The position numbers were made by a program, and so were the translations under genes. The notes under the pieces were generated by a model that was not told where the DNA came from, did no database searches, and worked only from the letters and a program-made list of their open reading frames with translations. From an uncultured Chloroflexia bacterium (GTDB taxonomy: Bacteria; Chloroflexota; Limnocylindria; Limnocylindrales; CSP1-4): a DNA stretch of 64,000 bases. The stretch is taken from contig CAVSKR010000006.1 in assembly GCA_963728635.1 (NCBI GenBank), forward strand, positions 43,203 to 107,202, written 5' to 3'. The first letter of the stretch is position 1. Each line of letters begins with the position of its first letter. Below, one piece after another: positions 1-64,000 of the stretch.

Positions 1-1
1 C

Positions 2-607
2 GCGTTCTGTGCCGGCCAGGACCTCGCCGAGCGCGACGAGCCGGATGCCGCTCCGCTCGACGTCGAGGTCCGCGAGCGCTACAACCCGATCATCCGCGCG
101 CTGCGGTCGATCGGTCAGCCGGTCATCGCGGCGGTGAACGGGGTTGCTGCGGGCGCCGGCGCGTCGCTTGCCTTCGCGTGCGACCTGCGGATCGCGTCGG
201 AGGATGCCCGGTTCGTCCTCGCGTTCGGCCGGATCGGGCTCGTGCCCGACAGCGGCGCGACCTGGTTCCTGCCACGTCTGGTCGGGCCGGCGAAGGCAGC
301 GGAACTGGCCCTCGTCGGCGACCCGGTCGATGCGGCCGAGGCGTTGCGGCTCGGCCTGGTGTCGAAGGTCGTGCCCGGCGATGAGCTGATGTCGGAGGCG
401 CGGGGGCTCGCTGACCGCTTGGCCGCCGGTGCGCCGCTGGCGCTCTCGCTCACGAAGGGCGCCCTGCAGCGCTCGATGACGATCGATCTCGACGAAGCGC
501 TCGACGGCGAGGCGAAGCTCCAGGGCATCGCCGGCGCCTCTGCCGACCACGCCGAGGGCCTCGCTGCCTTCCGCGAGAAGCGGCCGCCGCGGTTCAGCGG
601 CCGCTGA
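2..607 (+). CDS. enoyl-CoA hydratase/isomerase (crotonase) family protein, PaaF/PaaG-like; 5' end lies outside window
   Basis: Frame continuous from position 2 (AFCAGQDLAERDEPD...); crotonase-fold motifs (GAGASLAFACDLRIASEDARF, LVGDPVDAAEA); immediately upstream of paaA with 31-nt spacer. Confidence 0.8.
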   Translation, partial: AFCAGQDLAERDEPDAAPLDVEVRERYNPIIRALRSIGQPVIAAVNGVAAGAGASLAFACDLRIASEDARFVLAFGRIGLVPDSGATWFLPRLVGPAKAAELALVGDPVDAAEALRLGLVSKVVPGDELMSEARGLADRLAAGAPLALSLTKGALQRSMTIDLDEALDGEAKLQGIAGASADHAEGLAAFREKRPPRFSGR

Positions 608-638
608 CGATACGGTCCCGGAGGCGTAGGCTGGCGCC

Positions 639-1634
639 ATGACCGACCCGCTCGCGCTCGATCCGATCCTGTCGCCCGCTGAGCGGTCGAGCGGCGGCGC
701 GCCGGTGCGGGCGCACGACGAGGCGTACGAGGCCTGGTTCGAGCGGTTCGAGGGGCACGTGATGAACGGTGGCAAGGTCGAGGCCGTCGACGCGATGCCC
801 GACGAGTACCGGACCGCGGTGCTGCGTTTCGTCGAGATGCACGCCAACTCCGAGCTCATGGGCGTCCTGCCCGAGCGCGAGTGGCTGATGCGCGCACCGA
901 CCCTGCGCCGCAAGCTCGCCCTTACCGCCAAGGTCCAGGACGAGGTCGGCCACGCGCAGCTGCTCTACCGGATCGCGGAGGACCTCGGCAAGCCGCGCGA
1001 GGCGATGTTCGACGACCTGCTCGCGGGCAAGACCAAGTTCCACAACGTCTTCCACTACCCGACGGTCGGCTGGGCCGACGTCGGGATGATCGCCTGGCTC
1101 GTCGACGCGGCGGCGATCGTCGCCCAGCAGGCACTGCGCGACTCGAGCTATGCGCCGTACGCCCGGACGATGCGCAAGATCTGCTGGGAGGAATCGGTCC
1201 ACATCATGCATGGCCGCGACGTGGTCGTGACGATGGTCACCGGCACGCCCGCCCAGCGCGCGGCGATCCAGGACGCGCTCGACCGGTGGTGGGGCCCGCT
1301 CATGCAGATGCACGGACCCCGATCGCCGCGCGAGAAGGACATGGACCTGCGCTGGCGGATCAAGGCCAAGACCTCCGAGGAGCTGCGCCAGGAGTTCCTC
1401 ACGATCTATGTGCCGCGCATCCGCGAGCTCGGCCTCGTGATCCCGGACCCTGAGCTGCGCTTCGACGAGGACGCCGGCGAATGGCGCTACACGGAGCCCG
1501 ACTGGAACGAGCTGCGGACCGTCGTCACCAACCACGGCCCGATGTCCGAGGCTCGCCTGGAGTTCCGTCGGCTGGCGCGCGAGGAGACCAGATGGGTGCG
1601 CGAGGCGATCCTGGGCGTGCCCGCGGCCGCGTGA
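639..1634 (+). CDS. paaA: 1,2-phenylacetyl-CoA epoxidase subunit A
   Basis: 331-aa ORF with diiron-oxygenase PaaA-like sequence (EVGHAQLLYRIAEDLG, EESVHIMHG); GGAGG-like RBS upstream; first gene of paaABCD block. Confidence 0.9.
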   Translation: MTDPLALDPILSPAERSSGGAPVRAHDEAYEAWFERFEGHVMNGGKVEAVDAMPDEYRTAVLRFVEMHANSELMGVLPEREWLMRAPTLRRKLALTAKVQDEVGHAQLLYRIAEDLGKPREAMFDDLLAGKTKFHNVFHYPTVGWADVGMIAWLVDAAAIVAQQALRDSSYAPYARTMRKICWEESVHIMHGRDVVVTMVTGTPAQRAAIQDALDRWWGPLMQMHGPRSPREKDMDLRWRIKAKTSEELRQEFLTIYVPRIRELGLVIPDPELRFDEDAGEWRYTEPDWNELRTVVTNHGPMSEARLEFRRLAREETRWVREAILGVPAAA

Positions 1635-1966
1635 ACGACTCGGACCGCCTCGAGCCGGCTCTCGAGGCGTGGGAGGTCTTCCGGCAGGAAAAGGAAGGCG
1701 ATCCGATGCGCCATGGCGGCAGCGTGATGGCGCCCGACGCCGAGCTCGCCACCCATTACGCCCGCGAGATGTACGGCCGGCGGCAGGAGAGTGTTCGGCT
1801 GTGGATCGTGCGCCGCGCCGACATCGTCGACCTCGAGGATCCCGACCTGCTCCAGCCGCCACTCGATCGCTCGTTCAAGAAGCCGGGCGGCTACGTGATG
1901 CGGGACAAGCTCGCCGCCGCCCGCGAGGCCGCCGGCCAGGAGAAGCCCAAGGCCAGGGCGAAGTGA
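1631..1966 (+). CDS. paaB: 1,2-phenylacetyl-CoA epoxidase subunit B
   Basis: GTG start overlapping paaA stop (GTGA); ~110 aa PaaB-like (WEVFRQEKEGDPMRHGGSV...RLWIVRRADI); nested in longer artefactual ORF 1481..1966. Confidence 0.8.
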   Translation: MNDSDRLEPALEAWEVFRQEKEGDPMRHGGSVMAPDAELATHYAREMYGRRQESVRLWIVRRADIVDLEDPDLLQPPLDRSFKKPGGYVMRDKLAAAREAAGQEKPKARAK

Positions 1967-2730
1967 ACGCCACGGCCGCACCGGCCGTCGTCGGCCTCGA
2001 CGAGCTCCTGCTGTCGATGGCCGACGACGAGTTCGTCATCGGTTTTTCCGACTCGGAATGGACGGGCATCGCGCCGCTCCTCGAGGAGGACGTCGCGATG
2101 AGCTCGCTGTCCCAGGACGAGCTCGGCCACGCCGCCGCGTTCTATGGGCTGCTCGGCGACATCAAGGGGATGGACGCGGATGCCCTTGCGTACGACCGCG
2201 ACCCGGCCCAGTACCGCCACGCCCGCCTCCTCGATCACGGGCGGGGCGACTGGGCGATGACGATCGCCCGCCGCTACCTGTACGAGACCGCCGACGCCGT
2301 CAGGCTCGAGGCGCTCGTGGACGGATCGTGGTCGCCCCTCGCCGACCTCGTCGGCAAGATCCGCCGCGAGGAGCGCTATCACCTGATGCACATCGGGTCG
2401 TGGCTGGAGCGGCTGGCCGGGACGCCGGGCGCGCCACGTGATCGGCTGCTCGCCGCCCTCGAGACGCTCGGTCCGGACGCCGGGACCGTGTTCACGCCGC
2501 TCGACGGCGAGCCGTCGCTCATCGAGAGTGGTGTCCTCGCTCGCTCGATGGCCGATTCCGAGCGTGCCTGGCGCGAACGGCTGACGCCCGTGTTCCAGCA
2601 ACTCGACCTGCCGCTCCCGCCGCCGAGCGCCGATCCGGCGAGCGGACGGACCGACCACGGCAACGATTTCCGCTGGCTGTGGGGCGAGTTCACCTCGGTC
2701 CGCGGCGCCGACCCCGGGGCGACGTGGTGA
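1963..2730 (+). CDS. paaC: 1,2-phenylacetyl-CoA epoxidase subunit C
   Basis: GTG start overlapping paaB stop; PaaC-like ferritin-fold sequence (DDEFVIGFSDSEWTGIAPLLEEDVAMSSLSQDELGHA, EERYHLMH); longer upstream ORF extension overlaps paaB in another frame. Confidence 0.8.
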   Translation: MNATAAPAVVGLDELLLSMADDEFVIGFSDSEWTGIAPLLEEDVAMSSLSQDELGHAAAFYGLLGDIKGMDADALAYDRDPAQYRHARLLDHGRGDWAMTIARRYLYETADAVRLEALVDGSWSPLADLVGKIRREERYHLMHIGSWLERLAGTPGAPRDRLLAALETLGPDAGTVFTPLDGEPSLIESGVLARSMADSERAWRERLTPVFQQLDLPLPPPSADPASGRTDHGNDFRWLWGEFTSVRGADPGATW

Positions 2731-3191
2731 TCCGTCTCGACCCGCAGGAGGCGGACGTTCGCGCGGCACTCGGCGAGGTCCCGGACCCCGAGATCCCGGT
2801 GCTGTCGGTCGTCGATCTCGGCATCGTCCACAGCGTCGAGGTCCGCCCGGACGGCATCGATGTCGCGATCCTTCCGACCTTCGTCGGCTGTCCCGCCCTC
2901 GACGTGATCCAGGCCTCGATCGCCGACCACCTCGGGGCCAGCTTCGGGCGGCCGGTGCACGTCGAGACCACGTTCGACGTGCCCTGGACGTCCGAGCGCA
3001 TTTCGCCGGCCGGGCGAGTGGCACTCAGGCAGGCCGGGATCGCGCCGCCCAGCGCACCGGAGGATGTCCGTTGTCCGTTCTGCGCCTCGGCCGAGGTCGT
3101 CATGGACAGCGCGTTCGGGCCGACGCAGTGCCGGTCGCTCTTCTACTGCCGCGCCTGTCGCCAGCCGTTCGAAGCCCTGAAGTCGGTGTGA
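2727..3191 (+). CDS. paaD: phenylacetate-CoA oxygenase subunit PaaD (SUF-like Fe-S assembly domain)
   Basis: GTG overlapping paaC stop; PaaD-like N-terminal (VRAALGEVPDPEIPVLSVVDLGIV) and C-terminal Cys cluster (CPFC...CRAC). Confidence 0.8.
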   Translation: MIRLDPQEADVRAALGEVPDPEIPVLSVVDLGIVHSVEVRPDGIDVAILPTFVGCPALDVIQASIADHLGASFGRPVHVETTFDVPWTSERISPAGRVALRQAGIAPPSAPEDVRCPFCASAEVVMDSAFGPTQCRSLFYCRACRQPFEALKSV

Positions 3192-4252
3192 CGACCGTCG
3201 GGATCGTCGGGGCCGGCGTCATGGGCGCCGGGATCGCTCAGGTCGCGCTCGAGTCCGGCTGGGAGGTCGTCATCCATGACGTCGACGACGTCGCCGTCGA
3301 GCGAGCCCTCGCCCGGGTGCGCGAAGGGCTCGCCAGGCGGGCGGCGAGGCTGGACCTCGACGCCGACTCCATCGAGGCGTGGGTCGATGGACGGGCCGCC
3401 GGCCTCCGGCATGCCCACACACTCGATGGCCTCGCGACCGAGGCGTCGCTGATCGTGGAGGCGGTGCTCGAGGACCTGGAGCTGAAGCGGACGATCTTCC
3501 GGGCGCTCGATGCCGAGGCGACCTCGGACGTCCTCCTCGCGACAAACACCAGTGCCCTGTCGGTCACGGCCATCGCCGAGACCACGAGCCGGCCCGAACG
3601 CGTGCTCGGCCTCCATTTCTTCAATCCCGTCCCGCTCATGGGGCTGGTGGAGGTGGTCCCGGGCACGAGGACGTCGACCTCGACGCTGGACCGAGCGAGC
3701 GCGATCGTCCGCGAGTGGGGCAAGACCCCGGTCCTCAGCGCCGATCGACCGGGCTTCATCGTCAACCGGGTGAACCGACCCTTCACGATCGAAGCATTAC
3801 GGATCCTCGAGGAAGGTATGTCGGACGTCACCTCGATCGACGCCGCGATGCGCGCGGCCGGCTACCCGATGGGCCCCTTCGAGCTGATGGACCTATCGGG
3901 CCTGGACGTCAACCTGGCCGCGGCACAGGGCGTGTGGAGCGGGCTCGGCCGGCCCGATCGTCTTCGCCCGTCCAGCATCCAGGAGCGGCTCGTCGCGTCC
4001 GGCCGTCTCGGACGGAAATCAGGTGCCGGCTTCTACCGATACGAGAACGGTCGCCGGGGAGAGGTCGATCCCGAGTTTGCCGATGCGCCGGCGCGGCCCC
4101 TCGCCGGCGAGCGCATCCGGGACCGCATCGAGGCGGCCGTCGTCGAGGAGGTCTCCGTCGCGCTGGCGGAAGGGGTCGCCGGTCGCGACGACATCGCGAC
4201 CGCGTTGCGCCTGGGGGCGTCCTATCCGGAACGGTTCCTTGCCGCCCTCTGA
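3188..4252 (+). CDS. paaH: 3-hydroxyacyl-CoA dehydrogenase (PaaH-like)
   Basis: GTG overlapping paaD stop; Rossmann motif VGIVGAGVMGAGIAQ; HFFNP motif typical of 3-hydroxyacyl-CoA DH; C-terminal dimerisation domain. Confidence 0.8.
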   Translation: MTTVGIVGAGVMGAGIAQVALESGWEVVIHDVDDVAVERALARVREGLARRAARLDLDADSIEAWVDGRAAGLRHAHTLDGLATEASLIVEAVLEDLELKRTIFRALDAEATSDVLLATNTSALSVTAIAETTSRPERVLGLHFFNPVPLMGLVEVVPGTRTSTSTLDRASAIVREWGKTPVLSADRPGFIVNRVNRPFTIEALRILEEGMSDVTSIDAAMRAAGYPMGPFELMDLSGLDVNLAAAQGVWSGLGRPDRLRPSSIQERLVASGRLGRKSGAGFYRYENGRRGEVDPEFADAPARPLAGERIRDRIEAAVVEEVSVALAEGVAGRDDIATALRLGASYPERFLAAL

Positions 4253-4985
4253 GCGCCGTGCCGCTGCATGTCTGGCTCTGGCCGGCTGGGCCGCGCTCGC
4301 GGTCCTCGGCTGCACGGTCCAACCCGGCTCGACGGCGCCGTCGGCGGAGCGATCCGAATACAGCCAGCCGGCAGCGATCGCGTCGGGGACCGTGGCGCCG
4401 ACGATGAGCCCGTCGATCGCGGCCAGCCCGGCCCGCTCCTTCACGCTCCCGAGTCCGATCGCCAGCCCGTTCGCCCCCGACCTCGAGGCGCGTCTCCCGG
4501 CCGATCTGCGGGGGATCCCCCTCATCCGGGTGAGCACGCCTCTGTCGAACCTCGCCGGTGGCAGCGACATGTGCATCATCCTGTGCTCGCACGAGCCCGG
4601 CCGACTGGCGGCCGCGGCGGGCGTGGACATCGACGCCATCCGCTTCGCTGTCGCGCTGCCGCCCGACGACGCGGATCTGCCCATCCAGATCGTCGCGATC
4701 CAGTTCCCCGGCCTCGTCACGGACCAGCTGATCCCGGTCCGACTCAAGGCGGGCGGCCACTCCGGCCCACCGGAGAACGACCCACCGCCGCGCGTCACGG
4801 AGCTCTCCGCAGGGTCGGAGACCGTGACCCTCGTCGAGTGGGCCTGGTGGTTCAACGAGGCGGGCAACGGTGAGTACCTCTATGCCCGCGACGACATCCT
4901 GTACATCATCAACGGCCTCGCCCCGCAGGACGGCCATACGCCGGCTGACGTCACGCTCGCCGTCGAGGCGCTGGCAAGGCTCTGA
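4239..4985 (+). CDS. hypothetical lipoprotein embedded in paa operon
   Basis: In-frame TTG at 4239 gives [28 protein letters not shown] (signal peptide + lipobox LGC); ORF open to 4985; no ATG/GTG available; high GC3. Confidence 0.45.
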
Positions 4986-5023
4986 CCGGCGGTCCTCGAC
5001 GCGTCCGCGCCTACAATCGGACG

Positions 5024-6256
5024 ATGACCCGAGATTCGAATCGTCCGCTTCGGGACGCCTGGATCGTCGAGGCCGTCCGCACGCCGATCGGGCGCTACGG
5101 CGGCGCGCTTGCGACCGTCCGACCTGACGATCTCGCCGCGCTCGTCCTGCGCGCGGTGGTCGATCGCGCGGGTGTCGACGCGGCCCTCGTCGAGGACGTC
5201 ATCCTCGGCTGTGCCAACCAGGCCGGCGAGGACAACCGCGATGTCGCCCGCATGGCGCTCCTGCTCGCCGGCTTCCCGGTCGAGGTCGGAGGGCAGACCG
5301 TCAACCGTTTGTGTGGCTCCGGGCTCCAGGCGATCAACTCGGCGGCCCATGCGGTCGCTGTCGGCGACGGCGACGTCTTCATCGGCGGCGGTGTCGAATC
5401 GATGACGCGGGCGCCGTACGTCATGGCCAAGGCCGAAGGCCCGTGGGACCGCGGACCCCGCGAGCTCCAGGACACCACTCTCGGCTGGCGGTTCGTGAAC
5501 CCGGCCCTCTCCGAGAAGCACTACCCGTATTCGATGGGCGAGACCGCCGAGAACGTGGCGGAGCGCTGGAACGTCGGTCGCGAGCGCCAGGACGCGTTCG
5601 CGCTCGAGAGCCAGCAACGCGCAGTCGCGGCGATCGAGGCGGGCCGTTTCGACGACCAGATCGTCCCGGTCGAGGCGACCGGGCGGAAGGGCGAGCTGAC
5701 CGTCGTCTCCCGCGACGAGCATCCCCGTGCCGATACGTCAGCCGAAGCACTCGCCAAGCTGCGCCCGGCGTTCCGCGGCTCGGGTGGCACGGTGACCGCC
5801 GGGAACAGCTCGGGCATCAACGACGGCGCGTCGGCGGTCCTGCTCGTGGAGGCCGAGCGGGCACGCGATCTCGGGCTGAAGCCGCTCGCCCGCGTCGTCT
5901 CGACCGCGGTGGCAGGCGTCGATCCGGCGATCATGGGCGTCGGCCCCGTGCCCGCGACACGCAAGGCGCTCGAGCGCGCCGGTCTCGGTGTCGACGATAT
6001 CGACCTCATCGAGCTCAACGAGGCGTTCGCATCGCAGTCACTCGTGTGCATCGACGAGCTGGGCCTGGACCCGGCGAAGGTCAACGTCAACGGCGGCGCG
6101 ATCGCGCTGGGGCACCCGCTGGGCATGAGCGGCGGCCGGCTGATCACGATGCTGACCCACGAGCTGCGGCGCACGGGCGGGCGTTACGGGCTCGCGACGA
6201 TGTGCATCGGCGTCGGGCAGGGCATCGCGACGATCGTGGAGCGCATCGACTCGTAA
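5024..6256 (+). CDS. paaJ: 3-oxoadipyl-CoA / acetyl-CoA C-acyltransferase (thiolase, PaaJ-like)
   Basis: 410-aa thiolase with catalytic Cys ([11 protein letters not shown]), GHPLGMSG and MCIGVGQG motifs. Confidence 0.85.
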
Positions 6257-6377
6257 CACTCTTGCCATGCCGTAGGACCATCGGATTTCGGCGCGACGCT
6301 TGTCGAAACCGGTTGTGCTGCGTACGATGAGCGCACACGCCTCGCATCCATCCCTCCGAAGGAGGACGACCCGTCCC

Positions 6378-6785
6378 ATGATCGAACAGCAGCCGACGAT
6401 CACCGAGCCAGCACCCCCGGGCACCGTCGTGTCCCTGAGTGACGCCGCGGTCGCCAAGCTCAGCGAGCTGACGAAGGAAGAGACCAATCCGGATATCGGG
6501 CTGCGGGTCTACGTCTATTCCGGCGGTTGCTCCGGTTTCCGCTACGGGATGATGCTCGAGGACGCGCCGACGCCTGAGGACAACGTCCTCGACGTCAGTG
6601 GGATCAAGGTGTACGTCGACGGGCAGAGCATCTCTCTGCTACAGGGCTCGCAGATCGACTACGTCGACACGCTCATGGGCGCCGGTTTCACGGTCAACAA
6701 CCCGAACGCCGTCGCCGCCTGCGGCTGCGGCTCGAGCTTCCGCACGGCGGACGACACCGGGGCGCCGCGCGGCTGCGCGCACTGA
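6378..6785 (+). CDS. iron-sulfur cluster insertion protein, HesB/IscA/ErpA (A-type carrier) family
   Basis: GGAGGA RBS then ATG; A-type carrier motifs (GCSGFRYGM ... CGCGSSF) with three conserved Cys; ORF-track start at 6300 is an upstream extension. Confidence 0.8.
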   Translation: MIEQQPTITEPAPPGTVVSLSDAAVAKLSELTKEETNPDIGLRVYVYSGGCSGFRYGMMLEDAPTPEDNVLDVSGIKVYVDGQSISLLQGSQIDYVDTLMGAGFTVNNPNAVAACGCGSSFRTADDTGAPRGCAH

Positions 6786-6804
6786 CGTAGCGTCGCGACC
6801 GATC

Positions 6805-6839
6805 GAAGCCGCCGGGTGACCGGCGGCTTCTCTGTTTCC
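6805..6839 (+). terminator. rho-independent terminator downstream of the Fe-S carrier gene
   Basis: Perfect 11-bp stem GAAGCCGCCGG / CCGGCGGCTTC with GTGA loop followed by TCTGTTTCC. Confidence 0.6.
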
Positions 6840-6996
6840 TTCTCCGACCCGTCCCATCGTGCCGCGGTACGGTCGGGTCATGGGCACGGCCGCCCCGACT
6901 CATGACACTCTCGTGCCATTGATGCCTGTGGACCCTCGCTCCGGCACGTCACGCCCCGCGGCCCTCAGGCCCGAACCGGTCTAGACTCGGACGGCG

Positions 6997-7779
6997 ATGG
7001 AGATCCCGCTCTTCCCGCTTCACCAGGTCCTGTGCCCAGGCATCGTCCTGCCGCTCCATATCTTCGAGGATCGCTATCAGGCGATGACGCGGCATTGCCT
7101 CGATACCGGCGAGCCCTTCGGGGTCGTCCTGATCCGCGACGGGCGCGAGGTCGGCACGAAGGGGGTCGCGACCCTGGCGGGCGTCGGGGCCTTCGCCGAG
7201 ATCCGCGAAGCGGGGCGCTACCCCGACGGGCGCTACGACCTCCTCGCCGCAGCCACGGGCCGGTTCACGATCGAGGCGGTCGATGCCCAGAAGGAGCCCT
7301 ACCTGGTCGCCGAGGTGACGCCGCTCGACGACGAGGTCGGCGACGAGACCCGCGCCGAGCGCCTGGCCGCGCGAGCCATCCGGCGCTTCGTCCGCTATCT
7401 CGACCTCATGCGTGCTCGCGACGGCGAGTCGTCCGAGGTGCTCGACATCCGGGTCGAGATCGAGGCGAACGCCGGCGAGCCCGATCCGAACGCCGACCCG
7501 ATGGCGACGGCCGAGCCCGAGCTGACGGCCGCGGCCAGCGACCCGCCGACCCGCCGCGACCTCGACATCCCCGACGACCCGACCGTGCTGTCGTATCTGC
7601 TGTCAGGCATCGTCCAGGTCGAGCTGCCGCGCCGGCAGGCGCTGCTCGAGGCTGACACCACGGTCGAGCGACTCGAGGGCCTGATCAGCCTGCTGGAACG
7701 CGAGGTGCTGCTGCTGAGCCGGCGGCTGCGCTACTTCACGCCGGACCCGGCCACCATCGGCGGCACGCGCCGCAGCTAG
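6997..7779 (+). CDS. Lon N-terminal (LON substrate-binding) domain protein
   Basis: N-terminus MEIPLFPLHQVLCPGIVLPLHIFEDRYQ matches the Lon N-domain signature; no ATPase or protease domain. Confidence 0.7.
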   Translation: MEIPLFPLHQVLCPGIVLPLHIFEDRYQAMTRHCLDTGEPFGVVLIRDGREVGTKGVATLAGVGAFAEIREAGRYPDGRYDLLAAATGRFTIEAVDAQKEPYLVAEVTPLDDEVGDETRAERLAARAIRRFVRYLDLMRARDGESSEVLDIRVEIEANAGEPDPNADPMATAEPELTAAASDPPTRRDLDIPDDPTVLSYLLSGIVQVELPRRQALLEADTTVERLEGLISLLEREVLLLSRRLRYFTPDPATIGGTRRS

Positions 7780-7809
7780 CCGAGACTCACGCGGGGCGGC
7801 CGCTGAGCG

Positions 7810-8412
7810 CTACTCGCTGAAGCGCTCTTCCTTCCAGGGATCTGCATTGTTGTTGTAGCCGTAGCGCTCCCAGAAGCCGAGCTGGTCGTGGTCCAGGAAC
7901 TCGAGGCCACGGACCCACTTCGAGCTCTTCCAGAAGTAGCGCTTTGGGACGACGAGCCGCAGCGGGTAGCCGTGCTCGGGCTCGAGCGGTTCGCCACCGA
8001 AGGCGTCGGCCAGGATGACGTCGTCGTCATCGAGCACCGCCAGCGGCAGATTCGCGGTGTAGCCCTGTTCGGCGTGGCTGACGACATGCGTCGCGCTCGG
8101 GCGCACCTGGGCCAGCTCCAGGATCGTCTGGATGGCGACGCCCTCCCAGTCCGTGTCGAGCTTCGACCAGCGCGTCACGCAATGGACGTCGGTGTGGATC
8201 TTCTTGCGCGGCAGGTCCTTGAACTGCTGCCAGGTCAGCGTGAACGGCGCATCGACCTCGCCCCACACCTTGAAGTCCCAGGTCGCGAGGTCCGTATGCG
8301 GCACCGAGCCGTAATGGAGGACCGGGAACTTCTCCGTCTTGTACTGGCCGGGCGGGATGCGTTCGGCGATCGCGGGGTCGACAGCGGTGTTGCCGAAGAG
8401 GCGTTCGAACAT
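7810..8412 (-). CDS. sulfite-oxidase-like molybdopterin oxidoreductase (YedY/MsrP-like catalytic domain)
   Basis: ATG at 8412 with AGGAAGG RBS; molybdopterin-oxidoreductase motifs (HTDVHCVTRWSKLDTDWEGV; HGYPLRLVVPKRYFWKSSKWV). Confidence 0.8.
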   Translation of the reverse strand: MFERLFGNTAVDPAIAERIPPGQYKTEKFPVLHYGSVPHTDLATWDFKVWGEVDAPFTLTWQQFKDLPRKKIHTDVHCVTRWSKLDTDWEGVAIQTILELAQVRPSATHVVSHAEQGYTANLPLAVLDDDDVILADAFGGEPLEPEHGYPLRLVVPKRYFWKSSKWVRGLEFLDHDQLGFWERYGYNNNADPWKEERFSE

Positions 8413-8507
8413 CGGGCGCGAGATCCTTCCTGACGCGGGGTATCCGTATCGTCGCACACCGTCGATGACGACCCCGTGACCGCGGTCCACCCGCTACGCT
8501 TCGCGCC

Positions 8508-9266
8508 GTGGCCCAGCACGTCAATCCGCGGACCATCATCGTCATGCCCGCGTACAACGCCGCCCTGACGCTGGAGCGGACGTACGCGGACATCCCGCAC
8601 GACCTGATCGACCGGATCATCCTGGTCGACGACGTGTCGCGCGACGAGACCGTCGACATCGCGCGCCAGCTCGGCCTCGACGTCATCATCCACGCGCAGA
8701 ACCGGGGGTACGGCGGGAACCAGAAGACGTGCTACGACGCGGCCCTCGAGGCGGATGCCGACATCGTCGTGATGCTCCACCCCGACTACCAGTACGACGC
8801 GACCAGGATCCCGGCGCTCATCGAGCCGATCGCCAGCGGAGAGCGCGACCTCATGCTCGGAAGCCGCTTTCTCGGCGACCCGCTCGCGGGCGGCATGCCG
8901 ACCTGGAAGTACGTGAGCAACCGGTTCCTCACGACCGTCGAGAACGTCGCATTCGGCCTGCGCCTGTCCGAGTACCACACCGGCCTGCGCGCCTACAGCC
9001 GGCGGCTGCTCGAGACGATCCCGTATCACGCGAACAGCGATGACTTCGTCTTCGACCAGGAGCTGATCGCCCAGGTCGTGGCAGCCGGGATGCGCGAGCG
9101 CATCGGCGAGATCGCGGTGCCGACCCGCTACTTCGAAGAGGCGAGCTCGGTGGGCTTCCGGCGCAGCGTGGTCTACGGCCTCTCGACCCTCCGCGTCGTC
9201 GGACGCTTTCTCCTCCACCGACTCCGGCTGCGACCGTCCAAGAAGCTGACCGCCCGGCGTCCGTGA
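8508..9266 (+). CDS. family 2 glycosyltransferase (polyprenol-phosphate sugar transferase-like)
   Basis: GT2 motifs: IIVMPAYN, LVDDVSRDET, DADIVVMLHPD. Confidence 0.8.
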   Translation: MAQHVNPRTIIVMPAYNAALTLERTYADIPHDLIDRIILVDDVSRDETVDIARQLGLDVIIHAQNRGYGGNQKTCYDAALEADADIVVMLHPDYQYDATRIPALIEPIASGERDLMLGSRFLGDPLAGGMPTWKYVSNRFLTTVENVAFGLRLSEYHTGLRAYSRRLLETIPYHANSDDFVFDQELIAQVVAAGMRERIGEIAVPTRYFEEASSVGFRRSVVYGLSTLRVVGRFLLHRLRLRPSKKLTARRP

Positions 9267-10243
9267 GCCGCCGCACTGCGTTCCGCGCGGCCCTCGGCAT
9301 CGCGATCAGCGTCGCCGCGGTGGCGATCCTGCTCCGGTCGGTCGACGTCGGTGACGCCCTGGCCGTCCTCGGCCGCGCCGATCTCGGGATCGTCCTGCTC
9401 ATGGTCGTGTCGGTCATCCTGGATGTCGCGGCCCGCGGTGCTCGCTGGCAAGCGCTGCTCGTGCCGATCCGCCGCCTCGCATACGTGCGGGTGCTCGGCT
9501 ACACCTTCCTCGGCTACCTCGCCAACAACGTCCTGCCCGCACGGCTCGGCGAACTGGTCCGCAGCCATGCCCTCGGCGAGGGTGAGGGCCTGAGCCGGCC
9601 GACCGTCCTCGGCACGGTCGTCGTCGAGCGGATCGTCGACACGGTGATCGTCGTCGCGCTCGCGGCGCTCTCCGTCGTGATCCTCGGGGTCGGTGGGATC
9701 GTGTCGACGGGGGTCGTGCTCGGCGCCGTCTTCGTGGGCCTGCTGCTCGTCGGGCTGTTCGTCGCGGTCCTCAGTCATCGCTTCCCGGGGGCCGAGCGCG
9801 TGAGCGCCGCTGCGGAGCGGTTCCCGCGGATCCTCGACCTCGCGCGGCGGCTGCGCGAGGGCCTCGCCGTCGTGAGCCGGCCCGGGACGGTCGCCGCCGC
9901 GCTCGCCTTCAGCGCCCTTGCATGGACGTTCTCGATCCTCACGTTCGTCCTCGGCGGCCGGGCGCTCGGCATCGACCTGAGCCCCGCCGAGGGCGCGCTG
10001 CTCTCGAGTGGCGTCGCTCTCGCGACGATCGTGCCGTCAGGCCCTGGCTACCTCGGCACCTTCGAGCTCACCGCGGTCGGCATCGCGACCCAGTTCGGTG
10101 TCGAGGCGAACGCCGCCTTCGCGATCGCGCTGCTCGTCCACGCGATGATCCTGCTGGTGACCTCGGTCGGCGGCGCGGTCTCCGCGCTGCGACTGGGTGT
10201 CGGACTGTCGACCGGGTCGCGGGACGAGAGTCAGGCGAGTTAG
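9263..10243 (+). CDS. flippase-like / lysylphosphatidylglycerol-synthase TM-region family membrane protein (UPF0104)
   Basis: GTG overlapping GT2 stop; ~8 predicted TM helices; conserved ANNVLPARLGE motif; coupled to the GT2 gene. Confidence 0.7.
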   Translation: MSRRTAFRAALGIAISVAAVAILLRSVDVGDALAVLGRADLGIVLLMVVSVILDVAARGARWQALLVPIRRLAYVRVLGYTFLGYLANNVLPARLGELVRSHALGEGEGLSRPTVLGTVVVERIVDTVIVVALAALSVVILGVGGIVSTGVVLGAVFVGLLLVGLFVAVLSHRFPGAERVSAAAERFPRILDLARRLREGLAVVSRPGTVAAALAFSALAWTFSILTFVLGGRALGIDLSPAEGALLSSGVALATIVPSGPGYLGTFELTAVGIATQFGVEANAAFAIALLVHAMILLVTSVGGAVSALRLGVGLSTGSRDESQAS

Positions 10244-10707
10244 GCCGCGCGCTCCGTTGCCGGGTCGTCGCTGACCGGGGCGTCGTACGGCGCGAACGAC
10301 AGCGGCAGGCCGGCCCGGCCGGTCACGCGCACGAACTCGAGCGTGTAGCGCTCGTACATCTCGTCGAGCAGCGTGATCGCCTCGAGGTGGTTCGGCCGCC
10401 CGGACGCGGCGCGCGCCTCGGCACGGGACGTCCAGAGGCAGAACGACAGGCAGGTGCCGTCATCGGCCGTCGGCCCCTTGAAGTAGTGGACGAAGCCCGG
10501 AGCCGAGGCGGCCTCGAGATGGGCTCGCTCGTCGTACTCGGCGAGGCGCACTTCGTCCGCGTCGACTCGATGGACGGATCTGAACGCCACCAGGTACCAC
10601 TCGCCCTCGCCGAGCTGCTGCGCGACGTCACTCCAGTCGAAGGCATCGGCGATGGGCAGCCACGCGTACGAATCGGAGACCGGTCCGAGAGCCGCGAGCG
10701 CGTCCAT
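10240..10707 (-). CDS. hypothetical protein
   Basis: 155-aa ORF from ATG at 10707 (MDALAALG...) with high GC3; no recognisable motifs. Confidence 0.45.
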   Translation of the reverse strand: MDALAALGPVSDSYAWLPIADAFDWSDVAQQLGEGEWYLVAFRSVHRVDADEVRLAEYDERAHLEAASAPGFVHYFKGPTADDGTCLSFCLWTSRAEARAASGRPNHLEAITLLDEMYERYTLEFVRVTGRAGLPLSFAPYDAPVSDDPATERAA

Positions 10708-11012
10708 GTGGCGGCAGCATCCGCTTCCACCGTCCAATTGTCAAATCGTGGAAAGTCCCGCTACCACATCGCGATAGTACCGGCCACCGGCGGACCAGGG
10801 CATCCGCCATGACCTGGGCTCCTGATCTGGCAGGTCAAAGCGACGCGTCAGCATGGATGCTGGGATGAATGTGCAGCGCGGCGCTCGACTTCGTGCCCCG
10901 AGCGTCGGAATCTGCGAGGTGCTCCGCACGTTCGTCGGGCCACGTGACCTCACGCGTCGTTCTGACCTAGGAGGTCAGTCGACCGGCATGTCCGAACGGG
11001 GGTCGGACCGCC

Positions 11013-11762
11013 TCAGTCGGGCGTGAGCGAACGTTCCAATGTCCCGGTCGCTCGGCGAAGCGCCAGACGCGCCCGTGCCTCCCAGCGCCCGCTCGCCCGT
11101 TCCGCCGGGGCGGCCACACCGAGGGCGGCCACGATCCCGTCGTCGCGGAGGACCGGAGCGGCCAGCGTGGTGGCCCCCGGGAAGGTCAACCCGTCGTCCT
11201 GGGCAAATCCTGCGGCGACGATCCTCGGCAGCGCTCGACGGATCGCGGCCGCCTCGACCACGTCGGCCAGCGCGGCATCGGCGACCTCCGGCGGGGCAAG
11301 CGCCAGGAGCACGAGCGCGACGGCGCCCACGTGCAGCGGGCCGGTCTGGCCCGGTTCGAGGACCACCCGCAGCGACTCGGGGGAGGGATGCTGGGCGAGA
11401 CTCGTGGCGGTGAGCCCGATCCGCCGGCTGATGAACGTCGTCTCGCCGGTCGACTCCGTCAGCTCGGCCAGGATCGGTTCAGCGGCGCGGATGAGCTCCT
11501 CCGCTGTCACGATCGGCCCCGCGCCGATCACGTGCAGCCGGGACCCGAGTCGGTAGCCGCCCTCCTGGCGCTCGACGAACCCGAACTCCGTCAGCGTGCG
11601 CAGGTATCGGTAGATCGTCGAGAGCGGGGTCTCGAGGAGCGTGCTGAGCTCATCCGCGCGGATCTCGCCCCGATCGGCGATCGTCAGGAACACGCGCAGG
11701 CCGCGCGCGAACGACGTGTCTTCGCCAGCTTCTTCGGGGGGTCGATCGAGGGCCGTGGTCAT
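11013..11762 (-). CDS. IclR family transcriptional regulator
   Basis: N-terminal wHTH (LSTIYRYLRTLTEFGFVER) and C-terminal IclR effector domain; divergent to the betaine catabolic operon. Confidence 0.85.
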   Translation of the reverse strand: MTTALDRPPEEAGEDTSFARGLRVFLTIADRGEIRADELSTLLETPLSTIYRYLRTLTEFGFVERQEGGYRLGSRLHVIGAGPIVTAEELIRAAEPILAELTESTGETTFISRRIGLTATSLAQHPSPESLRVVLEPGQTGPLHVGAVALVLLALAPPEVADAALADVVEAAAIRRALPRIVAAGFAQDDGLTFPGATTLAAPVLRDDGIVAALGVAAPAERASGRWEARARLALRRATGTLERSLTPD

Positions 11763-11809
11763 AGGGTCTCCGGGGGCCTGGGGAGCGGTCAGGGTACCGC
11801 AGCAGCGCG

Positions 11810-12958
11810 ATGACGCGGCGTCGCGGGCCGGTCGGCGATACTGCGCTCGTGAGGATCAGCGCCATCCGGCTGCAGCGGCTGCGTGTGCCGCTCGACCCAC
11901 CCTTCCCGGCGGCATGGGACCCGGTGCCGCGCACGGAGTTCCCGGTCACGGTCGTCCGCGTCGAGACCGATGAGGGCGTGACGGGCATCGGTTCGGGCGA
12001 CACGATGGATGGGTTCGAGGCATTCGAGCACCTGTTCATCGGGCAGGACCCGTTGGCGATCGCACGCCACGTCCGCGTCCTCGAGACGATCGACTTCCAT
12101 GCCGGCCGCTACTGGCCGCTCGAGGCGGCGCTGTGGGATATCGCCGGCCAGGTCGCCGGCGTCCCGGTCGCGTCGCTGTTCGGTGGTGCGAGCGATGGCC
12201 TGCCCGCCTACGCCTCGTGCGGGATGCTCCTGCCGGCGGCTCAGCGCGCCGAGTCCGCGCTGCGCCTCCGCGAAGAGGGTTTCCGCGCGCTCAAGATCCG
12301 CGTCGATCCGCGCCGACTCGAGGAGGGGCTCGCCGCGGTGACCGCGACACGAGCCGCCATCGGCGATTCGATGGCGATCATGGTCGACCTGAACCAGGGC
12401 TGGCGGATGGCCGGCGACGTCACCCCGTCGATCGACGTGACCGCCGCGCGGGAGATCGCCGCCCGGCTCGCCGATGACGGCGTGCTCTGGCTCGAGGAGC
12501 CCCTGATCGGCACGGACCTGCGGGGGCTGGCTTCACTGCGTGCGTCGGGGCTCGGCATCCGGATCGCGGGCGGGGAGATGACGCGCACCCATCACGAGGC
12601 GCTCGCCGCGCTCGAGGCGGATGCGTTCGACGTGTACCAGCAGGACGTCGTGCTTGCGGGGGGCATGCTCCGCAACCGGACGCTGGCCGAGCTCGTGCTC
12701 GCCCGCGGCCGCTGGTTCACCCCGCACACCTGGACCAACGGCCTCGGCCTGCTCGCCAATCTGCACGTGGCGGCCGGAGTCGGCGGCGGCCCGTTCATCG
12801 AATACCCGTACGACCCACCGGGCTGGACCCCGGAGCGACGCGACGCGTTCCTCGCCGAGCCCATCCGACCGGATGCCGACGGCATCCTCCATGTCCCGGT
12901 GGCGCCAGGCCTGGGCGCGGCACTCGACGACGTCTCGATCCGGAGGTACGCCGCATGA
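11810..12958 (+). CDS. enolase superfamily enzyme (mandelate racemase / muconate lactonizing enzyme family)
   Basis: Metal-ligand motifs MVDLNQGW and LEEP, capping and barrel domains; an alternative GTG start exists at 11849. Confidence 0.8.
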   Translation: MTRRRGPVGDTALVRISAIRLQRLRVPLDPPFPAAWDPVPRTEFPVTVVRVETDEGVTGIGSGDTMDGFEAFEHLFIGQDPLAIARHVRVLETIDFHAGRYWPLEAALWDIAGQVAGVPVASLFGGASDGLPAYASCGMLLPAAQRAESALRLREEGFRALKIRVDPRRLEEGLAAVTATRAAIGDSMAIMVDLNQGWRMAGDVTPSIDVTAAREIAARLADDGVLWLEEPLIGTDLRGLASLRASGLGIRIAGGEMTRTHHEALAALEADAFDVYQQDVVLAGGMLRNRTLAELVLARGRWFTPHTWTNGLGLLANLHVAAGVGGGPFIEYPYDPPGWTPERRDAFLAEPIRPDADGILHVPVAPGLGAALDDVSIRRYAA

Positions 12959-14472
12959 CAGCGACCGCACCGAGTGGGCCGACCGCGGCCGACTGGATCG
13001 CACGCGCGGACGCGGTGGAGCCGCGCAACGAGGCATTCATCGACGGCCGGTTCGTCCCAGCGGCCTCGGGCAGGACGTTCGACGACATCGCCGGTCGCGA
13101 CGGCCGTGTGATCACGCGTGTCGCGGAGGGAGGGCCCGAGGACGTCGACCGTGCGGTCGCCGCCGCGCGTCGTTCGTTCGATGATCGGCGCTGGGCCGAT
13201 ATGTCGCCGGCCAAGCGCAAGATCATCCTGCTCAAGCTCGCCGAGTCGATGCGCGCGAACAGGGAGGAGCTCGCGCTCCTCGAATCGCTCGATGTCGGCA
13301 AGCCGATCCGCGACGCCCTATCGGTCGACGTGCCGTCGTCGGCCAAGACGATCCAGTGGTTCGCCGAGACCATCGACAAGGTCTACGGCGAGGTCGGCCC
13401 GACGGGACCCGACGCGATGTCGCTCGTGACACGCGAGCCGATGGGGGTCGTCGCGGCCATCGTCCCGTGGAACTACCCCTTGATCGTGACGGCATGGAAG
13501 CTCGGCGCCGCGCTGTCCACGGGCAACTCGGTCGTGCTCAAGCCGGCCTCCGCCTCGCCCCTCACCGCGCTCCGGCTCGCGGAGCTCGCCTCGGAGGCAG
13601 GTCTGCCGGATGGCGTCCTCAATGTCGTCCCGGGACCCGGCCGGGTGCTCGGCGAGGCGCTCGCCCGCCATCCGGGCGTCGACAAGATCGCGTTCACCGG
13701 GTCGACCGAGGTCGGCCGTTCGCTGCTCCGGGCGATCGGCGAGACCGATGTCAAAGCCATCTCGCTCGAGCTCGGTGGCAAGAGCCCGCAGGTCGTGCTC
13801 GGTGATGTCGGCGACCTGGCGGCGGCAGCCACATCGATCGGCGACGGGATCTTCTACAACAGCGGCCAGACCTGCAACGCCGGCTCGCGCCTCATCGTCC
13901 ATCGGTCCGTCCGGGAGGAGCTGGTCGAGCGCGTCGCGGAGATCGGGAGCGGGATGGCTCCGGGCGAGCCGCTCGACCCGGCGACCCGCCTCGGTTCGAT
14001 CGTCGATGCCGGCCAGCTCGACAAGGTGCTCGGCTATGTCGAGCTCGGCCAGCGCGAGGGCGCGCGGCTCGTCACCGGCGGACAGCGCGTCCGCGAGGAC
14101 ACCGGCGGCTACTACGTCCCACCGACGATCCTCGACGGCGTCGACAACGGCTGGCGCGTTTCGCGCGAGGAGATCTTCGGTCCGGTCCTGACGGTCACCG
14201 AGTTCGACGACGAGGCCGAGGCGATTCGAATCGCGAACGACACGCCGTACGGTCTCGCCGCCGGCGTGTGGACGCGGGACATCACCCGCGCGCATCGGCT
14301 GGCGCGCGCGCTCCGTGCCGGGACCGTCTTCATCAACACCTTCGACACCGCGGACATCACCGTCCCGTTCGGCGGCTACAAGCAGTCGGGCTTCGGACGC
14401 GACAAGTCGCTCCACGCGCTCGATGGCTACACCCAGCTCAAGACGACCTGGATCGACCTGTCCGGTGGATGA
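12955..14472 (+). CDS. NAD(P)+ aldehyde dehydrogenase (candidate betaine-aldehyde dehydrogenase)
   Basis: ALDH motifs: catalytic Cys in GQTCNAGSR, ELGGKSP, GTVFINT, and the NAD-binding region; ATG overlaps stop of the upstream gene. Confidence 0.9.
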   Translation: MTATAPSGPTAADWIARADAVEPRNEAFIDGRFVPAASGRTFDDIAGRDGRVITRVAEGGPEDVDRAVAAARRSFDDRRWADMSPAKRKIILLKLAESMRANREELALLESLDVGKPIRDALSVDVPSSAKTIQWFAETIDKVYGEVGPTGPDAMSLVTREPMGVVAAIVPWNYPLIVTAWKLGAALSTGNSVVLKPASASPLTALRLAELASEAGLPDGVLNVVPGPGRVLGEALARHPGVDKIAFTGSTEVGRSLLRAIGETDVKAISLELGGKSPQVVLGDVGDLAAAATSIGDGIFYNSGQTCNAGSRLIVHRSVREELVERVAEIGSGMAPGEPLDPATRLGSIVDAGQLDKVLGYVELGQREGARLVTGGQRVREDTGGYYVPPTILDGVDNGWRVSREEIFGPVLTVTEFDDEAEAIRIANDTPYGLAAGVWTRDITRAHRLARALRAGTVFINTFDTADITVPFGGYKQSGFGRDKSLHALDGYTQLKTTWIDLSGG

Positions 14473-14485
14473 GGAAAAGCCACTC

Positions 14486-16051
14486 ATGACGGACATGGAC
14501 TCGGCGGCAGGCCAGGGGCTGCAGCGCCGCCGCGGCGGTGGACGCGCCGGGCACGAGCGCAGCCGCCTCCCGATGCAGCGGCCGTGGGCGCAACCGCGGA
14601 TGCGCTACAAGCCGACCGAGGTGCTGTCGGCCGACGAGATCGAGTCGATCCACCACGCCTCGCTGCGCGTCCTGTCCGAGCTCGGGATGGACTTCCTAGA
14701 CGCCGACGCGCGCGAGGCGCTGCGCGGTGCCGGGGCCGAGACGTCGCCGGATACCCAGCGCGTCCGCTTCGACCCGGACATGGTCACCGGGGCGATCAAG
14801 ACGGCGCCGTCGTCGTTCACGCTCCACGCCTGGAACCCCGAGCACGACCTGCGGCTCGGCGGCGACTGGATGGCGTTCGGGACCGTCGGCAGTCCGCCGA
14901 ACGTGTCGGACCTCGACCGGGGCCGGCGCATCGGCAACCGGGTCGATTACCAGAACCTGCTACGGCTGGGCCAGGCGCTGAACACCGTCCACTTCCTCGC
15001 CGGCTATCCGGTGGAGCCCGTGGACCTTCATCACGGCGTCCGGCATCTGCATGCGACCCACGACGCGCTGACGCTCATGGACAAGGCGATCCACTGCTAC
15101 AGCCTCGGTCGCCAGCGCAACGTCGACGTGCTGGAGATGGTCCGGATCGCGCGCGGCGTGGAGGACGCCACCCTCGATACCGAGCCGTCGGTGTTCACGG
15201 TCGTCAATTCCAGTTCCCCGCTCCGACTCGACGCCCCGATGCTCCAGGGGATCATGGCGTTCGCCGAGCGCAACCAGGTGGTGTGCATCACGCCGTTCAC
15301 GCTGGCGGGCGCCATGGCGCCGGTGACGCTCGCCGGCGCGCTGGCCGAGCAGAACGCCGAGGCGCTGGCCGGGATGGTCCTGACCCAGGTCGTCCGCCCC
15401 GGATCTCCGGTCATCTACGGGGGCTTCACCTCCAACGTCGACATGCAGTCGGGCGCGCCCGCGTTCGGGACCCCGGAGTACATGCGGACGGCCATGATCG
15501 GCGGTCAGCTGGCGCGTCGGTACGGTGTGCCGTATCGCTCGTCCAACGTGAATGCCGCGAACGCGCTCGACGCGCAGGCCGCCTACGAGTCGGTCTTCTC
15601 GTTGTGGGGCGCGATCATGGGTGGCGTCAACCTGCTCATGCACGGGGCGGGCTGGATGGAGGGCGGTCTCCACGCCGGGTACGAGAAGATGATCCTGGAC
15701 GCGGAGCTGCTGGGGATGGTCGAGGCGTTCCTCGATCCGGTCGTGGTCGACGACGCGTCGCTCGCGTTCGAGGCCATGCAGGACGTCGGCCCGGGCGGCC
15801 ACTTCTTCGGAACGGAGCACACGCAGAGCCGCTACAGGACGGCCTTCCACAGGCCGATGCTCAGCGACTGGCGTAACTTCGAGACGTGGGAGGAGGCCGG
15901 TTCCCCCGAGGTGCCGGGCAAGGCCAACCGCATCTGGAAGGAGCTGCTCGCGGCCTACGAGCCGCCGCCGATGGACCCGGCCGTCCGCGAGGAGCTCGAC
16001 GCGTTCGTCGCACGCCGGGTCGCCGAGGGTGGCGTCCCGACCGACTATTGA
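14486..16051 (+). CDS. trimethylamine methyltransferase (MttB) superfamily protein, non-pyrrolysine member (candidate quaternary-amine:corrinoid methyltransferase)
   Basis: 521-aa uninterrupted ORF with no in-frame TAG; MttB-family sequence throughout (ESIHHASLRVLSELGMDFLD...VNLLMHGAGWMEGGL); GAGGAAAAG RBS; ORF-track start 14315 overlaps the ALDH. Confidence 0.85.
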   Translation: MTDMDSAAGQGLQRRRGGGRAGHERSRLPMQRPWAQPRMRYKPTEVLSADEIESIHHASLRVLSELGMDFLDADAREALRGAGAETSPDTQRVRFDPDMVTGAIKTAPSSFTLHAWNPEHDLRLGGDWMAFGTVGSPPNVSDLDRGRRIGNRVDYQNLLRLGQALNTVHFLAGYPVEPVDLHHGVRHLHATHDALTLMDKAIHCYSLGRQRNVDVLEMVRIARGVEDATLDTEPSVFTVVNSSSPLRLDAPMLQGIMAFAERNQVVCITPFTLAGAMAPVTLAGALAEQNAEALAGMVLTQVVRPGSPVIYGGFTSNVDMQSGAPAFGTPEYMRTAMIGGQLARRYGVPYRSSNVNAANALDAQAAYESVFSLWGAIMGGVNLLMHGAGWMEGGLHAGYEKMILDAELLGMVEAFLDPVVVDDASLAFEAMQDVGPGGHFFGTEHTQSRYRTAFHRPMLSDWRNFETWEEAGSPEVPGKANRIWKELLAAYEPPPMDPAVREELDAFVARRVAEGGVPTDY

Positions 16052-16085
16052 CCCGACCGTCCCAGGGACCGCTCGAGGGGATCGC

Positions 16086-18554
16086 GTGAAGAAAGACACC
16101 CAGGTCGTCGTCATCGGTGGGGGCGTCGTCGGCGCCAGCGTCCTGTACCACCTCACGAAGGCGGGCTGGACCGACGTCCTGCTGCTCGAGCGGCGCGAAC
16201 TGACCGCCGGCTCGACGTGGCACGCCGCCGGCGGGATGCACACGCTCAACGGCGACCCGAACGTCGCACGGCTGCAGCAGTACACGATCCAGCTGTACGA
16301 GGAGATCGAGCGCCAGTCCGGGCAGGACTGCTCGATCCACCTGCCGGGTGGGCTGATGCTGGCCGACACGGAGGTCCGGATGGACTTCCTCCGGATGGCG
16401 GTCGCGCGCGGCCGCTACCTCGGCATGGACCTCGAGCTGATCACGGCCCAGGAAGCGGCCGACATGTTCCCGCTGATGGACCCGCAGTACTTCGTGGGCG
16501 CGCTGTACGACCCCGTGGAGGGGCACGTCGACCCGACCGGGGTCACGCGCGCGTACGTGAAGTGCGCCCAGATGGCGGGAGCCGAGGTCCACCAGCACAT
16601 GCCGGTGACTGCCCTCGAGCAGCGTGCCGACGGCACGTGGGACGTCCGCCTCGAGAACGGCGAGTCGATCCATACCGAGCACGTCGTCAACGCCGGCGGA
16701 CTGTGGGCGCGCGAGGTCGGCCGGATGGTCGGCGTGGAACTGCCGGTCCTCGCGATGGAGCACCACTACCTCATCACCGAGGACATGCCGGAGGTCGCGG
16801 CCCAGGTCGCCAAGACCGGTCACGAGATGCCGATGGCGCTCGACTTCGCCGGCGAGATCTACATCCGCCAGGAGGGCGGCGCGATGCTCATGGGCACGTA
16901 CGAGCAAGCGTGCGTGCCATGGTCGCCGCGCGAGACGCCGTGGGACTTCGGGTCGCAGCTGCTCAAGCCACAACTCGATCGGATCACGCCGGAGCTGTCG
17001 GTCGCGTTCAAGCACTATCCGCCGATGCACACGGTCGGCATCCGCCGTGTCGTCAACGGCCCGTTCACGTTCTCTCCGGACGGCAACCCGCTCGTCGGGC
17101 CGATCCGCGGCCTGCGTGGCTACTGGGTCGCATGTGCGGTGATGGCCGGGCTGTCGCAGGGCGGTGGCGTCGGCCTGGCGCTGGCGAACTGGATGACCGC
17201 CGGCGACGACGGCGACAGCGGGATGGATATCTGGGCGATGGACGTCGCCCGTTACGGTGACTACGCCACGCTCGGGTACACGAACGCCAAGGTCCAGGAG
17301 AACTACCGGCGCCGGTTCCGCATCACGTTCCCGAACGAAGAGCTCCCGGCCGCCCGACCACTCCTCACGACGCCGATCTACGACCGGCTGACCGCCGCGA
17401 ACGCCGTGTGGGGCGCGACCTTCGGGCTCGAACACGCCCTGTGGTTCCAGAAGGCCGGGTTGGAGCCGAAGGAGGACGTGACGTTCCGCCGCTCGAACGC
17501 GTGGGAGTGCGTGGCCGAGGAGGTCGCCGCCGTCCGCGAGCAGGTCGGCATGACCGAGATCTCGAACTATGCGAAGTACCGCGTCACCGGTCCCGGTGCC
17601 GAGTCATGGCTGTCGTCGCTGCTGACGCAGCGGATGCCCGCGCCCGGCCGGATCACGCTGACCGCGATGCTCAACGAGGGTGGCCGGATCGTCGGCGAGT
17701 TCACGGTCGCCCGAGCCTCCGGGGCCGACGAGTTCTACCTGTTCGGCTCGCTCCCGGCCGAGGTCCACCACTCGCGCTGGTTCCGCCACCATCTGCCGGC
17801 CGACGGCAGCGTCCGTTTCGAGGTCCTGGGCCTGTCGCTGACCGGCCTGTCGATCGCAGGCCCACGCGCACGCGACCTTCTGTCATCGATCGCGCCCGAC
17901 CTCGACCTCTCGACCGAGGCCTTCCCGTTCATGACGTTCCGCAAGGTGGATCTCGGGATGGTCCCGGCCATCGTCGCCCGGATCAACTACGCCGGCGACC
18001 TCGGCTACGAGCTGTGGGTGGCACCGGAGCACCAGCGAGCCCTGTTCGACAGGATCGTCGCGGCCGGCGAGGAGTTCGGGCTGCGCCTCTTCGGCATGCG
18101 CGCCCTGATGTCGCTCCGCCTCGAGAAGAGCTACGGGACGTGGTTCCGCGAATACCGCCCGATCTATACGCCGTCCGAGGCGGGGATCACCCGCTACATC
18201 AAGCTCGACCACGACTTCATCGGTCGCGCCGCGCACGAGGCCGAGCTCGCGGACGGCGGTCCGAAGCGCCGGCTCGTTGCCTTCGTCGTCGAGCCCGACC
18301 CGGACGATCCCGCCGATGTCATCGGCGACGAACCGATCTGGCACGACGGCGCGGTGGTCGGATGGGTCACGTCGGGCGGGTACCTCCATCACGTGCGGGA
18401 GTCTCTCGCGCTGGGTTATGTGCCGACCGCGCTGGCGACGCCCGAGGGTCCGGGCGGGAGCGGTTTCGAGATCGAGATCATCGGGCATCGGCGCCCGGCC
18501 CGACTCCAGCCGGAGCCGCTGTTCGATCCCAGCGGCGCAAGGATGCGCCAGTGA
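16086..18554 (+). CDS. dimethylglycine/sarcosine dehydrogenase family FAD oxidoreductase with C-terminal GcvT (aminomethyltransferase) domain
   Basis: GTG start after GAGGGG; DAO-type FAD motif VVVIGGGVVGASVLYHL; C-terminal folate-binding GcvT domain; 823 aa. Confidence 0.85.
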   Translation: MKKDTQVVVIGGGVVGASVLYHLTKAGWTDVLLLERRELTAGSTWHAAGGMHTLNGDPNVARLQQYTIQLYEEIERQSGQDCSIHLPGGLMLADTEVRMDFLRMAVARGRYLGMDLELITAQEAADMFPLMDPQYFVGALYDPVEGHVDPTGVTRAYVKCAQMAGAEVHQHMPVTALEQRADGTWDVRLENGESIHTEHVVNAGGLWAREVGRMVGVELPVLAMEHHYLITEDMPEVAAQVAKTGHEMPMALDFAGEIYIRQEGGAMLMGTYEQACVPWSPRETPWDFGSQLLKPQLDRITPELSVAFKHYPPMHTVGIRRVVNGPFTFSPDGNPLVGPIRGLRGYWVACAVMAGLSQGGGVGLALANWMTAGDDGDSGMDIWAMDVARYGDYATLGYTNAKVQENYRRRFRITFPNEELPAARPLLTTPIYDRLTAANAVWGATFGLEHALWFQKAGLEPKEDVTFRRSNAWECVAEEVAAVREQVGMTEISNYAKYRVTGPGAESWLSSLLTQRMPAPGRITLTAMLNEGGRIVGEFTVARASGADEFYLFGSLPAEVHHSRWFRHHLPADGSVRFEVLGLSLTGLSIAGPRARDLLSSIAPDLDLSTEAFPFMTFRKVDLGMVPAIVARINYAGDLGYELWVAPEHQRALFDRIVAAGEEFGLRLFGMRALMSLRLEKSYGTWFREYRPIYTPSEAGITRYIKLDHDFIGRAAHEAELADGGPKRRLVAFVVEPDPDDPADVIGDEPIWHDGAVVGWVTSGGYLHHVRESLALGYVPTALATPEGPGGSGFEIEIIGHRRPARLQPEPLFDPSGARMRQ

Positions 18555-20806
18555 CCGAGCGGTCCCCCAAGGGAGACGCGAAGGGCGCAGGGCGGATCGT
18601 CGTCGACGGGCGCCCGGTGCCGTTCGAGCCCGGCGATTCCGTCGCTATCGCGATCCTCCGGACCGGCGTGACCCCGGCCGGCGGCGGGACGCAGTGCCTG
18701 AGCGGTGACTGCGGGAACTGCCTGGCCCAGGTCGACGGGGTGGCGTACGTCCGGACCTGCCAGGTCGGCGCACGACCGGGGCTGGCCGTCGTCCGGCATC
18801 CGGCGGACGGCCTGCCGCCCCTCCCGACGATCTCCGGTGCGGACCTGTCGGCGTCGCTGTCGGGGCCCGACATCGAGGTCCTGCGCGCCGAAGTCGACGT
18901 CGCCGTGATCGGCGCGGGCGACAGTGGCCGGGAGGCGGCTGCGACCGCGGAGCGCGCCGGCAAGCGCGTCCTCGTCCTCGATGCCGCGGGAGGCGATGAG
19001 GTCGTCGGCGTCTATCCCGGTCCGATGCTGGTCGTTCGGACGCCGACGCTGATGCTCCACGTCCACGCCCAGGAGATCGTCGTCGCCACCGGCGCGGCCG
19101 AGCTCCACCCGGTCGTCCCCGGCAGCGACCTCGCGGGTATCGTGACCTCGCGCGCCGCCCAGCGATTGCACGCGGCCGGCGTGGAGATGGGCGCGGCGAT
19201 CGCCGTCGGGACGCCACCGCCGGGCGTGCCCAGCATCCCGGTGGCCGGCCAGCTCATCCGGCTCGAAGGCGACGAGCGCGGTCGCGTGCGCGCGGTCGTG
19301 ACCGCCGACGACTGGATCGGGGCCGAGACCACGACGCCCTGCGACACCGTCATCGTCGGGCTCGGCTTCGCGCCCCGCGACCTGCTCGCGCGGATGGCCG
19401 GGGAAGTGCCACTGAGCGTGGTCGGGTCGGCGGCGTTGCCGGCTGCCCTGCCCCCCGCTCCGACCAGCGGGATCGTCTGCCCCTGTTCGGGGACCACCGT
19501 CGACGACCTGCAGGCGGCCTGGGATCGCGGCTTCCAGGAGCTGGAGCTCCTCAAGCGGTCGAGCCTCGCCTGCCTCGGCACGTGCCAGGGCAGCGCGTGC
19601 CTGCCGCACGTCCGCGCGTGGATCGCGGCGCGGACCGGCGAGGTGCCGGCGCCCTTCACCGCGCGTCCCGCCTCGCGGCAGATCACGCTCGCCGAGGCTG
19701 CCGCGGACACCCAGGTCGATGTCTTCCGGCGGACGCCGCTGCACGAAGAGCACCTCGCGCTCGGCGGGCGGCTCGACCGGTTCGGGAACTGGTGGCGGCC
19801 GTGGCACTACGGCGACGCGATCGCCGAGTACTGGAGCGTCCGCGAGGGCGTGTCGGTGGGCGACGTCAGCACGCTCGGGAAGGTCGTTGTCTCTGGGCCC
19901 GACGTCGTCGAGTTCCTCGAGCGGCTGTACCCGTGCAACGTCGCCGACATCCGGCCGGGTCGCTCGCGCTACGCGCTGCTGCTCAACGAACGCGGCCACA
20001 TCATGGACGACGGGATGATCCTGCGCGAAGCGGAGACCCGGTTCGTGCTGACGTTCACGTCGGGTGGTGCGGCGAACGCCGAGATGTGGCTCCGCGACTG
20101 GGTCGACGAATGGGGGCTCCGGGTCCACGTGATGGACCGCACGATGTCCCTCGCCGCGATCAACGTCACGGGGCCGCTGGCCGGCCAGCTCCTTCGGCGC
20201 GCCGGTCTGGCCGAGCCACCGGCATTCCTCGGGCACGTCCGGGCCGACGTGGCGGGGGTCCCGTGTCACGTGATGCGGCTCTCCTTCACCGGCGAGGCAT
20301 CCTGGGAGCTGCATCACCCGGTCGATCGGTCGGTGGAGCTGTGGCGAGCGCTCCTGTCGATGGGCGAGGAATGGGGAATCCGCCCGCACGGTCTCAAGGC
20401 GCTCTTCGGCCTGCGGCTCGAGAAGGGCCACGTGATCGTGGGCATGGACACCGAGCTGGACACGACGCCGCGTCGGGTCGGGATGCCGTGGGCCGTCCGC
20501 ATGGACAAGCCGACGTTCATCGGTCGCGCGGCACTCGAAAGGACGGCGAACCAGCCCGACCATCGCCGGCTGCGCGGGTTCACGATGGAGGGTGACGCGC
20601 CCATCGAGGGCTCGCCGATCTTCGTCGACGGCGAGATCGTCGGCCACATCTCGGGCAGCTGGGCGTCACCGATCCTCGAGAAGACCGTGATGCTCGGCTG
20701 GCTCAAGCGGTTGCCGTTCGCCGAGACGGTCGAGATCGACGGTCGCGAGGCGGTCGTCACGCCGACTCCGTTCTATGACCCGGAGGGCCACCGTGCACGT
20801 GCTTAG
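18551..20806 (+). CDS. soxA: sarcosine oxidase alpha-subunit family protein (N-terminal 2Fe-2S, FAD/NAD-binding and GcvT domains)
   Basis: GTG overlapping upstream stop; N-terminal Cys cluster CLSGDCGNCLAQVDG, VAVIGAGDSG dinucleotide fold, GcvT domain at C-terminus; 751 aa is short for SoxA; 1132-aa ORF-track call is an out-of-frame upstream extension. Confidence 0.75.
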   Translation: MTERSPKGDAKGAGRIVVDGRPVPFEPGDSVAIAILRTGVTPAGGGTQCLSGDCGNCLAQVDGVAYVRTCQVGARPGLAVVRHPADGLPPLPTISGADLSASLSGPDIEVLRAEVDVAVIGAGDSGREAAATAERAGKRVLVLDAAGGDEVVGVYPGPMLVVRTPTLMLHVHAQEIVVATGAAELHPVVPGSDLAGIVTSRAAQRLHAAGVEMGAAIAVGTPPPGVPSIPVAGQLIRLEGDERGRVRAVVTADDWIGAETTTPCDTVIVGLGFAPRDLLARMAGEVPLSVVGSAALPAALPPAPTSGIVCPCSGTTVDDLQAAWDRGFQELELLKRSSLACLGTCQGSACLPHVRAWIAARTGEVPAPFTARPASRQITLAEAAADTQVDVFRRTPLHEEHLALGGRLDRFGNWWRPWHYGDAIAEYWSVREGVSVGDVSTLGKVVVSGPDVVEFLERLYPCNVADIRPGRSRYALLLNERGHIMDDGMILREAETRFVLTFTSGGAANAEMWLRDWVDEWGLRVHVMDRTMSLAAINVTGPLAGQLLRRAGLAEPPAFLGHVRADVAGVPCHVMRLSFTGEASWELHHPVDRSVELWRALLSMGEEWGIRPHGLKALFGLRLEKGHVIVGMDTELDTTPRRVGMPWAVRMDKPTFIGRAALERTANQPDHRRLRGFTMEGDAPIEGSPIFVDGEIVGHISGSWASPILEKTVMLGWLKRLPFAETVEIDGREAVVTPTPFYDPEGHRARA

Positions 20807-21209
20807 GTCGCCGGGCGTTCGGGTCGTCGCGTCGCCCGCGGCGATCGATGGCGCGGCGTGGCAGCGTGCCAACCCAGGCCCCGATGATGACTTCGAGCCG
20901 CTGATCCTGCGGTTCGCGCCTGACGAGGTCTTCGCGATCGGGGCGACCGGAGTCCGCATCGACGACCCCGACGCGATCACCGAGGCCGAGGTCGGCTACG
21001 TCGCGGTCATGTTCCCCGTGGACGAGTTCATCGACTTCGTCCTGCCCCGGATCGAATGGCCGGCGCCCGCCACGCGGCCGGCCTTCGCACAGGGCGCGAT
21101 CGCTGGGGTGCCCGCGAAGCTGTATATCGATTCGACCGGCGCGGCCACGGTCTTCGTCCTCGCCGCCTATCTCGACGACCTCCTGGCGCGTCTGCCGGTG
21201 CCGACGTGA
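20775..21209 (+). CDS. soxG: putative sarcosine oxidase gamma-subunit-like protein
   Basis: 144-aa ORF between soxA and soxB in operon position; assignment by context only; start ambiguous (ATG 20775, GTG 20793 or 20799). Confidence 0.4.
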   Translation: MTRRATVHVLRSPGVRVVASPAAIDGAAWQRANPGPDDDFEPLILRFAPDEVFAIGATGVRIDDPDAITEAEVGYVAVMFPVDEFIDFVLPRIEWPAPATRPAFAQGAIAGVPAKLYIDSTGAATVFVLAAYLDDLLARLPVPT

Positions 21210-21330
21210 CGCGGCACCCCATGCGCCGTCACCGCCGCGTTGCCGACTGCGCGTGCTCGCTCACGCACGTCGGAGTGCGATCGCTCGCATGCTCGTCGGC
21301 GCCTTGCGCTGACACCACCTGGGGAGCCGC

Positions 21331-22554
21331 GTGAGGACCGGGGTCGCCGCCGGCTACGTCGCGACGCTGCCCCACCTGCGCTGGGATGAGCCGCGCGATG
21401 CCTACGACGTGGTGATCGTCGGTGGCGGGGGGCACGGGCTGTCGACCGCGTACTACCTGGCGACCCGCCACGGCATCACGAACGTCGCCGTCCTCGAAGC
21501 CGACTACATCGCCTCGGGGAACACCGGCCGCAACACGACGATCATCCGCGCCAACTACGGCCTGCCCGAGGCGATCCGCTTCTACCAGCACTCGCTGGAG
21601 ATGTACCGCGACCTCGAGGACGAGGTCGGCGCGGCGATCCTCCACCAGACCAAGGGCATCTTCTGGCTGGCCCATACCGAGATGGCGCTGCGCACCGAAC
21701 GTGCGCGGGCGGCGATGAACACCGCCGCCGGCGCGAAGACGGTGATGGTGACGCCGGCCGAGATCAAGGAGCTCGTTCCCCAGATCGACCTGACCGGTGG
21801 GCGCCGGTATCCCGTCCTGGGTGCCTCGCATCACCTCGAGGCGGCCACCGCCCGACATGATCGTGTCGCCTGGGCCTATGCGGCGGGTGCCGCCGCACGT
21901 GGCGTCCACGTCATCCAGCACACGCCGGTGACGGGCCTCGTTCGCGACGGCGATCGCATCGTCGGCGTGGAGACGGCGCGCGGCCGGATCGCCGCTGGCA
22001 TCGTGCTGTCGGCCGTGGGCGGGCGGGTCACCGCTTTGGCGGCGCAGGCCGGGCTCAGGCTCCCGATCCGGACCCACCCGCTGCACGCCTTCGTGACCAA
22101 CGACTACGCGCAGGGTTTCGGTCCGATCGTCGCGAGCACCGAGCTCATGTGCTACGTCTCCCAGACCGAGCGAGGGCAGATGCTGATCGGCGCCGAGTTC
22201 GATGCCCAGCCCTCGTACTCCCGTCAGTCGTCGTTCGCCGCCCTGCGTGGCTACGCCCACAAGATCACGCGCATCCTGCCGTTCCTGCGCGACCTGCGGA
22301 TCCTGCGGACGTGGGCCGGCATCTGCGACATCTCGGTCGACTTCTCGCCGATCATGGGCTTCACCGGCGTCGACGGGTTCCTCGTCACGACCGGCTGGGG
22401 GACATGGGGCTTCAAGGCGATCCCCGCTGGTGGCGAAGCGATGGCCGAGCTGATCGCCACGGGCCGGACGCCGGATCTCATCGCGCCGTTCGGACTCGAT
22501 CGATTCCGTCGCGACCACGCGATGGCCGACCAGGGCTCGGCGGGGACGCGCTGA
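21331..22554 (+). CDS. soxB: sarcosine oxidase beta subunit (FAD-dependent)
   Basis: GTG after GGGGAG; FAD motif VVIVGGGGHGLSTAYYLA; DAO-family core; 407 aa. Confidence 0.85.
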   Translation: MRTGVAAGYVATLPHLRWDEPRDAYDVVIVGGGGHGLSTAYYLATRHGITNVAVLEADYIASGNTGRNTTIIRANYGLPEAIRFYQHSLEMYRDLEDEVGAAILHQTKGIFWLAHTEMALRTERARAAMNTAAGAKTVMVTPAEIKELVPQIDLTGGRRYPVLGASHHLEAATARHDRVAWAYAAGAAARGVHVIQHTPVTGLVRDGDRIVGVETARGRIAAGIVLSAVGGRVTALAAQAGLRLPIRTHPLHAFVTNDYAQGFGPIVASTELMCYVSQTERGQMLIGAEFDAQPSYSRQSSFAALRGYAHKITRILPFLRDLRILRTWAGICDISVDFSPIMGFTGVDGFLVTTGWGTWGFKAIPAGGEAMAELIATGRTPDLIAPFGLDRFRRDHAMADQGSAGTR

Positions 22555-22800
22555 ATGCTCTGGCTCGATTGCCCACGCTGCGGCCGGCGACCGCTGGAGG
22601 AGTTCACCTTCGGCGGCGAACGTCGCCAGGTGCCGGACTCGATCACCGACCCGGCCGACCGCGACTTCGACGATGTCTGGATCTTCGAGAACCCCGATGG
22701 CCCCTCGACCGAGCGCTGGTTCCACGCCCACGGATGCCGGCGCTGGCTGACCGTCCGGCGGGACACGAGCGTCGACCAGGTGCTCGAGATCCTGCCGTGA
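22555..22800 (+). CDS. soxD: sarcosine oxidase delta subunit
   Basis: 81-aa protein with zinc-ribbon CPRCG...HAHGC; ATG immediately after soxB stop. Confidence 0.8.
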   Translation: MLWLDCPRCGRRPLEEFTFGGERRQVPDSITDPADRDFDDVWIFENPDGPSTERWFHAHGCRRWLTVRRDTSVDQVLEILP

Positions 22801-22820
22801 CGGGCCTGGCCGACCGCGAA

Positions 22821-23984
22821 ATGGAGATCACGCTGCGCAATCGCGTCCTTTTCGGGGTGGGCGCCGTGCGACGACTCCCCGAGCTGGTCGCCGCGGTCGG
22901 TGGCACGCGGGTCTTCCTCGTGACCGATCCTGGCGTCTTCACTGCCGGCCTGGCCGGCGAGGCACTGGACGTGCTGTCAGACGCCTCGGTCCCGACGACG
23001 ATGTTCAGCGCGGTCGAGGCGAACCCATCCGGCTCCACCGTCGAGCTCGGCGCTGAGGCGCTCCGAACCGTCGGCCTCGATAGGACCGTGATCGTGGCCC
23101 TCGGCGGCGGATCGGCCATGGACGCGGCCAAGGGTATGGCGCTGTGCGCGGCCAACGATCGACCGGTGTGGGAGCTCGAGTACGACGGGCCGGACCTCTC
23201 GCCAGGGGTCCCGATCATCGCGATCCCGACCACGGCGGGGACCGGTTCCGAGGCCCACCCGTTCGCGGTCATCACCCACGAGGAGATCGGACGCAAGGAC
23301 TACATCGGCCACCGGTCGCTGCTGCCGGTCGCGACGATCCTCGATCCGGCCCTGACCGTCGGGTTGCCGGCCGGGATGACCGCCGCGTCCGGCGTCGACG
23401 CACTGACCCACTCCCTGGAATCGCTGCTCTCGCGGAACGGCAACCCGTTCGCCGAGGCGACCGCCCTCGGCGTCATCCGGACCGTGGTCGAGTGGCTGCC
23501 GCTGGCCGTCGCGGACGGCACGGACCTCGAGGCGCGCTCGCAGATGCTCATGGCCGCCCACCTTGCCGGCGTCGGGCAGGCGAGCGGGACGGGCGTCGGT
23601 CTGGTTCATGCCCTCGGGCACGCGCTCGGCACTCGGGGTCGGCTGGCCCATGGGACGGCCCTCGCCGTGGTGCTGCCGGAAGTGCTCGAGTTCTACGCTG
23701 CGGAATCCGGCCTGCGGGATCGCGAGCTCGCCCTCGTCGGTGTCGCGATCCGAGCCGCCAGCCCGACCGAGCAGCCCGCGACGGCCGCGGGTGCAGCGAT
23801 CGGCGAGCTCCGTCGGTTCCTGGCCGGGGTCGGGCAGCGCCACCGCCTGACCGCGCTTGGCTTCGACGACGCGGCCCTCGACGTCGTCGCTCAGGACGCC
23901 ATCGATGACGCCGCGATCCGGAACTCGCCCCGTTTGCCGACTCTGATCCAGGCCCGAACGGTGCTCGCCTCCGTCACGGGCTGA
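22821..23984 (+). CDS. iron-containing (group III) alcohol dehydrogenase, candidate choline dehydrogenase analogue
   Basis: Fe-ADH motifs GGGSAMDAAK and metal-binding His residues; an alternative GTG at 22797 overlaps soxD stop. Confidence 0.85.
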   Translation: MEITLRNRVLFGVGAVRRLPELVAAVGGTRVFLVTDPGVFTAGLAGEALDVLSDASVPTTMFSAVEANPSGSTVELGAEALRTVGLDRTVIVALGGGSAMDAAKGMALCAANDRPVWELEYDGPDLSPGVPIIAIPTTAGTGSEAHPFAVITHEEIGRKDYIGHRSLLPVATILDPALTVGLPAGMTAASGVDALTHSLESLLSRNGNPFAEATALGVIRTVVEWLPLAVADGTDLEARSQMLMAAHLAGVGQASGTGVGLVHALGHALGTRGRLAHGTALAVVLPEVLEFYAAESGLRDRELALVGVAIRAASPTEQPATAAGAAIGELRRFLAGVGQRHRLTALGFDDAALDVVAQDAIDDAAIRNSPRLPTLIQARTVLASVTG

Positions 23985-24359
23985 TCCTGCCGTGCCGCAG
24001 CCCCGCTTCGGGATCTCGGTCGTGCCGCTGGCCGCCGATGAACTCCGCCAGGTCGAGCGATTCGCGTGGGAGGTGGCCCCAGCGGTCCGCGAGGCACTTC
24101 TCGGGCAGGCCTGACGCCAAACCCACGAGTTTCTGTCAGATGCTCGCCACACCAGCCGCCGGACAGCACCACGGCGCTGTGCACCCCTCCCTGGACGCAT
24201 GAATATGCGGTGACGCTCGTCCTCTTGCGTGGATCCATCCAGCGCTGTGCATGACGATGCACCGCGGCGAGCGGAATGACCAACGCCGCGTCCCTGGCTG
24301 ACCACACGAGCATTTGGCGAGAACGAGGCCGCGCTCAGCTGGCGACGATTCGGCCGCGC

Positions 24360-24783
24360 TCAGGCCGGCGCGATCACCTCGGCCCGCACCGTGATCGGCG
24401 GGCCCTCGCGGATGGCGCGCGGAATCTCGGCGATCCGCTCGACCTCGTCGATGAGCTCGCGGATCCGATCCTCGCGCGCCGCCGACCGCACGACCAGGTC
24501 CACCGTGATCGGCGTGGAGCCCGATCCCCGGGCCGGGAAGTCGCCGTCGACCGTGATCTCGACTCCGTCGAGCTCGATGCCCATCGTCGCCGCCTCACGG
24601 TAGAGGTCGTTCGACCAGCAGGCCGCGATCGCCATATAGAGCAGCCTGCCCCCCGCTGAAGCCCAGTCCGCCACCACCCGCCGCAGCGGGGCGATCGACG
24701 ATCAACGTGAAGGGCCCGGCCTCACCGAGAGCAGTCGGGCCGTCCCCGACGGTCCGGAGCCGAACCCGATATGCATCGGACAT
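24360..24783 (-). pseudogene. OsmC family peroxiredoxin-like protein interrupted by +1 frameshift in a G6 homopolymer
   Basis: N-terminal half (GGGGLGFSGG) in ORF 24595..24783 and C-terminal half (RLLYMAIAACWSNDLYREA...) in ORF 24360..24677; frames switch at C6 run 24649..24654 on the plus strand; deleting one G restores a canonical OsmC core. Confidence 0.6.
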
Positions 24784-24791
24784 CTCGCCGC

Positions 24792-25742
24792 TTAGCCGCT
24801 CACGATCAGCGGCTTCACCTCGCCGATGAAACGCTCGAGGGTCTCGACGTCGTATGGCGCGGGCTGCTCGGAGATGACGGTCCGGAACCCGAGGTCGACG
24901 TACGGTCGGAGCCGGTCCGCGAGCTGCTCGGGCGTCCCGTTCCAGAACGTGTCGTCGTCCTCGACCTCGGACATCGGCGTCCGGTTGTGCTCCATCGCGG
25001 CCTTCCAGACCCGATCGGCCTCGGCCTCGCTGTCGCGGATCGTGAACTTGACGCCGAGCGTGAACTCGATCTCGGCGATGTCGCGACCGACCTCATCACA
25101 ATGCCGCTTGAGCACATCGACCTTGCGCGCCATCACCTCGGGCGGCCCCATCGCGTTCCACATGTCCGCATACCTGGCCACGGTCCGGAGCGTCTTCTTC
25201 TCGCCGCTGCCGCCGATCATGATCGGCAGCCTGCGCTGGATCGGCAGTGGCTGGTGGCGGAGGTCGTCGAAGGCGTATCGACCGCCGGGCTGCGAGGTGA
25301 CCGACCCTCCATCGAGCACGGTGCGCATCGCCGCGACCGCCTCGTCCATCCAGTCGAGCCGCTGACCGACGCCCGACCCGAAGTCGATACCGTGGGCCGT
25401 GTGCTCGAGCTCGAACCACGCCCCGCCGATCCCCAGGATCGCCCGCCCGTTGCTGATGTGATCGAGCGTGGCGGCCATCTTCGCGGTGAGACCCGGGTTG
25501 CGGAACGGGTTCGCACCCACGAGCAGGCCCAGACGAGTCCTCTCGGTGGCCATCGCCCAGGCCGCGAGGGTCGTCCAGCCCTCCACGATCGGCTGGTACG
25601 GGTCGCCAAAGATCGCGTACAGGTGGTCCCAGGTCCAGATGTGGTCGTAGCCCAGCCGGTCGACCCGCGTGGCCGCGTCGACCATCTCGGGCCAGGTGGC
25701 ACCCTGGCTCCAGAGCAGGATGCCGGTTTTGAGATCGGTCAC
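24792..25742 (-). CDS. LLM-class F420-dependent oxidoreductase (luciferase-like monooxygenase family)
   Basis: TIM-barrel LLM sequence (GYDHIWTWDHL, RAILGIGGAW). Confidence 0.8.
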   Translation of the reverse strand: MTDLKTGILLWSQGATWPEMVDAATRVDRLGYDHIWTWDHLYAIFGDPYQPIVEGWTTLAAWAMATERTRLGLLVGANPFRNPGLTAKMAATLDHISNGRAILGIGGAWFELEHTAHGIDFGSGVGQRLDWMDEAVAAMRTVLDGGSVTSQPGGRYAFDDLRHQPLPIQRRLPIMIGGSGEKKTLRTVARYADMWNAMGPPEVMARKVDVLKRHCDEVGRDIAEIEFTLGVKFTIRDSEAEADRVWKAAMEHNRTPMSEVEDDDTFWNGTPEQLADRLRPYVDLGFRTVISEQPAPYDVETLERFIGEVKPLIVSG

Positions 25743-25843
25743 GGATGAGCCTCCGAAGGGTGCTTGCGGGGACGCTCAGTCTAGGACGCCGCCGTCCCTT
25801 CTGGCCGGCCGCGTCGCGTGCTGACGAGACCTACACTCGCCGG

Positions 25844-26236
25844 ATGATCAGCCGCGCGATCTCGCTCCTGATCGCCGTGATGATCGTGGGCGCGTGCGCC
25901 GGTTTCGACCCGCGACCCCAGGGCAAGGTCACCCTCTATGGGCGCAACGGGGCGCCCGGCCCAGCGTGGTTCGGCGTGGTCCCGGTCGGCGATCCGCCGG
26001 AGACCGTCGGCTTCGGACCAGATTCCGGGGTGGCGTGTCTCACCGGCGCTGCCGGATCGGATCTCGCGGCCTACGACGGCGATCCGAGCGATGGCGGTCG
26101 ACCGCAGCGCCTCCTCGGTCGCCTCCCCGGCGAGGCGAATGCGCTCGTGATATGGGTCGATGTGGCGGCGGACGGCACGCTCACGACGGGGAACGGCGTG
26201 CCGGCGTGGTGGGTCGGCGACCCGCCGGCCTGCTGA
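25844..26236 (+). CDS. hypothetical lipoprotein
   Basis: MISRAISLLIAVMIVGACAG signal and lipobox; ORF-track start 25745 is an upstream extension. Confidence 0.5.
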   Translation: MISRAISLLIAVMIVGACAGFDPRPQGKVTLYGRNGAPGPAWFGVVPVGDPPETVGFGPDSGVACLTGAAGSDLAAYDGDPSDGGRPQRLLGRLPGEANALVIWVDVAADGTLTTGNGVPAWWVGDPPAC

Positions 26237-26263
26237 CCTCGCGCGCGAACGACCCGTGGCCGT

Positions 26264-26542
26264 CTAGGCGCGATCGAGCTCGCGGTCGATGGCCCGGAGG
26301 ATGAACCTGGCCGCCTCGGCGCTCTTGCCGCCGAGCCTCTCGCCCTCGTCCTGGTCGAGCGCCAGCTTCAGGTCGGTGAGGTATCGCTCGAGCTCGGATG
26401 TCGGGACCAGCGAGCCGTCTTCGAAGGCCCCCTCGAGCCGGGCGACGATGGCCCGGGCGTTATCCACGGTGTGGCCCTTCGCAACGATCAGGTCGCGGAC
26501 GTCCCGCCGGGCTGCTTCTGCCCCGGGGCCCACACTCGTCAC
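26264..26542 (-). CDS. hypothetical small protein, translationally coupled to the GNAT gene
   Basis: GTG start overlapping GNAT stop (GTGA); high GC3; no motifs. Confidence 0.4.
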   Translation of the reverse strand: MTSVGPGAEAARRDVRDLIVAKGHTVDNARAIVARLEGAFEDGSLVPTSELERYLTDLKLALDQDEGERLGGKSAEAARFILRAIDRELDRA

Positions 26543-27246
26543 GAGAACCTCCTGACCGTCCGCCGGATGAGCTCGCTGGTCCGATGTGGCACCCGTGCCG
26601 TCGAGGCGTCCGGCTCCACGCCGACGGCGACGGCCTCCTCGCGCAGGCCGTCGCGTTCCGCCTCATCCTCGATCTCGGCCGCGCGCAGCTTCCGCCAGTC
26701 GGACTCCAGGACGCTCATCGCGAGCTCGTCCCACCAGCGACCGTCACGGAAGATCAATTCGCGTGCGCGCCCCTCGATGACGAAGCCGCTGCGCTTGTAT
26801 GTCCGGATGGCGCGCTCGTTGAACTCGAACACGAAAAGCGCGATGCGATGCAGGCCCAGCGGCCCGAACGCATGCTCGAGCATCAGCCGGGTCGCCTCCG
26901 TGCCGTATCCGCGCCCCCAGGCATCCTTCTCGCCGATCGTGATGTGGTACAGCGCCGAGCCGTTGTCGCCGTCGAGCTGGCTGAACGCGCAGGTGCCGAT
27001 GAGGCGGTCCGACCCGCGCAGGTGGATCGCCATCGCGAGCGCGTCCGGGCCGACGACCCGCGCGGCGAAGAACCGCTCGATCTCCTCGGCGCGCATCGGC
27101 GCTTCCTGGTATCGAGCGAGCCGGGCGATCTCCGGATCGGAGTACCAGCGCCGGAACGCCTCGAGGTTCTCGGGCGCGTGGCGGCGCAGCACGACCAGCG
27201 ACCCTGTCAGGACCTCCGGGAACCACCTTCCCATTTTCGGCGCCAT
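26539..27246 (-). CDS. GNAT family N-acetyltransferase (RimJ/RimL-like)
   Basis: GNAT acetyl-CoA motifs (RIALFVFEFNERAIRTYKRSGF); ATG at 27246; ORF-track start 27312 would overlap the ligase gene. Confidence 0.8.
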   Translation of the reverse strand: MAPKMGRWFPEVLTGSLVVLRRHAPENLEAFRRWYSDPEIARLARYQEAPMRAEEIERFFAARVVGPDALAMAIHLRGSDRLIGTCAFSQLDGDNGSALYHITIGEKDAWGRGYGTEATRLMLEHAFGPLGLHRIALFVFEFNERAIRTYKRSGFVIEGRARELIFRDGRWWDELAMSVLESDWRKLRAAEIEDEAERDGLREEAVAVGVEPDASTARVPHRTSELIRRTVRRFS

Positions 27247-27272
27247 CGGCGGAACCGTATACCATCGCCGCC

Positions 27273-29000
27273 ATGCGCCGCTGGAGCGAGCTGGCCGAGC
27301 GCGTGGCGGCAACGACCCGGACCTCCGAGAAGACCGCCCTGCTGGCCGACTACCTGCGCAGCCTGGGCCCCGACGAGCTGCCGATCGCGGCCGTCTTCCT
27401 CACCGGCCGGCCGTTCCCCGAAGCGGACCAGCGGGCCACGGGGCTCGGGTGGTCGTCGATCGTGGCGGCGGTCGGGGCACTCACCGGGGCGTCACGCGAG
27501 GACCTGGCCGAGGCGTACGACCGTCACTCCGACCTGGGCCTCTCGGTCGAGGACGTGCTCACGCGGGCCGGTCACACCCCGCCGCCGGAGGTAAGCCCGA
27601 CGCTCCCTGATGTGGCGGCTGCGTTCGCGGCGATCGAGATCGCGTCGGGGCCGGCGGCCAAGGCGCAGCTGTTGCACGCCCTCCTCGTCCGAGCCGACCC
27701 CCGAACGGCAAAGGCCATCGTGAAGGTGCTCGGCGGCGAGCTCCGCATCGGGTTGCGGGAAGGCCTCGTGGAGGCCGCCATCGCAAAGGCCTTCGACCGT
27801 CCGATCGAGGACGTGAAATGGGCGGGCATGCTGACCGGCGACATGGGCCGGCTGGCCGCGCTCGCACGCGACGACGAGCTCGGCGACGCGGAGCTCGCGC
27901 TCTTCCACCCCCTCAAGTTCATGCTCGCCTCGCCGGCGGAGGACGCGGACGAGATCATCGGCCGGCTGGGGCCCGAGGTCTGGGTCGAGGACAAGTACGA
28001 CGGCATCCGCGCCCAGCTCCACAAGCGCGGTTCGGACGTGCGCCTCTATTCACGCGACCTCCATGACGTGAGCAACCAGTTCCCCGAGATCGTCGAAGCC
28101 GCCCGGCCCCTGCGCTGGACTGGCGTGATCGACGGCGAGATCCTCGCCTACAAGGACGGGTTCGTCTTGCCGTTCATCAGCCTCCAGGCGCGCCTTGGAC
28201 GGAAGACCCCGTCAGATCAGATCAAGAGCGACATCCCGGTGGTCTACGTGGCCTTCGACCTGCTCGCCCTCAGCCCGGGTGACGACCCGGACGGCGACAG
28301 CACCGTCGATCCTCTGCTGCGCGAGCCGCTCCGGAGACGCCGGGAAAGGCTGGACCGGATCGACCTGCCGCTGGTCGAGGACGGAGGGCGCTTCACCCGA
28401 TCGCACCTCGCCGTGGCCCGCGACGCCGACGCGCTCGAAGTGGCGTTCGCCGACGCGCGTGGCCGGCGCAACGAGGGTCTGATGGTCAAGGACCCCACGA
28501 GCGGCTATTCACCGGGGCGGCGCGGGCTCGGCTGGCTGAAGATGAAGAAGGCGCTCGCGACGATCGATTGCGTCGTCGTCGGCGTGGAGGTCGGTCACGG
28601 CAAGCGCCACGGCGTGCTGTCCGACTACACGTTCGCAGTCCGCGACGAGGAGACCGGCAAGCTCGTCAACATCGGCAAGGCTTACAGCGGGCTGACCGAC
28701 GCGGAGATCGCCGAGATGACGGAGTGGTTCGAGGCGCACACGATCGCCCGGTTCGGCCGCTACCGCCAGGTCGAGCCGACCGTTGTCGTCGAGATCGCCT
28801 TCGATGTCATCGTGCGCAGCAAGCGGCACGGATCCGGGTTCAGCCTCCGATTCCCGCGGATCCACGCGCTGCGACGCGACAAGAACGTCGACGAGATCGA
28901 CACGGTCGCGACCGTGACGGCGCTGTACGAGGGTCTCCAGCACGGGTCGGAGCTGCTGGTGACGGCCGGTGCCCGCACCGTGCCCCCGGAGCCCGTCTGA
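27273..29000 (+). CDS. ATP-dependent DNA ligase
   Basis: Adenylation motif I KYDGIR plus downstream nucleotidyltransferase and OB-fold motifs; 575 aa. Confidence 0.85.
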   Translation: MRRWSELAERVAATTRTSEKTALLADYLRSLGPDELPIAAVFLTGRPFPEADQRATGLGWSSIVAAVGALTGASREDLAEAYDRHSDLGLSVEDVLTRAGHTPPPEVSPTLPDVAAAFAAIEIASGPAAKAQLLHALLVRADPRTAKAIVKVLGGELRIGLREGLVEAAIAKAFDRPIEDVKWAGMLTGDMGRLAALARDDELGDAELALFHPLKFMLASPAEDADEIIGRLGPEVWVEDKYDGIRAQLHKRGSDVRLYSRDLHDVSNQFPEIVEAARPLRWTGVIDGEILAYKDGFVLPFISLQARLGRKTPSDQIKSDIPVVYVAFDLLALSPGDDPDGDSTVDPLLREPLRRRRERLDRIDLPLVEDGGRFTRSHLAVARDADALEVAFADARGRRNEGLMVKDPTSGYSPGRRGLGWLKMKKALATIDCVVVGVEVGHGKRHGVLSDYTFAVRDEETGKLVNIGKAYSGLTDAEIAEMTEWFEAHTIARFGRYRQVEPTVVVEIAFDVIVRSKRHGSGFSLRFPRIHALRRDKNVDEIDTVATVTALYEGLQHGSELLVTAGARTVPPEPV

Positions 29001-29037
29001 CCGCGCCGCGACGACGGTCGCCGCGTATCCTTGATGA

Positions 29038-29619
29038 ATGTTCGACGCGCTCGGGGGGATGCCTGCCCAGCAAGTCCGTCTCACCCTCTACACGGACTCG
29101 TTCGTCATCCACGGTTCGCTGACGACCCGCCAGCGGCGCGTGACCGACATGCTCAACCTGGCCGAGGACCGGTTCCTCGTCCTCTCCGACGTGGCGACCG
29201 ACGAGTTCGGCACCCGCGGCGAATCGATCCGAGCCGAGTTCGCCCAGGTCAACCTCGCCTCGGTCCTCTTCGCGGTCGTCAACGAGCCGGTCGAACCCGC
29301 GCCGGAGCTGCGCACGCCGAAGATCCCGGAAGAGGCCCTGATCTCGGTGCCACCCTTCAAGGTCACCGGGTTCATCCACCTCATGCCGGAACGCAGCCTG
29401 CGCGACGCACTGTCGGAGCTGACCGGGCACTTCCTGCCGGTGACCGGCGCGACCTACTGGTCCGACGTCCTGAGCGAGGCCCGCACGACCGCCGAGCTGC
29501 TCGCCGTCAACCACGAGCGCGCCCAGATCCTCGCGCCGCACCGCGAGACGGACCCGTGGGTGGGCCTGGACCAGACCACGCCGCGACCCGAGCCGCCGCC
29601 GGAACCGACCGGCTGGTAG
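29038..29619 (+). CDS. hypothetical protein
   Basis: 193-aa ORF with ATG start and high GC3; no recognisable domain. Confidence 0.5.
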   Translation: MFDALGGMPAQQVRLTLYTDSFVIHGSLTTRQRRVTDMLNLAEDRFLVLSDVATDEFGTRGESIRAEFAQVNLASVLFAVVNEPVEPAPELRTPKIPEEALISVPPFKVTGFIHLMPERSLRDALSELTGHFLPVTGATYWSDVLSEARTTAELLAVNHERAQILAPHRETDPWVGLDQTTPRPEPPPEPTGW

Positions 29620-29638
29620 GTCGCGCGGCGGTGCCGCG

Positions 29639-30490
29639 CTAGCGGTCGACCGGAAGGTCGAGCCGGTTGCCCCACTCGGCCCAGCCGCCGTCGTACACGG
29701 CGACATCGTCGTGGCCGAGGAGGCTCAGCACGAAGGCGAGCTTCGCGGCTGCCACGCCCGATCCGTCGTACGCCACCATCCGGCTGCCGCGGCTGACATT
29801 CGCGGCGTGCAGGCGATCGCGCAGGTCGCCGCCCTCCCGCAGCCGCTGGCTGCCGGCCGCGTGCATCGAGCCGACGGGAACGTTGATGGCGCCCGGGATG
29901 TGCCCGAGTCGCCGGGTGTTGCCTTCGAAGCCGCGGTACTCGGCCGGCGCCCGCGCGTCGAGCAGCGTGACGCCGGGCGCGCCCAGGAGACCACGGACGT
30001 CCGAGGTCGTCAGATGGAGCCGGTTCGGGCCACGCGGCGTGAATGGGGTCAGCGGCGCGGGTGGGGTCTCGCCGGTCCCGCGCTCGACCGGGCGGCCCTC
30101 CGCCTCCCACGCCGGGAACCCGCCATCGAGGATCCGGACGTGTTCGGCGCCGTAGGTGCGGAACGTCCACCAGATCCGAGCCGCGTAGAGGCCCTGGGTG
30201 TCGTCATAGATCACGATCGTCGTCTCGTCGCCGATCCCGGCTCGGCCCGCCGTCGCCGCGACTCGACCGGGAGAGGCGACCCGGATGGCATCCCCGGATT
30301 GATCCATGTCGACGAGGTCGGTGCGCCAGTCGACCGAGACCGCGCCCGGGATGTGGCCCGCCCGGTGGACGTCCGCTCCGGTCCCGTCCGGCCGCCAGCG
30401 GGCGTCGAGGATGCGCACACCCGAGCGACCCAGGTGCTCGGCGAGCCACTCGGTCGTGGCGAGGATCTCGGGTCGGGCCAGGCCGGACAT
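29639..30490 (-). CDS. thiosulfate/3-mercaptopyruvate sulfurtransferase (tandem rhodanese domains)
   Basis: Two rhodanese domains; catalytic-loop region (RLGHIPGAINVP); 283 aa. Confidence 0.85.
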   Translation of the reverse strand: MSGLARPEILATTEWLAEHLGRSGVRILDARWRPDGTGADVHRAGHIPGAVSVDWRTDLVDMDQSGDAIRVASPGRVAATAGRAGIGDETTIVIYDDTQGLYAARIWWTFRTYGAEHVRILDGGFPAWEAEGRPVERGTGETPPAPLTPFTPRGPNRLHLTTSDVRGLLGAPGVTLLDARAPAEYRGFEGNTRRLGHIPGAINVPVGSMHAAGSQRLREGGDLRDRLHAANVSRGSRMVAYDGSGVAAAKLAFVLSLLGHDDVAVYDGGWAEWGNRLDLPVDR

Positions 30491-30501
30491 CGTGGGTATA
30501 T

Positions 30502-31752
30502 ATGATACGGGCCGTGGCCGCCCTCGAACCCCCTGACGACGGCCGGCTCGCGGCCGTTCGGGCGGCCCTCCCCGCGCTCGAGGCGGGCATCTACCTGAAC
30601 ACCGGCTCGGTCGGGCCGCTTCCCGCCGAGACCGCGGCCGCCATGGCCGAGCTGGCCGAGTACGAGCTCCGCACCGGCCGGGCGCACATGGCGTACTACG
30701 AGGAGATGCTCCAGCGCATGGCCGAGGCGCGTGCCGCGGTCGCCGCCGTGCTCACCGCCGACGTCGGCGACATCGCGCTGACGCACTCCACCACCGACGG
30801 CATGAATATCGGGATCTGGTCGATCGACTGGCGGCCGGGCGACAAGGCCGTCACGACCAGCCTCGAGCACCCGGGCGGCATCGGTGCGCTGTACAACCTG
30901 CGGGAGCGATTGGGTATCGAGCTCGCGTTCGTCGACGTCGGTCCGGCTCGGGCCCCGGAGGATGTCGTCGCCGACTTCGAACGCGCGATCGACCAGCGCA
31001 CGCGGGTCGTCGCGATCTCCCACGTGTTGTGGGCTTCGGGCACGGTCCTGCCGATCGCGCGGATCGCGGAGCTTGCCCACGCCCAGGGGGCCGTCCTCGT
31101 GGTCGACGGCGCGCAGAGCGCCGGCGCCATGCCGGTCGACCTCGAGGCAACGGGCGCGGACGTGTATGCGATCCCCGCCCAGAAATGGCTGCTCGGGCCG
31201 GAGGGCATGGGTGCGGTCGCGGTGGCGCCGTCGGTCCGGGATCGTCTCGCTCCGGCGTACGGTGGTCATTTCACATTCGAGAAGGTCGACTCGAGCGGGA
31301 CGGCGGTCTGGTGGCCGGACGCGCACCGCTTCGAGGCGTCGAACTACCACCGTCCGTCGATCGTCGGTATGGCCCGCTCGATCGGGTGGATGAGCATGTT
31401 CCTCGGACTCGACTGGGTCTACGGTCGCGGCGCGGCGATGGCGGACGCGGCCGCCCGCCGGCTGGCCGCGATCGATGGCGTGGAGGTCGTGACGCCGATG
31501 GACCGGATGGCGACGCTCGTCGCGTTCCGGATCGCCGGCTGGCCCGCGCAGGTCGCGCTCGACGAGTTGAGCGCCCGGGTGTTCGCGGTCGCTCGGATCG
31601 TGGCGCTCATCGATGCGCTGCGGATCAGCGTGGGGTTCTTCACCTCGGACGACGAGCTGGAGCGCTTCGCCGGCGCTGTCGAGCTGCTCGCGGCTCACAC
31701 GCCGGAGACGATCCCGCCCAGGCGGACGCTCACGATCCTCAGCGGTGGCTGA
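30502..31752 (+). CDS. class V aminotransferase-fold PLP enzyme (cysteine desulfurase/selenocysteine-lyase-like)
   Basis: ATG at 30502; class V fold, PLP-Lys region (AIPAQKWLLGPEGMG); divergent from the rhodanese; ORF-track start 30043 is an extension. Confidence 0.8.
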   Translation: MIRAVAALEPPDDGRLAAVRAALPALEAGIYLNTGSVGPLPAETAAAMAELAEYELRTGRAHMAYYEEMLQRMAEARAAVAAVLTADVGDIALTHSTTDGMNIGIWSIDWRPGDKAVTTSLEHPGGIGALYNLRERLGIELAFVDVGPARAPEDVVADFERAIDQRTRVVAISHVLWASGTVLPIARIAELAHAQGAVLVVDGAQSAGAMPVDLEATGADVYAIPAQKWLLGPEGMGAVAVAPSVRDRLAPAYGGHFTFEKVDSSGTAVWWPDAHRFEASNYHRPSIVGMARSIGWMSMFLGLDWVYGRGAAMADAAARRLAAIDGVEVVTPMDRMATLVAFRIAGWPAQVALDELSARVFAVARIVALIDALRISVGFFTSDDELERFAGAVELLAAHTPETIPPRRTLTILSGG

Positions 31753-31825
31753 CGGGCCACCGATCCGGCGGCGTTCCTGGGCGGAGATCCGCTGGCGCCA
31801 GTTCCGCAACGCCCCCCGGCCCGTC

Positions 31826-32140
31826 GTGCGGGCCGTGCTGTCCAGCCTGGTGATCGCGATCGTGCTGGCGGTCGCGTACCTGTCCTACGACCTCGCGCTC
31901 GTGCATGGCGCGACCCTCCCCGGCGGTGACCTGCGCCTCCTCGCACTCCTCGCCTACGCCGTGGCCGTCCTGGCCGTCGGGACGGTCGTCACCTATCTCG
32001 TCGTGCCCCAGCCGAGCGGGTCCGGGACGATCCGCCGACGGAGCCCCTGGAGCGCCGCCCTCGGGCTGTTCGCCGCCGTGCCGATCGCGTGGCTGGTGAT
32101 GATCGTGACGCTCCAGCTCATCCGGCCGATCCTCGCCTGA
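31826..32140 (+). CDS. hypothetical small membrane protein
   Basis: GTG start; three predicted TM segments; start uncertain. Confidence 0.35.
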   Translation: MRAVLSSLVIAIVLAVAYLSYDLALVHGATLPGGDLRLLALLAYAVAVLAVGTVVTYLVVPQPSGSGTIRRRSPWSAALGLFAAVPIAWLVMIVTLQLIRPILA

Positions 32141-32295
32141 TCGTTGTCGCGTCAGTGCAACACCAAAGGCTGCCCGACGATGCGAACCGCCTAGCCCATC
32201 CGTACCATTCCCGCTACCCTGCGCTGGCATCATCATCCGGCGTGTCTCCCGGGGATCCAGGGAGACCCTCCGCATCTCCCTTCGAGGTTTCCGCG

Positions 32296-32598
32296 TTGTC
32301 CATCGACGAGCAGCACGTCGCGCTCCCGAAGCTCTACGGAGCACCGGCCTACGCCCGCCCGCCGGCCGTGGCGGAGACCGTCGATCGGCCGTTCGATCCC
32401 GATGACCTCCCCATCGAGGCATTCCAGACAGAGGAAGACCGCGCCTTCGCCGCGACCTTGCCCGCCCGGGCCTGGGCGCCCGGCGGCTCCTCACTCGATC
32501 GCGGGCGGCGTGACGGCCGGAGCGGCGATTCGCCTCTCAGCCTCGCCGGGCGGCACCTGAGCCTTCGCTCGATCGCGGGCAAGCTCCTCGGCGACTGA
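32296..32598 (+). CDS. hypothetical protein
   Basis: TTG start after GAGG; high GC3; no motifs; lies just upstream of tRNA-Ile. Confidence 0.3.
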   Translation: MSIDEQHVALPKLYGAPAYARPPAVAETVDRPFDPDDLPIEAFQTEEDRAFAATLPARAWAPGGSSLDRGRRDGRSGDSPLSLAGRHLSLRSIAGKLLGD

Positions 32599-32647
32599 CC
32601 GGGCCGCTTCGGACCGATTTCCCTCCCGGCGGGTGTAGCATCGTCGC

Positions 32648-32723
32648 GGGGGAGTAGCTCAACGGTCAGAGCGGCGGGCTTATATCCCGCTGGTTCCAGG
32701 TTCGAATCCTGGCTCCCCTACCA
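32648..32723 (+). tRNA. tRNA-Ile, anticodon TAT (UAU) by manual folding
   Basis: 76 nt: acceptor GGGGGAG/CTCCCCT (G1-U72), D-arm GCTC-AACGGTCA-GAGC, anticodon arm GCGGG-CTTATAT-CCCGC (U33, A37), T-arm CCAGG-TTCGAAT-CCTGG, discriminator A, encoded CCA. Confidence 0.75.
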
Positions 32724-32743
32724 GCCCTCCTCCAACCCCCGTG

Positions 32744-33496
32744 TCAGCGAGCGGCTGCGCGAACCGCCTCCGCGACCTGCTGACGGCGTCCATCGGTGAG
32801 GCTGCGTTGTGGCGGCAGCGCATCGATCCAGGCGACCAGCTGGTCCGGCGCGAGCACGGCACAGTCCGTCGTCCGTGGCATGGTCGGCTCGGGTCCGACG
32901 ACAGCCGCGTAGACCTTGACGACGAAGTCGGCGTCATCGTGGCCGAGCCAGCGTCGGACACGCTCGGCATCGCGAGCCGCCCGCTCGAGCGGGTTCTCGA
33001 TCGAGACCCATCCGCGTCTCGTGCGGAGCTCCCAGCGTCCCTCGCGGATCCGGGTCACGGCCGCGGGCGGCAGCTCTCGGATGACTGCGCCACCGAACGG
33101 TCCGATGACGAGCTCCGAGACGCCGCGACCATCGGGCAGCGTGATGCCCGTCGCGACGATGACATCGTCGGCAGCTCCGTCGAGCGCGCGGATGGTCGTC
33201 GATCGACGCGGGATGCGACCGCGCGCCGAGGCCAGGATCCGGACGAGCCGGCTCGTGCCGATGAGCACCAGCCCAGCGGGCGCGACGAGGGCGATCGACC
33301 AGACGGCAGCACCGGTCGCGATCTTGCCGGCATCGAGATGTCCTTGGGGCATCAGCGACCGCAGGGCAGGCGTCGCGAGCGCGAGGTATGCGAGGACGAT
33401 GCCGGTGACGATGAGCACCGTCCCGACGACGGTGCTCCCGACGAGCGGCGCCATCGACGGTCGCTGGGTCGCGTGCGAGGGGTGGATGACCTCCAT
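32744..33496 (-). CDS. NERD (nuclease-related domain)-like membrane protein
   Basis: ATG at 33496 (MEVIHPSH...); two N-terminal TM helices then region with ELVIGPFGGAVIREL resembling the NERD core. Confidence 0.5.
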   Translation of the reverse strand: MEVIHPSHATQRPSMAPLVGSTVVGTVLIVTGIVLAYLALATPALRSLMPQGHLDAGKIATGAAVWSIALVAPAGLVLIGTSRLVRILASARGRIPRRSTTIRALDGAADDVIVATGITLPDGRGVSELVIGPFGGAVIRELPPAAVTRIREGRWELRTRRGWVSIENPLERAARDAERVRRWLGHDDADFVVKVYAAVVGPEPTMPRTTDCAVLAPDQLVAWIDALPPQRSLTDGRRQQVAEAVRAAAR

Positions 33497-33747
33497 GAGG
33501 CCATCCTCGGGAGCACGGCCGGGAGCGTCGATGGGCGAACCGGGGTAAGCGGTGCGGCCGGTGGGACCACGGCGCACACCGGACCGCACCTCACCCGACA
33601 GGCCCGGCCGTGGGCTGGTGCGCGCCTGCACCGCGCCGGTCGGCGACCGCGCACCGGACCCCCGTACCATTGCTCGGCCCTCGCCCGAAACGCATCCTCG
33701 CGGTCAGGATGCATCGTCCCGACCGTCACCCCAGACCCCCCAGAACG

Positions 33748-35217
33748 ATGCGCGAGCCAGGTCGCTGGCGGGCCCGCATCGGTGCGTCGATCGGCGCCAT
33801 CGCGCTCGTGCTGTCGGCCGTCGCCCCGGCGTGGGCAGGTTCGGGTCCGACCCGCCTGTCCGACCCCGCCGCGTCGCCTCGCTCGGGCACGCCCACGACG
33901 ACCGTGGCGATCACCGTCGGATACCGGAACCGCGAGGGATCGCCCGCCGACTGGGTGCGCGTGACGGTCGCGGGCTCGACGCGAACGATGTCCAGCACCG
34001 GTGGCACCGACTGGAAGCGCGGAGTGACCTTCCGGTGGGCCGGTCGGCTGCCGGCCGGTTCGCACGCCATCTCGATCGAGGCGATGAGCCGCGACCGGTT
34101 CTCCGACACGATCTCGGCGGGAACGGTCACGATCGCCACCCCGCCGACCCCCGAGCCGACCCCGCGTCCGACCGCGCGCCCGACGCCGAGACCGACTCCC
34201 CGTCCGACCCCACGCCCGACTCCCCGGCCGACGCCGAGGCCGACTGCGGCACCGGTCGCCGCTGCGCCGACGGCGGCTCCGACCGCGTCGCCCACCGCGT
34301 CGCCGAGCGAAACCGCCACCGCCTCGCCCAGCCCAGCGCAATCCCCAACCGAGAGCCCGGTTCCGAGCGAGGATGCCGTGGCGGTCGTGCCCGGCCTCGC
34401 CAGCGCGACACCCGGTGGCGGCACGTCACAGCCGGGAGCCCCGGTGCAACCACCCGTCGGGGGAGGGGACGACGGGCCATTCGCGGCTTTCGAGGCAGGC
34501 ATCGACTTGCTCACGAGCGGTCGCCCATCCGTCCCGCTCGGCCTCGTTGCCACGCTCGTCACGACGTCTGGCGTCGTCGGCGCGACGCTGGCCTTTGGCG
34601 TATTCGGAAAGCGCCGGCGGGACGGCGAGCCACCGGTTCCCGACGAGGTGCTCCGGCACAACGCCTCCAGCCCGATCGCGATCGCGGCCGCAGCCGCCTA
34701 CGCCGAGAGCCTTGCTGCGAGTCCCCACCCGGGCGTGGCGGTCGCGAACGCCCCCCACCCGCTCGACAGCGAGCTGGCGATGCCGCGCTGGCGCCGTCCG
34801 TCGCTGCTCGAGGCACGCAGGAACGACCCGATCCGCGACGCGACCGATGCTCCCCGCCTCACCTTCGACCACGGGCTGGTCGGGCCGATCGACGGGCGCG
34901 AGCGTCGACTGATCCGCTACAGCCTGGTTCGCCTGCTCGATATCCCCGACGAGCTGCGCGGGACGGAGCTCGCCTTCCTCGACCAGGGTGACGAGGTGCA
35001 GCTCCTCGAGAAGCGCGGCGACTACTGGCTGGTCCTGTGCCCTGACGGCCGCCAGGGCTGGATCCACAAGATGACCCTCGGCGACGTGATCGGCGAGGCG
35101 CCGGTCCAGAGCACGCCCACCGCGACGATGCCGATCGCCGCGGACACCTGGACGATGGGCGATGACGTCGACGGCGACGTCCTCGCGGCCTACATGGAGA
35201 GTCGCCGCCGGGCCTGA
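33748..35217 (+). CDS. secreted/membrane-anchored protein with PT-rich repeat linker and C-terminal SH3b-like domain
   Basis: Signal peptide (IGASIGAIALVLSAVAPAWAG), (TPRP)n repeat tract, central TM helix, C-terminal YWLVLCPDGRQGWIHKMTLGDV resembling bacterial SH3. Confidence 0.6.
   Translation: MREPGRWRARIGASIGAIALVLSAVAPAWAGSGPTRLSDPAASPRSGTPTTTVAITVGYRNREGSPADWVRVTVAGSTRTMSSTGGTDWKRGVTFRWAGRLPAGSHAISIEAMSRDRFSDTISAGTVTIATPPTPEPTPRPTARPTPRPTPRPTPRPTPRPTPRPTAAPVAAAPTAAPTASPTASPSETATASPSPAQSPTESPVPSEDAVAVVPGLASATPGGGTSQPGAPVQPPVGGGDDGPFAAFEAGIDLLTSGRPSVPLGLVATLVTTSGVVGATLAFGVFGKRRRDGEPPVPDEVLRHNASSPIAIAAAAAYAESLAASPHPGVAVANAPHPLDSELAMPRWRRPSLLEARRNDPIRDATDAPRLTFDHGLVGPIDGRERRLIRYSLVRLLDIPDELRGTELAFLDQGDEVQLLEKRGDYWLVLCPDGRQGWIHKMTLGDVIGEAPVQSTPTATMPIAADTWTMGDDVDGDVLAAYMESRRRA
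34144..34250 (+). repeat. imperfect 12-nt tandem repeats encoding a (Pro-Thr-Pro-Arg)n linker
   Basis: ccgacccc(g/a)cg(t/c) units repeated ~8 times inside the CDS. Confidence 0.5.
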
Positions 35218-36158
35218 CGCGTCCGGTCACGGCGCGGCCGCTCGCCCCCGGCCGGCTCGCGCCGCAGCACGAGGATGTGCTGGTGGGCGATGTTCGGGAC
35301 GAACACCCGCGGGTATCCGTACGGGCGCAAGCGTGTCCCGGCCTGATGCCAGATGAGGTCGCCCTTGGGCACGAGCCCGGCGCCGTCCGCACGGGCCGCG
35401 AGATCGGCGCCCACGAACTGGTAGCGGCCATTCTGGTAGGCGTCGCGCACGATGACGATCGCGTAGCGCCCCGGGCGCAGGATGCGCGCGAGCTCGGCGA
35501 ACACCCGGCCCATCGCCTCGAGGAACGCCTCGTAGTCGGCGGCGTTGGCGAGGTCGGCGGGAGCGTCGCTGATCATCGCGTAGTCGGTCCGCCGGTTCGC
35601 GTGCGCCTCGGCGAGCTTGCCGCCGGCCATCGTCAGCGGAAGCTGGATGTTGTAGGGCGGGTCGGTCGCCACCAGGTCGATCGAGGCGTCCGGCAGCGTC
35701 GGCAGGATCTCGAGCGCGTCGCCGGTCCGCATCTCGAGCCCGGCCGGATCGAATGAGCGGATCGGACCCGGATCCGCCGTCCCGAGGTCCGCGATCGCGG
35801 GGCCACGCCCGTCGCGCTCCCCGGCGAGCCCGGCGACGACCTCCTCGTACACGGCGACCCAGCGCGGGTCGAGCTCGATGCCGAGCGCACGCCTGGGTCC
35901 GCGCGCGATCGCGGCACCGATCAGGGTGCCTCCGACGCCGGCGAATGGGTCGAGGACGAGCTCATCGGTCTTGCTGAAGAACTCGATGAGGCGCGCCATG
36001 AGGCGTGGCGGCTTGTTCGCGCCGTGCGCCTTGCGCGCGACATGACCGAGCTCCGAGGGATAGGCGGTCGTCAGGACCGACTTCGTGAAATAGAGCCATT
36101 CCTCGCCGGGCAGCTCGTTGAGCGTGTTGTCGGGGTGGGGAGCTCGACGGCCGTCGGT
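35190..36158 (-). CDS. DNA methyltransferase, N4-cytosine/N6-adenine family; orphan
   Basis: AdoMet motif HGANKPPRLMARLIEF...VLDPFAGVGGT precedes catalytic DPPY (LVATDPPYN); GTG start at 36158 leaves a divergent promoter for the LAL gene; ATG 36293 alternative. Confidence 0.7.
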   Translation of the reverse strand, partial: TDGRRAPHPDNTLNELPGEEWLYFTKSVLTTAYPSELGHVARKAHGANKPPRLMARLIEFFSKTDELVLDPFAGVGGTLIGAAIARGPRRALGIELDPRWVAVYEEVVAGLAGERDGRGPAIADLGTADPGPIRSFDPAGLEMRTGDALEILPTLPDASIDLVATDPPYNIQLPLTMAGGKLAEAHANRRTDYAMISDAPADLANAADYEAFLEAMGRVFAELARILRPGRYAIVIVRDAYQNGRYQFVGADLAARADGAGLVPKGDLIWHQAGTRLRPYGYPRVFVPNIAHQHILVLRREPAGGERPRRDRTRQARRRLSM

Positions 36159-36313
36159 CACGACGCGCAGCGTAGCCGCTCCCGGCGGCGAACGGACCGC
36201 GACCGGCGGCGTCGGGGCTGCCTTCGGAAGAGTGGTGCCCGCGGTCCACAGGTCAGCCCGGCAGTCGCCGATCCGTGGGTGTCCAGCGCCCACCGTTGTG
36301 TACGATGGGCTCG

Positions 36314-39300
36314 ATGGCCGCCACCTACACGAGCGCGCGGTTCGTGGGGCGAGAGGACGCGTTCGCGAGGCTCGCGACCGTGCTCCGATCGGCCTCGGCG
36401 GGCGCTTCAGGGACGCTCCTCGTCGACGGGACGGCGGGGGTCGGCACGAGTCGCTTCATCGATGAGGCGATCCGCCGCGTGGCCGGCCTGCAGGAGCCGA
36501 TGGCCGTCCTGCGAGGAGGGGCGTTCGGTCCGGGAACCGATGCGCCGTACGAGCCCCTGGTCCGGGCGCTGCGGCCCGTCCTGACCGAGTTGCCGGACGA
36601 TGAGCTCGCGCGGGTGCTCGGCACCGCGACCGACGAGCTCGTCCGGCTCATCCCGGAGCTCGCGGATCGCGTCGAGCCGCCGGGAGCCGAGGGTCGCCGG
36701 ATCCTGACGGCCGTTCCGGAGCGTCGTCAGGCGAGGCTGCTCGAGGGTGTGCTCGGCGTGGTCGGCCGGCTCGGCGAACGGCAGCCGGTCCTCCTGATCA
36801 TGGAAGACCTCCACCGTGCGGACGCCGGCACCCGGACGCTCGTCACGTTCCTCGCGCGGATCGCCCGGTCGCACCGGCTCGCGGTGGTGGCCACCTACCA
36901 GGCCGACGCGATCAGACGCGAGGATCCCTGGTCGCTCGATCTGGCGATCCTCGACGCCGCGCCACGACCGCCGGCGCGGCTCACGCTTGCGCCTCTCGGG
37001 CGCGACGAGCTCGCACGGCTGATCGAGTCGATCGAGGATTCGCGGCCGTCGGCGAGCGTGCTGGTCGTCGTCGCGGAGCGCTCCGGTGGCCGCCCGCTGG
37101 TCGCCGAGGAGCTGCTTGCGGCGCGACGCGAGCTGCCGACCGTGTCCCTCACCTCATCGTTCCAGGATCTGGTCCTCGCGCGGATCGGGGCGCGCTCACC
37201 GGAGGCGCGGCGGGTGCTGCGCCTGCTCGCTCCGGCCGGCCGGCCGCTGCAGCGCGCGGACCTCGCCTCCATCGCCGAGGCATTCGAGGCGGACCTGACC
37301 AGCGGCCCGCCGCGCTCCTCCCATGAGCCCCGGCGCGGCGACGGCGTCCTCGACGCCGACCTTGTCCACGGGCTCGACGAGGCGATCGAGTACGGGTTCG
37401 TCCGCGAGGACGATGCGGGTCTCGCGCTCCGCCATGAGCTCGTCGGCCGTGCGATCGAGGCCGACCTGCTGCCATCGATGCGTATCCGCCATCACGCGGC
37501 GGTGGCGCGAGCGCTCGACGATCGACCGTTCGTCGCGATGCACCATTTCCGGACCGCCCTGGACCCGGTGGCGGTGCGTCATGCCGCTATTGCCGCAGCC
37601 GATGCCGCCGCCGCGATCGACGCGCCACTCGACGAGCTGGAGGCACTCGAACTCGCGATCGCTGCCGGCAGCGCGACCGGTGTTACCTCGCGCCACGGCG
37701 GCCGACGACGGAGCGACCCACCGGTCCTGCCACCGACCGAGATGAATGCGCGCGCAGCGGAAGCGGCGTTCGCCGCAGGCCGGCCGGTCCGGGCGGCCGC
37801 CTACCTCGATGCAGCGATCGCGTCCATAGATGGGCGGCGCGACCGCACTCGGCTGGGTCTCATCCACGACCGCCTGGCCCTGTTCCGCCGGATCGCCGGC
37901 GACGTGGAGGGCTCGCTCGCGGCTCGCCGACGGGCGGTCGATCTCGTCCCCACGACGCCCTCGCCGGCGCGTGCGGCGGTCGTCGCCGGACTGGCGCAGA
38001 TGCTCATGCTCGAGGGCACCTTTTCCGAAGCCGACCGTCTTGCCCGCGACGCGATCCGGATCGCCAGGGCGTGCGATCCGCCGGCGCGGCGCTGGGAGCT
38101 GCACGCCACCACGACGCTCGGTGTCTCCCTCGGCTGGCGGGCCGACCCGGAGGCCGCGCTCGCGATGCTGGCCGACGCCCGGGTGATGGCCGAAGAGCTC
38201 GGTGATCTCGACGAGCTCTTCCGGATACAGGCAAACCTGACCACCGTCCTGGAACTGGCGGGGCGGCACGAGGAGGCCGTCACGGTCGCGTCGGCCGGGA
38301 TCGAGGCGGCCAAGGCCGCCGGTCTCGAGGCCGTCTACGGCAACGTCCTGCGTGGCAACGCGGCCGACTCGCTGTTCCTGCTCGGTCGCTGGGAGGAAGC
38401 GCGAGCCATGAGCATGACCGCGCTCGAGTGGCTGCCGGCCGGCATCAACTTCCTGAACGCCCTGGTCTCCCTCGCGACCGTCGAGATCGAGCTGTCGGCG
38501 GGGGAGGCGGCCGGTCGGCTCCTCGGTCAGACGCTCCTGGAGCTCGAGGCGGTTCGCGACGCGCAGCAGGCCGTCCCGCTCCACCTCGCGTCCGCTTCGT
38601 TCGCGTTGTGGCGTGGCGACCTCGCCGACGCCCGCCGCGCGGCCGAGCGGGGCTGGTCGCTCGTGCGCGAGACCGAGGACTGGATCCTCGCCGCGCGAAC
38701 GGCAGCCGCCGTGATCGAGGTGGAGGCCGCGGCCGCGGCCGAATCACGCGAGCAGCGCGACCTGGCCGGTCTCGCCGCCGCCCGCGAGCGGGCACGGGAC
38801 GTGATCCGCGCCGCCGAAGCGATCGTCAAGCGCCACGGCGTCGCCCCGTCACTCGGGTCGCGACGGCTGGCCGACGCGTGGCTGGCAACGGCACGCGCCC
38901 ATCGGCGGCGTGTCGATGCGCGTGACGACCCCGCGACCTGGACGGCGGTCGGCGACGCGTGGACCGACCTGCACATCCCATACGAGACGGCCCGTGCCCG
39001 ATGGCGTGAGGCCGAGGCGATGCTCGGATCCGGTGCCGGTCGCGCCGGTCGGGCGGACGCACGCGTCCCGCTCAAGGAAGCCGTCGACATCGCACTCACC
39101 CTCGGCGCGCTGCCGCTGTTGCGCGAACTGCGGGAGCTCGCAGGCCGGGCGCTCATCCCCCTGCCGTCCGAGGTCGAGACCGCCCTCGCGGGTCCGGACG
39201 ATCGACCGCGCCCGCTCATCGGCGTGATCGCGTCGGCGCCGGTGGCCGCGGCGATGTCGGTCGGGGCGGACGGGCTGGAGCCTGGCGATCCGTGGCAGCT

Positions 39301-39538
39301 CGGCGGTCCCGTCGAGCCACCGACCCGCCGCGACACCTTCGGGCTGAGCGGGCGCGAGCGCGAAGTCCTCGTCCAGATCGCCCGCGGCCGGACGAATCGC
39401 GAGATCGGCGAACGCCTGTTCATCAGCCAGAAGACCGTGGGCGTCCACGTCGGGAACATCCTGGCCAAGCTGGGCGTGTCGGGTCGGGTGGAGGCGGCGG
39501 CCGTCGCGATCCGGCTGGGACTGACCGAGAAGGGCTGA
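36314..39538 (+). CDS. LAL-family (large ATP-binding LuxR) transcriptional regulator: N-terminal AAA/STAND NTPase, helical TPR-like middle, C-terminal LuxR HTH
   Basis: N-terminal FVGREDAFARL; P-loop-like GTAGVGTSR (Lys replaced by Thr); LuxR HTH at C-terminus (LSGREREVLVQIARGRTNREIGERLFISQKTVGVHVGNILAKLGV); ~1075 aa. Confidence 0.85.
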   Translation: MAATYTSARFVGREDAFARLATVLRSASAGASGTLLVDGTAGVGTSRFIDEAIRRVAGLQEPMAVLRGGAFGPGTDAPYEPLVRALRPVLTELPDDELARVLGTATDELVRLIPELADRVEPPGAEGRRILTAVPERRQARLLEGVLGVVGRLGERQPVLLIMEDLHRADAGTRTLVTFLARIARSHRLAVVATYQADAIRREDPWSLDLAILDAAPRPPARLTLAPLGRDELARLIESIEDSRPSASVLVVVAERSGGRPLVAEELLAARRELPTVSLTSSFQDLVLARIGARSPEARRVLRLLAPAGRPLQRADLASIAEAFEADLTSGPPRSSHEPRRGDGVLDADLVHGLDEAIEYGFVREDDAGLALRHELVGRAIEADLLPSMRIRHHAAVARALDDRPFVAMHHFRTALDPVAVRHAAIAAADAAAAIDAPLDELEALELAIAAGSATGVTSRHGGRRRSDPPVLPPTEMNARAAEAAFAAGRPVRAAAYLDAAIASIDGRRDRTRLGLIHDRLALFRRIAGDVEGSLAARRRAVDLVPTTPSPARAAVVAGLAQMLMLEGTFSEADRLARDAIRIARACDPPARRWELHATTTLGVSLGWRADPEAALAMLADARVMAEELGDLDELFRIQANLTTVLELAGRHEEAVTVASAGIEAAKAAGLEAVYGNVLRGNAADSLFLLGRWEEARAMSMTALEWLPAGINFLNALVSLATVEIELSAGEAAGRLLGQTLLELEAVRDAQQAVPLHLASASFALWRGDLADARRAAERGWSLVRETEDWILAARTAAAVIEVEAAAAAESREQRDLAGLAAARERARDVIRAAEAIVKRHGVAPSLGSRRLADAWLATARAHRRRVDARDDPATWTAVGDAWTDLHIPYETARARWREAEAMLGSGAGRAGRADARVPLKEAVDIALTLGALPLLRELRELAGRALIPLPSEVETALAGPDDRPRPLIGVIASAPVAAAMSVGADGLEPGDPWQLGGPVEPPTRRDTFGLSGREREVLVQIARGRTNREIGERLFISQKTVGVHVGNILAKLGVSGRVEAAAVAIRLGLTEKG

Positions 39539-40011
39539 CGCCCGGCACCTGCCACAAAGAGCGAGACCCGGAGGGAGGTCTCCGGGTCTCGAATGAGGAC
39601 GATCGTCGGCCAGCAATGTCCGACGAGCGAAAGTCGATGGTCGTCGGCCGCGAGATCGCGACCGAGTACGGCCGGCCGTCCGGCCGCTGGGTCTACCAGC
39701 GGCGAGCGGCGACCAGGGTGAGTGCGATGGCGAGGATCGGGCCAAGGATGACGGCGATGCGCCAGGCTCGATCGATGACAGGTCTGATCATGGTGTCGGG
39801 TTGGGCTCCGGTCTCCCCTGAGGCGCGAGGTTCGCACCCGGATGGGGAAGAGCAGGCTAGTCCCGCGATGGTCCCGAAACAATCCGGACGATGGTACTGG
39901 TGGGGTCCTGGGTCGGAGGTACCGGTCGGACCCGACCGCGCTCGATTCGGTAGCATCGTCGCGAACACCCGACCGCGGTCATCCACGCGATCCGAGAGGT
40001 CTCCCGAAACG

Positions 40012-40521
40012 ATGCGAACCCTTCGTACCCTGTCCGCCGTCCTGGCCGTCGTCGCGCTCGGTGCGTGCACGGCCGCCAAGCCCGGCTGGACCTACGCCCC
40101 GGCGCCATCGCCCACACCCATCCCGAGCGTCGTGCCGAGTGGCTCCGCGCCCGCGCCCAGCGCCTCAGCGAGTGCCTCTGCCAGTGCGCCGGCCAGCCCG
40201 AGTGCCAGCGCCAGTGCGTCCGCGAGCGCCTCCGCTGGTGCCGGGACCGTCCTCGAGCTCGTCGCCGAGCAGATCGCCTTCACCACGACGACGCTGTCGG
40301 CGCCCGCCGATCAGCCGTTCCAGATCGACCTCCAGAACAACGACGCAGGGGTCCCCCACAACGTCGAGATCAAGGACGCGGGCGGTGCCTCGCTGTTCCA
40401 AGGCGACATCATCAACGGCGTCGCCGAGATCGTGTACGACGTGCCGGCACTGGCCGCCGGGCAGTACACGTTCCTGTGCACGGTCCATCCGAACATGACC
40501 GGGACCCTCACCGCGGGGTGA
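40012..40521 (+). CDS. cupredoxin-like (type-1 copper) lipoprotein with Ala/Ser-rich linker
   Basis: Signal and lipobox (LAVVALGACT); (SA)n low-complexity linker; C-terminal Cys-His-Met ligand set in FLCTVHPNMTG and upstream His in GVPHNVEI; ORF-track N-terminal extension rejected. Confidence 0.7.
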   Translation: MRTLRTLSAVLAVVALGACTAAKPGWTYAPAPSPTPIPSVVPSGSAPAPSASASASASAPASPSASASASASASAGAGTVLELVAEQIAFTTTTLSAPADQPFQIDLQNNDAGVPHNVEIKDAGGASLFQGDIINGVAEIVYDVPALAAGQYTFLCTVHPNMTGTLTAG

Positions 40522-41276
40522 CACCCGTCGCCGAACATATCTGCTACACCGACGCGTACGCCCGCTCGGCCCGGGCGCGCGTCCGGCACGTCGAGGTTGG
40601 TGACGCCACTCTCGTGGTCCTCGATCGAACGGTCTTCTACCCGGGCGGCGGCGGCCAGCCTCCCGACCGAGGCGTGCTCCTACGAGCATCCGACGGCCGC
40701 ACCTGGACGGTGCGCGCCGCGCGCAAGGCGGGTGGCGAGATCGTCCACGAGCTGGAACCCGATGGCGGCGACCCGCCGGCCGTGGACGACACGCTCGAGG
40801 TCGACCTCGACTGGCCTCGCCGCTTCGCGCTCATGCGCACCCACACGGCCCTCCACGCACTCTGCGGTGTCGTCTGGCGCGACCACGGCGCGCAGGTGAC
40901 CGGCGGCAACATGGAACCGGCCTCGGGCCGGATGGACTTCGAATTCGAGACGATGTCGGGCGACCTGGTCGACTCGATCGAGTCCGCGGTGAACGAGGAG
41001 CTCGCCGCAGCGCGCGACGTCCGTGTCGCGGTGCTGCCCCGCGACGAGGCGTTCGCGATCCCGGATCTCATCCGGACCAAGATCAACCTGTTGCCCGAAG
41101 GGATCGACGAGATCCGGACGATCGAGATCGTCGGGCTCGACCTGCAGGCCGATGGCGGCACGCATGTCGCCAACACCCGCGAGGTAGGCCAGATCAGGGT
41201 CACGGGCTACGAGTCGAAAGGCCGCATCAACAAGCGCATCCGCATCGAGCTGATCGACCCGATCGCCTCGATCTAG
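40518..41276 (+). CDS. alanyl-tRNA editing protein (AlaX-type, AlaRS second-additional domain)
   Basis: GTG overlapping cupredoxin stop; zinc motif HTALHAL; conserved ADGGTHV region. Confidence 0.7.
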   Translation: MTPVAEHICYTDAYARSARARVRHVEVGDATLVVLDRTVFYPGGGGQPPDRGVLLRASDGRTWTVRAARKAGGEIVHELEPDGGDPPAVDDTLEVDLDWPRRFALMRTHTALHALCGVVWRDHGAQVTGGNMEPASGRMDFEFETMSGDLVDSIESAVNEELAAARDVRVAVLPRDEAFAIPDLIRTKINLLPEGIDEIRTIEIVGLDLQADGGTHVANTREVGQIRVTGYESKGRINKRIRIELIDPIASI

Positions 41277-41325
41277 ACGGTCGGGCCCCGGCTCGATGGT
41301 CGGCCGAGGCCCGTCGTGGTGCACG

Positions 41326-42591
41326 TCAGCGGGTGAAGACCATGGATTCGACGATCGAGGTCGCTTCCTCGACCATGCCGTCGAAGGTGGCCGCATCCTG
41401 CGCCTCGACATGGATGACGAGGGTTCTCCCGTCCCCGAGATCGAGGACGTAGAGGCGCATCCGCGTGTCGGCCCCCAAAGTCGAATGGAGTCCTTCGCCG
41501 GGCTCGCTGTCCGTGAACAGACCCCGGCTGGGCTGGCCTTCCGAGAACGAGCAGACCGTCGTCCACGTCGGATCCATGGCGATATCGAGCCGCCACCCCG
41601 ACAGGCCGCCGATCGAGACCGCCGCCGGTTCGGTCGCGACGATCCCGGGTGCGCTCGTGAGCCAATCCGTCATCGCCCGCGCCGTCCGCTCCACGGTGGG
41701 CTCGGGCGCCTGTGAACACGGATCGCTTTCCGACACGATCACGATGTCGCTCCACAGGTGGATGGAGGCGTCGACTGGCGCTGACTGTGGTCGAAGACCG
41801 TATGCATGCGGCCAATCTTCGTGGCTCGCCCAGCCTGCCGGCACCTCGTATGTCACGGCACCGAACCGCGGTCGCCATGCCCCCCCGGCCGTGGTCCACG
41901 GATCGAAGAAGAACGACGAGTAGGACCCTGCCTCGAGCTTTCCGAGGCAGAAGTTGTCGGCGTTATCGCAATCGGAGCTCAGCCATTCTCCCGGGATGAC
42001 GGCCGCTCTTTGCACGCATGCGTCCTCGATCAACGTGAACATGACCTTCTTCGCCCCCGGCGTGGAAGACCAGCCATATGTGCCCACGTCTCCCACCGCG
42101 CAGCCGCCTGCGACCGAATCCGAGACCAGGCGAACCCGATCCGCAGACGGAGCGCTGGCGGACGAGCCAAGAAGGTTGCCGTTGTAAGCAAAGGTCGATG
42201 CCGTGAACACGAGGATCGACCGATCTTGCGATGCAGGTGCGGGCGGATCCGAACGGAACGCCCCGAGGAATGGATGTTGCAGCACCTCGGGGAGCATCGA
42301 GGCTGAAGCGGACGGGGATACGGACGGTGACGGCCCTCCAGGGCCGGGATCGCTCGAGCGGCCCAGGGTGGCGACACCCACGCCGATCACGAGGACCGCG
42401 GCCGCTGCGGCAGCGGCCATGCGGGCGGTGTTGGACATGTCAGAGAACCTCAGTTGAAGTCGCGCGAGGCGCCGCTGGGGCACGCGCTCGACCTGGTCGA
42501 GGACGGCGTCGAACAAGGCGTCGGGCATGAGGATCGGACCGTCGCTGAAGTAGGCCTCGAGCGTCCGGTCGAAGTCGCTCCGACGCGTCAT
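41326..42591 (-). CDS. anti-sigma factor: cytoplasmic N-terminal domain, one TM helix, ~300-aa Cys-containing extracytoplasmic domain
   Basis: Coupled (ATGA) to the ECF sigma gene; N-terminus MTRRSDFDRTLEAYFSDG then poly-Ala TM helix; 7 Cys in the periplasmic part. Confidence 0.6.
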   Translation of the reverse strand: MTRRSDFDRTLEAYFSDGPILMPDALFDAVLDQVERVPQRRLARLQLRFSDMSNTARMAAAAAAAVLVIGVGVATLGRSSDPGPGGPSPSVSPSASASMLPEVLQHPFLGAFRSDPPAPASQDRSILVFTASTFAYNGNLLGSSASAPSADRVRLVSDSVAGGCAVGDVGTYGWSSTPGAKKVMFTLIEDACVQRAAVIPGEWLSSDCDNADNFCLGKLEAGSYSSFFFDPWTTAGGAWRPRFGAVTYEVPAGWASHEDWPHAYGLRPQSAPVDASIHLWSDIVIVSESDPCSQAPEPTVERTARAMTDWLTSAPGIVATEPAAVSIGGLSGWRLDIAMDPTWTTVCSFSEGQPSRGLFTDSEPGEGLHSTLGADTRMRLYVLDLGDGRTLVIHVEAQDAATFDGMVEEATSIVESMVFTR

Positions 42592-43139
42592 GCGAGCTGT
42601 CCTCCGATGGCGGTCGCGCGCGCATCCGCTTCGAGAGCGGCGCGCATCGCGCGGTGGGCATGGTGGAGTCGCGAGCGGGCCGTGCCGGCCGGGATGCCGA
42701 GCATCTCGGCGATCTCGGCCGGTTGGTAGCCCGCGAAGTACCGCAGCACGAGGATCGCGCGCTGCTGAGGATCGAGTCGTCGGAAGCCGCGATCGAGCTG
42801 GTCGCGGTCCGCGACCGACACGATGTCGTCGGTGGCACCCGGCAGCTCCGCCGGGAGGACACGGAGATTGGCGGCGAGGCGACGCTCACGCACCGCCTCG
42901 CGGAGGCAGGACCGAACGACGAGACGATGAAGCCACGCATCGAACCGGTCCGGATCGCGGAGCCCCGGGAGGTCACGCCAGGCGATCACCAGCGCTTCCT
43001 GGACGGCGTCCTCTGTCCGGTCGATGTCGCGAAGGATCCGCTGCGCGATCGCGTAGAGCCGGTCGCCGCGCGTACGGATCAGGTCGGCGTAGGCCTCCCT
43101 GTCGCCGCGTCGCGCCGCCTCGACGAGATCTCGATCCAC
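42588..43139 (-). CDS. RNA polymerase sigma-70 factor, ECF subfamily
   Basis: Region 2 (DAVQEALVIAWR) and region 4 (QRAILVLRYFAGYQPAEIAEMLGIPAGTARSRL) motifs. Confidence 0.85.
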   Translation of the reverse strand: MDRDLVEAARRGDREAYADLIRTRGDRLYAIAQRILRDIDRTEDAVQEALVIAWRDLPGLRDPDRFDAWLHRLVVRSCLREAVRERRLAANLRVLPAELPGATDDIVSVADRDQLDRGFRRLDPQQRAILVLRYFAGYQPAEIAEMLGIPAGTARSRLHHAHRAMRAALEADARATAIGGQLA

Positions 43140-43302
43140 GCTTCGTCCCTCGTTGACGCCCAGCGGGGGCGTCCGTCTGACGACTCTGGGCCGTCTGGTG
43201 ACATATGGGACATCGAGGGAATCCCGCGTTCAATCTACGCGGCAGGTCGATCGCGCGGACCCCAGCATTGACCGCCTTCGGGCTCGATGTCATGGTCGGC
43301 CG

Positions 43303-44055
43303 ATGTCTGGCCGTCTTCTCCACGGGCGCGTGGCGCTGGTCACCGGTGCCGCGTCCGGGATCGGGCGGGCGACGGCGCTTCGTCTCGCGGCGGATGGTGC
43401 CCTCGTCGGATGTCTCGACCGCGACGGCGACGGGGTCCGGGCCGTGGTCGCGGCCATCGAGGCGGCCGGCGACCGCGCGACCGCGCTCGTCACGGACGTG
43501 ACGGATCGCGACGCCGTTCGCGCGGCGATCGACGCGATGGCCGCCGCTGCCGGCCCGATCTCCATCCTCGTCAACAACGCCGGCGTGCCCGGCGCCGGTC
43601 GGTTCGTCGATACGTCGTACGAGGACTGGCGGCACGTGCTCGACGTCCATGTCGACGGTGCGTTCCACGTGACGAAGGCGGTGCTCCCGGGCATGCTCAC
43701 GGGTGGAGGTGGCCGGATCGTCTGCATCGCGTCCGAGGCGGTCTGGCTCGGCAACCAGAGCGTCCAGTACGTGACCGCCAAGGCCGCGCTGGTCGGCTTC
43801 ACGCGCGCCCTGGCGTATCAGCTGGCTCCAGCAGGCATCCGTGTCAACGCGATCGCTCCGGGACCCGTGGACACACCGATGCTGCGGGACAACGACGAGG
43901 CGGCCATCGACGCGGAGCTGGCCAGCGTCCGGATCGGGCGATTCCTGGAACCCGACGAGATCGCGGCGACCGTCGCCTTCCTGGCAGGCCCGGGTGGCGA
44001 ATCCTACGTCGGTCAGATCCTCTCGCCGAACGGCGGGACCGTGTTCCCCTCCTGA
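43303..44055 (+). CDS. SDR family oxidoreductase
   Basis: TGAASGIGRA cofactor motif, NNAG, and YxxxK (YVTAKAA); ATG at 43303. Confidence 0.85.
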   Translation: MSGRLLHGRVALVTGAASGIGRATALRLAADGALVGCLDRDGDGVRAVVAAIEAAGDRATALVTDVTDRDAVRAAIDAMAAAAGPISILVNNAGVPGAGRFVDTSYEDWRHVLDVHVDGAFHVTKAVLPGMLTGGGGRIVCIASEAVWLGNQSVQYVTAKAALVGFTRALAYQLAPAGIRVNAIAPGPVDTPMLRDNDEAAIDAELASVRIGRFLEPDEIAATVAFLAGPGGESYVGQILSPNGGTVFPS

Positions 44056-45332
44056 TCGCCGGCGCGGCGCGGCAGCGTCTCGCGCATCCTGCCGAGCACC
44101 ACGAGACCGGAGACCGCGGTCAGCCCGGCAACTGCCAGGATCGCCGTCGACATCCCGGCAGCGTCCGCGAGGACACCCGCCACGATCGCGCCGACGGCGA
44201 ACCCGAGGTCGCGCCAGAGCCGGTACACCCCGAGGGCAGATGCCCGCCATGCCGGCGCCGCCACGTCCGCGACGACTGCCAGCAGCGTCGGATAGACCAT
44301 GGCCGTGCCGAGGCCGAGGCCGACACCGGCGATGAGCCATGGCGTGAAACCGGTGGAGAGGGCGATGGCAGCGATGGCCACGGCCTGAACGAGCATCCCG
44401 GTCACGATCAGTCTCTTGCGTCCGATCCTGTCCGACAGCGCGCCGGTCGCGACCTGCCCGATCCCCCATACGGCGGGGTACGCCGCGGCGAGGAGTCCGA
44501 TCTCGGGCAGTGACAGACCCGCAGCAGCGAAGTACACCGGCAGCAACCCCCACGCGACGCCGTCGTTGAGGTTGTTGACGAGACCGGCCTGCGACGCCGC
44601 CGAAAGCGAGCGATCGCGCCAGGTGGTTCGCGCGGCGACCTCGCGCCAGCGGCGCGCTGGTCCTGCGCCGCCCACGCGACCGACGCCGCCTTCCCGCTCG
44701 ACATGTGGACTCGTCTCCTTGACGAACAGGACCGACACGCCGAGGCCGAGACCGGCGTAGGCGAGACCGAGAAGGAACGGGGCCGGCCGCAGTCCTGCCT
44801 CGGCCGCGATCAGGCCGGTCAGGAGGGCGGTCGCCGCGACGGCGACGTATCCCGCGGCCTCGTTGAGGCCCAGCGCCAGTCCACGGCGGGTCGGTCCGAC
44901 GAGGTCGATCTTCATGGTCACGGTGGTCGACCACGTGAGGCCCTGGTTCACGCCGAGCAGCACGTTCGCGAGGATCACCCATGCCCAGGACGGTGCCCAG
45001 ATGAGCAACAGCGGGACCGGGAGGCCGATCAGCCAGCCGGCGATGAGGACGGGCCGCCGCCCGAAACGATCGGCGAGCGCGCCCGCAGCGAGGTTGGAGA
45101 GCGCCTTGGTGACACCGAAGGCGACCAGGAACGTGAGCACGACGGCGACGCCGTCAAGCCCGAACACGTCGCGTCCGAGCAGCGGAAGGATCGTCCGCTC
45201 CTGGCCGACCATCCCGCCGACGAGGCCATTGACACCGACCAGCAGGGCGAACTGTCCGGCGTTCGCGCGGAGGCCGAGTCGAGGCGCCTCAGAGCCCGGG
45301 TTGGTCACGGCGCGAGTATCGTCCACGGGCAT
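44013..45332 (-). CDS. MFS transporter
   Basis: 12 predicted TM helices, MFS motif (ALADRFGRRPV); start ATG at 45332 shares a CATG with the divergent ybaK start; alternative GTG at 45308. Confidence 0.75.
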   Translation of the reverse strand: MPVDDTRAVTNPGSEAPRLGLRANAGQFALLVGVNGLVGGMVGQERTILPLLGRDVFGLDGVAVVLTFLVAFGVTKALSNLAAGALADRFGRRPVLIAGWLIGLPVPLLLIWAPSWAWVILANVLLGVNQGLTWSTTVTMKIDLVGPTRRGLALGLNEAAGYVAVAATALLTGLIAAEAGLRPAPFLLGLAYAGLGLGVSVLFVKETSPHVEREGGVGRVGGAGPARRWREVAARTTWRDRSLSAASQAGLVNNLNDGVAWGLLPVYFAAAGLSLPEIGLLAAAYPAVWGIGQVATGALSDRIGRKRLIVTGMLVQAVAIAAIALSTGFTPWLIAGVGLGLGTAMVYPTLLAVVADVAAPAWRASALGVYRLWRDLGFAVGAIVAGVLADAAGMSTAILAVAGLTAVSGLVVLGRMRETLPRRAGDQEGNTVPPFGERI

Positions 45333-45804
45333 GGACCCCGAGACGCCCGCGACACGTGCGATCGCGGCGACCGGAATCGCCCATCGGGTCGTCGTGACCG
45401 AGCGGGCCGGCAGCGCCGAGGAAGCGGCCGGGCTCCAGGGCATCCCGCTCGGTGGCCTCCTCCGGACGATCGTCGTGCGACGCGGTGATGACGATTACCT
45501 GTTCGTGCTCGTGCCGGCCGGTCGCCGCTTCGATTGGCCGAAGCTGCGCGCCCACCTCGGGGTCCGGCGCATGACGCTGCCCGACGCCGAGGAGGCCCGG
45601 GCGGTCACGGGCTACGAGCGATACACGATCACGCCGTTCGGTTCCACCCGGGCGTGGCCGGTCGTGGTGGACGCGACCGTCATCGACGAACCGGTGGTCT
45701 CGGTCGGCGGCGGTGCCTTCGGCGTCAACCTCCATCTCCGCCCATCGGACCTGGTGTCAGCGCTCGATGCCGAGGTGGCGGACGTCTCGATCGCCGATCA
45801 GTAG
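45331..45804 (+). CDS. YbaK/ProX-type aminoacyl-tRNA deacylase (prolyl-tRNA-synthetase-associated domain)
   Basis: 157 aa, YbaK-like length and core (ITPFGST...VSVGGGAFGVNLHLRPSDL). Confidence 0.7.
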   Translation: MDPETPATRAIAATGIAHRVVVTERAGSAEEAAGLQGIPLGGLLRTIVVRRGDDDYLFVLVPAGRRFDWPKLRAHLGVRRMTLPDAEEARAVTGYERYTITPFGSTRAWPVVVDATVIDEPVVSVGGGAFGVNLHLRPSDLVSALDAEVADVSIADQ

Positions 45805-46307
45805 GGCGGCGCCATCGCCGGGTCGTCGGTCGTGGTCCTGCCCATGCGTCGGGCCGCCGATTGCCCGCGCCGGGCGACCGGCTCGATCCCGACGGCGGCA
45901 GCCATCCCGAACGCCGGCATGTTCCCGTAGAAGGTCTCGGCGGAGCCGGGGCCGACCCGGTACGTCTCGTGGAAGATCCCGACGTCCTCGTTGTCGCGGA
46001 CGAGTCGATTGAACTCCCGCCACGCGGGCAGATGCTCGTGATCGGGCGAACGGGCGAAGGCCTCGAGATGGTCGAACGAGCGCCAGTACTGCACGCCGAC
46101 GATGACTCGCCCCGCCCACAGGGTCTGCACGTGGAGCAGGCCGAGCGATGGGTCGGCCGCCAGCTCGCGAAGCATCTTGGCCATCGCCCTGGCGGGGGGC
46201 AGCCACGATCGAACGCTGCGCAGCCGGTTGATCCGCATGCCGATGATGAAGACGACGACCTCGTCGTCGAGGGCCGCCGTCTGACGACCGCTGATGACCT
46301 CGGCCAT
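45798..46307 (-). CDS. DUF4188 domain protein (monooxygenase-like)
   Basis: VVFIIGMRINRLRSVRSW, QYWRSFDHLEAFA and GIFHETY match what I recall as the DUF4188 pattern. Confidence 0.55.
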   Translation of the reverse strand: MAEVISGRQTAALDDEVVVFIIGMRINRLRSVRSWLPPARAMAKMLRELAADPSLGLLHVQTLWAGRVIVGVQYWRSFDHLEAFARSPDHEHLPAWREFNRLVRDNEDVGIFHETYRVGPGSAETFYGNMPAFGMAAAVGIEPVARRGQSAARRMGRTTTDDPAMAPPY

Positions 46308-46349
46308 GCCGGGTGCTCCCTTCTCGCGGGCGACCCGCGGACGCCATTT

Positions 46350-46397
46350 TGATGTGAACGGTGTCCACTTTACGGATCGATGTGAACGATGTCAACA
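46350..46397 (+). promoter_or_regulatory. pair of 19-bp direct repeats with internal dyad symmetry (candidate TetR operator) in divergent promoter region
   Basis: TGATGTGAACGGTGTCCAC ... CGATGTGAACGATGTCAAC, ending 11 bp before the tetR ATG. Confidence 0.3.
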
Positions 46398-46407
46398 TAT
46401 TCCTGTC

Positions 46408-47043
46408 ATGACCGCCCAGGAAGCACGCGTCCGCCCGTACCATCACGGCGATCTTCGGCGCGCGCTCGTCACGGCCGCGACCGAGCTCGCCGCGACCGGC
46501 GGCGCCGAGAACGTCACGCTCCGCGAGGTGGCCCGTCGTGTCGGCGTGTCGGCGAGTGCGGCGTATCGCCATTTCCCGAACCGCGAGGGCCTGCTCGCGC
46601 AGGTCGCGTCCGAGGCACGCGAGGCCCTCGCCAGGCGGATGATCGCCGCGGCCGAGGCGGCCGGGTTGCGTGTGGACGGTGTGGAGGGAGCGAAGGGAGC
46701 CCCGGTGGACCGCTTCCGGGCGACGGGGCGGGCCTACATCGAGTTCGCCCTCGACGAGCCAGGCTTGTTCGAAGTCGCCTTCCGGGCCTGCCCGCCGAAC
46801 CTGTACGTGCCCGACGACCCATCGCCCTACGCGGTGCTGTCCGAGAAGCTGGATGCTCTCAGCGACGCCGGACTGCTGGCCGTCGCACGGCAGGGCGCGG
46901 AGGTCGCGGCGTGGGTCGCCGTGCACGGCGCCGCCGTGCTGCTCGGAGACGGGATGCTGCCCCGCTCGGAGTGCGACGCGATCACCGACGCCACGCTGGA
47001 GATGGTCGGTGGCGGCCTCCTGGTGGCCACGGCCCACGCGTAG
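46408..47043 (+). CDS. TetR/AcrR family transcriptional regulator
   Basis: N-terminal HTH (VTLREVARRVGVSASAAYRHF); ATG at 46408. Confidence 0.85.
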   Translation: MTAQEARVRPYHHGDLRRALVTAATELAATGGAENVTLREVARRVGVSASAAYRHFPNREGLLAQVASEAREALARRMIAAAEAAGLRVDGVEGAKGAPVDRFRATGRAYIEFALDEPGLFEVAFRACPPNLYVPDDPSPYAVLSEKLDALSDAGLLAVARQGAEVAAWVAVHGAAVLLGDGMLPRSECDAITDATLEMVGGGLLVATAHA

Positions 47044-47055
47044 ACTTGCTGTCCG

Positions 47056-47730
47056 ATGCCCATCGACCTCGCCGCGGACACGGGCTACGCGCTCCGCCTG
47101 CTGGTGGCCGCGATCCTGGGCGCGCTGGTCGGTCTCGAGCGCGAGATCCACGAGCGTCCGGCCGGGATGCGGACGCATCTGCTCGTCTCGCTCGGGTCGG
47201 CCGGGTTCACCGTCCTGTCGATCGCAGCATTCACCGCGCCCGGTGCGGACCCCGGACGGATCGCCGCGCAGATCGTGTCGGGGATCGGCTTCCTCGGGGC
47301 CGGTGCGATCCTCAAGGAAGGCGCCACGGTCCGAGGGCTGACCACCGCCGCCAGCCTGTGGGCCGTCGCCGCGGTCGGGATGGCCGCCGGGGCGGGTGCG
47401 TGGGTCATCGCCATCACCGTGACCGCGATCGCGATCATCTCACTGTGGCCGCTCCGCCTGGTGACGGAGAGGATGATCGGTCGCGAGCGCCATCAGGTCC
47501 GGATGCGATTGAGGGCGGCCGATCCTGCCGCGATCGGCCGGCTCGTCTCGGTGATCGCGACGGAACACGGGACGATCGACCACCTGGCCACCAAGGGGAC
47601 GGGTGGCGGACGCCTGGAGATCGACCTCGAGGTGCGCACCGCGGACGTCGAGAGCGGCGCCGCGCTGACGGCTGCCGTCGCCGCGACCGACGGCGTCGAG
47701 GTCGACGAATCGCGCGCGATCGGCGACTGA
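47056..47730 (+). CDS. MgtC/SapB family membrane protein
   Basis: MgtC N-terminal signature (LLVAAILGALVGLEREIHERPAGMRTHLLVSLGSA) with 4 to 5 TM helices and soluble C-terminal domain. Confidence 0.8.
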   Translation: MPIDLAADTGYALRLLVAAILGALVGLEREIHERPAGMRTHLLVSLGSAGFTVLSIAAFTAPGADPGRIAAQIVSGIGFLGAGAILKEGATVRGLTTAASLWAVAAVGMAAGAGAWVIAITVTAIAIISLWPLRLVTERMIGRERHQVRMRLRAADPAAIGRLVSVIATEHGTIDHLATKGTGGGRLEIDLEVRTADVESGAALTAAVAATDGVEVDESRAIGD

Positions 47731-47779
47731 CCGCGATCGCGACTGGCGACGGGGGAGACCGTATGGCACGATCGGGCGG

Positions 47780-48919
47780 ATGAGGCGACCCCGTCTGCCG
47801 CGGTCGATCCCGCGCTCGCTTCCGCTCCTCAATTCGCCGCTCGTCCGGCGGGTGCTGTGGCACGTGCAGCGGATGCGCGGACAGCTCGACCGTCGGTTCT
47901 TCCTGTCGCTGGCTCAAGGCATCGTCGGGTTCGTCCTCATCGCCGCTGTCCTGATCACGCTGTTCGAGAAGTCGTGGACGTTCGAATCGATCTTCGATTC
48001 GTTCAACTGGGGCATCGCGACCGTGCTCGGGCAGGGCGATTCAGGCTACGTGACGTCCCCAGCGGGGCGGCTGATCAGCTGGTTCCTCATCCTGTTCGGG
48101 GTCGCCATGCTGGGTATGATCACCGGCGCCCTCGTCGCGATGGTCATCGATTTCTTGCTGAAGGAGGGCCAGGGCTTGGGTGCTTCCGGGTATAAGGACC
48201 ACATCGTCGTCTGTGGGTGGAACACCACGGCCCGCGACCTGATCGCCGAGCTGAGGGGCGACGACTATCGATCGAAGGTCGTCGTGCTCGCCGACCTTGA
48301 CAAGAGCCCGGCCGGCGACGGCGTGTACTTCGTCCGCGGCGAGCCGACCAGTGACGAGGACCTCAAGCGGGCGGGCATCGAGGACGCCGCGGCGGCCCTG
48401 ATCTTCCCGCGCGATGCCACGGACGACGCCGATATGCATTCGATCCTGACGATCCTCGCGATCGAGCACGCGGCTCCCGGCGTCCGCACCGTGGCCGAGG
48501 TCAACAACCCGAAGCATGAGGTCCATTTCCGACGCACCGACGTCGATGAGCTCCTCGTGACCTCGAAGATCGCGTCGCACCTGCTGGCTCGGTCCGCGCT
48601 GTATCCCGGTCTGACCGGGATCGTCACCGACATCGTGTCGGGCGGCGAGGGATCGGAGCTGTATCGGATCGGGTTGCCCGACGACTACATCGGGCTGTCG
48701 ATCGACGCCGTTGCGGCGCGCCTCCGGACCGAGCATCGGGCGACGCTGCTGTCGGTGAACCGGGGCGGGCACGCCTTCGTGAACCCAGGCTCCGACTTCG
48801 TGCTGCAACGGGACGACGACGCGGTTGTCGTTGCCGAGTCTCTCGGGTCGCTCGCGCCGCTGGAGATCTCGGACACGGCGGTCGCGCCGCGAACCGCTGC
48901 GGTGGTGCCGTCGGCGTAG
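47780..48919 (+). CDS. two-TM cation channel with C-terminal RCK/TrkA-N domain; non-canonical selectivity filter
   Basis: TM1, pore helix and filter FNWGIATVLGQGDSGY (TVLGQGD instead of TVGYGD), TM2, then Rossmann-type RCK (HIVVCGWNTTARDLIAEL). Confidence 0.8.
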   Translation: MRRPRLPRSIPRSLPLLNSPLVRRVLWHVQRMRGQLDRRFFLSLAQGIVGFVLIAAVLITLFEKSWTFESIFDSFNWGIATVLGQGDSGYVTSPAGRLISWFLILFGVAMLGMITGALVAMVIDFLLKEGQGLGASGYKDHIVVCGWNTTARDLIAELRGDDYRSKVVVLADLDKSPAGDGVYFVRGEPTSDEDLKRAGIEDAAAALIFPRDATDDADMHSILTILAIEHAAPGVRTVAEVNNPKHEVHFRRTDVDELLVTSKIASHLLARSALYPGLTGIVTDIVSGGEGSELYRIGLPDDYIGLSIDAVAARLRTEHRATLLSVNRGGHAFVNPGSDFVLQRDDDAVVVAESLGSLAPLEISDTAVAPRTAAVVPSA

Positions 48920-48984
48920 GGTCGCCGCCGTCGGTCGCCACGCCCGAACGCGGACCGCGCGGCGGCCCGGCGCCGCGGAACTCC

Positions 48985-50427
48985 CTACAGCGCCTTGACC
49001 GCCGCGGTCAGCGCCGCGAGCCCCTCCTTCGCGTCGGCGAAGAGCATCCCGGTCTTGTCGTTCGTGTAGAGCTCGTTGTCGATGCCGGCGTAGCCGCGGC
49101 CCATCGAGCGCTTGATGACGACGATCGACTTGGCCTTGTCCACGTCGAGGATCGGCATCCCCGACACCGGTGACCCGGGCCGCCGGGCGGCGGGATTCGT
49201 GACGTCGTTCGCGCCGATGACGAGGGCCACGTCCGCCCGCTCGAACTCGGGGTTGATGTCGTCCATCTCCTTGAGCTGGGGATACGGCACGTTCGCCTCG
49301 GCCAGGAGCACGTTCATGTGACCCGGCATCCGGCCGGCGACCGGGTGGATCGCGTATTTCACGTCGACACCACGCTCCTCGAGCAGATCGGCCAGTTCGC
49401 GCACCGCGTGCTGCGCCTGCGCCACCGCCAGCCCGTAACCCGGCACGACGATCACGTGCTGGGCGTACGCGAGCTGGATCGCGACGTCGTCCGCGCTGAT
49501 CGAGCGGACGGACCCACCGGCACCTGTCACCGCGGCACCCGCCGCATCGTCGCCGCCACCGAAGCCGCCGAGCATGATGTTCAGCACCGAGCGGTTCATC
49601 GCGTCGGCCATGAGCTTGGTCAGGATCGCGCCAGACGCGCCGACCAGAGCGCCGGCGATGATCAGGACGGGGTTCTCGAGGACGAAGCCCGCCATCGCGA
49701 CCGCGGTGCCCGTGAACGAGTTCAACAGGCTGATGACGACCGGCATGTCGGCGCCGCCGATCGGCAGCGTCATCGTCACGCCGAAGATCAGCGACGCAGC
49801 GAGGATCAGCAGGATCAGGGCGAGGCTGGGCGTGCCTGTGATGAACAGGATCGCCGAGGCGACGACCGCGACCGCGGCGAGCGCCAGCGTCACGAGCCGG
49901 CCGCCCGGGATCATGATCGGTTTGCCCGGGATGAACCCCTGGAGTTTGCCGGAGGCGATGAGCGACCCGGTGAACGTGATCGAGCCGATGATGATGTCGA
50001 GCACGATGAAGATGTGCTCGTCCAGACGGACGTGGCCGCCGCCCAGAAGGCCGAGGTAGTCGTCGATCGCGATGAGGGCCGCGGCGCCGCCGCCCACCGC
50101 GTTGAACAGCGAGACGAGCTGCGGCATCGCGGTCATCTTCACGACGCGGGCCGTGTACAGGCCCAACCCGCCGCCGATGATGATCCCGCCCGCGATGAGC
50201 GCCCATCCGGAGGCGCGGATCCCGAAGCTCTCTGGCGCGAGCAGCTGGCGGGACCCGATGAGGATGGCGGTCGCGACGACGGCCAGGATCATGCCGCCGG
50301 CCGACAGGAGATTTCCGTTGCGCGCCGTGGCGGGCGAGTTCATCCGGGCGAGACCGATGACGAATGCCACGGCGCCCGCGAGCCACGCGATCCTGACGAG
50401 GATCTCGATGAGTTGCAACGTGGTCAC
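48985..50427 (-). CDS. pntB: NAD(P) transhydrogenase subunit beta
   Basis: Multi-TM N-terminus and C-terminal NADP(H)-binding domain (GYGLAVAQAQ, VIGANDVTNP). Confidence 0.9.
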   Translation of the reverse strand: MTTLQLIEILVRIAWLAGAVAFVIGLARMNSPATARNGNLLSAGGMILAVVATAILIGSRQLLAPESFGIRASGWALIAGGIIIGGGLGLYTARVVKMTAMPQLVSLFNAVGGGAAALIAIDDYLGLLGGGHVRLDEHIFIVLDIIIGSITFTGSLIASGKLQGFIPGKPIMIPGGRLVTLALAAVAVVASAILFITGTPSLALILLILAASLIFGVTMTLPIGGADMPVVISLLNSFTGTAVAMAGFVLENPVLIIAGALVGASGAILTKLMADAMNRSVLNIMLGGFGGGDDAAGAAVTGAGGSVRSISADDVAIQLAYAQHVIVVPGYGLAVAQAQHAVRELADLLEERGVDVKYAIHPVAGRMPGHMNVLLAEANVPYPQLKEMDDINPEFERADVALVIGANDVTNPAARRPGSPVSGMPILDVDKAKSIVVIKRSMGRGYAGIDNELYTNDKTGMLFADAKEGLAALTAAVKAL

Positions 50428-50429
50428 CG

Positions 50430-50762
50430 TCAGGCCTCCGCCTCTTCGGCGGCCGGCTTGGGCGCGACCGGTCTCTTCCGGAACATCTGGAGCATCCGGT
50501 CGGTGACCACGTAGCCACCGACCACGTTCATCGTCGCGAATGCCACCGCGATGAGCGACAGGGCCTGGCTCACCCCGCCACGCGCCTCGGACGCGATGAG
50601 CATCGCGCCGACGAGGACGATCCCGTGGATCGAGTTCGCGCCGGACATCAGTGGCGTGTGGAGCGTGGCCGGGACCTTGCTGATGACCGCGAACCCCACC
50701 AGGATCGCGAGCGTGAAGATCGTCAGGGCGGTGATCAGCGCGTCGACCTGTTCGGGGGTCAT
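50430..50762 (-). CDS. pntAB: NAD(P) transhydrogenase subunit alpha part 2 (membrane domain)
   Basis: 110-aa, 3-TM protein coupled (ATGA) to pntAA and followed by pntB. Confidence 0.85.
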   Translation of the reverse strand: MTPEQVDALITALTIFTLAILVGFAVISKVPATLHTPLMSGANSIHGIVLVGAMLIASEARGGVSQALSLIAVAFATMNVVGGYVVTDRMLQMFRKRPVAPKPAAEEAEA

Positions 50763-51907
50763 GCCTGGCCTCCGGGGTTGAGCAGCTTGTTCACGGCGTC
50801 GGACACGACGGCGCCGTCCCTGGTGATGACCGTGGCCTTCGTGACCTCATCCTCGAAGTCGAGGTTGAGCGCCCCGTCCTTGACCATCCCGAGCAGCAGG
50901 GACGAGATGTTGCGGGCGTAGAACGCCGACGCGCCGGCCGGCATGCTTGCGGGCAGGTTGTCGGGGGCGATGATCGTGACGCCGTTCGGGGTCGTCACGG
51001 TCTCGCCGACCTTCGACAACTCGCAGTTGCCGCCGAGCGCGCTGGCGGCCATGTCGACGATGACCGAGCCGGGCTTCATCTTTTCGACCGCCTCGCCGGT
51101 GACGAGCACCGGCGGCTTTCGACCAGGGACCTGCGCCGTGGTGATCACGACGTCCATGCCACCGATCACCTCGTTGAGCTCGGCCTGCTGGGCGGCGCGC
51201 TCCTCGGCGGTCAGCTCGCGGGCGTAGCCGCCCGCGCCGGTCGCGTCGATGGTCGTCTTGAGCTTGACGAACTGGGCGCCGAGGCTCTCGGCCTGCTCTC
51301 GCGTCTCCGGTCGGACGTCGTACGCCTTGACCACGGCGCCGAGCCGCTTGGCCGTGCCGATCGCCTGGAGCCCGGCCACGCCGATGCCCAGGATGAGCAC
51401 GTTCGCCGGCTTGGCCGTCCCGGCGGCCGTCGTCAGCAACGGGAAGTAGCGGCCGTACGCGTTGGCCGCGATCAGCACGGCCTTGTAGCCGCCGACGTTC
51501 GCCTGGCTGCTTAACGCGTCCATGGACTGCGCGCGGGACAGGGTCCGCGGGATCGCGTCGAGGCTGATGGCCGTGATGCCGTTCGCGGCGAGCTCCTGCG
51601 CAAGCTTCGGATCGATCAGCGGGGCGAGGAAGCCGACGATCGCCTGGCCCTTGCGCAGCCTCGCCACCTCCGACGCGTCCGGCTTGGCGACACGGAGCAC
51701 GACATCGGATCCCTGGTAGAGGGCGTCGGTCGGGACGATCGTCGCGCCCGCTTCGGTGAAGGCGCTGTCCGGGATGGCGGAGCCGGCTCCGGCGCCGGTC
51801 TCGACGAGGATCTCGAGCCCGGCCGCTTGCAGCTTGCCGAGCGCTTCGGGCACCAGGGCGACGCGCCGCTCTCCGGGCGCGGTCTCCTTGGCCACACCGA
51901 CCTTCAT
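50759..51907 (-). CDS. pntAA: NAD(P) transhydrogenase subunit alpha part 1 (NAD(H)-binding, AlaDH-like)
   Basis: ATG at 51907 (MKVGVAKETAPGERRVALVPE...), dinucleotide-binding LILGIGVAGL; ORF-track 663-aa call is an N-terminal extension. Confidence 0.9.
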   Translation of the reverse strand: MKVGVAKETAPGERRVALVPEALGKLQAAGLEILVETGAGAGSAIPDSAFTEAGATIVPTDALYQGSDVVLRVAKPDASEVARLRKGQAIVGFLAPLIDPKLAQELAANGITAISLDAIPRTLSRAQSMDALSSQANVGGYKAVLIAANAYGRYFPLLTTAAGTAKPANVLILGIGVAGLQAIGTAKRLGAVVKAYDVRPETREQAESLGAQFVKLKTTIDATGAGGYARELTAEERAAQQAELNEVIGGMDVVITTAQVPGRKPPVLVTGEAVEKMKPGSVIVDMAASALGGNCELSKVGETVTTPNGVTIIAPDNLPASMPAGASAFYARNISSLLLGMVKDGALNLDFEDEVTKATVITRDGAVVSDAVNKLLNPGGQA

Positions 51908-52072
51908 GGGCACCACCTGTTCCGAGATGACGGGACCGCGGACGTGGGGGAGTCCGCGGGGGACGCTTGGGGTCGCGGCGAAGTCTAGCGCCTCCGTTCG
52001 CGGTTGGTCGCGTCGGTCGCTTCCCATCCAGACCCGGGACTTTCGAGTGATCTGGGCTGGTCCGGTGGCGTG

Positions 52073-54043
52073 ATGTCCAGGTGCGGTTCCGATCCGTACG
52101 GTCCGGTGGTGTTCAAGACCGTCCCCGCCGCACGCGTGGCCTCGGCAGATCCGCCGATCTTTCGCGACGGGTCGCTGCCGGCGCCGGAGTCGACCGCCCG
52201 ACTGGCGCTGATCCACGGCGTCGCGCTCCTGGCCCTTGCCGTCACCGCCGCGTACCTGGCGTGGCGTCTCACCGGCACGATCTCGGCCCAGTGGTGGTGG
52301 GTCGCCATCCCGCTCTTCGTCGTCGAGGTGCACAACGCGTTCGGCCTGGCCCTGTACACGGTCGCCCTGTGGCGGGTCGACGCGCAACCGCATGCGACCG
52401 GAGACCGACCCCCGCGAGCCAAGGTGGCCGTCCTGATCCCGACATACAACGAACCGCCCGACGTCCTGCTGCCGACGATCGCCGCGGCGGTCGCCCTCAA
52501 GCCGGCGCACGAGACCTGGGTCCTCGATGACGGCAAGCGCGAGGAGATCCGGGTCTTGGCCGAGACCCTGGGCGCGCGTTACCTGACCCGTCCCGACAAC
52601 AAGCACGCGAAGGCCGGCAACCTGAACCACGCGCTCGAGCACATCCGGGCCGACATCATCGGCGTGCTCGACGCCGACCACGTCCCGACGGCCCGCTTCC
52701 TGACCGCCCTCCTGCCGTACTTCCACGACCCGCAGCTGGCCTTCGTCCAATCACCACAGGATTTCTACAACCTCGAATCGTTCGAGCATCAGCGTCGCTG
52801 GAACGGCCAGATCTTCAACGAGGAGGCGGTCTTCTATCGAGTCATCGCGCCGGCCAAGAACCGCTGGCAGGCTCCGTTCTGGTGCGGCACCTGCGCGCTC
52901 GTGCGGGTCGAGGCACTCCGGTCGGTGGGCGGCGTCAGCACCGACAGCGTGACCGAGGACATCCACACCACGATCCGGATGTACCGCAAGGGCTGGACGG
53001 GCGCGTATCACAACGAGGTGGTCGCCCGCGGCCTGGCGCCCGACGACGCGACGTCCTACCTGATCCAGCGCAACCGCTGGGCGCTCGGGGCGATGCAGGT
53101 CCTGCGCAAGGAGAATCCATTGTTCGGCCGCGGTCTGGCAGCCGGACAGCGCCTGGCGTTCCTCACGACGTTGTTCGGCTGGTTCGACAGCTGGCGCACG
53201 TTCGCCTACATCACGATCCCGCTCGCGGTCGTCGCCACGGGTGCCGTGCCGATCGACGCACCGGGCGAGATCTTCGGACCGTTCTTCCTCGCGACGCTCG
53301 GCATCCAGTTCATCGCTCTCCGGCTGCTGGCGCGCGGGCATTACCCGCCGATCCTGTCGGTCCTGTTCGAGGTGCTGCGCATGCCCGCGGTCCTGCCGGC
53401 GACCCTCGCGCTCATCTGGCCGGACCGCGCCGCGACCTTCAAGGTCACCCCGAAGGGCAGGAGCGCGAGTGCCGGTCATCGGACCCCTGTCCCACGGCTG
53501 CTGACCGTGCTGGCCGCGGCGTCGTCGATCGGTCTGGTGTGGTTCACGGCGACGCTCTTCGGGCTCACTCCCTTGCGCTACGGGATCCCATGGGCGGCCA
53601 TCGGGGCAGCCGGGTTCATGGCCGTCAATCTCGCGCTGCTGCTGGCTGCGATCCGACGGATCCGCTCCTCGCGCTTCGCGGGCAACCGCCGGGCCGGGAC
53701 ACGTCTGCCCGTGCATGTCCCCGCGCGCCTCGCCGGGCTCGACGGGGAGCTCCTCGATCTGTCCGTCAGCGGGGCACGGATCCACGTCCCTGCTCCGATC
53801 GACGGCTGGATGGGCGAACTCTGGCTGACGCTCGACCTGCCGGCACGACGACTCGAGCTGCAGGTCGAGATCCGGCGGACGGAGATCCGCGACGGTGAGG
53901 CGATCCTCGGTCTGTCCTTCCTCGAGGGCCAGGAGACGACCATCGCGGCCATGGCGGTGGCGGTCTTCCACGCCGACGTCTCGACGCCGCGGGATCGCCG
54001 TCGCCGGGGCCGCGGTCTGGTCTGGGAGGGAGCGGCGGCCTGA
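52073..54043 (+). CDS. cellulose-synthase-like processive GT2 glycosyltransferase with C-terminal PilZ domain (BcsA-like)
   Basis: GT2 motifs (VLDADH, QSPQDF), QxxRW motif (QRNRWALG), multiple TM helices, PilZ RxxxR and DLSVSGARI; no bcsB adjacent. Confidence 0.8.
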   Translation: MSRCGSDPYGPVVFKTVPAARVASADPPIFRDGSLPAPESTARLALIHGVALLALAVTAAYLAWRLTGTISAQWWWVAIPLFVVEVHNAFGLALYTVALWRVDAQPHATGDRPPRAKVAVLIPTYNEPPDVLLPTIAAAVALKPAHETWVLDDGKREEIRVLAETLGARYLTRPDNKHAKAGNLNHALEHIRADIIGVLDADHVPTARFLTALLPYFHDPQLAFVQSPQDFYNLESFEHQRRWNGQIFNEEAVFYRVIAPAKNRWQAPFWCGTCALVRVEALRSVGGVSTDSVTEDIHTTIRMYRKGWTGAYHNEVVARGLAPDDATSYLIQRNRWALGAMQVLRKENPLFGRGLAAGQRLAFLTTLFGWFDSWRTFAYITIPLAVVATGAVPIDAPGEIFGPFFLATLGIQFIALRLLARGHYPPILSVLFEVLRMPAVLPATLALIWPDRAATFKVTPKGRSASAGHRTPVPRLLTVLAAASSIGLVWFTATLFGLTPLRYGIPWAAIGAAGFMAVNLALLLAAIRRIRSSRFAGNRRAGTRLPVHVPARLAGLDGELLDLSVSGARIHVPAPIDGWMGELWLTLDLPARRLELQVEIRRTEIRDGEAILGLSFLEGQETTIAAMAVAVFHADVSTPRDRRRRGRGLVWEGAAA

Positions 54044-54056
54044 CCCGCCGGCCGCC

Positions 54057-54833
54057 CTAGAGCCGCGAGCGAATCTCCCAGAGGTCGGGAAACGCGGGCC
54101 GGAAGAGTGTCCCGCGGAGATACTCGACGCCGCTCGATCCGCCGGTGCCACGTTTCGTCCCGATCGTCCGCTCGACCATCTTGACGTGCCGGTAGCGCCA
54201 TTCCTGGATGCCTTCGTCGAGATCGACCAGGCGCTCGGCGACCAGCCCGGCGTCCGCGTCATCGCGGTACGCCGCGATCAGCACCTCCTGGACGCGGCTA
54301 TCGGGCACGACGGCATCGTCAGGCACCGCATGGCCGCGCTCCACCAGGTAGCCGAGGAATGACTCCCAGACGGACGTCGCCGACTGGGCCTCCTCGATCG
54401 TCCGCCGGGCGTCGGACCCTTCCGGCTGGGCATCGATCGCCGAGGGCTCGCGCAAGCCCAGCATCGCCTCGATCGCACGGAAGCCCGCCGACTGGAAGCC
54501 GGACGCCGAGTCGAGCCGATCGCGGAAGGAGAGGAACTGCAGCGGCGTCATGGTCTCGAGGACATCGACCTGGGCCACCAGCGTCTTGAGGATCTTCAGG
54601 ACGCGGTTCAGGAGGTGGAGCGCCCGATCGGTGTCGCCCTCCTCGAGTGCCCCCTGGACGCCACGGAGCTCGTGCCGCAACGACTTGAACCAGAGCTCGT
54701 AGACCTGGTGGACGACGATGAACAGGAGTTCGTCGTGCTCGGCGCCATCGGGTCCAGCCGAGCGCTCGACCTGGAGCGACAGCAGCTCCGGCACCCTCAG
54801 GTAGGAGGCGTAGGTCACCGCGCGTCGGGTCAC
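54057..54833 (-). CDS. kynA: tryptophan 2,3-dioxygenase
   Basis: TDO sequence pattern (YASYLRVPELLSLQ, HDELLFIVVHQVYELWFK); 258 aa. Confidence 0.85.
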   Translation of the reverse strand: MTRRAVTYASYLRVPELLSLQVERSAGPDGAEHDELLFIVVHQVYELWFKSLRHELRGVQGALEEGDTDRALHLLNRVLKILKTLVAQVDVLETMTPLQFLSFRDRLDSASGFQSAGFRAIEAMLGLREPSAIDAQPEGSDARRTIEEAQSATSVWESFLGYLVERGHAVPDDAVVPDSRVQEVLIAAYRDDADAGLVAERLVDLDEGIQEWRYRHVKMVERTIGTKRGTGGSSGVEYLRGTLFRPAFPDLWEIRSRL

Positions 54834-54851
54834 GAGGGGGATGGTACGGGC

Positions 54852-55421
54852 TCAGTCGCGGGGACGGATGCGGATGATCAGCATCGACGCTTCCTCGTCC
54901 CCGACCACCTCGCCCTCGTGGGGCACGGAGCCATCCCAGCGCAGGTAGTCGCCCGGGCCGAGCTCCACGCTGTGCCCGCCCTGCGTCAAGCGCAACCGAC
55001 CGCGCAGGACGAGGTGGTGCTCGTCCCCCGCATGGGCATGCAGCCCCACACGGCCACCGGGCTGGGCGATCGCCGCGATGATCGTGACGTCACGCGAGGC
55101 CCGGCCATCGACATGCTCGATCCGGCCGAGCTCACCCGGGACGATGGGCCTGTCGGCCGCGCGGATCACGAGCGGCGGAGCGACCTCGCCCATCAGGAAC
55201 CAGGCGGGCGGCACGTCGAGCGCCTCGGCGAGTGAGCCGAGGACGGCCAGCGAGGGCGACGCCTTGTCGTTCTCGATCTGCGAGAGATAGCCGAGGTTCA
55301 GGCCGGTCCGGCCCGCGACTTGCGCGAGCGTCAGGCCGCGGACGCCACGCCAGCGGCGCACCTGGGCGCCGACGGCCAGGCGCGGCTTGCCGGTCGTTTC
55401 CTCGGATCGCACAGGATCCAC
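54852..55421 (-). CDS. XRE-family transcriptional regulator with C-terminal cupin domain
   Basis: HTH (LTLAQVAGRTGLNLGYLSQIENDKASPSL) plus cupin. Confidence 0.8.
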   Translation of the reverse strand: MDPVRSEETTGKPRLAVGAQVRRWRGVRGLTLAQVAGRTGLNLGYLSQIENDKASPSLAVLGSLAEALDVPPAWFLMGEVAPPLVIRAADRPIVPGELGRIEHVDGRASRDVTIIAAIAQPGGRVGLHAHAGDEHHLVLRGRLRLTQGGHSVELGPGDYLRWDGSVPHEGEVVGDEEASMLIIRIRPRD

Positions 55422-55527
55422 GTCTATTTGCCCTCCACAAACCTATATTGACATCAGTGTAACAGGCGACTATGGTTGCATGAGCAACGAACGCGAGGCA
55501 TCCGCTTCGCGACACGGAGGTCCACCC

Positions 55528-56190
55528 ATGAAAGTCGCCATCATCGGAGCCGGCAATGTCGGCACAGCCCTTGCCACGTCGATCGCCCGAGCCGGCCACG
55601 ACGTCCTCATCACGTCGCGCGATCCGGAGGACGCCGCGAGCGCTGCCGCCGCCTCGGGTGCACGCATCGTCGAGTCGAGCGCAGCGGCCGCAGGCGAAGC
55701 AGATGTCATCATCCCCGCCGTGGCCTTCCCCGACTTCGAGGATGTCGCGACGGAGATCGCCGGCCCGGCGGCCGGCAAGCCCGTCGTCGACGTGACGAAC
55801 CGGATCGGATTCGGGGCCGCGGGACCGGAGATCGACACGACATCGTCCAATGCCGAGGAGCTTGCGACCCTGCTGCCGAAGAGCTCGGTCGTGAAGGCCT
55901 TCAACACGCTCTTCGCGTCGAAGCAGGTGGACCCCATCAGCGACGGCGTGCAGCTCGACGGCTTCGTCGCCGGCGACGACCCCTCGGCGAAGGCGAAGGT
56001 CCTCGAGCTCGTCCGCTCGATCGGCCTGCGCCCCATCGATGTCGGCCCCCTCGCTCGCGCGCGACAGCTCGAGGGACTAGCCTTCCTGAACATGGCGCTC
56101 AACATCGTCAACCAGGGTCCGTGGCAGTCGGGCTGGAAGCTCGTCGGTGCGCCGGCAGCCGATCCCGCAGCCGAGGGCGCTCGCCGATGA
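55528..56190 (+). CDS. NADPH-dependent F420 reductase-like / NAD(P)-binding pyrroline-5-carboxylate-reductase-fold protein
   Basis: GGAGG RBS, ATG; MKVAIIGAGNVGTALA Rossmann motif; ~220 aa typical of Npd. Confidence 0.7.
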   Translation: MKVAIIGAGNVGTALATSIARAGHDVLITSRDPEDAASAAAASGARIVESSAAAAGEADVIIPAVAFPDFEDVATEIAGPAAGKPVVDVTNRIGFGAAGPEIDTTSSNAEELATLLPKSSVVKAFNTLFASKQVDPISDGVQLDGFVAGDDPSAKAKVLELVRSIGLRPIDVGPLARARQLEGLAFLNMALNIVNQGPWQSGWKLVGAPAADPAAEGARR

Positions 56191-56678
56191 GCATCCCGGT
56201 CGCGCGCCTCAATCACGCGGTGCTGTACGTGCGCGACGCGACGGCATCGGCCGAGTTCTACGGCCGCGTCTTCGGCTTCGAGGTCGTCGAGTCGGCATTC
56301 GGCGGACGGGCCGTGTTCATGCGGTCCGCCAGCGCCGAGAACCACCACGATCTCGGCCTGTTCTCGGTCGGGCCGGACGCCCCGCGCCCGCCGCGCGGCT
56401 CGGTGGGCCTGTACCACCTGGCCTGGGAGGTCCCGACGATCGAGGATCTCGCCAGTGCAGCCGAGACGCTGTCGGCCGAGCGTGCGCTCGGCGGCGCTTC
56501 CGACCATGGCGTCAGCAAGTCGCTGTACGGAGCGGACCCGGACGGCAACGAGTTCGAGATCATGTGGCGCGTCCCGCGCGAGGCATGGGGCGAGTTCGAG
56601 AGCAAGGGCGCGGTGATGCCCCTCGACCTGGACGCCGAGCTCAAGCGCTGGGGGGCAGCCGGCGCCGCCCGCGCCTGA
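56187..56678 (+). CDS. VOC family protein (glyoxalase/bleomycin-resistance/dioxygenase fold)
   Basis: ATG overlapping upstream stop; VOC pattern (LNHAVLYVRDATASAEFYGRVFGFEVV, LYHLAWEV). Confidence 0.75.
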   Translation: MSIPVARLNHAVLYVRDATASAEFYGRVFGFEVVESAFGGRAVFMRSASAENHHDLGLFSVGPDAPRPPRGSVGLYHLAWEVPTIEDLASAAETLSAERALGGASDHGVSKSLYGADPDGNEFEIMWRVPREAWGEFESKGAVMPLDLDAELKRWGAAGAARA

Positions 56679-56681
56679 CGG

Positions 56682-57425
56682 TCAGGCAGCCGGCGGCTGG
56701 GCCGCCGCCACCGTGACCAGGCTGAGGATGTACACGTGCGCCATCGATCCCCACAGGATCGATCGCGTTCGCCATGCCAGCCAGCCGTATGCCAGCCCGC
56801 CGCCGAGCGTCGATAGCAGCTCCAGTGCGGGCTTGCCGACATGGGCGAAGGCGAAAGGCATCACGGCGATGAGCACCCCGATCGGCCCGACCGCCCGAAC
56901 CAGCGTCAGCATCAGGAACCCGCGGAAGAGGAACTCGGCCGACGTCAGGTCGAGGGTGTTGGTCAGCACGACGTCCTGGACCGGTGCCGCGCTCACCGCG
57001 TAGTAGGCGCGGACGTCCGGCAGGGACGCGAACCACAGCACGATCGGCGTCATCAGGATGCAGCCGGCCACGCTGAGCGCAACGCCCGCGCGACCGTCAC
57101 CCAACGTCCACCCGTAGCGCGTCGGCCGATCGCGGAACCCGAGCAGGACCACGGCGAGCGGCACGAGCGCGAACACCACGACCCGCTCCAGCGCGATCGC
57201 GCGGAGGGCGTCCGGCGCACGCCCGAGCTGGACGACATCAACAGGCAGCAGCACCCGCGAGAGGTCGACCAGGAAAATCATCGTCGTCACCGCGACCGCG
57301 GCCGAGGCGCGGGCCGGCAATCGGAGACCGACGAGTTCGACCGCCCGGCGATCCTCAGCCACGATCACATCGGCGGGCGGCGTGATCAGCCACGCCCAGG
57401 CGCGATCGAGGGGTGACGGGACCAT
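56682..57425 (-). CDS. CPBP family intramembrane metalloprotease (CAAX protease-like)
   Basis: EExxxR motif (SAEFLFRGFL) and downstream FxxxH (AFAHV); multi-TM. Confidence 0.8.
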   Translation of the reverse strand: MVPSPLDRAWAWLITPPADVIVAEDRRAVELVGLRLPARASAAVAVTTMIFLVDLSRVLLPVDVVQLGRAPDALRAIALERVVVFALVPLAVVLLGFRDRPTRYGWTLGDGRAGVALSVAGCILMTPIVLWFASLPDVRAYYAVSAAPVQDVVLTNTLDLTSAEFLFRGFLMLTLVRAVGPIGVLIAVMPFAFAHVGKPALELLSTLGGGLAYGWLAWRTRSILWGSMAHVYILSLVTVAAAQPPAA

Positions 57426-57523
57426 TCGCAGAGGGTATCCGTGAGGGGACCTGTCATCCTCGCGGTCGCGATTGCAAGACGGATGTAGCGCCGCGCCCGA
57501 GGCGGCCGGTTAGGCTGCGCACC

Positions 57524-57832
57524 ATGATCGTCCGGCTCGTGACGGCGACGGTGAGGACGGACCGCGCCGGCTCGTTCAACGCGCTGATGCGCGCACAACT
57601 CCCGATCCTGCGAGAGCATCCGGGGCTTGTCTACGTGAAGCTGGCCCGGCGGATCACCGGCGATGTCGAGGAGGTGCTGCTCTACGAGGAGTGGCAGAAT
57701 ACCGCCGCGCTCTACGGCTGGACCGGTGCCGAGATCACGCGTGCCAAGCTCATCCCCGGTGCCGAGGAGCTGATCACGGACGTCTCGGTCGTCCATTACG
57801 AGGCGCTGGATATCGACCCGCCGCTCGACTGA
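57524..57832 (+). CDS. antibiotic biosynthesis monooxygenase (ABM/Dabb) domain protein
   Basis: ~100-aa ferredoxin-like fold (MIVRLVTATVRTDRAGSFNALMRAQLPILREHPGLVYVKL); ATG at 57524. Confidence 0.6.
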   Translation: MIVRLVTATVRTDRAGSFNALMRAQLPILREHPGLVYVKLARRITGDVEEVLLYEEWQNTAALYGWTGAEITRAKLIPGAEELITDVSVVHYEALDIDPPLD

Positions 57833-58010
57833 CATCCCGGGGCGTCAGGAGGGTTAGGGCCCCGGCGCTCGACCGATCCCCCAGTGATGGGAGCGACACG
57901 GGACCCGTGCCGGGAGACTGGGCGCAGCGGTGCATCCGGGCAACGACCCGGAAGTACCAGTCCGGGGGAGTACCCTCTTGGACACCGGACCGGAGGACGG
58001 AGGGACGCGA

Positions 58011-58442
58011 GTGACCGACGAGGACCTGACGGACGAGATGGCGATCCTGCGGGCGACGTCCGATCAGCTGATCCAGGCCATCGCCGAGACCGATGCACGT
58101 GAGAGGCAGAAGCGCGGCAGGCTGCCCGCCGATCCCTCCTTCGTCGAACTGGCTCGAGGGGTGCGCATCGCCGCCGAAGTCGTCGTCGAGCTGGCGCGCC
58201 AGGAGGAGCGCACCGCCATCGAGATCGACCGTGAGTCGACCGCCGGCACCGTCCTGCCCCCCATTGAAGCCATGCATCCGGCACGGGAGCTCGCCAGCAT
58301 CCTCGAGGAGTGGCGGGCGGTCGAGAAGAAGATGACCACCGCGGAGGCGGGCTCGGCGGAGGCCGAGGCCCTGATGCTGGAGTTCGAACGGCTCCGCGAC
58401 GGCTACGCGCAGGCGCTCGAGGCGCGCCGCAAGGACCGCTAG
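58011..58442 (+). CDS. hypothetical protein (predicted helical/coiled-coil)
   Basis: GTG preceded by GGAGGG; Glu/Arg/Ala-rich; no motifs. Confidence 0.4.
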   Translation: MTDEDLTDEMAILRATSDQLIQAIAETDARERQKRGRLPADPSFVELARGVRIAAEVVVELARQEERTAIEIDRESTAGTVLPPIEAMHPARELASILEEWRAVEKKMTTAEAGSAEAEALMLEFERLRDGYAQALEARRKDR

Positions 58443-58464
58443 CGCGTTCCGTCCGTACGCTGGA

Positions 58465-59568
58465 TCAGCGAGACGCCTCGTGCTGGATGTGCCCGAATGG
58501 CCCGGGCACAGGCGTCCAGGCGCTCTCCCAGCTATCCGGCTTGTGCGCCCGCTGGAGGCGGGAGCACAGCTCGGGGTCGCGCTCCAGCAGGTCGACGAAG
58601 AGCCGCGCCAGCTCGGGATCGAATTGCGTGCCAGCGTGTCGATCGATCTCCGCGAGCGCCCAGTCGACCGGCCGGGCGGCCTGGTATGGCCTGCCGTGCG
58701 TGATGGCATCGAACGCATCCGCCAGGCGCACGATCCGGGCTTCGAGCGGGATGGCATCCCCGGCGAGGCGATCGGGGTAGCCCGATCCGTCGAAGTTCTC
58801 GTGATGGGAGCGGGCGATCTGCCGTGCGACCTCGAACCCGGCTCCCTGCGCAAGGATCTCCGAGCCCCACACCGGGTGGAGGCGCATGACCTCCCATTCG
58901 GCGTGGTCGAGCGGGCCGGGCTTGAGCAGGATCCGATCCGGGACGTGGATCTTGCCGATGTCGTGCAGCATCGCCGACCAGCCGATGGCGGCCGCCGTTT
59001 CCGCCGCCAGCCCCGTCGCGAGCGCCAGCTCGGTGGCGATCTCCTGGATGCGAACGACGTGGTCGCCCGTGTCGGTGTCCTTCGCTTCCGCACCTCGGGC
59101 CAGCGCGACCATCCCGTCGCGCTGCAGGTCGACGACCTCGATCGTCGCCGATCGAAGATCCACCAGGTTGCTCCGCACGCGGTCGAACAAGGCACCCGTG
59201 GTCGCACCGGCGATCAACAGCATGGCGCTGCGAAAGGCGGAGACCTCGATGCTCTCGTCGCTGCCGGGCAGTCCGAGTGCCGGCGCGACGGGCCCGAGCA
59301 CGACCCCGACGTACAGCGCGCTCAGGAGGCCACCGCGCAGGCCGAAGATGTATGCGCCCAGGAGGACGGGCAGGTACCCGAGGTGGTTCAGCGGGTTCGG
59401 CGTCCCGCCGGTCGACCGGACCAGGAGCAGAACGAGCAGCCCGGCGAGTCCGATGACGGCCACGCCGAGCAGGCGGATCGCGCGCAGGCGCGAGAGGTCG
59501 CCCGAGGCGAGGTCCGGCAGGCCCAGCGAACGGCCGTTGCGCGCGAGCGTCGAAGTCGGATAGGTCAT
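58465..59568 (-). CDS. membrane-anchored HD-GYP domain c-di-GMP phosphodiesterase
   Basis: N-terminal TM helices; HD motif (LHDIGKIHVPDRILLKPGPL) and GYP motif (HENFDGSGYPD). Confidence 0.85.
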   Translation of the reverse strand: MTYPTSTLARNGRSLGLPDLASGDLSRLRAIRLLGVAVIGLAGLLVLLLVRSTGGTPNPLNHLGYLPVLLGAYIFGLRGGLLSALYVGVVLGPVAPALGLPGSDESIEVSAFRSAMLLIAGATTGALFDRVRSNLVDLRSATIEVVDLQRDGMVALARGAEAKDTDTGDHVVRIQEIATELALATGLAAETAAAIGWSAMLHDIGKIHVPDRILLKPGPLDHAEWEVMRLHPVWGSEILAQGAGFEVARQIARSHHENFDGSGYPDRLAGDAIPLEARIVRLADAFDAITHGRPYQAARPVDWALAEIDRHAGTQFDPELARLFVDLLERDPELCSRLQRAHKPDSWESAWTPVPGPFGHIQHEASR

Positions 59569-59701
59569 GGTCGTCGCACTCCCGGGGAGGGGCAGCGTAT
59601 CCGGGGTGGGGGTCCGGTGGAACGCGGCGATGGTCCTCGCAGACGCGGGTACTTGGGGTCTACCGGCGCGTCCGGGATGCTCACGGCCCTACACTCGGCC
59701 G

Positions 59702-60232
59702 ATGGATGACGTCCCCGCCGAAGCCGTGTTGCGGGCCTTACGCCGCACGCGACAGGTCCGGCGCTTCACGGACGAGCCAGTCGACGACGCGGCGATCCAG
59801 GCGATCCTCGAGGTCGCGCGCTGGACGGGCAGCTCAGAGAACCGTCAGCCGTGGATGTTCATCGTCATCCGGGATGGAGATGTTCGGCGACGGATCGCGG
59901 AGCTCGCGCCGTATGCGCGGCACGTCGCCAAGGCTCCAATCGCGATCGCCATCCTGATGAACGGTGAGCATCCCGACGAGGACACCTACGATGAGGGCCG
60001 GGCGGCCGAGCGGATCCTGATCGCGGCGCATGCGCTCGACCTCGGCGGCGGCATCGGCTGGGCCGACAGCGCTGCCGAACAGGCCGCGGTCGGGGCGTTG
60101 CTGGGTGTCGCGCCGCCGGCCTGGGTTCGGACCGTCGTTGCGATCGGCCACCCGACGGACGAGGCTCGTCGGCCTCGGACGGGCCCCGGGACCGGACGGC
60201 GACCGCTCGCCGAGCTCATTCGCGAGATCTGA
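59702..60232 (+). CDS. nitroreductase family protein
   Basis: Nitroreductase N-terminal signature (RRTRQVRRFTDEPVDDAAIQAILEVARWTGSSENRQPW); ATG at 59702. Confidence 0.75.
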   Translation: MDDVPAEAVLRALRRTRQVRRFTDEPVDDAAIQAILEVARWTGSSENRQPWMFIVIRDGDVRRRIAELAPYARHVAKAPIAIAILMNGEHPDEDTYDEGRAAERILIAAHALDLGGGIGWADSAAEQAAVGALLGVAPPAWVRTVVAIGHPTDEARRPRTGPGTGRRPLAELIREI

Positions 60233-60265
60233 CCGAAGGGCGCGCTCGGGTGAGGCGAGCTCCGG

Positions 60266-61351
60266 TCAGGCACGTCCGCCGGCCGGCCGGAAGACCGTCA
60301 CGAACTCCTCGCCACGGACCACGGTGTACGAGTCGAACTCGACGAGTGAACCGTCGCCGCGCGGCATCCGGAAACGTGACTCCGCGGCACCCGCCTCGGC
60401 GAGGATCTCGAGCATCACGGTGACCTGCTCGGTCGAGCCCGGCGTCACGAACTCCTGCCAGTGATGCCCGACCAGCGGACGCCCGAAGTACGTCTGAGCG
60501 GCCTCGTTGGCCTCGAGGATCAATGCCTGTGCGTCGTAGCGGACCATCGGCAGGTTCGAGGCGCGCCACCAGGTGCCCTCTTCCGGGGCTGCCTCCCTGC
60601 CGTCGCGTCGGGCGACCCATCGGGCGCCGTCGGCGACGACCGTCGCGTGGGGGTACAGGCGGCGAATCCGCAGCTCGAGTCCGCCGGCGGTCGGCTCAGG
60701 CATCCGTCCGAGGGCACGAACTGCGTAGCCGCGGAACGCCGGGTCGGCCTCCGGGATGTATGCGATCGAGGTCGGACCGGCGGCCGGGGTTCCTCCGACG
60801 CTGATCTCGACGTCGTCCGCCAGCCGGAAGACGCCGAAGATGTCAGCACCGTCCTTCTCGGAGTGGAGGTCGATGGCGATCACGTCGCCTGACGTCGGTC
60901 GAAGCAGCACGGTCGCCGTGAGGCCCTTCCCCTCCTCGATGATCCGGAACAGGGCGACCGAGTCCTCGAGCGTGCCCGGCACGATGAAGTCGGTGAAGTG
61001 ATGGGTACCCGGTTCATCGCCATCGATGCCCAGGAGCCCGACGGCCGTCGCATTGGCTTCGGTGATCCAGCCGGACGCCGAGACCGTCACTCGGGGGAGA
61101 TCGGGGTCATCCCACCAGGAACCCGCGAGCGACGATCCCCAGGCGCCGTCCCGGTAGACGTACCACGCCGGCGCTTCGCCCGAGATCGTGCGCTCGCGGA
61201 CGACGACGCGCGGGAACATGCGCCTCAGGCGGGTTTCGAGGTCCGCTGGGCTTGCCACTCGCCTCAGCCTTTGGACATGGTCGCGAAAGGCTGCGTCGGA
61301 GCTCGGGATCGTTATCAGAGCGGGCTTGATCGGCCCCCGGGTCATGACCAT
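60266..61351 (-). CDS. hypothetical protein with two PAS-like folds and no output domain
   Basis: Two repeats resembling PAS cores (WITEANATAVGLLGIDGDEPGTHHFTDFIVPG and ILEANEAAQTYFGRPLVGHHWQEFVTPG); start ATG 61351 or 61366. Confidence 0.45.
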   Translation of the reverse strand: MVMTRGPIKPALITIPSSDAAFRDHVQRLRRVASPADLETRLRRMFPRVVVRERTISGEAPAWYVYRDGAWGSSLAGSWWDDPDLPRVTVSASGWITEANATAVGLLGIDGDEPGTHHFTDFIVPGTLEDSVALFRIIEEGKGLTATVLLRPTSGDVIAIDLHSEKDGADIFGVFRLADDVEISVGGTPAAGPTSIAYIPEADPAFRGYAVRALGRMPEPTAGGLELRIRRLYPHATVVADGARWVARRDGREAAPEEGTWWRASNLPMVRYDAQALILEANEAAQTYFGRPLVGHHWQEFVTPGSTEQVTVMLEILAEAGAAESRFRMPRGDGSLVEFDSYTVVRGEEFVTVFRPAGGRA

Positions 61352-61455
61352 GCGCGCACACCACATGATTCATCGGTGTCCCGCCCGCGGTCATTGCAAA
61401 ACCATCAAGACCCGGGCCGCCGGGCTTACGTCCGTCCTCAACCGTTGGCCCGGCG

Positions 61456-61698
61456 TCACCGGTCGACGCTGAGGTGGGCCTCCTCGGCGTGCACTTCGAT
61501 CTGATCCGCTCGGACGCCCACCTCCGCGGCGATCGAGCGTCGTGCAGCTTCGGCGATGGCCGCCGGCCCATCGCCGTCGAACTCGAGCCACGGCATCTCG
61601 ACGACCTGCCGGCGCTCCAGGGCGACCCGATAGCGCGGGGTTCGTCCCTGCTTCACCAGGTGGCGGCCGGCCCGACGTGCTTCCCTCCGTCGTCCCAT
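61456..61698 (-). CDS. hypothetical small protein
   Basis: 80-aa ORF MGRRREARRAG...; the longer ORF-track call 61456..61875 runs through the tRNA fragment. Confidence 0.3.
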   Translation of the reverse strand: MGRRREARRAGRHLVKQGRTPRYRVALERRQVVEMPWLEFDGDGPAAIAEAARRSIAAEVGVRADQIEVHAEEAHLSVDR

Positions 61699-61774
61699 GG
61701 CGCAGAGTCTGGCGGTGCCCCCATGTCGTCCGTGGCGGAGCGCGCCTCGACCAGGTTGCAGGCGCATCGACCGT

Positions 61775-61825
61775 TGGCCCGCCCGGAGGGATTCGAACCC
61801 CCGACCTACTGATCCGAAGTCAGTC
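61775..61825 (-). repeat. 51-bp 3'-half fragment of tRNA-Arg(TCG), perfect direct repeat of 63742..63792
   Basis: tggcccgcccggagggattcgaacccccgacctactgatccgaagtcagtc identical at both loci, with divergence immediately after. Confidence 0.8.
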
Positions 61826-61921
61826 AGAGGAACGGGCCACACGTTCAGGGCTTCCGGGCTCGAGGGTGCCCGCAAGGCGCTCGGCGCGGCGCCAAGGAGC
61901 CAGGATTTCCGGGGTATTGAA

Positions 61922-61958
61922 GGACCCTCCGGCCGGGAGGTGACTGGCCGGAGGGTCC
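61922..61958 (+). repeat. perfect 13-bp inverted repeat (stem-loop) GGACCCTCCGGCC-n11-GGCCGGAGGGTCC
   Basis: Read directly from sequence; lies ~100 bp inside the repeat-bounded segment; no U-tract follows. Confidence 0.5.
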
Positions 61959-62400
61959 CACGGCCCCCTACGGGCTTCGACAGTCAAAACGAACCTGGGC
62001 CGGATGCGTTAGGGTCCGCCGCCGACGCGGGTTGGGCGCCCCGGCGGAAGCCCGTGCAGGGGGGTGACACGGAGTACCGAGACGCCCGCGGCTAGCGTAC
62101 GTCGCCGGCCACGATCCGTTCTCACCTGCCGTCGCGATGGATCACGGCGCCACGGTCGGCAGCCGACGCCCGATGCGTACCCGCCAGATGTAATGCCCGC
62201 GATGCGTCGAGAGAGGTGGGAAGCACGGCCTTCGAAGCCACTGGTGGACCAACAATCGACAGAGTGACGGGCGGCATGGGGCTGTTGCCGCCCACTGACG
62301 CGCGGAAGGAGCGATGGCGAGCAGGCGGGATCGGTACGAACGTGGAAATCGGCCGCGTTTGGCCGAGTCTGAAGCGCATGCCCCGAATCCGGGACTGGTG

Positions 62401-62631
62401 ATGCAGGAGGCCCTTCGGCGCCTCGCCGACTGCGAGCGTCGTCTGCGTCGGGAGGCGAATTCCAGCGACCGGTATCGCGAGCTCACCTACGAGGTCCAGG
62501 CGTTACGCGACGAGGTGTTGCGTCTGGCTCGAGAGACCGCTGAGGAGCTGACGGACGCGGACGCTCAGGCCGATGCAGAGGCAAGAGATACGAACGTGAG
62601 ACGGCTGCCGCGTCGGCGCGTCACCGGATAA
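62401..62631 (+). CDS. hypothetical small coiled-coil protein
   Basis: ATG MQEALRRLADCERRLRRE...; an alternative earlier start at 62314; weak support. Confidence 0.25.
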   Translation: MQEALRRLADCERRLRREANSSDRYRELTYEVQALRDEVLRLARETAEELTDADAQADAEARDTNVRRLPRRRVTG

Positions 62632-62851
62632 GCGCGATCCTGGAGGGAGCGGCCTTCAGGTCGTTGGCGGACGACCCGACGGCGAGCTCGACGTCTGGCG
62701 CATCCGGCTCAACTGCGGCATCTGCTAGAGCTTGGTAGCGAACGCCGCTCTTCCTCGATCGTCCGAGCTCGAAGCCATCGCGCCGTCCGCCATGTCGCAC
62801 CCGTACGGTGAGGGCTAATCCGTCCCATGTCCGAGTTGACCGAAGACTTGG

Positions 62852-63127
62852 TCAGACGTGCCTGTGTAGGTCCGCCTCAGGTGTCGCTGGGGCATCGTCG
62901 CCGCGCGGCGGCTGTTGCCAACCCAGCTCCGACACATCGCGCTGCGGGACCGAAAGGTGCACGACTTCGTGCTCGACATTGGCGATGGCCGATGCAGGAA
63001 CGTAAATGTCGCTTGCCAGCCCGGTGGAGGTGAGAACATAGTTTTGTCCAACTTCCCGAACTTCGCCAACGCGGCGTCCGTCGTTCCCGACCACCGTCCA
63101 GCCAGGCTTGAGATCTGCCATTCGCAC
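62852..63127 (-). CDS. PRC-barrel / DUF2171-like small protein
   Basis: 91 aa with DGRRVGEVREVGQNYVLTS...DIYVPASAIANVEHEVVHLSV pattern resembling PRC-barrel stress proteins. Confidence 0.45.
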   Translation of the reverse strand: MRMADLKPGWTVVGNDGRRVGEVREVGQNYVLTSTGLASDIYVPASAIANVEHEVVHLSVPQRDVSELGWQQPPRGDDAPATPEADLHRHV

Positions 63128-63346
63128 TTTGGTCCTTGAGCCTCCTCGGGGCAGAGTCCGACTACCTTAGCCCGCGTCCGCGCGGGTGTACGTGGAAGGA
63201 GATCCATGGGTCGACCCTCACGATGAACCTCGTGGCCTCGCTCCGAGCCTTTCAGGCGCGCCGGGTCGAAATTCGCGGCTACCTTGATCCGGCGCGATAG
63301 AGTAACGCGGACGGGAACGTCACCAGCAACCGAGAGGAGAGGTCGC

Positions 63347-63628
63347 ATGGGTATCATCTCTTGGATCGTGGTCGGCGCGATCGCCGGCTATCTCGCCGGC
63401 CTCCTGGTCAAGGGTGACGAGAGTCTCGGCGTGATCGGTCATATCGTCCTCGGCATCGTCGGGGCGCTCATCGGTGAATTCCTCGCCGGAGTCCTGACGG
63501 GCGGAACGGACTACACCACCGGCATCAACGTCACGACGATCGTCGTCGCGACGATCGGCGCGGTCATCGCAGTGGTCGGCTACAGCGCCATCCGCGGACG
63601 GTCCCGGTCCGGTCGCGGACCGATCTAG
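63347..63628 (+). CDS. GlsB/YeaQ/YmgE family stress-response membrane protein
   Basis: AGGAGAGG RBS; MGIISWIVVGAIAGYLAGLLV... Gly-zipper TM helices typical of this family. Confidence 0.7.
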   Translation: MGIISWIVVGAIAGYLAGLLVKGDESLGVIGHIVLGIVGALIGEFLAGVLTGGTDYTTGINVTTIVVATIGAVIAVVGYSAIRGRSRSGRGPI

Positions 63629-63741
63629 CCGCACGCCACGACCGGAGGCCGCATCCGGCTGAGTGGGGTACGGCCGGGGGTACGACACTGAATCAAATGG
63701 CCCTCCGGAACGCCCGGAGGGCCATTTCGTGCTCAGGATCA

Positions 63742-63818
63742 TGGCCCGCCCGGAGGGATTCGAACCCCCGACCTACTGATCCGAAGTCAGTCGCTCTGAT
63801 CCACTGAGCTACGGGCGG
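63742..63818 (-). tRNA. tRNA-Arg, anticodon TCG (UCG) by manual folding
   Basis: Reverse complement folds with acceptor CCGCCCG/CGGGCGG, D-arm GCTC...GAGC, anticodon arm ACTGA-CTTCGGA-TCAGT, T-arm GGGGG-TTCGAAT-CCCTC, discriminator G, encoded CCA. Confidence 0.85.
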
Positions 63819-63937
63819 ACGCGCGGATGATACCGCGATGCTCGGCGGTGCCGGCCGCGACTCGCTGCGTCGGCGCTCCCCACTCGTGAGGACTAGCATC
63901 AGCGCGAGCCGAGCGCTCAATAGGAGGAACCCATCCG

Positions 63938-64000
63938 ATGACCCGTCAGCGCGTCAGCCTGTTGGTCGTGGCCTGGCTGCTCGTGGCGTGCACGTCCGGC
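63938..64000 (+). CDS. 5' end of a lipoprotein gene (continues beyond window)
   Basis: AGGAGGAA RBS then MTRQRVSLLVVAWLLVACTSG (signal and lipobox). Confidence 0.4.
   Translation, partial: MTRQRVSLLVVAWLLVACTSG

Follow-up and report, generated by a model that had tools for sequence, protein, structure and literature searches.

Integration into tRNA genes by tyrosine integrases is described in work cited in PMC4383910 (Reiter 1989; Williams 2002, PMC100330). The ends of the resulting islands are marked by a regenerated tRNA gene (tDNA) and a displaced fragment of it, and the commoner class of islands has an anticodon-centred attP (2083 of 3919 islands) (PMC4383910). CIMEs are decay products of ICEs and IMEs, defined as decayed elements in which the integration genes are lost and attL and attR are kept (PMC5704250).

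The locus that we describe here lies in a 64-kb stretch of DNA that was analysed as a whole (hereafter, the window), and is a tRNA-gene island remnant of a well-known, CIME-like kind. The segment 61775-63792 is, in our view, likely a fossil, left by a tyrosine-integrase element that was once inserted in tRNA-Arg(TCG). The locus resembles tDNA islands with an anticodon-centred attP in its regenerated tRNA gene, in the displaced, directly oriented 3' fragment at the far end, in the identity block between the anticodon stem and the 3' end, in the integrase beside the att site (in relatives), and in being a hot spot that other islands occupy in related genomes. It differs from them in two ways. 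The integrase gene is down to eight codons, with which the locus would fail the integrase filter of Islander, and the arm carried by the element duplicates, in addition, the tRNA's own spacer and terminator. As in CIMEs (PMC5704250), integration genes are lost and att cores are kept at a tRNA 3' end, and tandem accretion is seen in a relative (L128). In contrast to CIMEs, the parent family shows no conjugation genes, and the apparent loss of the distal arm makes cis- or trans-mobilisation doubtful.

A perfect repeat of the tRNA-Arg(TCG) 3' half bounds a small segment

A repeat search of the window identified two copies of a 51-nt direct repeat (Table 1), which are 100% identical and spaced by 1967 nt. 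When the repeat halves (a 22-mer and a 24-mer) were searched with up to three mismatches, each occurred twice in the window and not once in 100 dinucleotide shuffles, while a scan of the window allowing up to 14 mismatches in 49 nt revealed no third copy. The repeat starts at gene position 27 of tRNA-Arg(TCG), one base ahead of the anticodon stem, and ends with the encoded CCA, at the exact end of the gene. This tRNA gene, whose sequence is identical in more than 100 metagenomic copies, is intact and is the regenerated integration target. The distal copy was considered as a tRNA gene in its own right and rejected, since ARAGORN makes no call there and its Rfam score of 27.7 bits is below the gathering score of 29. 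Regarding the features by which Islander recognises an island, there is an intact target tRNA gene at one end (ARAGORN; Rfam, 70.2 bits) and, at the other, a directly oriented displaced piece of this tRNA gene (51/51 nt, 1967 nt away), while a tyrosine integrase gene inside the island is missing, only a stub of seven codons and a stop remaining. Scanning a viral contig collection with the 51-mer gave no matches.

Table 1. Features of the tRNA-Arg(TCG) locus, in window positions.
Feature	Position	Strand	Evidence and remarks
Chromosomal flank past the distal core, former tRNA 3' flank, now diverged	61699-61774		
Distal repeat copy: attR core, displaced tRNA 3' fragment	61775-61825	-	Repeat search
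Stretch of 488 nt next to the distal core, no convincing gene	61826-62313		Holds the 13-bp hairpin and GGGGTATTG
Degenerate arm-like motif GGGGTATTG	61911-61919		
13-bp perfect hairpin (two arms)	61922-61934/61946-61958		
105-aa ORF, doubtful gene	62314-62631	+	GC3 0.705; no family match
DUF2171 small protein	62852-63127	-	Pfam E 1.9e-7; GC3 0.67
GlsB/YeaQ/YmgE-type small membrane protein (Transgly_assoc)	63347-63628	+	Pfam E 4.2e-9; GC3 0.84
Integrase gene stub, seven codons and stop (RPEAASG*), convergent with the tRNA	63639-63662	+	Translation, homology
Two direct CGTACCCC repeats, 12 nt apart	63665-63672, 63677-63684	-	Putative arm-type sites, tRNA-proximal (P') arm
14-bp perfect hairpin between tRNA 3' end and integrase stub	63695-63708/63714-63727		Fold -32.2 kcal/mol, z -5.15
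Proximal repeat copy: attL core, tRNA gene positions 27-77	63742-63792	-	Repeat search
tRNA-Arg(TCG), intact, encoded CCA	63742-63818	-	ARAGORN; Rfam tRNA 70.2 bits

The DNA between the repeats, 1916 nt with three ORFs, contains no Phage_integrase domain in any cargo ORF as judged by Pfam. The 105-aa ORF has no Pfam or PHROG match and no homolog among the related loci retrieved. In the PHROG search of the cargo ORFs GlsB alone found a match, a weak one to an entry of unknown function, and an exact look-up of the GlsB protein returned no record. The GC content of the segment is 66.1%, compared with 70.3% for the window, which places it in the lowest 0.5% of windows of equal size, and GC3 is 0.67-0.71 in DUF2171 and the 105-aa ORF versus 0.81-0.89 in the flanking genes. 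Both the 13-bp hairpin and the 14-bp hairpin near the tRNA fold far better than shuffled sequences (z = -4.2 to -5.2), and neither was called in a promoter/terminator scan. Apart from the tRNA, a comparison of 61300-64000 with Rfam at E<=1 returned nothing but chance matches below the threshold, the 488-nt stretch thus showing no known RNA family. Much of this had been anticipated by a sequence-only reading of the same DNA, which had described an exact, same-orientation repeat of 51 nt of the tRNA 3' part, a second copy that is not another full tRNA gene, a segment of small genes only (a hypothetical and GlsB/YeaQ among them), a perfect 13-bp hairpin and a locally reduced GC content, all of which our searches bear out.

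Two of the interior genes, GlsB and DUF2171, have the appearance of ordinary host genes, and both are found elsewhere in other contexts. Homologs of GlsB with 78% nucleotide identity are found upstream of tRNA-Arg in two metagenomic loci (L039 and L109). DUF2171 has 788 homologs, many of them 80-99% identical, and in three loci (L133-L135) it sits in unrelated contexts, the homology being confined to window positions 62851-63213. In the first of these it lies between a cyclase gene and tRNA-Pro(TGG), and in the other two it adjoins an integrase fragment with no similarity to the P0001/P0002 integrase family discussed below. The cargo was compared with related loci using blastn and tblastn, as tblastx was swamped by high-GC noise. 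When 52 element proteins from seven related loci were searched against it (tblastn), only a 7-residue integrase end matched. Either GlsB and DUF2171 are cargo that survived, or they are what is left of a second element.

The tRNA-proximal arm retains the end of an integrase gene

The DNA immediately past the tRNA 3' end provides support for the att-site interpretation that goes beyond the repeat. Window positions 63639-63739/41 are 80-88% identical (blastn and multiple alignment; E 1e-17 to 3e-26) to the attL side of loci in which a 315-381-aa Phage_integrase protein is encoded directly after the same tRNA-Arg(TCG) (L038/L050/L080/L097, L123 and L125). The homologous block consists of the spacer, the 14-bp hairpin, the two CGTACCCC repeats and the end of the integrase frame, and the left limit of blastn homology to these integrase-bearing loci is invariably 63639. 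The stub is identical to the C-termini of the integrases P0002 and P0005, and matches the ends of the L123 and L126 integrases in 7/7 residues. Protein search gave E values of 1.7-1.8, the stub being too short for significance, so its identification rests on its being contained in the 100-nt DNA alignment. Because the proximal block is homologous to integrase-bearing loci up to and including the frame end, we conclude that an integrase gene was formerly present here and has been deleted to eight codons. The stop codon of GlsB is found 10 nt from the deletion junction at 63639.

In this family, the integrase gene is convergent with the tRNA, with a terminator hairpin and an arm-repeat pair in between, and the window has this same layout, matching L038, L123, L125 and L002. 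The 14-bp hairpin is kept in all four of these loci, and is probably a two-way terminator serving the tRNA and the former integrase gene. It escaped the strict terminator scan because it has no long T run. The CGTACCCC pair is likewise in the same place in the four loci, and the repeat motif tracks the integrase variant, being replaced by TACCAAC in L127, by TTGACCCC in L126 and by TGGACCCC in L128. These short repeat pairs beside the integrase stop are likely, from their sequence and position, to be arm-type integrase binding sites. As for lambda-type integrases, there are short direct-repeat pairs in both arms, at a fixed distance from the core and with a sequence that tracks the integrase variant. 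Unlike for those enzymes, binding here would be deduced from sequence, and a separate arm-binding domain was not identified in the family integrases of ~370-380 aa.

The integrases themselves belong to a large family. The four contigs with the tRNA-downstream sequence nearest to that of the window (L038, L050, L080 and L097) encode, immediately past the terminator hairpin, a tyrosine integrase (Phage_integrase E 6e-31) whose gene is convergent with the tRNA. L123 and L125 likewise have an integrase gene, full-length or frameshifted, adjoining tRNA-Arg(TCG). The P0001/P0002 family has 3059 homologs at E<=1e-20, and those with a named source are from Chloroflexota. Full-length members match Phage_int_SAM_3, Phage_int_M and Phage_integrase. 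Intact sister elements at tRNA-Pro(GGG), whose integrases are 65-70% identical, measure 5.7 kb with an exact 46-nt repeat (L126) and 9.4 kb with a 53-nt repeat (L128). In the latter, a third, degenerate att copy bounds a 0.9-kb remnant without integrase. Related elements encode an HTH_17 excisionase-like protein, a replication-initiator-like protein and, in some cases, a capsid protein (major head protein). Among the sequences recovered, none comprises a whole tRNA-Arg element of the closest clade of integrases in which the integrase and the two repeats are all present; the intact examples are at tRNA-Pro, or the recovered sequence lacks the distal end. Within the 64-kb window, tblastn found no homolog of the family integrase or excisionase besides the stub.

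An origin that did not involve an integrase at all was also weighed, i.e., a local duplication, a RecA-mediated single-crossover insertion of a circle with homology to the tRNA, or an assembly artefact. An identity of 51 nt suffices for homologous recombination, and many metagenome contigs break at tRNA-Arg(TCG), which is an assembly-sensitive site. Nevertheless, the stub and the conserved arm sites occur exactly where integrase-bearing relatives place them, the repeat has its limits at the anticodon stem and at the CCA end in genomes independent of one another (27-77 here; position 29 to +2 nt in L002), and the same architecture is found in independent assemblies (L002, L114 and L129/L130). 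We therefore regard an integrase-free origin as most improbable.

Relatives carry different cargo between the same repeats

Using the PAS protein encoded in the left flank as a query, we retrieved two uncultured Chloroflexia MAG contigs. One locus, L002, shares the nitroreductase/HD-GYP flank with 82-86% nucleotide identity and has an exact 51-nt repeat of tRNA-Arg(TCG) (770-820 and 5926-5976), which extends from gene position 29 to 2 nt beyond the tRNA 3' end and encloses 5.16 kb with wholly different genes. Conservation between the window and L002 extends over the tRNA and the next ~100 nt, and the two diverge beyond this point. At the place of the integrase, L002 keeps a 47-codon C-terminal remnant with 94% identity (tblastn), and integrase fragments were also found in several other contigs. 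The element in L129/L130 measures 3.56 kb and encodes fragments of an integrase (206 aa) and of a major head protein; its distal copy matches at 48/49 positions, with a nitroreductase gene 1 kb past this copy. In L114, a 2.15-kb segment without integrase ends in a distal copy matching at 46/49 positions (the contig that encodes P0130 is a separate one, although both are 8616 nt long). L002, L114 and L129 have the same flanking genes (nitroreductase, HD-GYP), with different cargo between the same two repeats. The sequence-only reading had stated that related genomes with the same gene order and no repeat would speak against it, and the relatives sharing these flanks provide no such counterexample, as the repeats are present in all three. 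By the length of integrase left, these loci form a decay series, from L129 (206 aa) to L002 (47 codons), the window (eight codons) and L114 (none).

Scanning metagenomes with a 49-mer shared by the copies gave 120 loci, nearly all of them full tRNA genes followed by very diverse sequence. This diversity downstream of tRNA-Arg(TCG) indicates that the gene is an integration hot spot. An empty-site allele, in which tRNA position 77 would be joined directly to the window's left flank (ACGGTCGATGCGCC), was not found among the 120 loci. In L114 and L129, the distal copies differ from the tRNA at gene positions 30, 33 and 34 only, which places strand exchange in or 3' of the anticodon loop. From these mismatches, the crossover would be of the anticodon-centred class.

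The chromosome to the left of the distal copy encodes an 80-aa ORF, the PAS protein, a nitroreductase and an HD-GYP protein. We considered whether the element could extend further in this direction and rejected it, since there is no integrase among the left-flank genes and no third att copy in the window. In L129, L002, L114 and L078, a spacer and terminator of the native tRNA type are still visible in the corresponding flank, in keeping with the distal copy being the 3' half of the original chromosomal gene. Of this pattern, only weak traces are left in the window at the equivalent position.

The distal arm is unrecognisable

In five relatives (L002, L114, L126, L128 and L129), the distal arm has two direct and one inverted arm-type site at ~80-105 nt from the core. 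This arrangement is not recognisable in the window, where we found a single degenerate motif, GGGGTATTG. The distal arm of the window is 26-36% identical to those of the relatives, compared with 43-61% among the relatives, even between tRNA-Pro and tRNA-Arg elements. A CGTACCCC pair at 515-534 of L123 was examined as a distal arm and rejected, as it is followed by an ORF and not by an att core. The distal core is perfect, yet both of its neighbouring sequences are unrecognisable or diverged. A perfect core in unrecognisable surroundings is not accounted for by simple neutral decay. It requires some additional process, which could be recency combined with replacement, tRNA gene conversion, or repeated integration and excision.

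This mismatch between the two arms is relevant to a refinement of our main explanation, which is not opposed to it. In a tandem array, a deletion running from the integrase of a first element across the middle att site would have fused the proximal arm of that element to the distal part of a second, unrelated element at the tRNA. The proximal arm indeed belongs to the family and the distal arm does not, several kinds of elements use tRNA-Arg(TCG), with many unrelated downstream sequences and T-loop-type repeats in L104 and L043, tandem remnants are known in relatives, for example at the third att copy of L128, and the cargo genes are unlike any gene of the family elements. However, the cargo shows no trace of a second integrase or of a recognisable gene of another element, and the distal arm of the window matches no other distal arm sampled. 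Such a mosaic is possible, although we lean against it.

Proposed history and present state of the segment

In the history that we favour, that of an inserted and later decayed tyrosine-integrase element, the element would have brought its own copy of the tRNA sequence from the anticodon stem to the CCA, followed by spacer and terminator. A crossover in or just 3' of the anticodon loop would have rebuilt a working tRNA from element DNA, represented by the proximal copy, and integration would have displaced the original tRNA 3' half ~2 kb downstream, where it would now be the distal copy. Convergent with the tRNA, the integrase gene would have been located directly past the tRNA terminator. Later, the element may have undergone one or more deletions or replacements, in an order that we infer, with loss of the integrase except for eight codons, of the other core genes and of the distal arm. 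What would be left over is a bare 51-nt distal core, a proximal att site that keeps both arm-type repeats, and small host-type genes between the two.

The sequence-only reading had recognised the att signature of a tyrosine-recombinase element, which is strengthened here by the homology of the proximal arm (80-88%), the stub RPEAASG* and relatives with other cargo. It had left the choice between a decayed element that lost its integrase and a very small mobilisable cassette. The first of these is favoured by the integrase stub, while the second is weakened because the distal arm conserved in relatives is unrecognisable in the window (26-36%).

A related possibility is that the segment acts as a CIME-like, cis-mobilizable element, which a cognate integrase (with excisionase) from elsewhere could excise or co-mobilise. 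The integration and transfer genes are lost in the window, as the definition of CIMEs in PMC5704250 has it; with regard to attL and attR, the cores are perfect and the proximal arm sites, both CGTACCCC copies, are intact, but the distal arm, with its one degenerate motif, is not recognisable. The integrase family is very abundant in the clade, with the 3059 homologs mentioned above, and small integrase-less, att-bounded segments are found at this tRNA in L106, L114, L043 and L104 as well, along with the remnant in L128. Against this, the 64-kb window has no homolog of a family integrase or excisionase, and neither a circular junction nor an empty site was seen. The objection concerning the distal arm is itself limited, as the need for arm sites is argued by analogy with lambda-type integrases. 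Overall, we consider it unlikely that an integrase from elsewhere mobilises the segment, because the distal arm is gone and there is no integrase or excisionase in the 64 kb; the remnant of a decayed element is, most likely, immobile.

More speculatively, the tRNA-Arg(TCG) locus might be a cassette-exchange platform, at which the abundant family integrases, acting from elsewhere, excise, swap and stack 1-5-kb att-bounded segments. If true, this would amount to an integron-like system built on a tRNA gene, in which small host-adaptive genes and perfect cores are kept. We consider this very unlikely.

Under the reading that we prefer, a decayed element, tRNA-Arg(TCG) stands out as an integration hot spot in this lineage, and positions 61826-63741 as DNA that was rearranged or acquired horizontally. 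Both points can help in annotation and when differences between strains are interpreted. The locus alone is of little importance, and the by-products of its analysis are worth somewhat more. They include a natural series of element decay down to bare att scars, and a large, uncharacterised integrase family in uncultured soil Chloroflexota, with att cores mapped to tRNA-Arg (TCG) and tRNA-Pro (GGG) and with putative arm sites. The elements of this family are small, at 6-9 kb, and some have a capsid gene.

Variable sequence beyond the distal att copy

Variability extends past the distal att copy, the displaced tRNA 3' fragment at the far end of the element. When the region of the window between this copy and the conserved nitroreductase gene was compared with its counterparts in the related contigs L002, L114 and L129, the intervening stretch was also found to differ between genomes. 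It encodes a PAS protein in the window, a CPBP protease in L114, and MBL, PAS and GMC oxidoreductase proteins together with a PAS-gene remnant in L002. This suggests that the stretch consists of older island layers, whose att traces are gone. At the other end, the native 3' flank of the tRNA (a spacer containing GAGCACGAAA, and a terminator hairpin) is duplicated in the element-borne arm adjoining the tRNA. Similarity of the att flanks therefore runs past the tRNA, at lower identity.

The GlsB gene of the window lies downstream of tRNA-Arg(TCG) and is convergent with it. Its homologs in other lineages (L039 and L109), with 78% nucleotide identity, lie upstream of this tRNA and are divergent from it.

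Features noted at tRNA genes in the window and related loci
Feature	Locus	Position	Strand	Source
Distal att to nitroreductase	window	59567-61774		
	L002	5977-10900		
	L114	5700-7900		
	L129	5569-7138		
Copies of native spacer and terminator	window	63691-63741		
	L002	819-870, 5977-6010		
	L106	241-290, 1325-1375		
GlsB homologs	L039	280-557		
	L109	1445-1735		
GlsB region matched by homologs	window	63338-63626		
Repeats beginning in T-loop	L104	4266-4295		
	L043	904-933		
5' tRNA copy	L064	158-206		
Segment without integrase	L106	165-1324		
Distal att, 8.3-kb element	L127	2844-2903		
tRNA-Pro(GGG) element	L128	1-11308		
Third att copy	L128	914-966		
Region grouped with L128 element	L129	9475-9942		
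tRNA-Ile, anticodon TAT	window	32648-32723	+	ARAGORN
Contigs ending at or near tRNA-Arg core	L010, L014, L025, L034, L059, L093 and others			

Other elements and tRNA genes

Several other repeats were seen at tRNA-Arg(TCG). Two begin in the T-loop and a third copies only the 5' 32 nt of the gene, a variety suggesting that this tRNA is also a target of further classes of integrase. In L106, a 1.08-kb segment without an integrase separates the tRNA from a distal copy with 48/49 identity; its two small ORFs are 75 and 79 aa long. The 8.3-kb element at this tRNA in L127 carries an integrase; its distal att, with just 13 nt of tRNA identity, sits beside an intact native-type terminator, and the element may be locked in place. 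The tRNA-Arg core is also the end point, exactly or within a few bases, of many metagenome contigs, a pattern that fits breaks in assembly where a site is repeated or varies between strains.

In L128, tRNA-Pro(GGG) is occupied by a small 9.4-kb element whose genes include an integrase of the window-remnant family, an HTH_17/AlpA-like gene and a Phage_capsid gene. This element, together with a region of L129, could represent a phage-satellite-like family in Chloroflexota. After it, a degenerate third att copy delimits a 0.9-kb remnant.

Elsewhere in the window, the TAT anticodon of a tRNA-Ile would be uncommon, because AUA is read in most bacteria by a modified CAT-anticodon tRNA instead.
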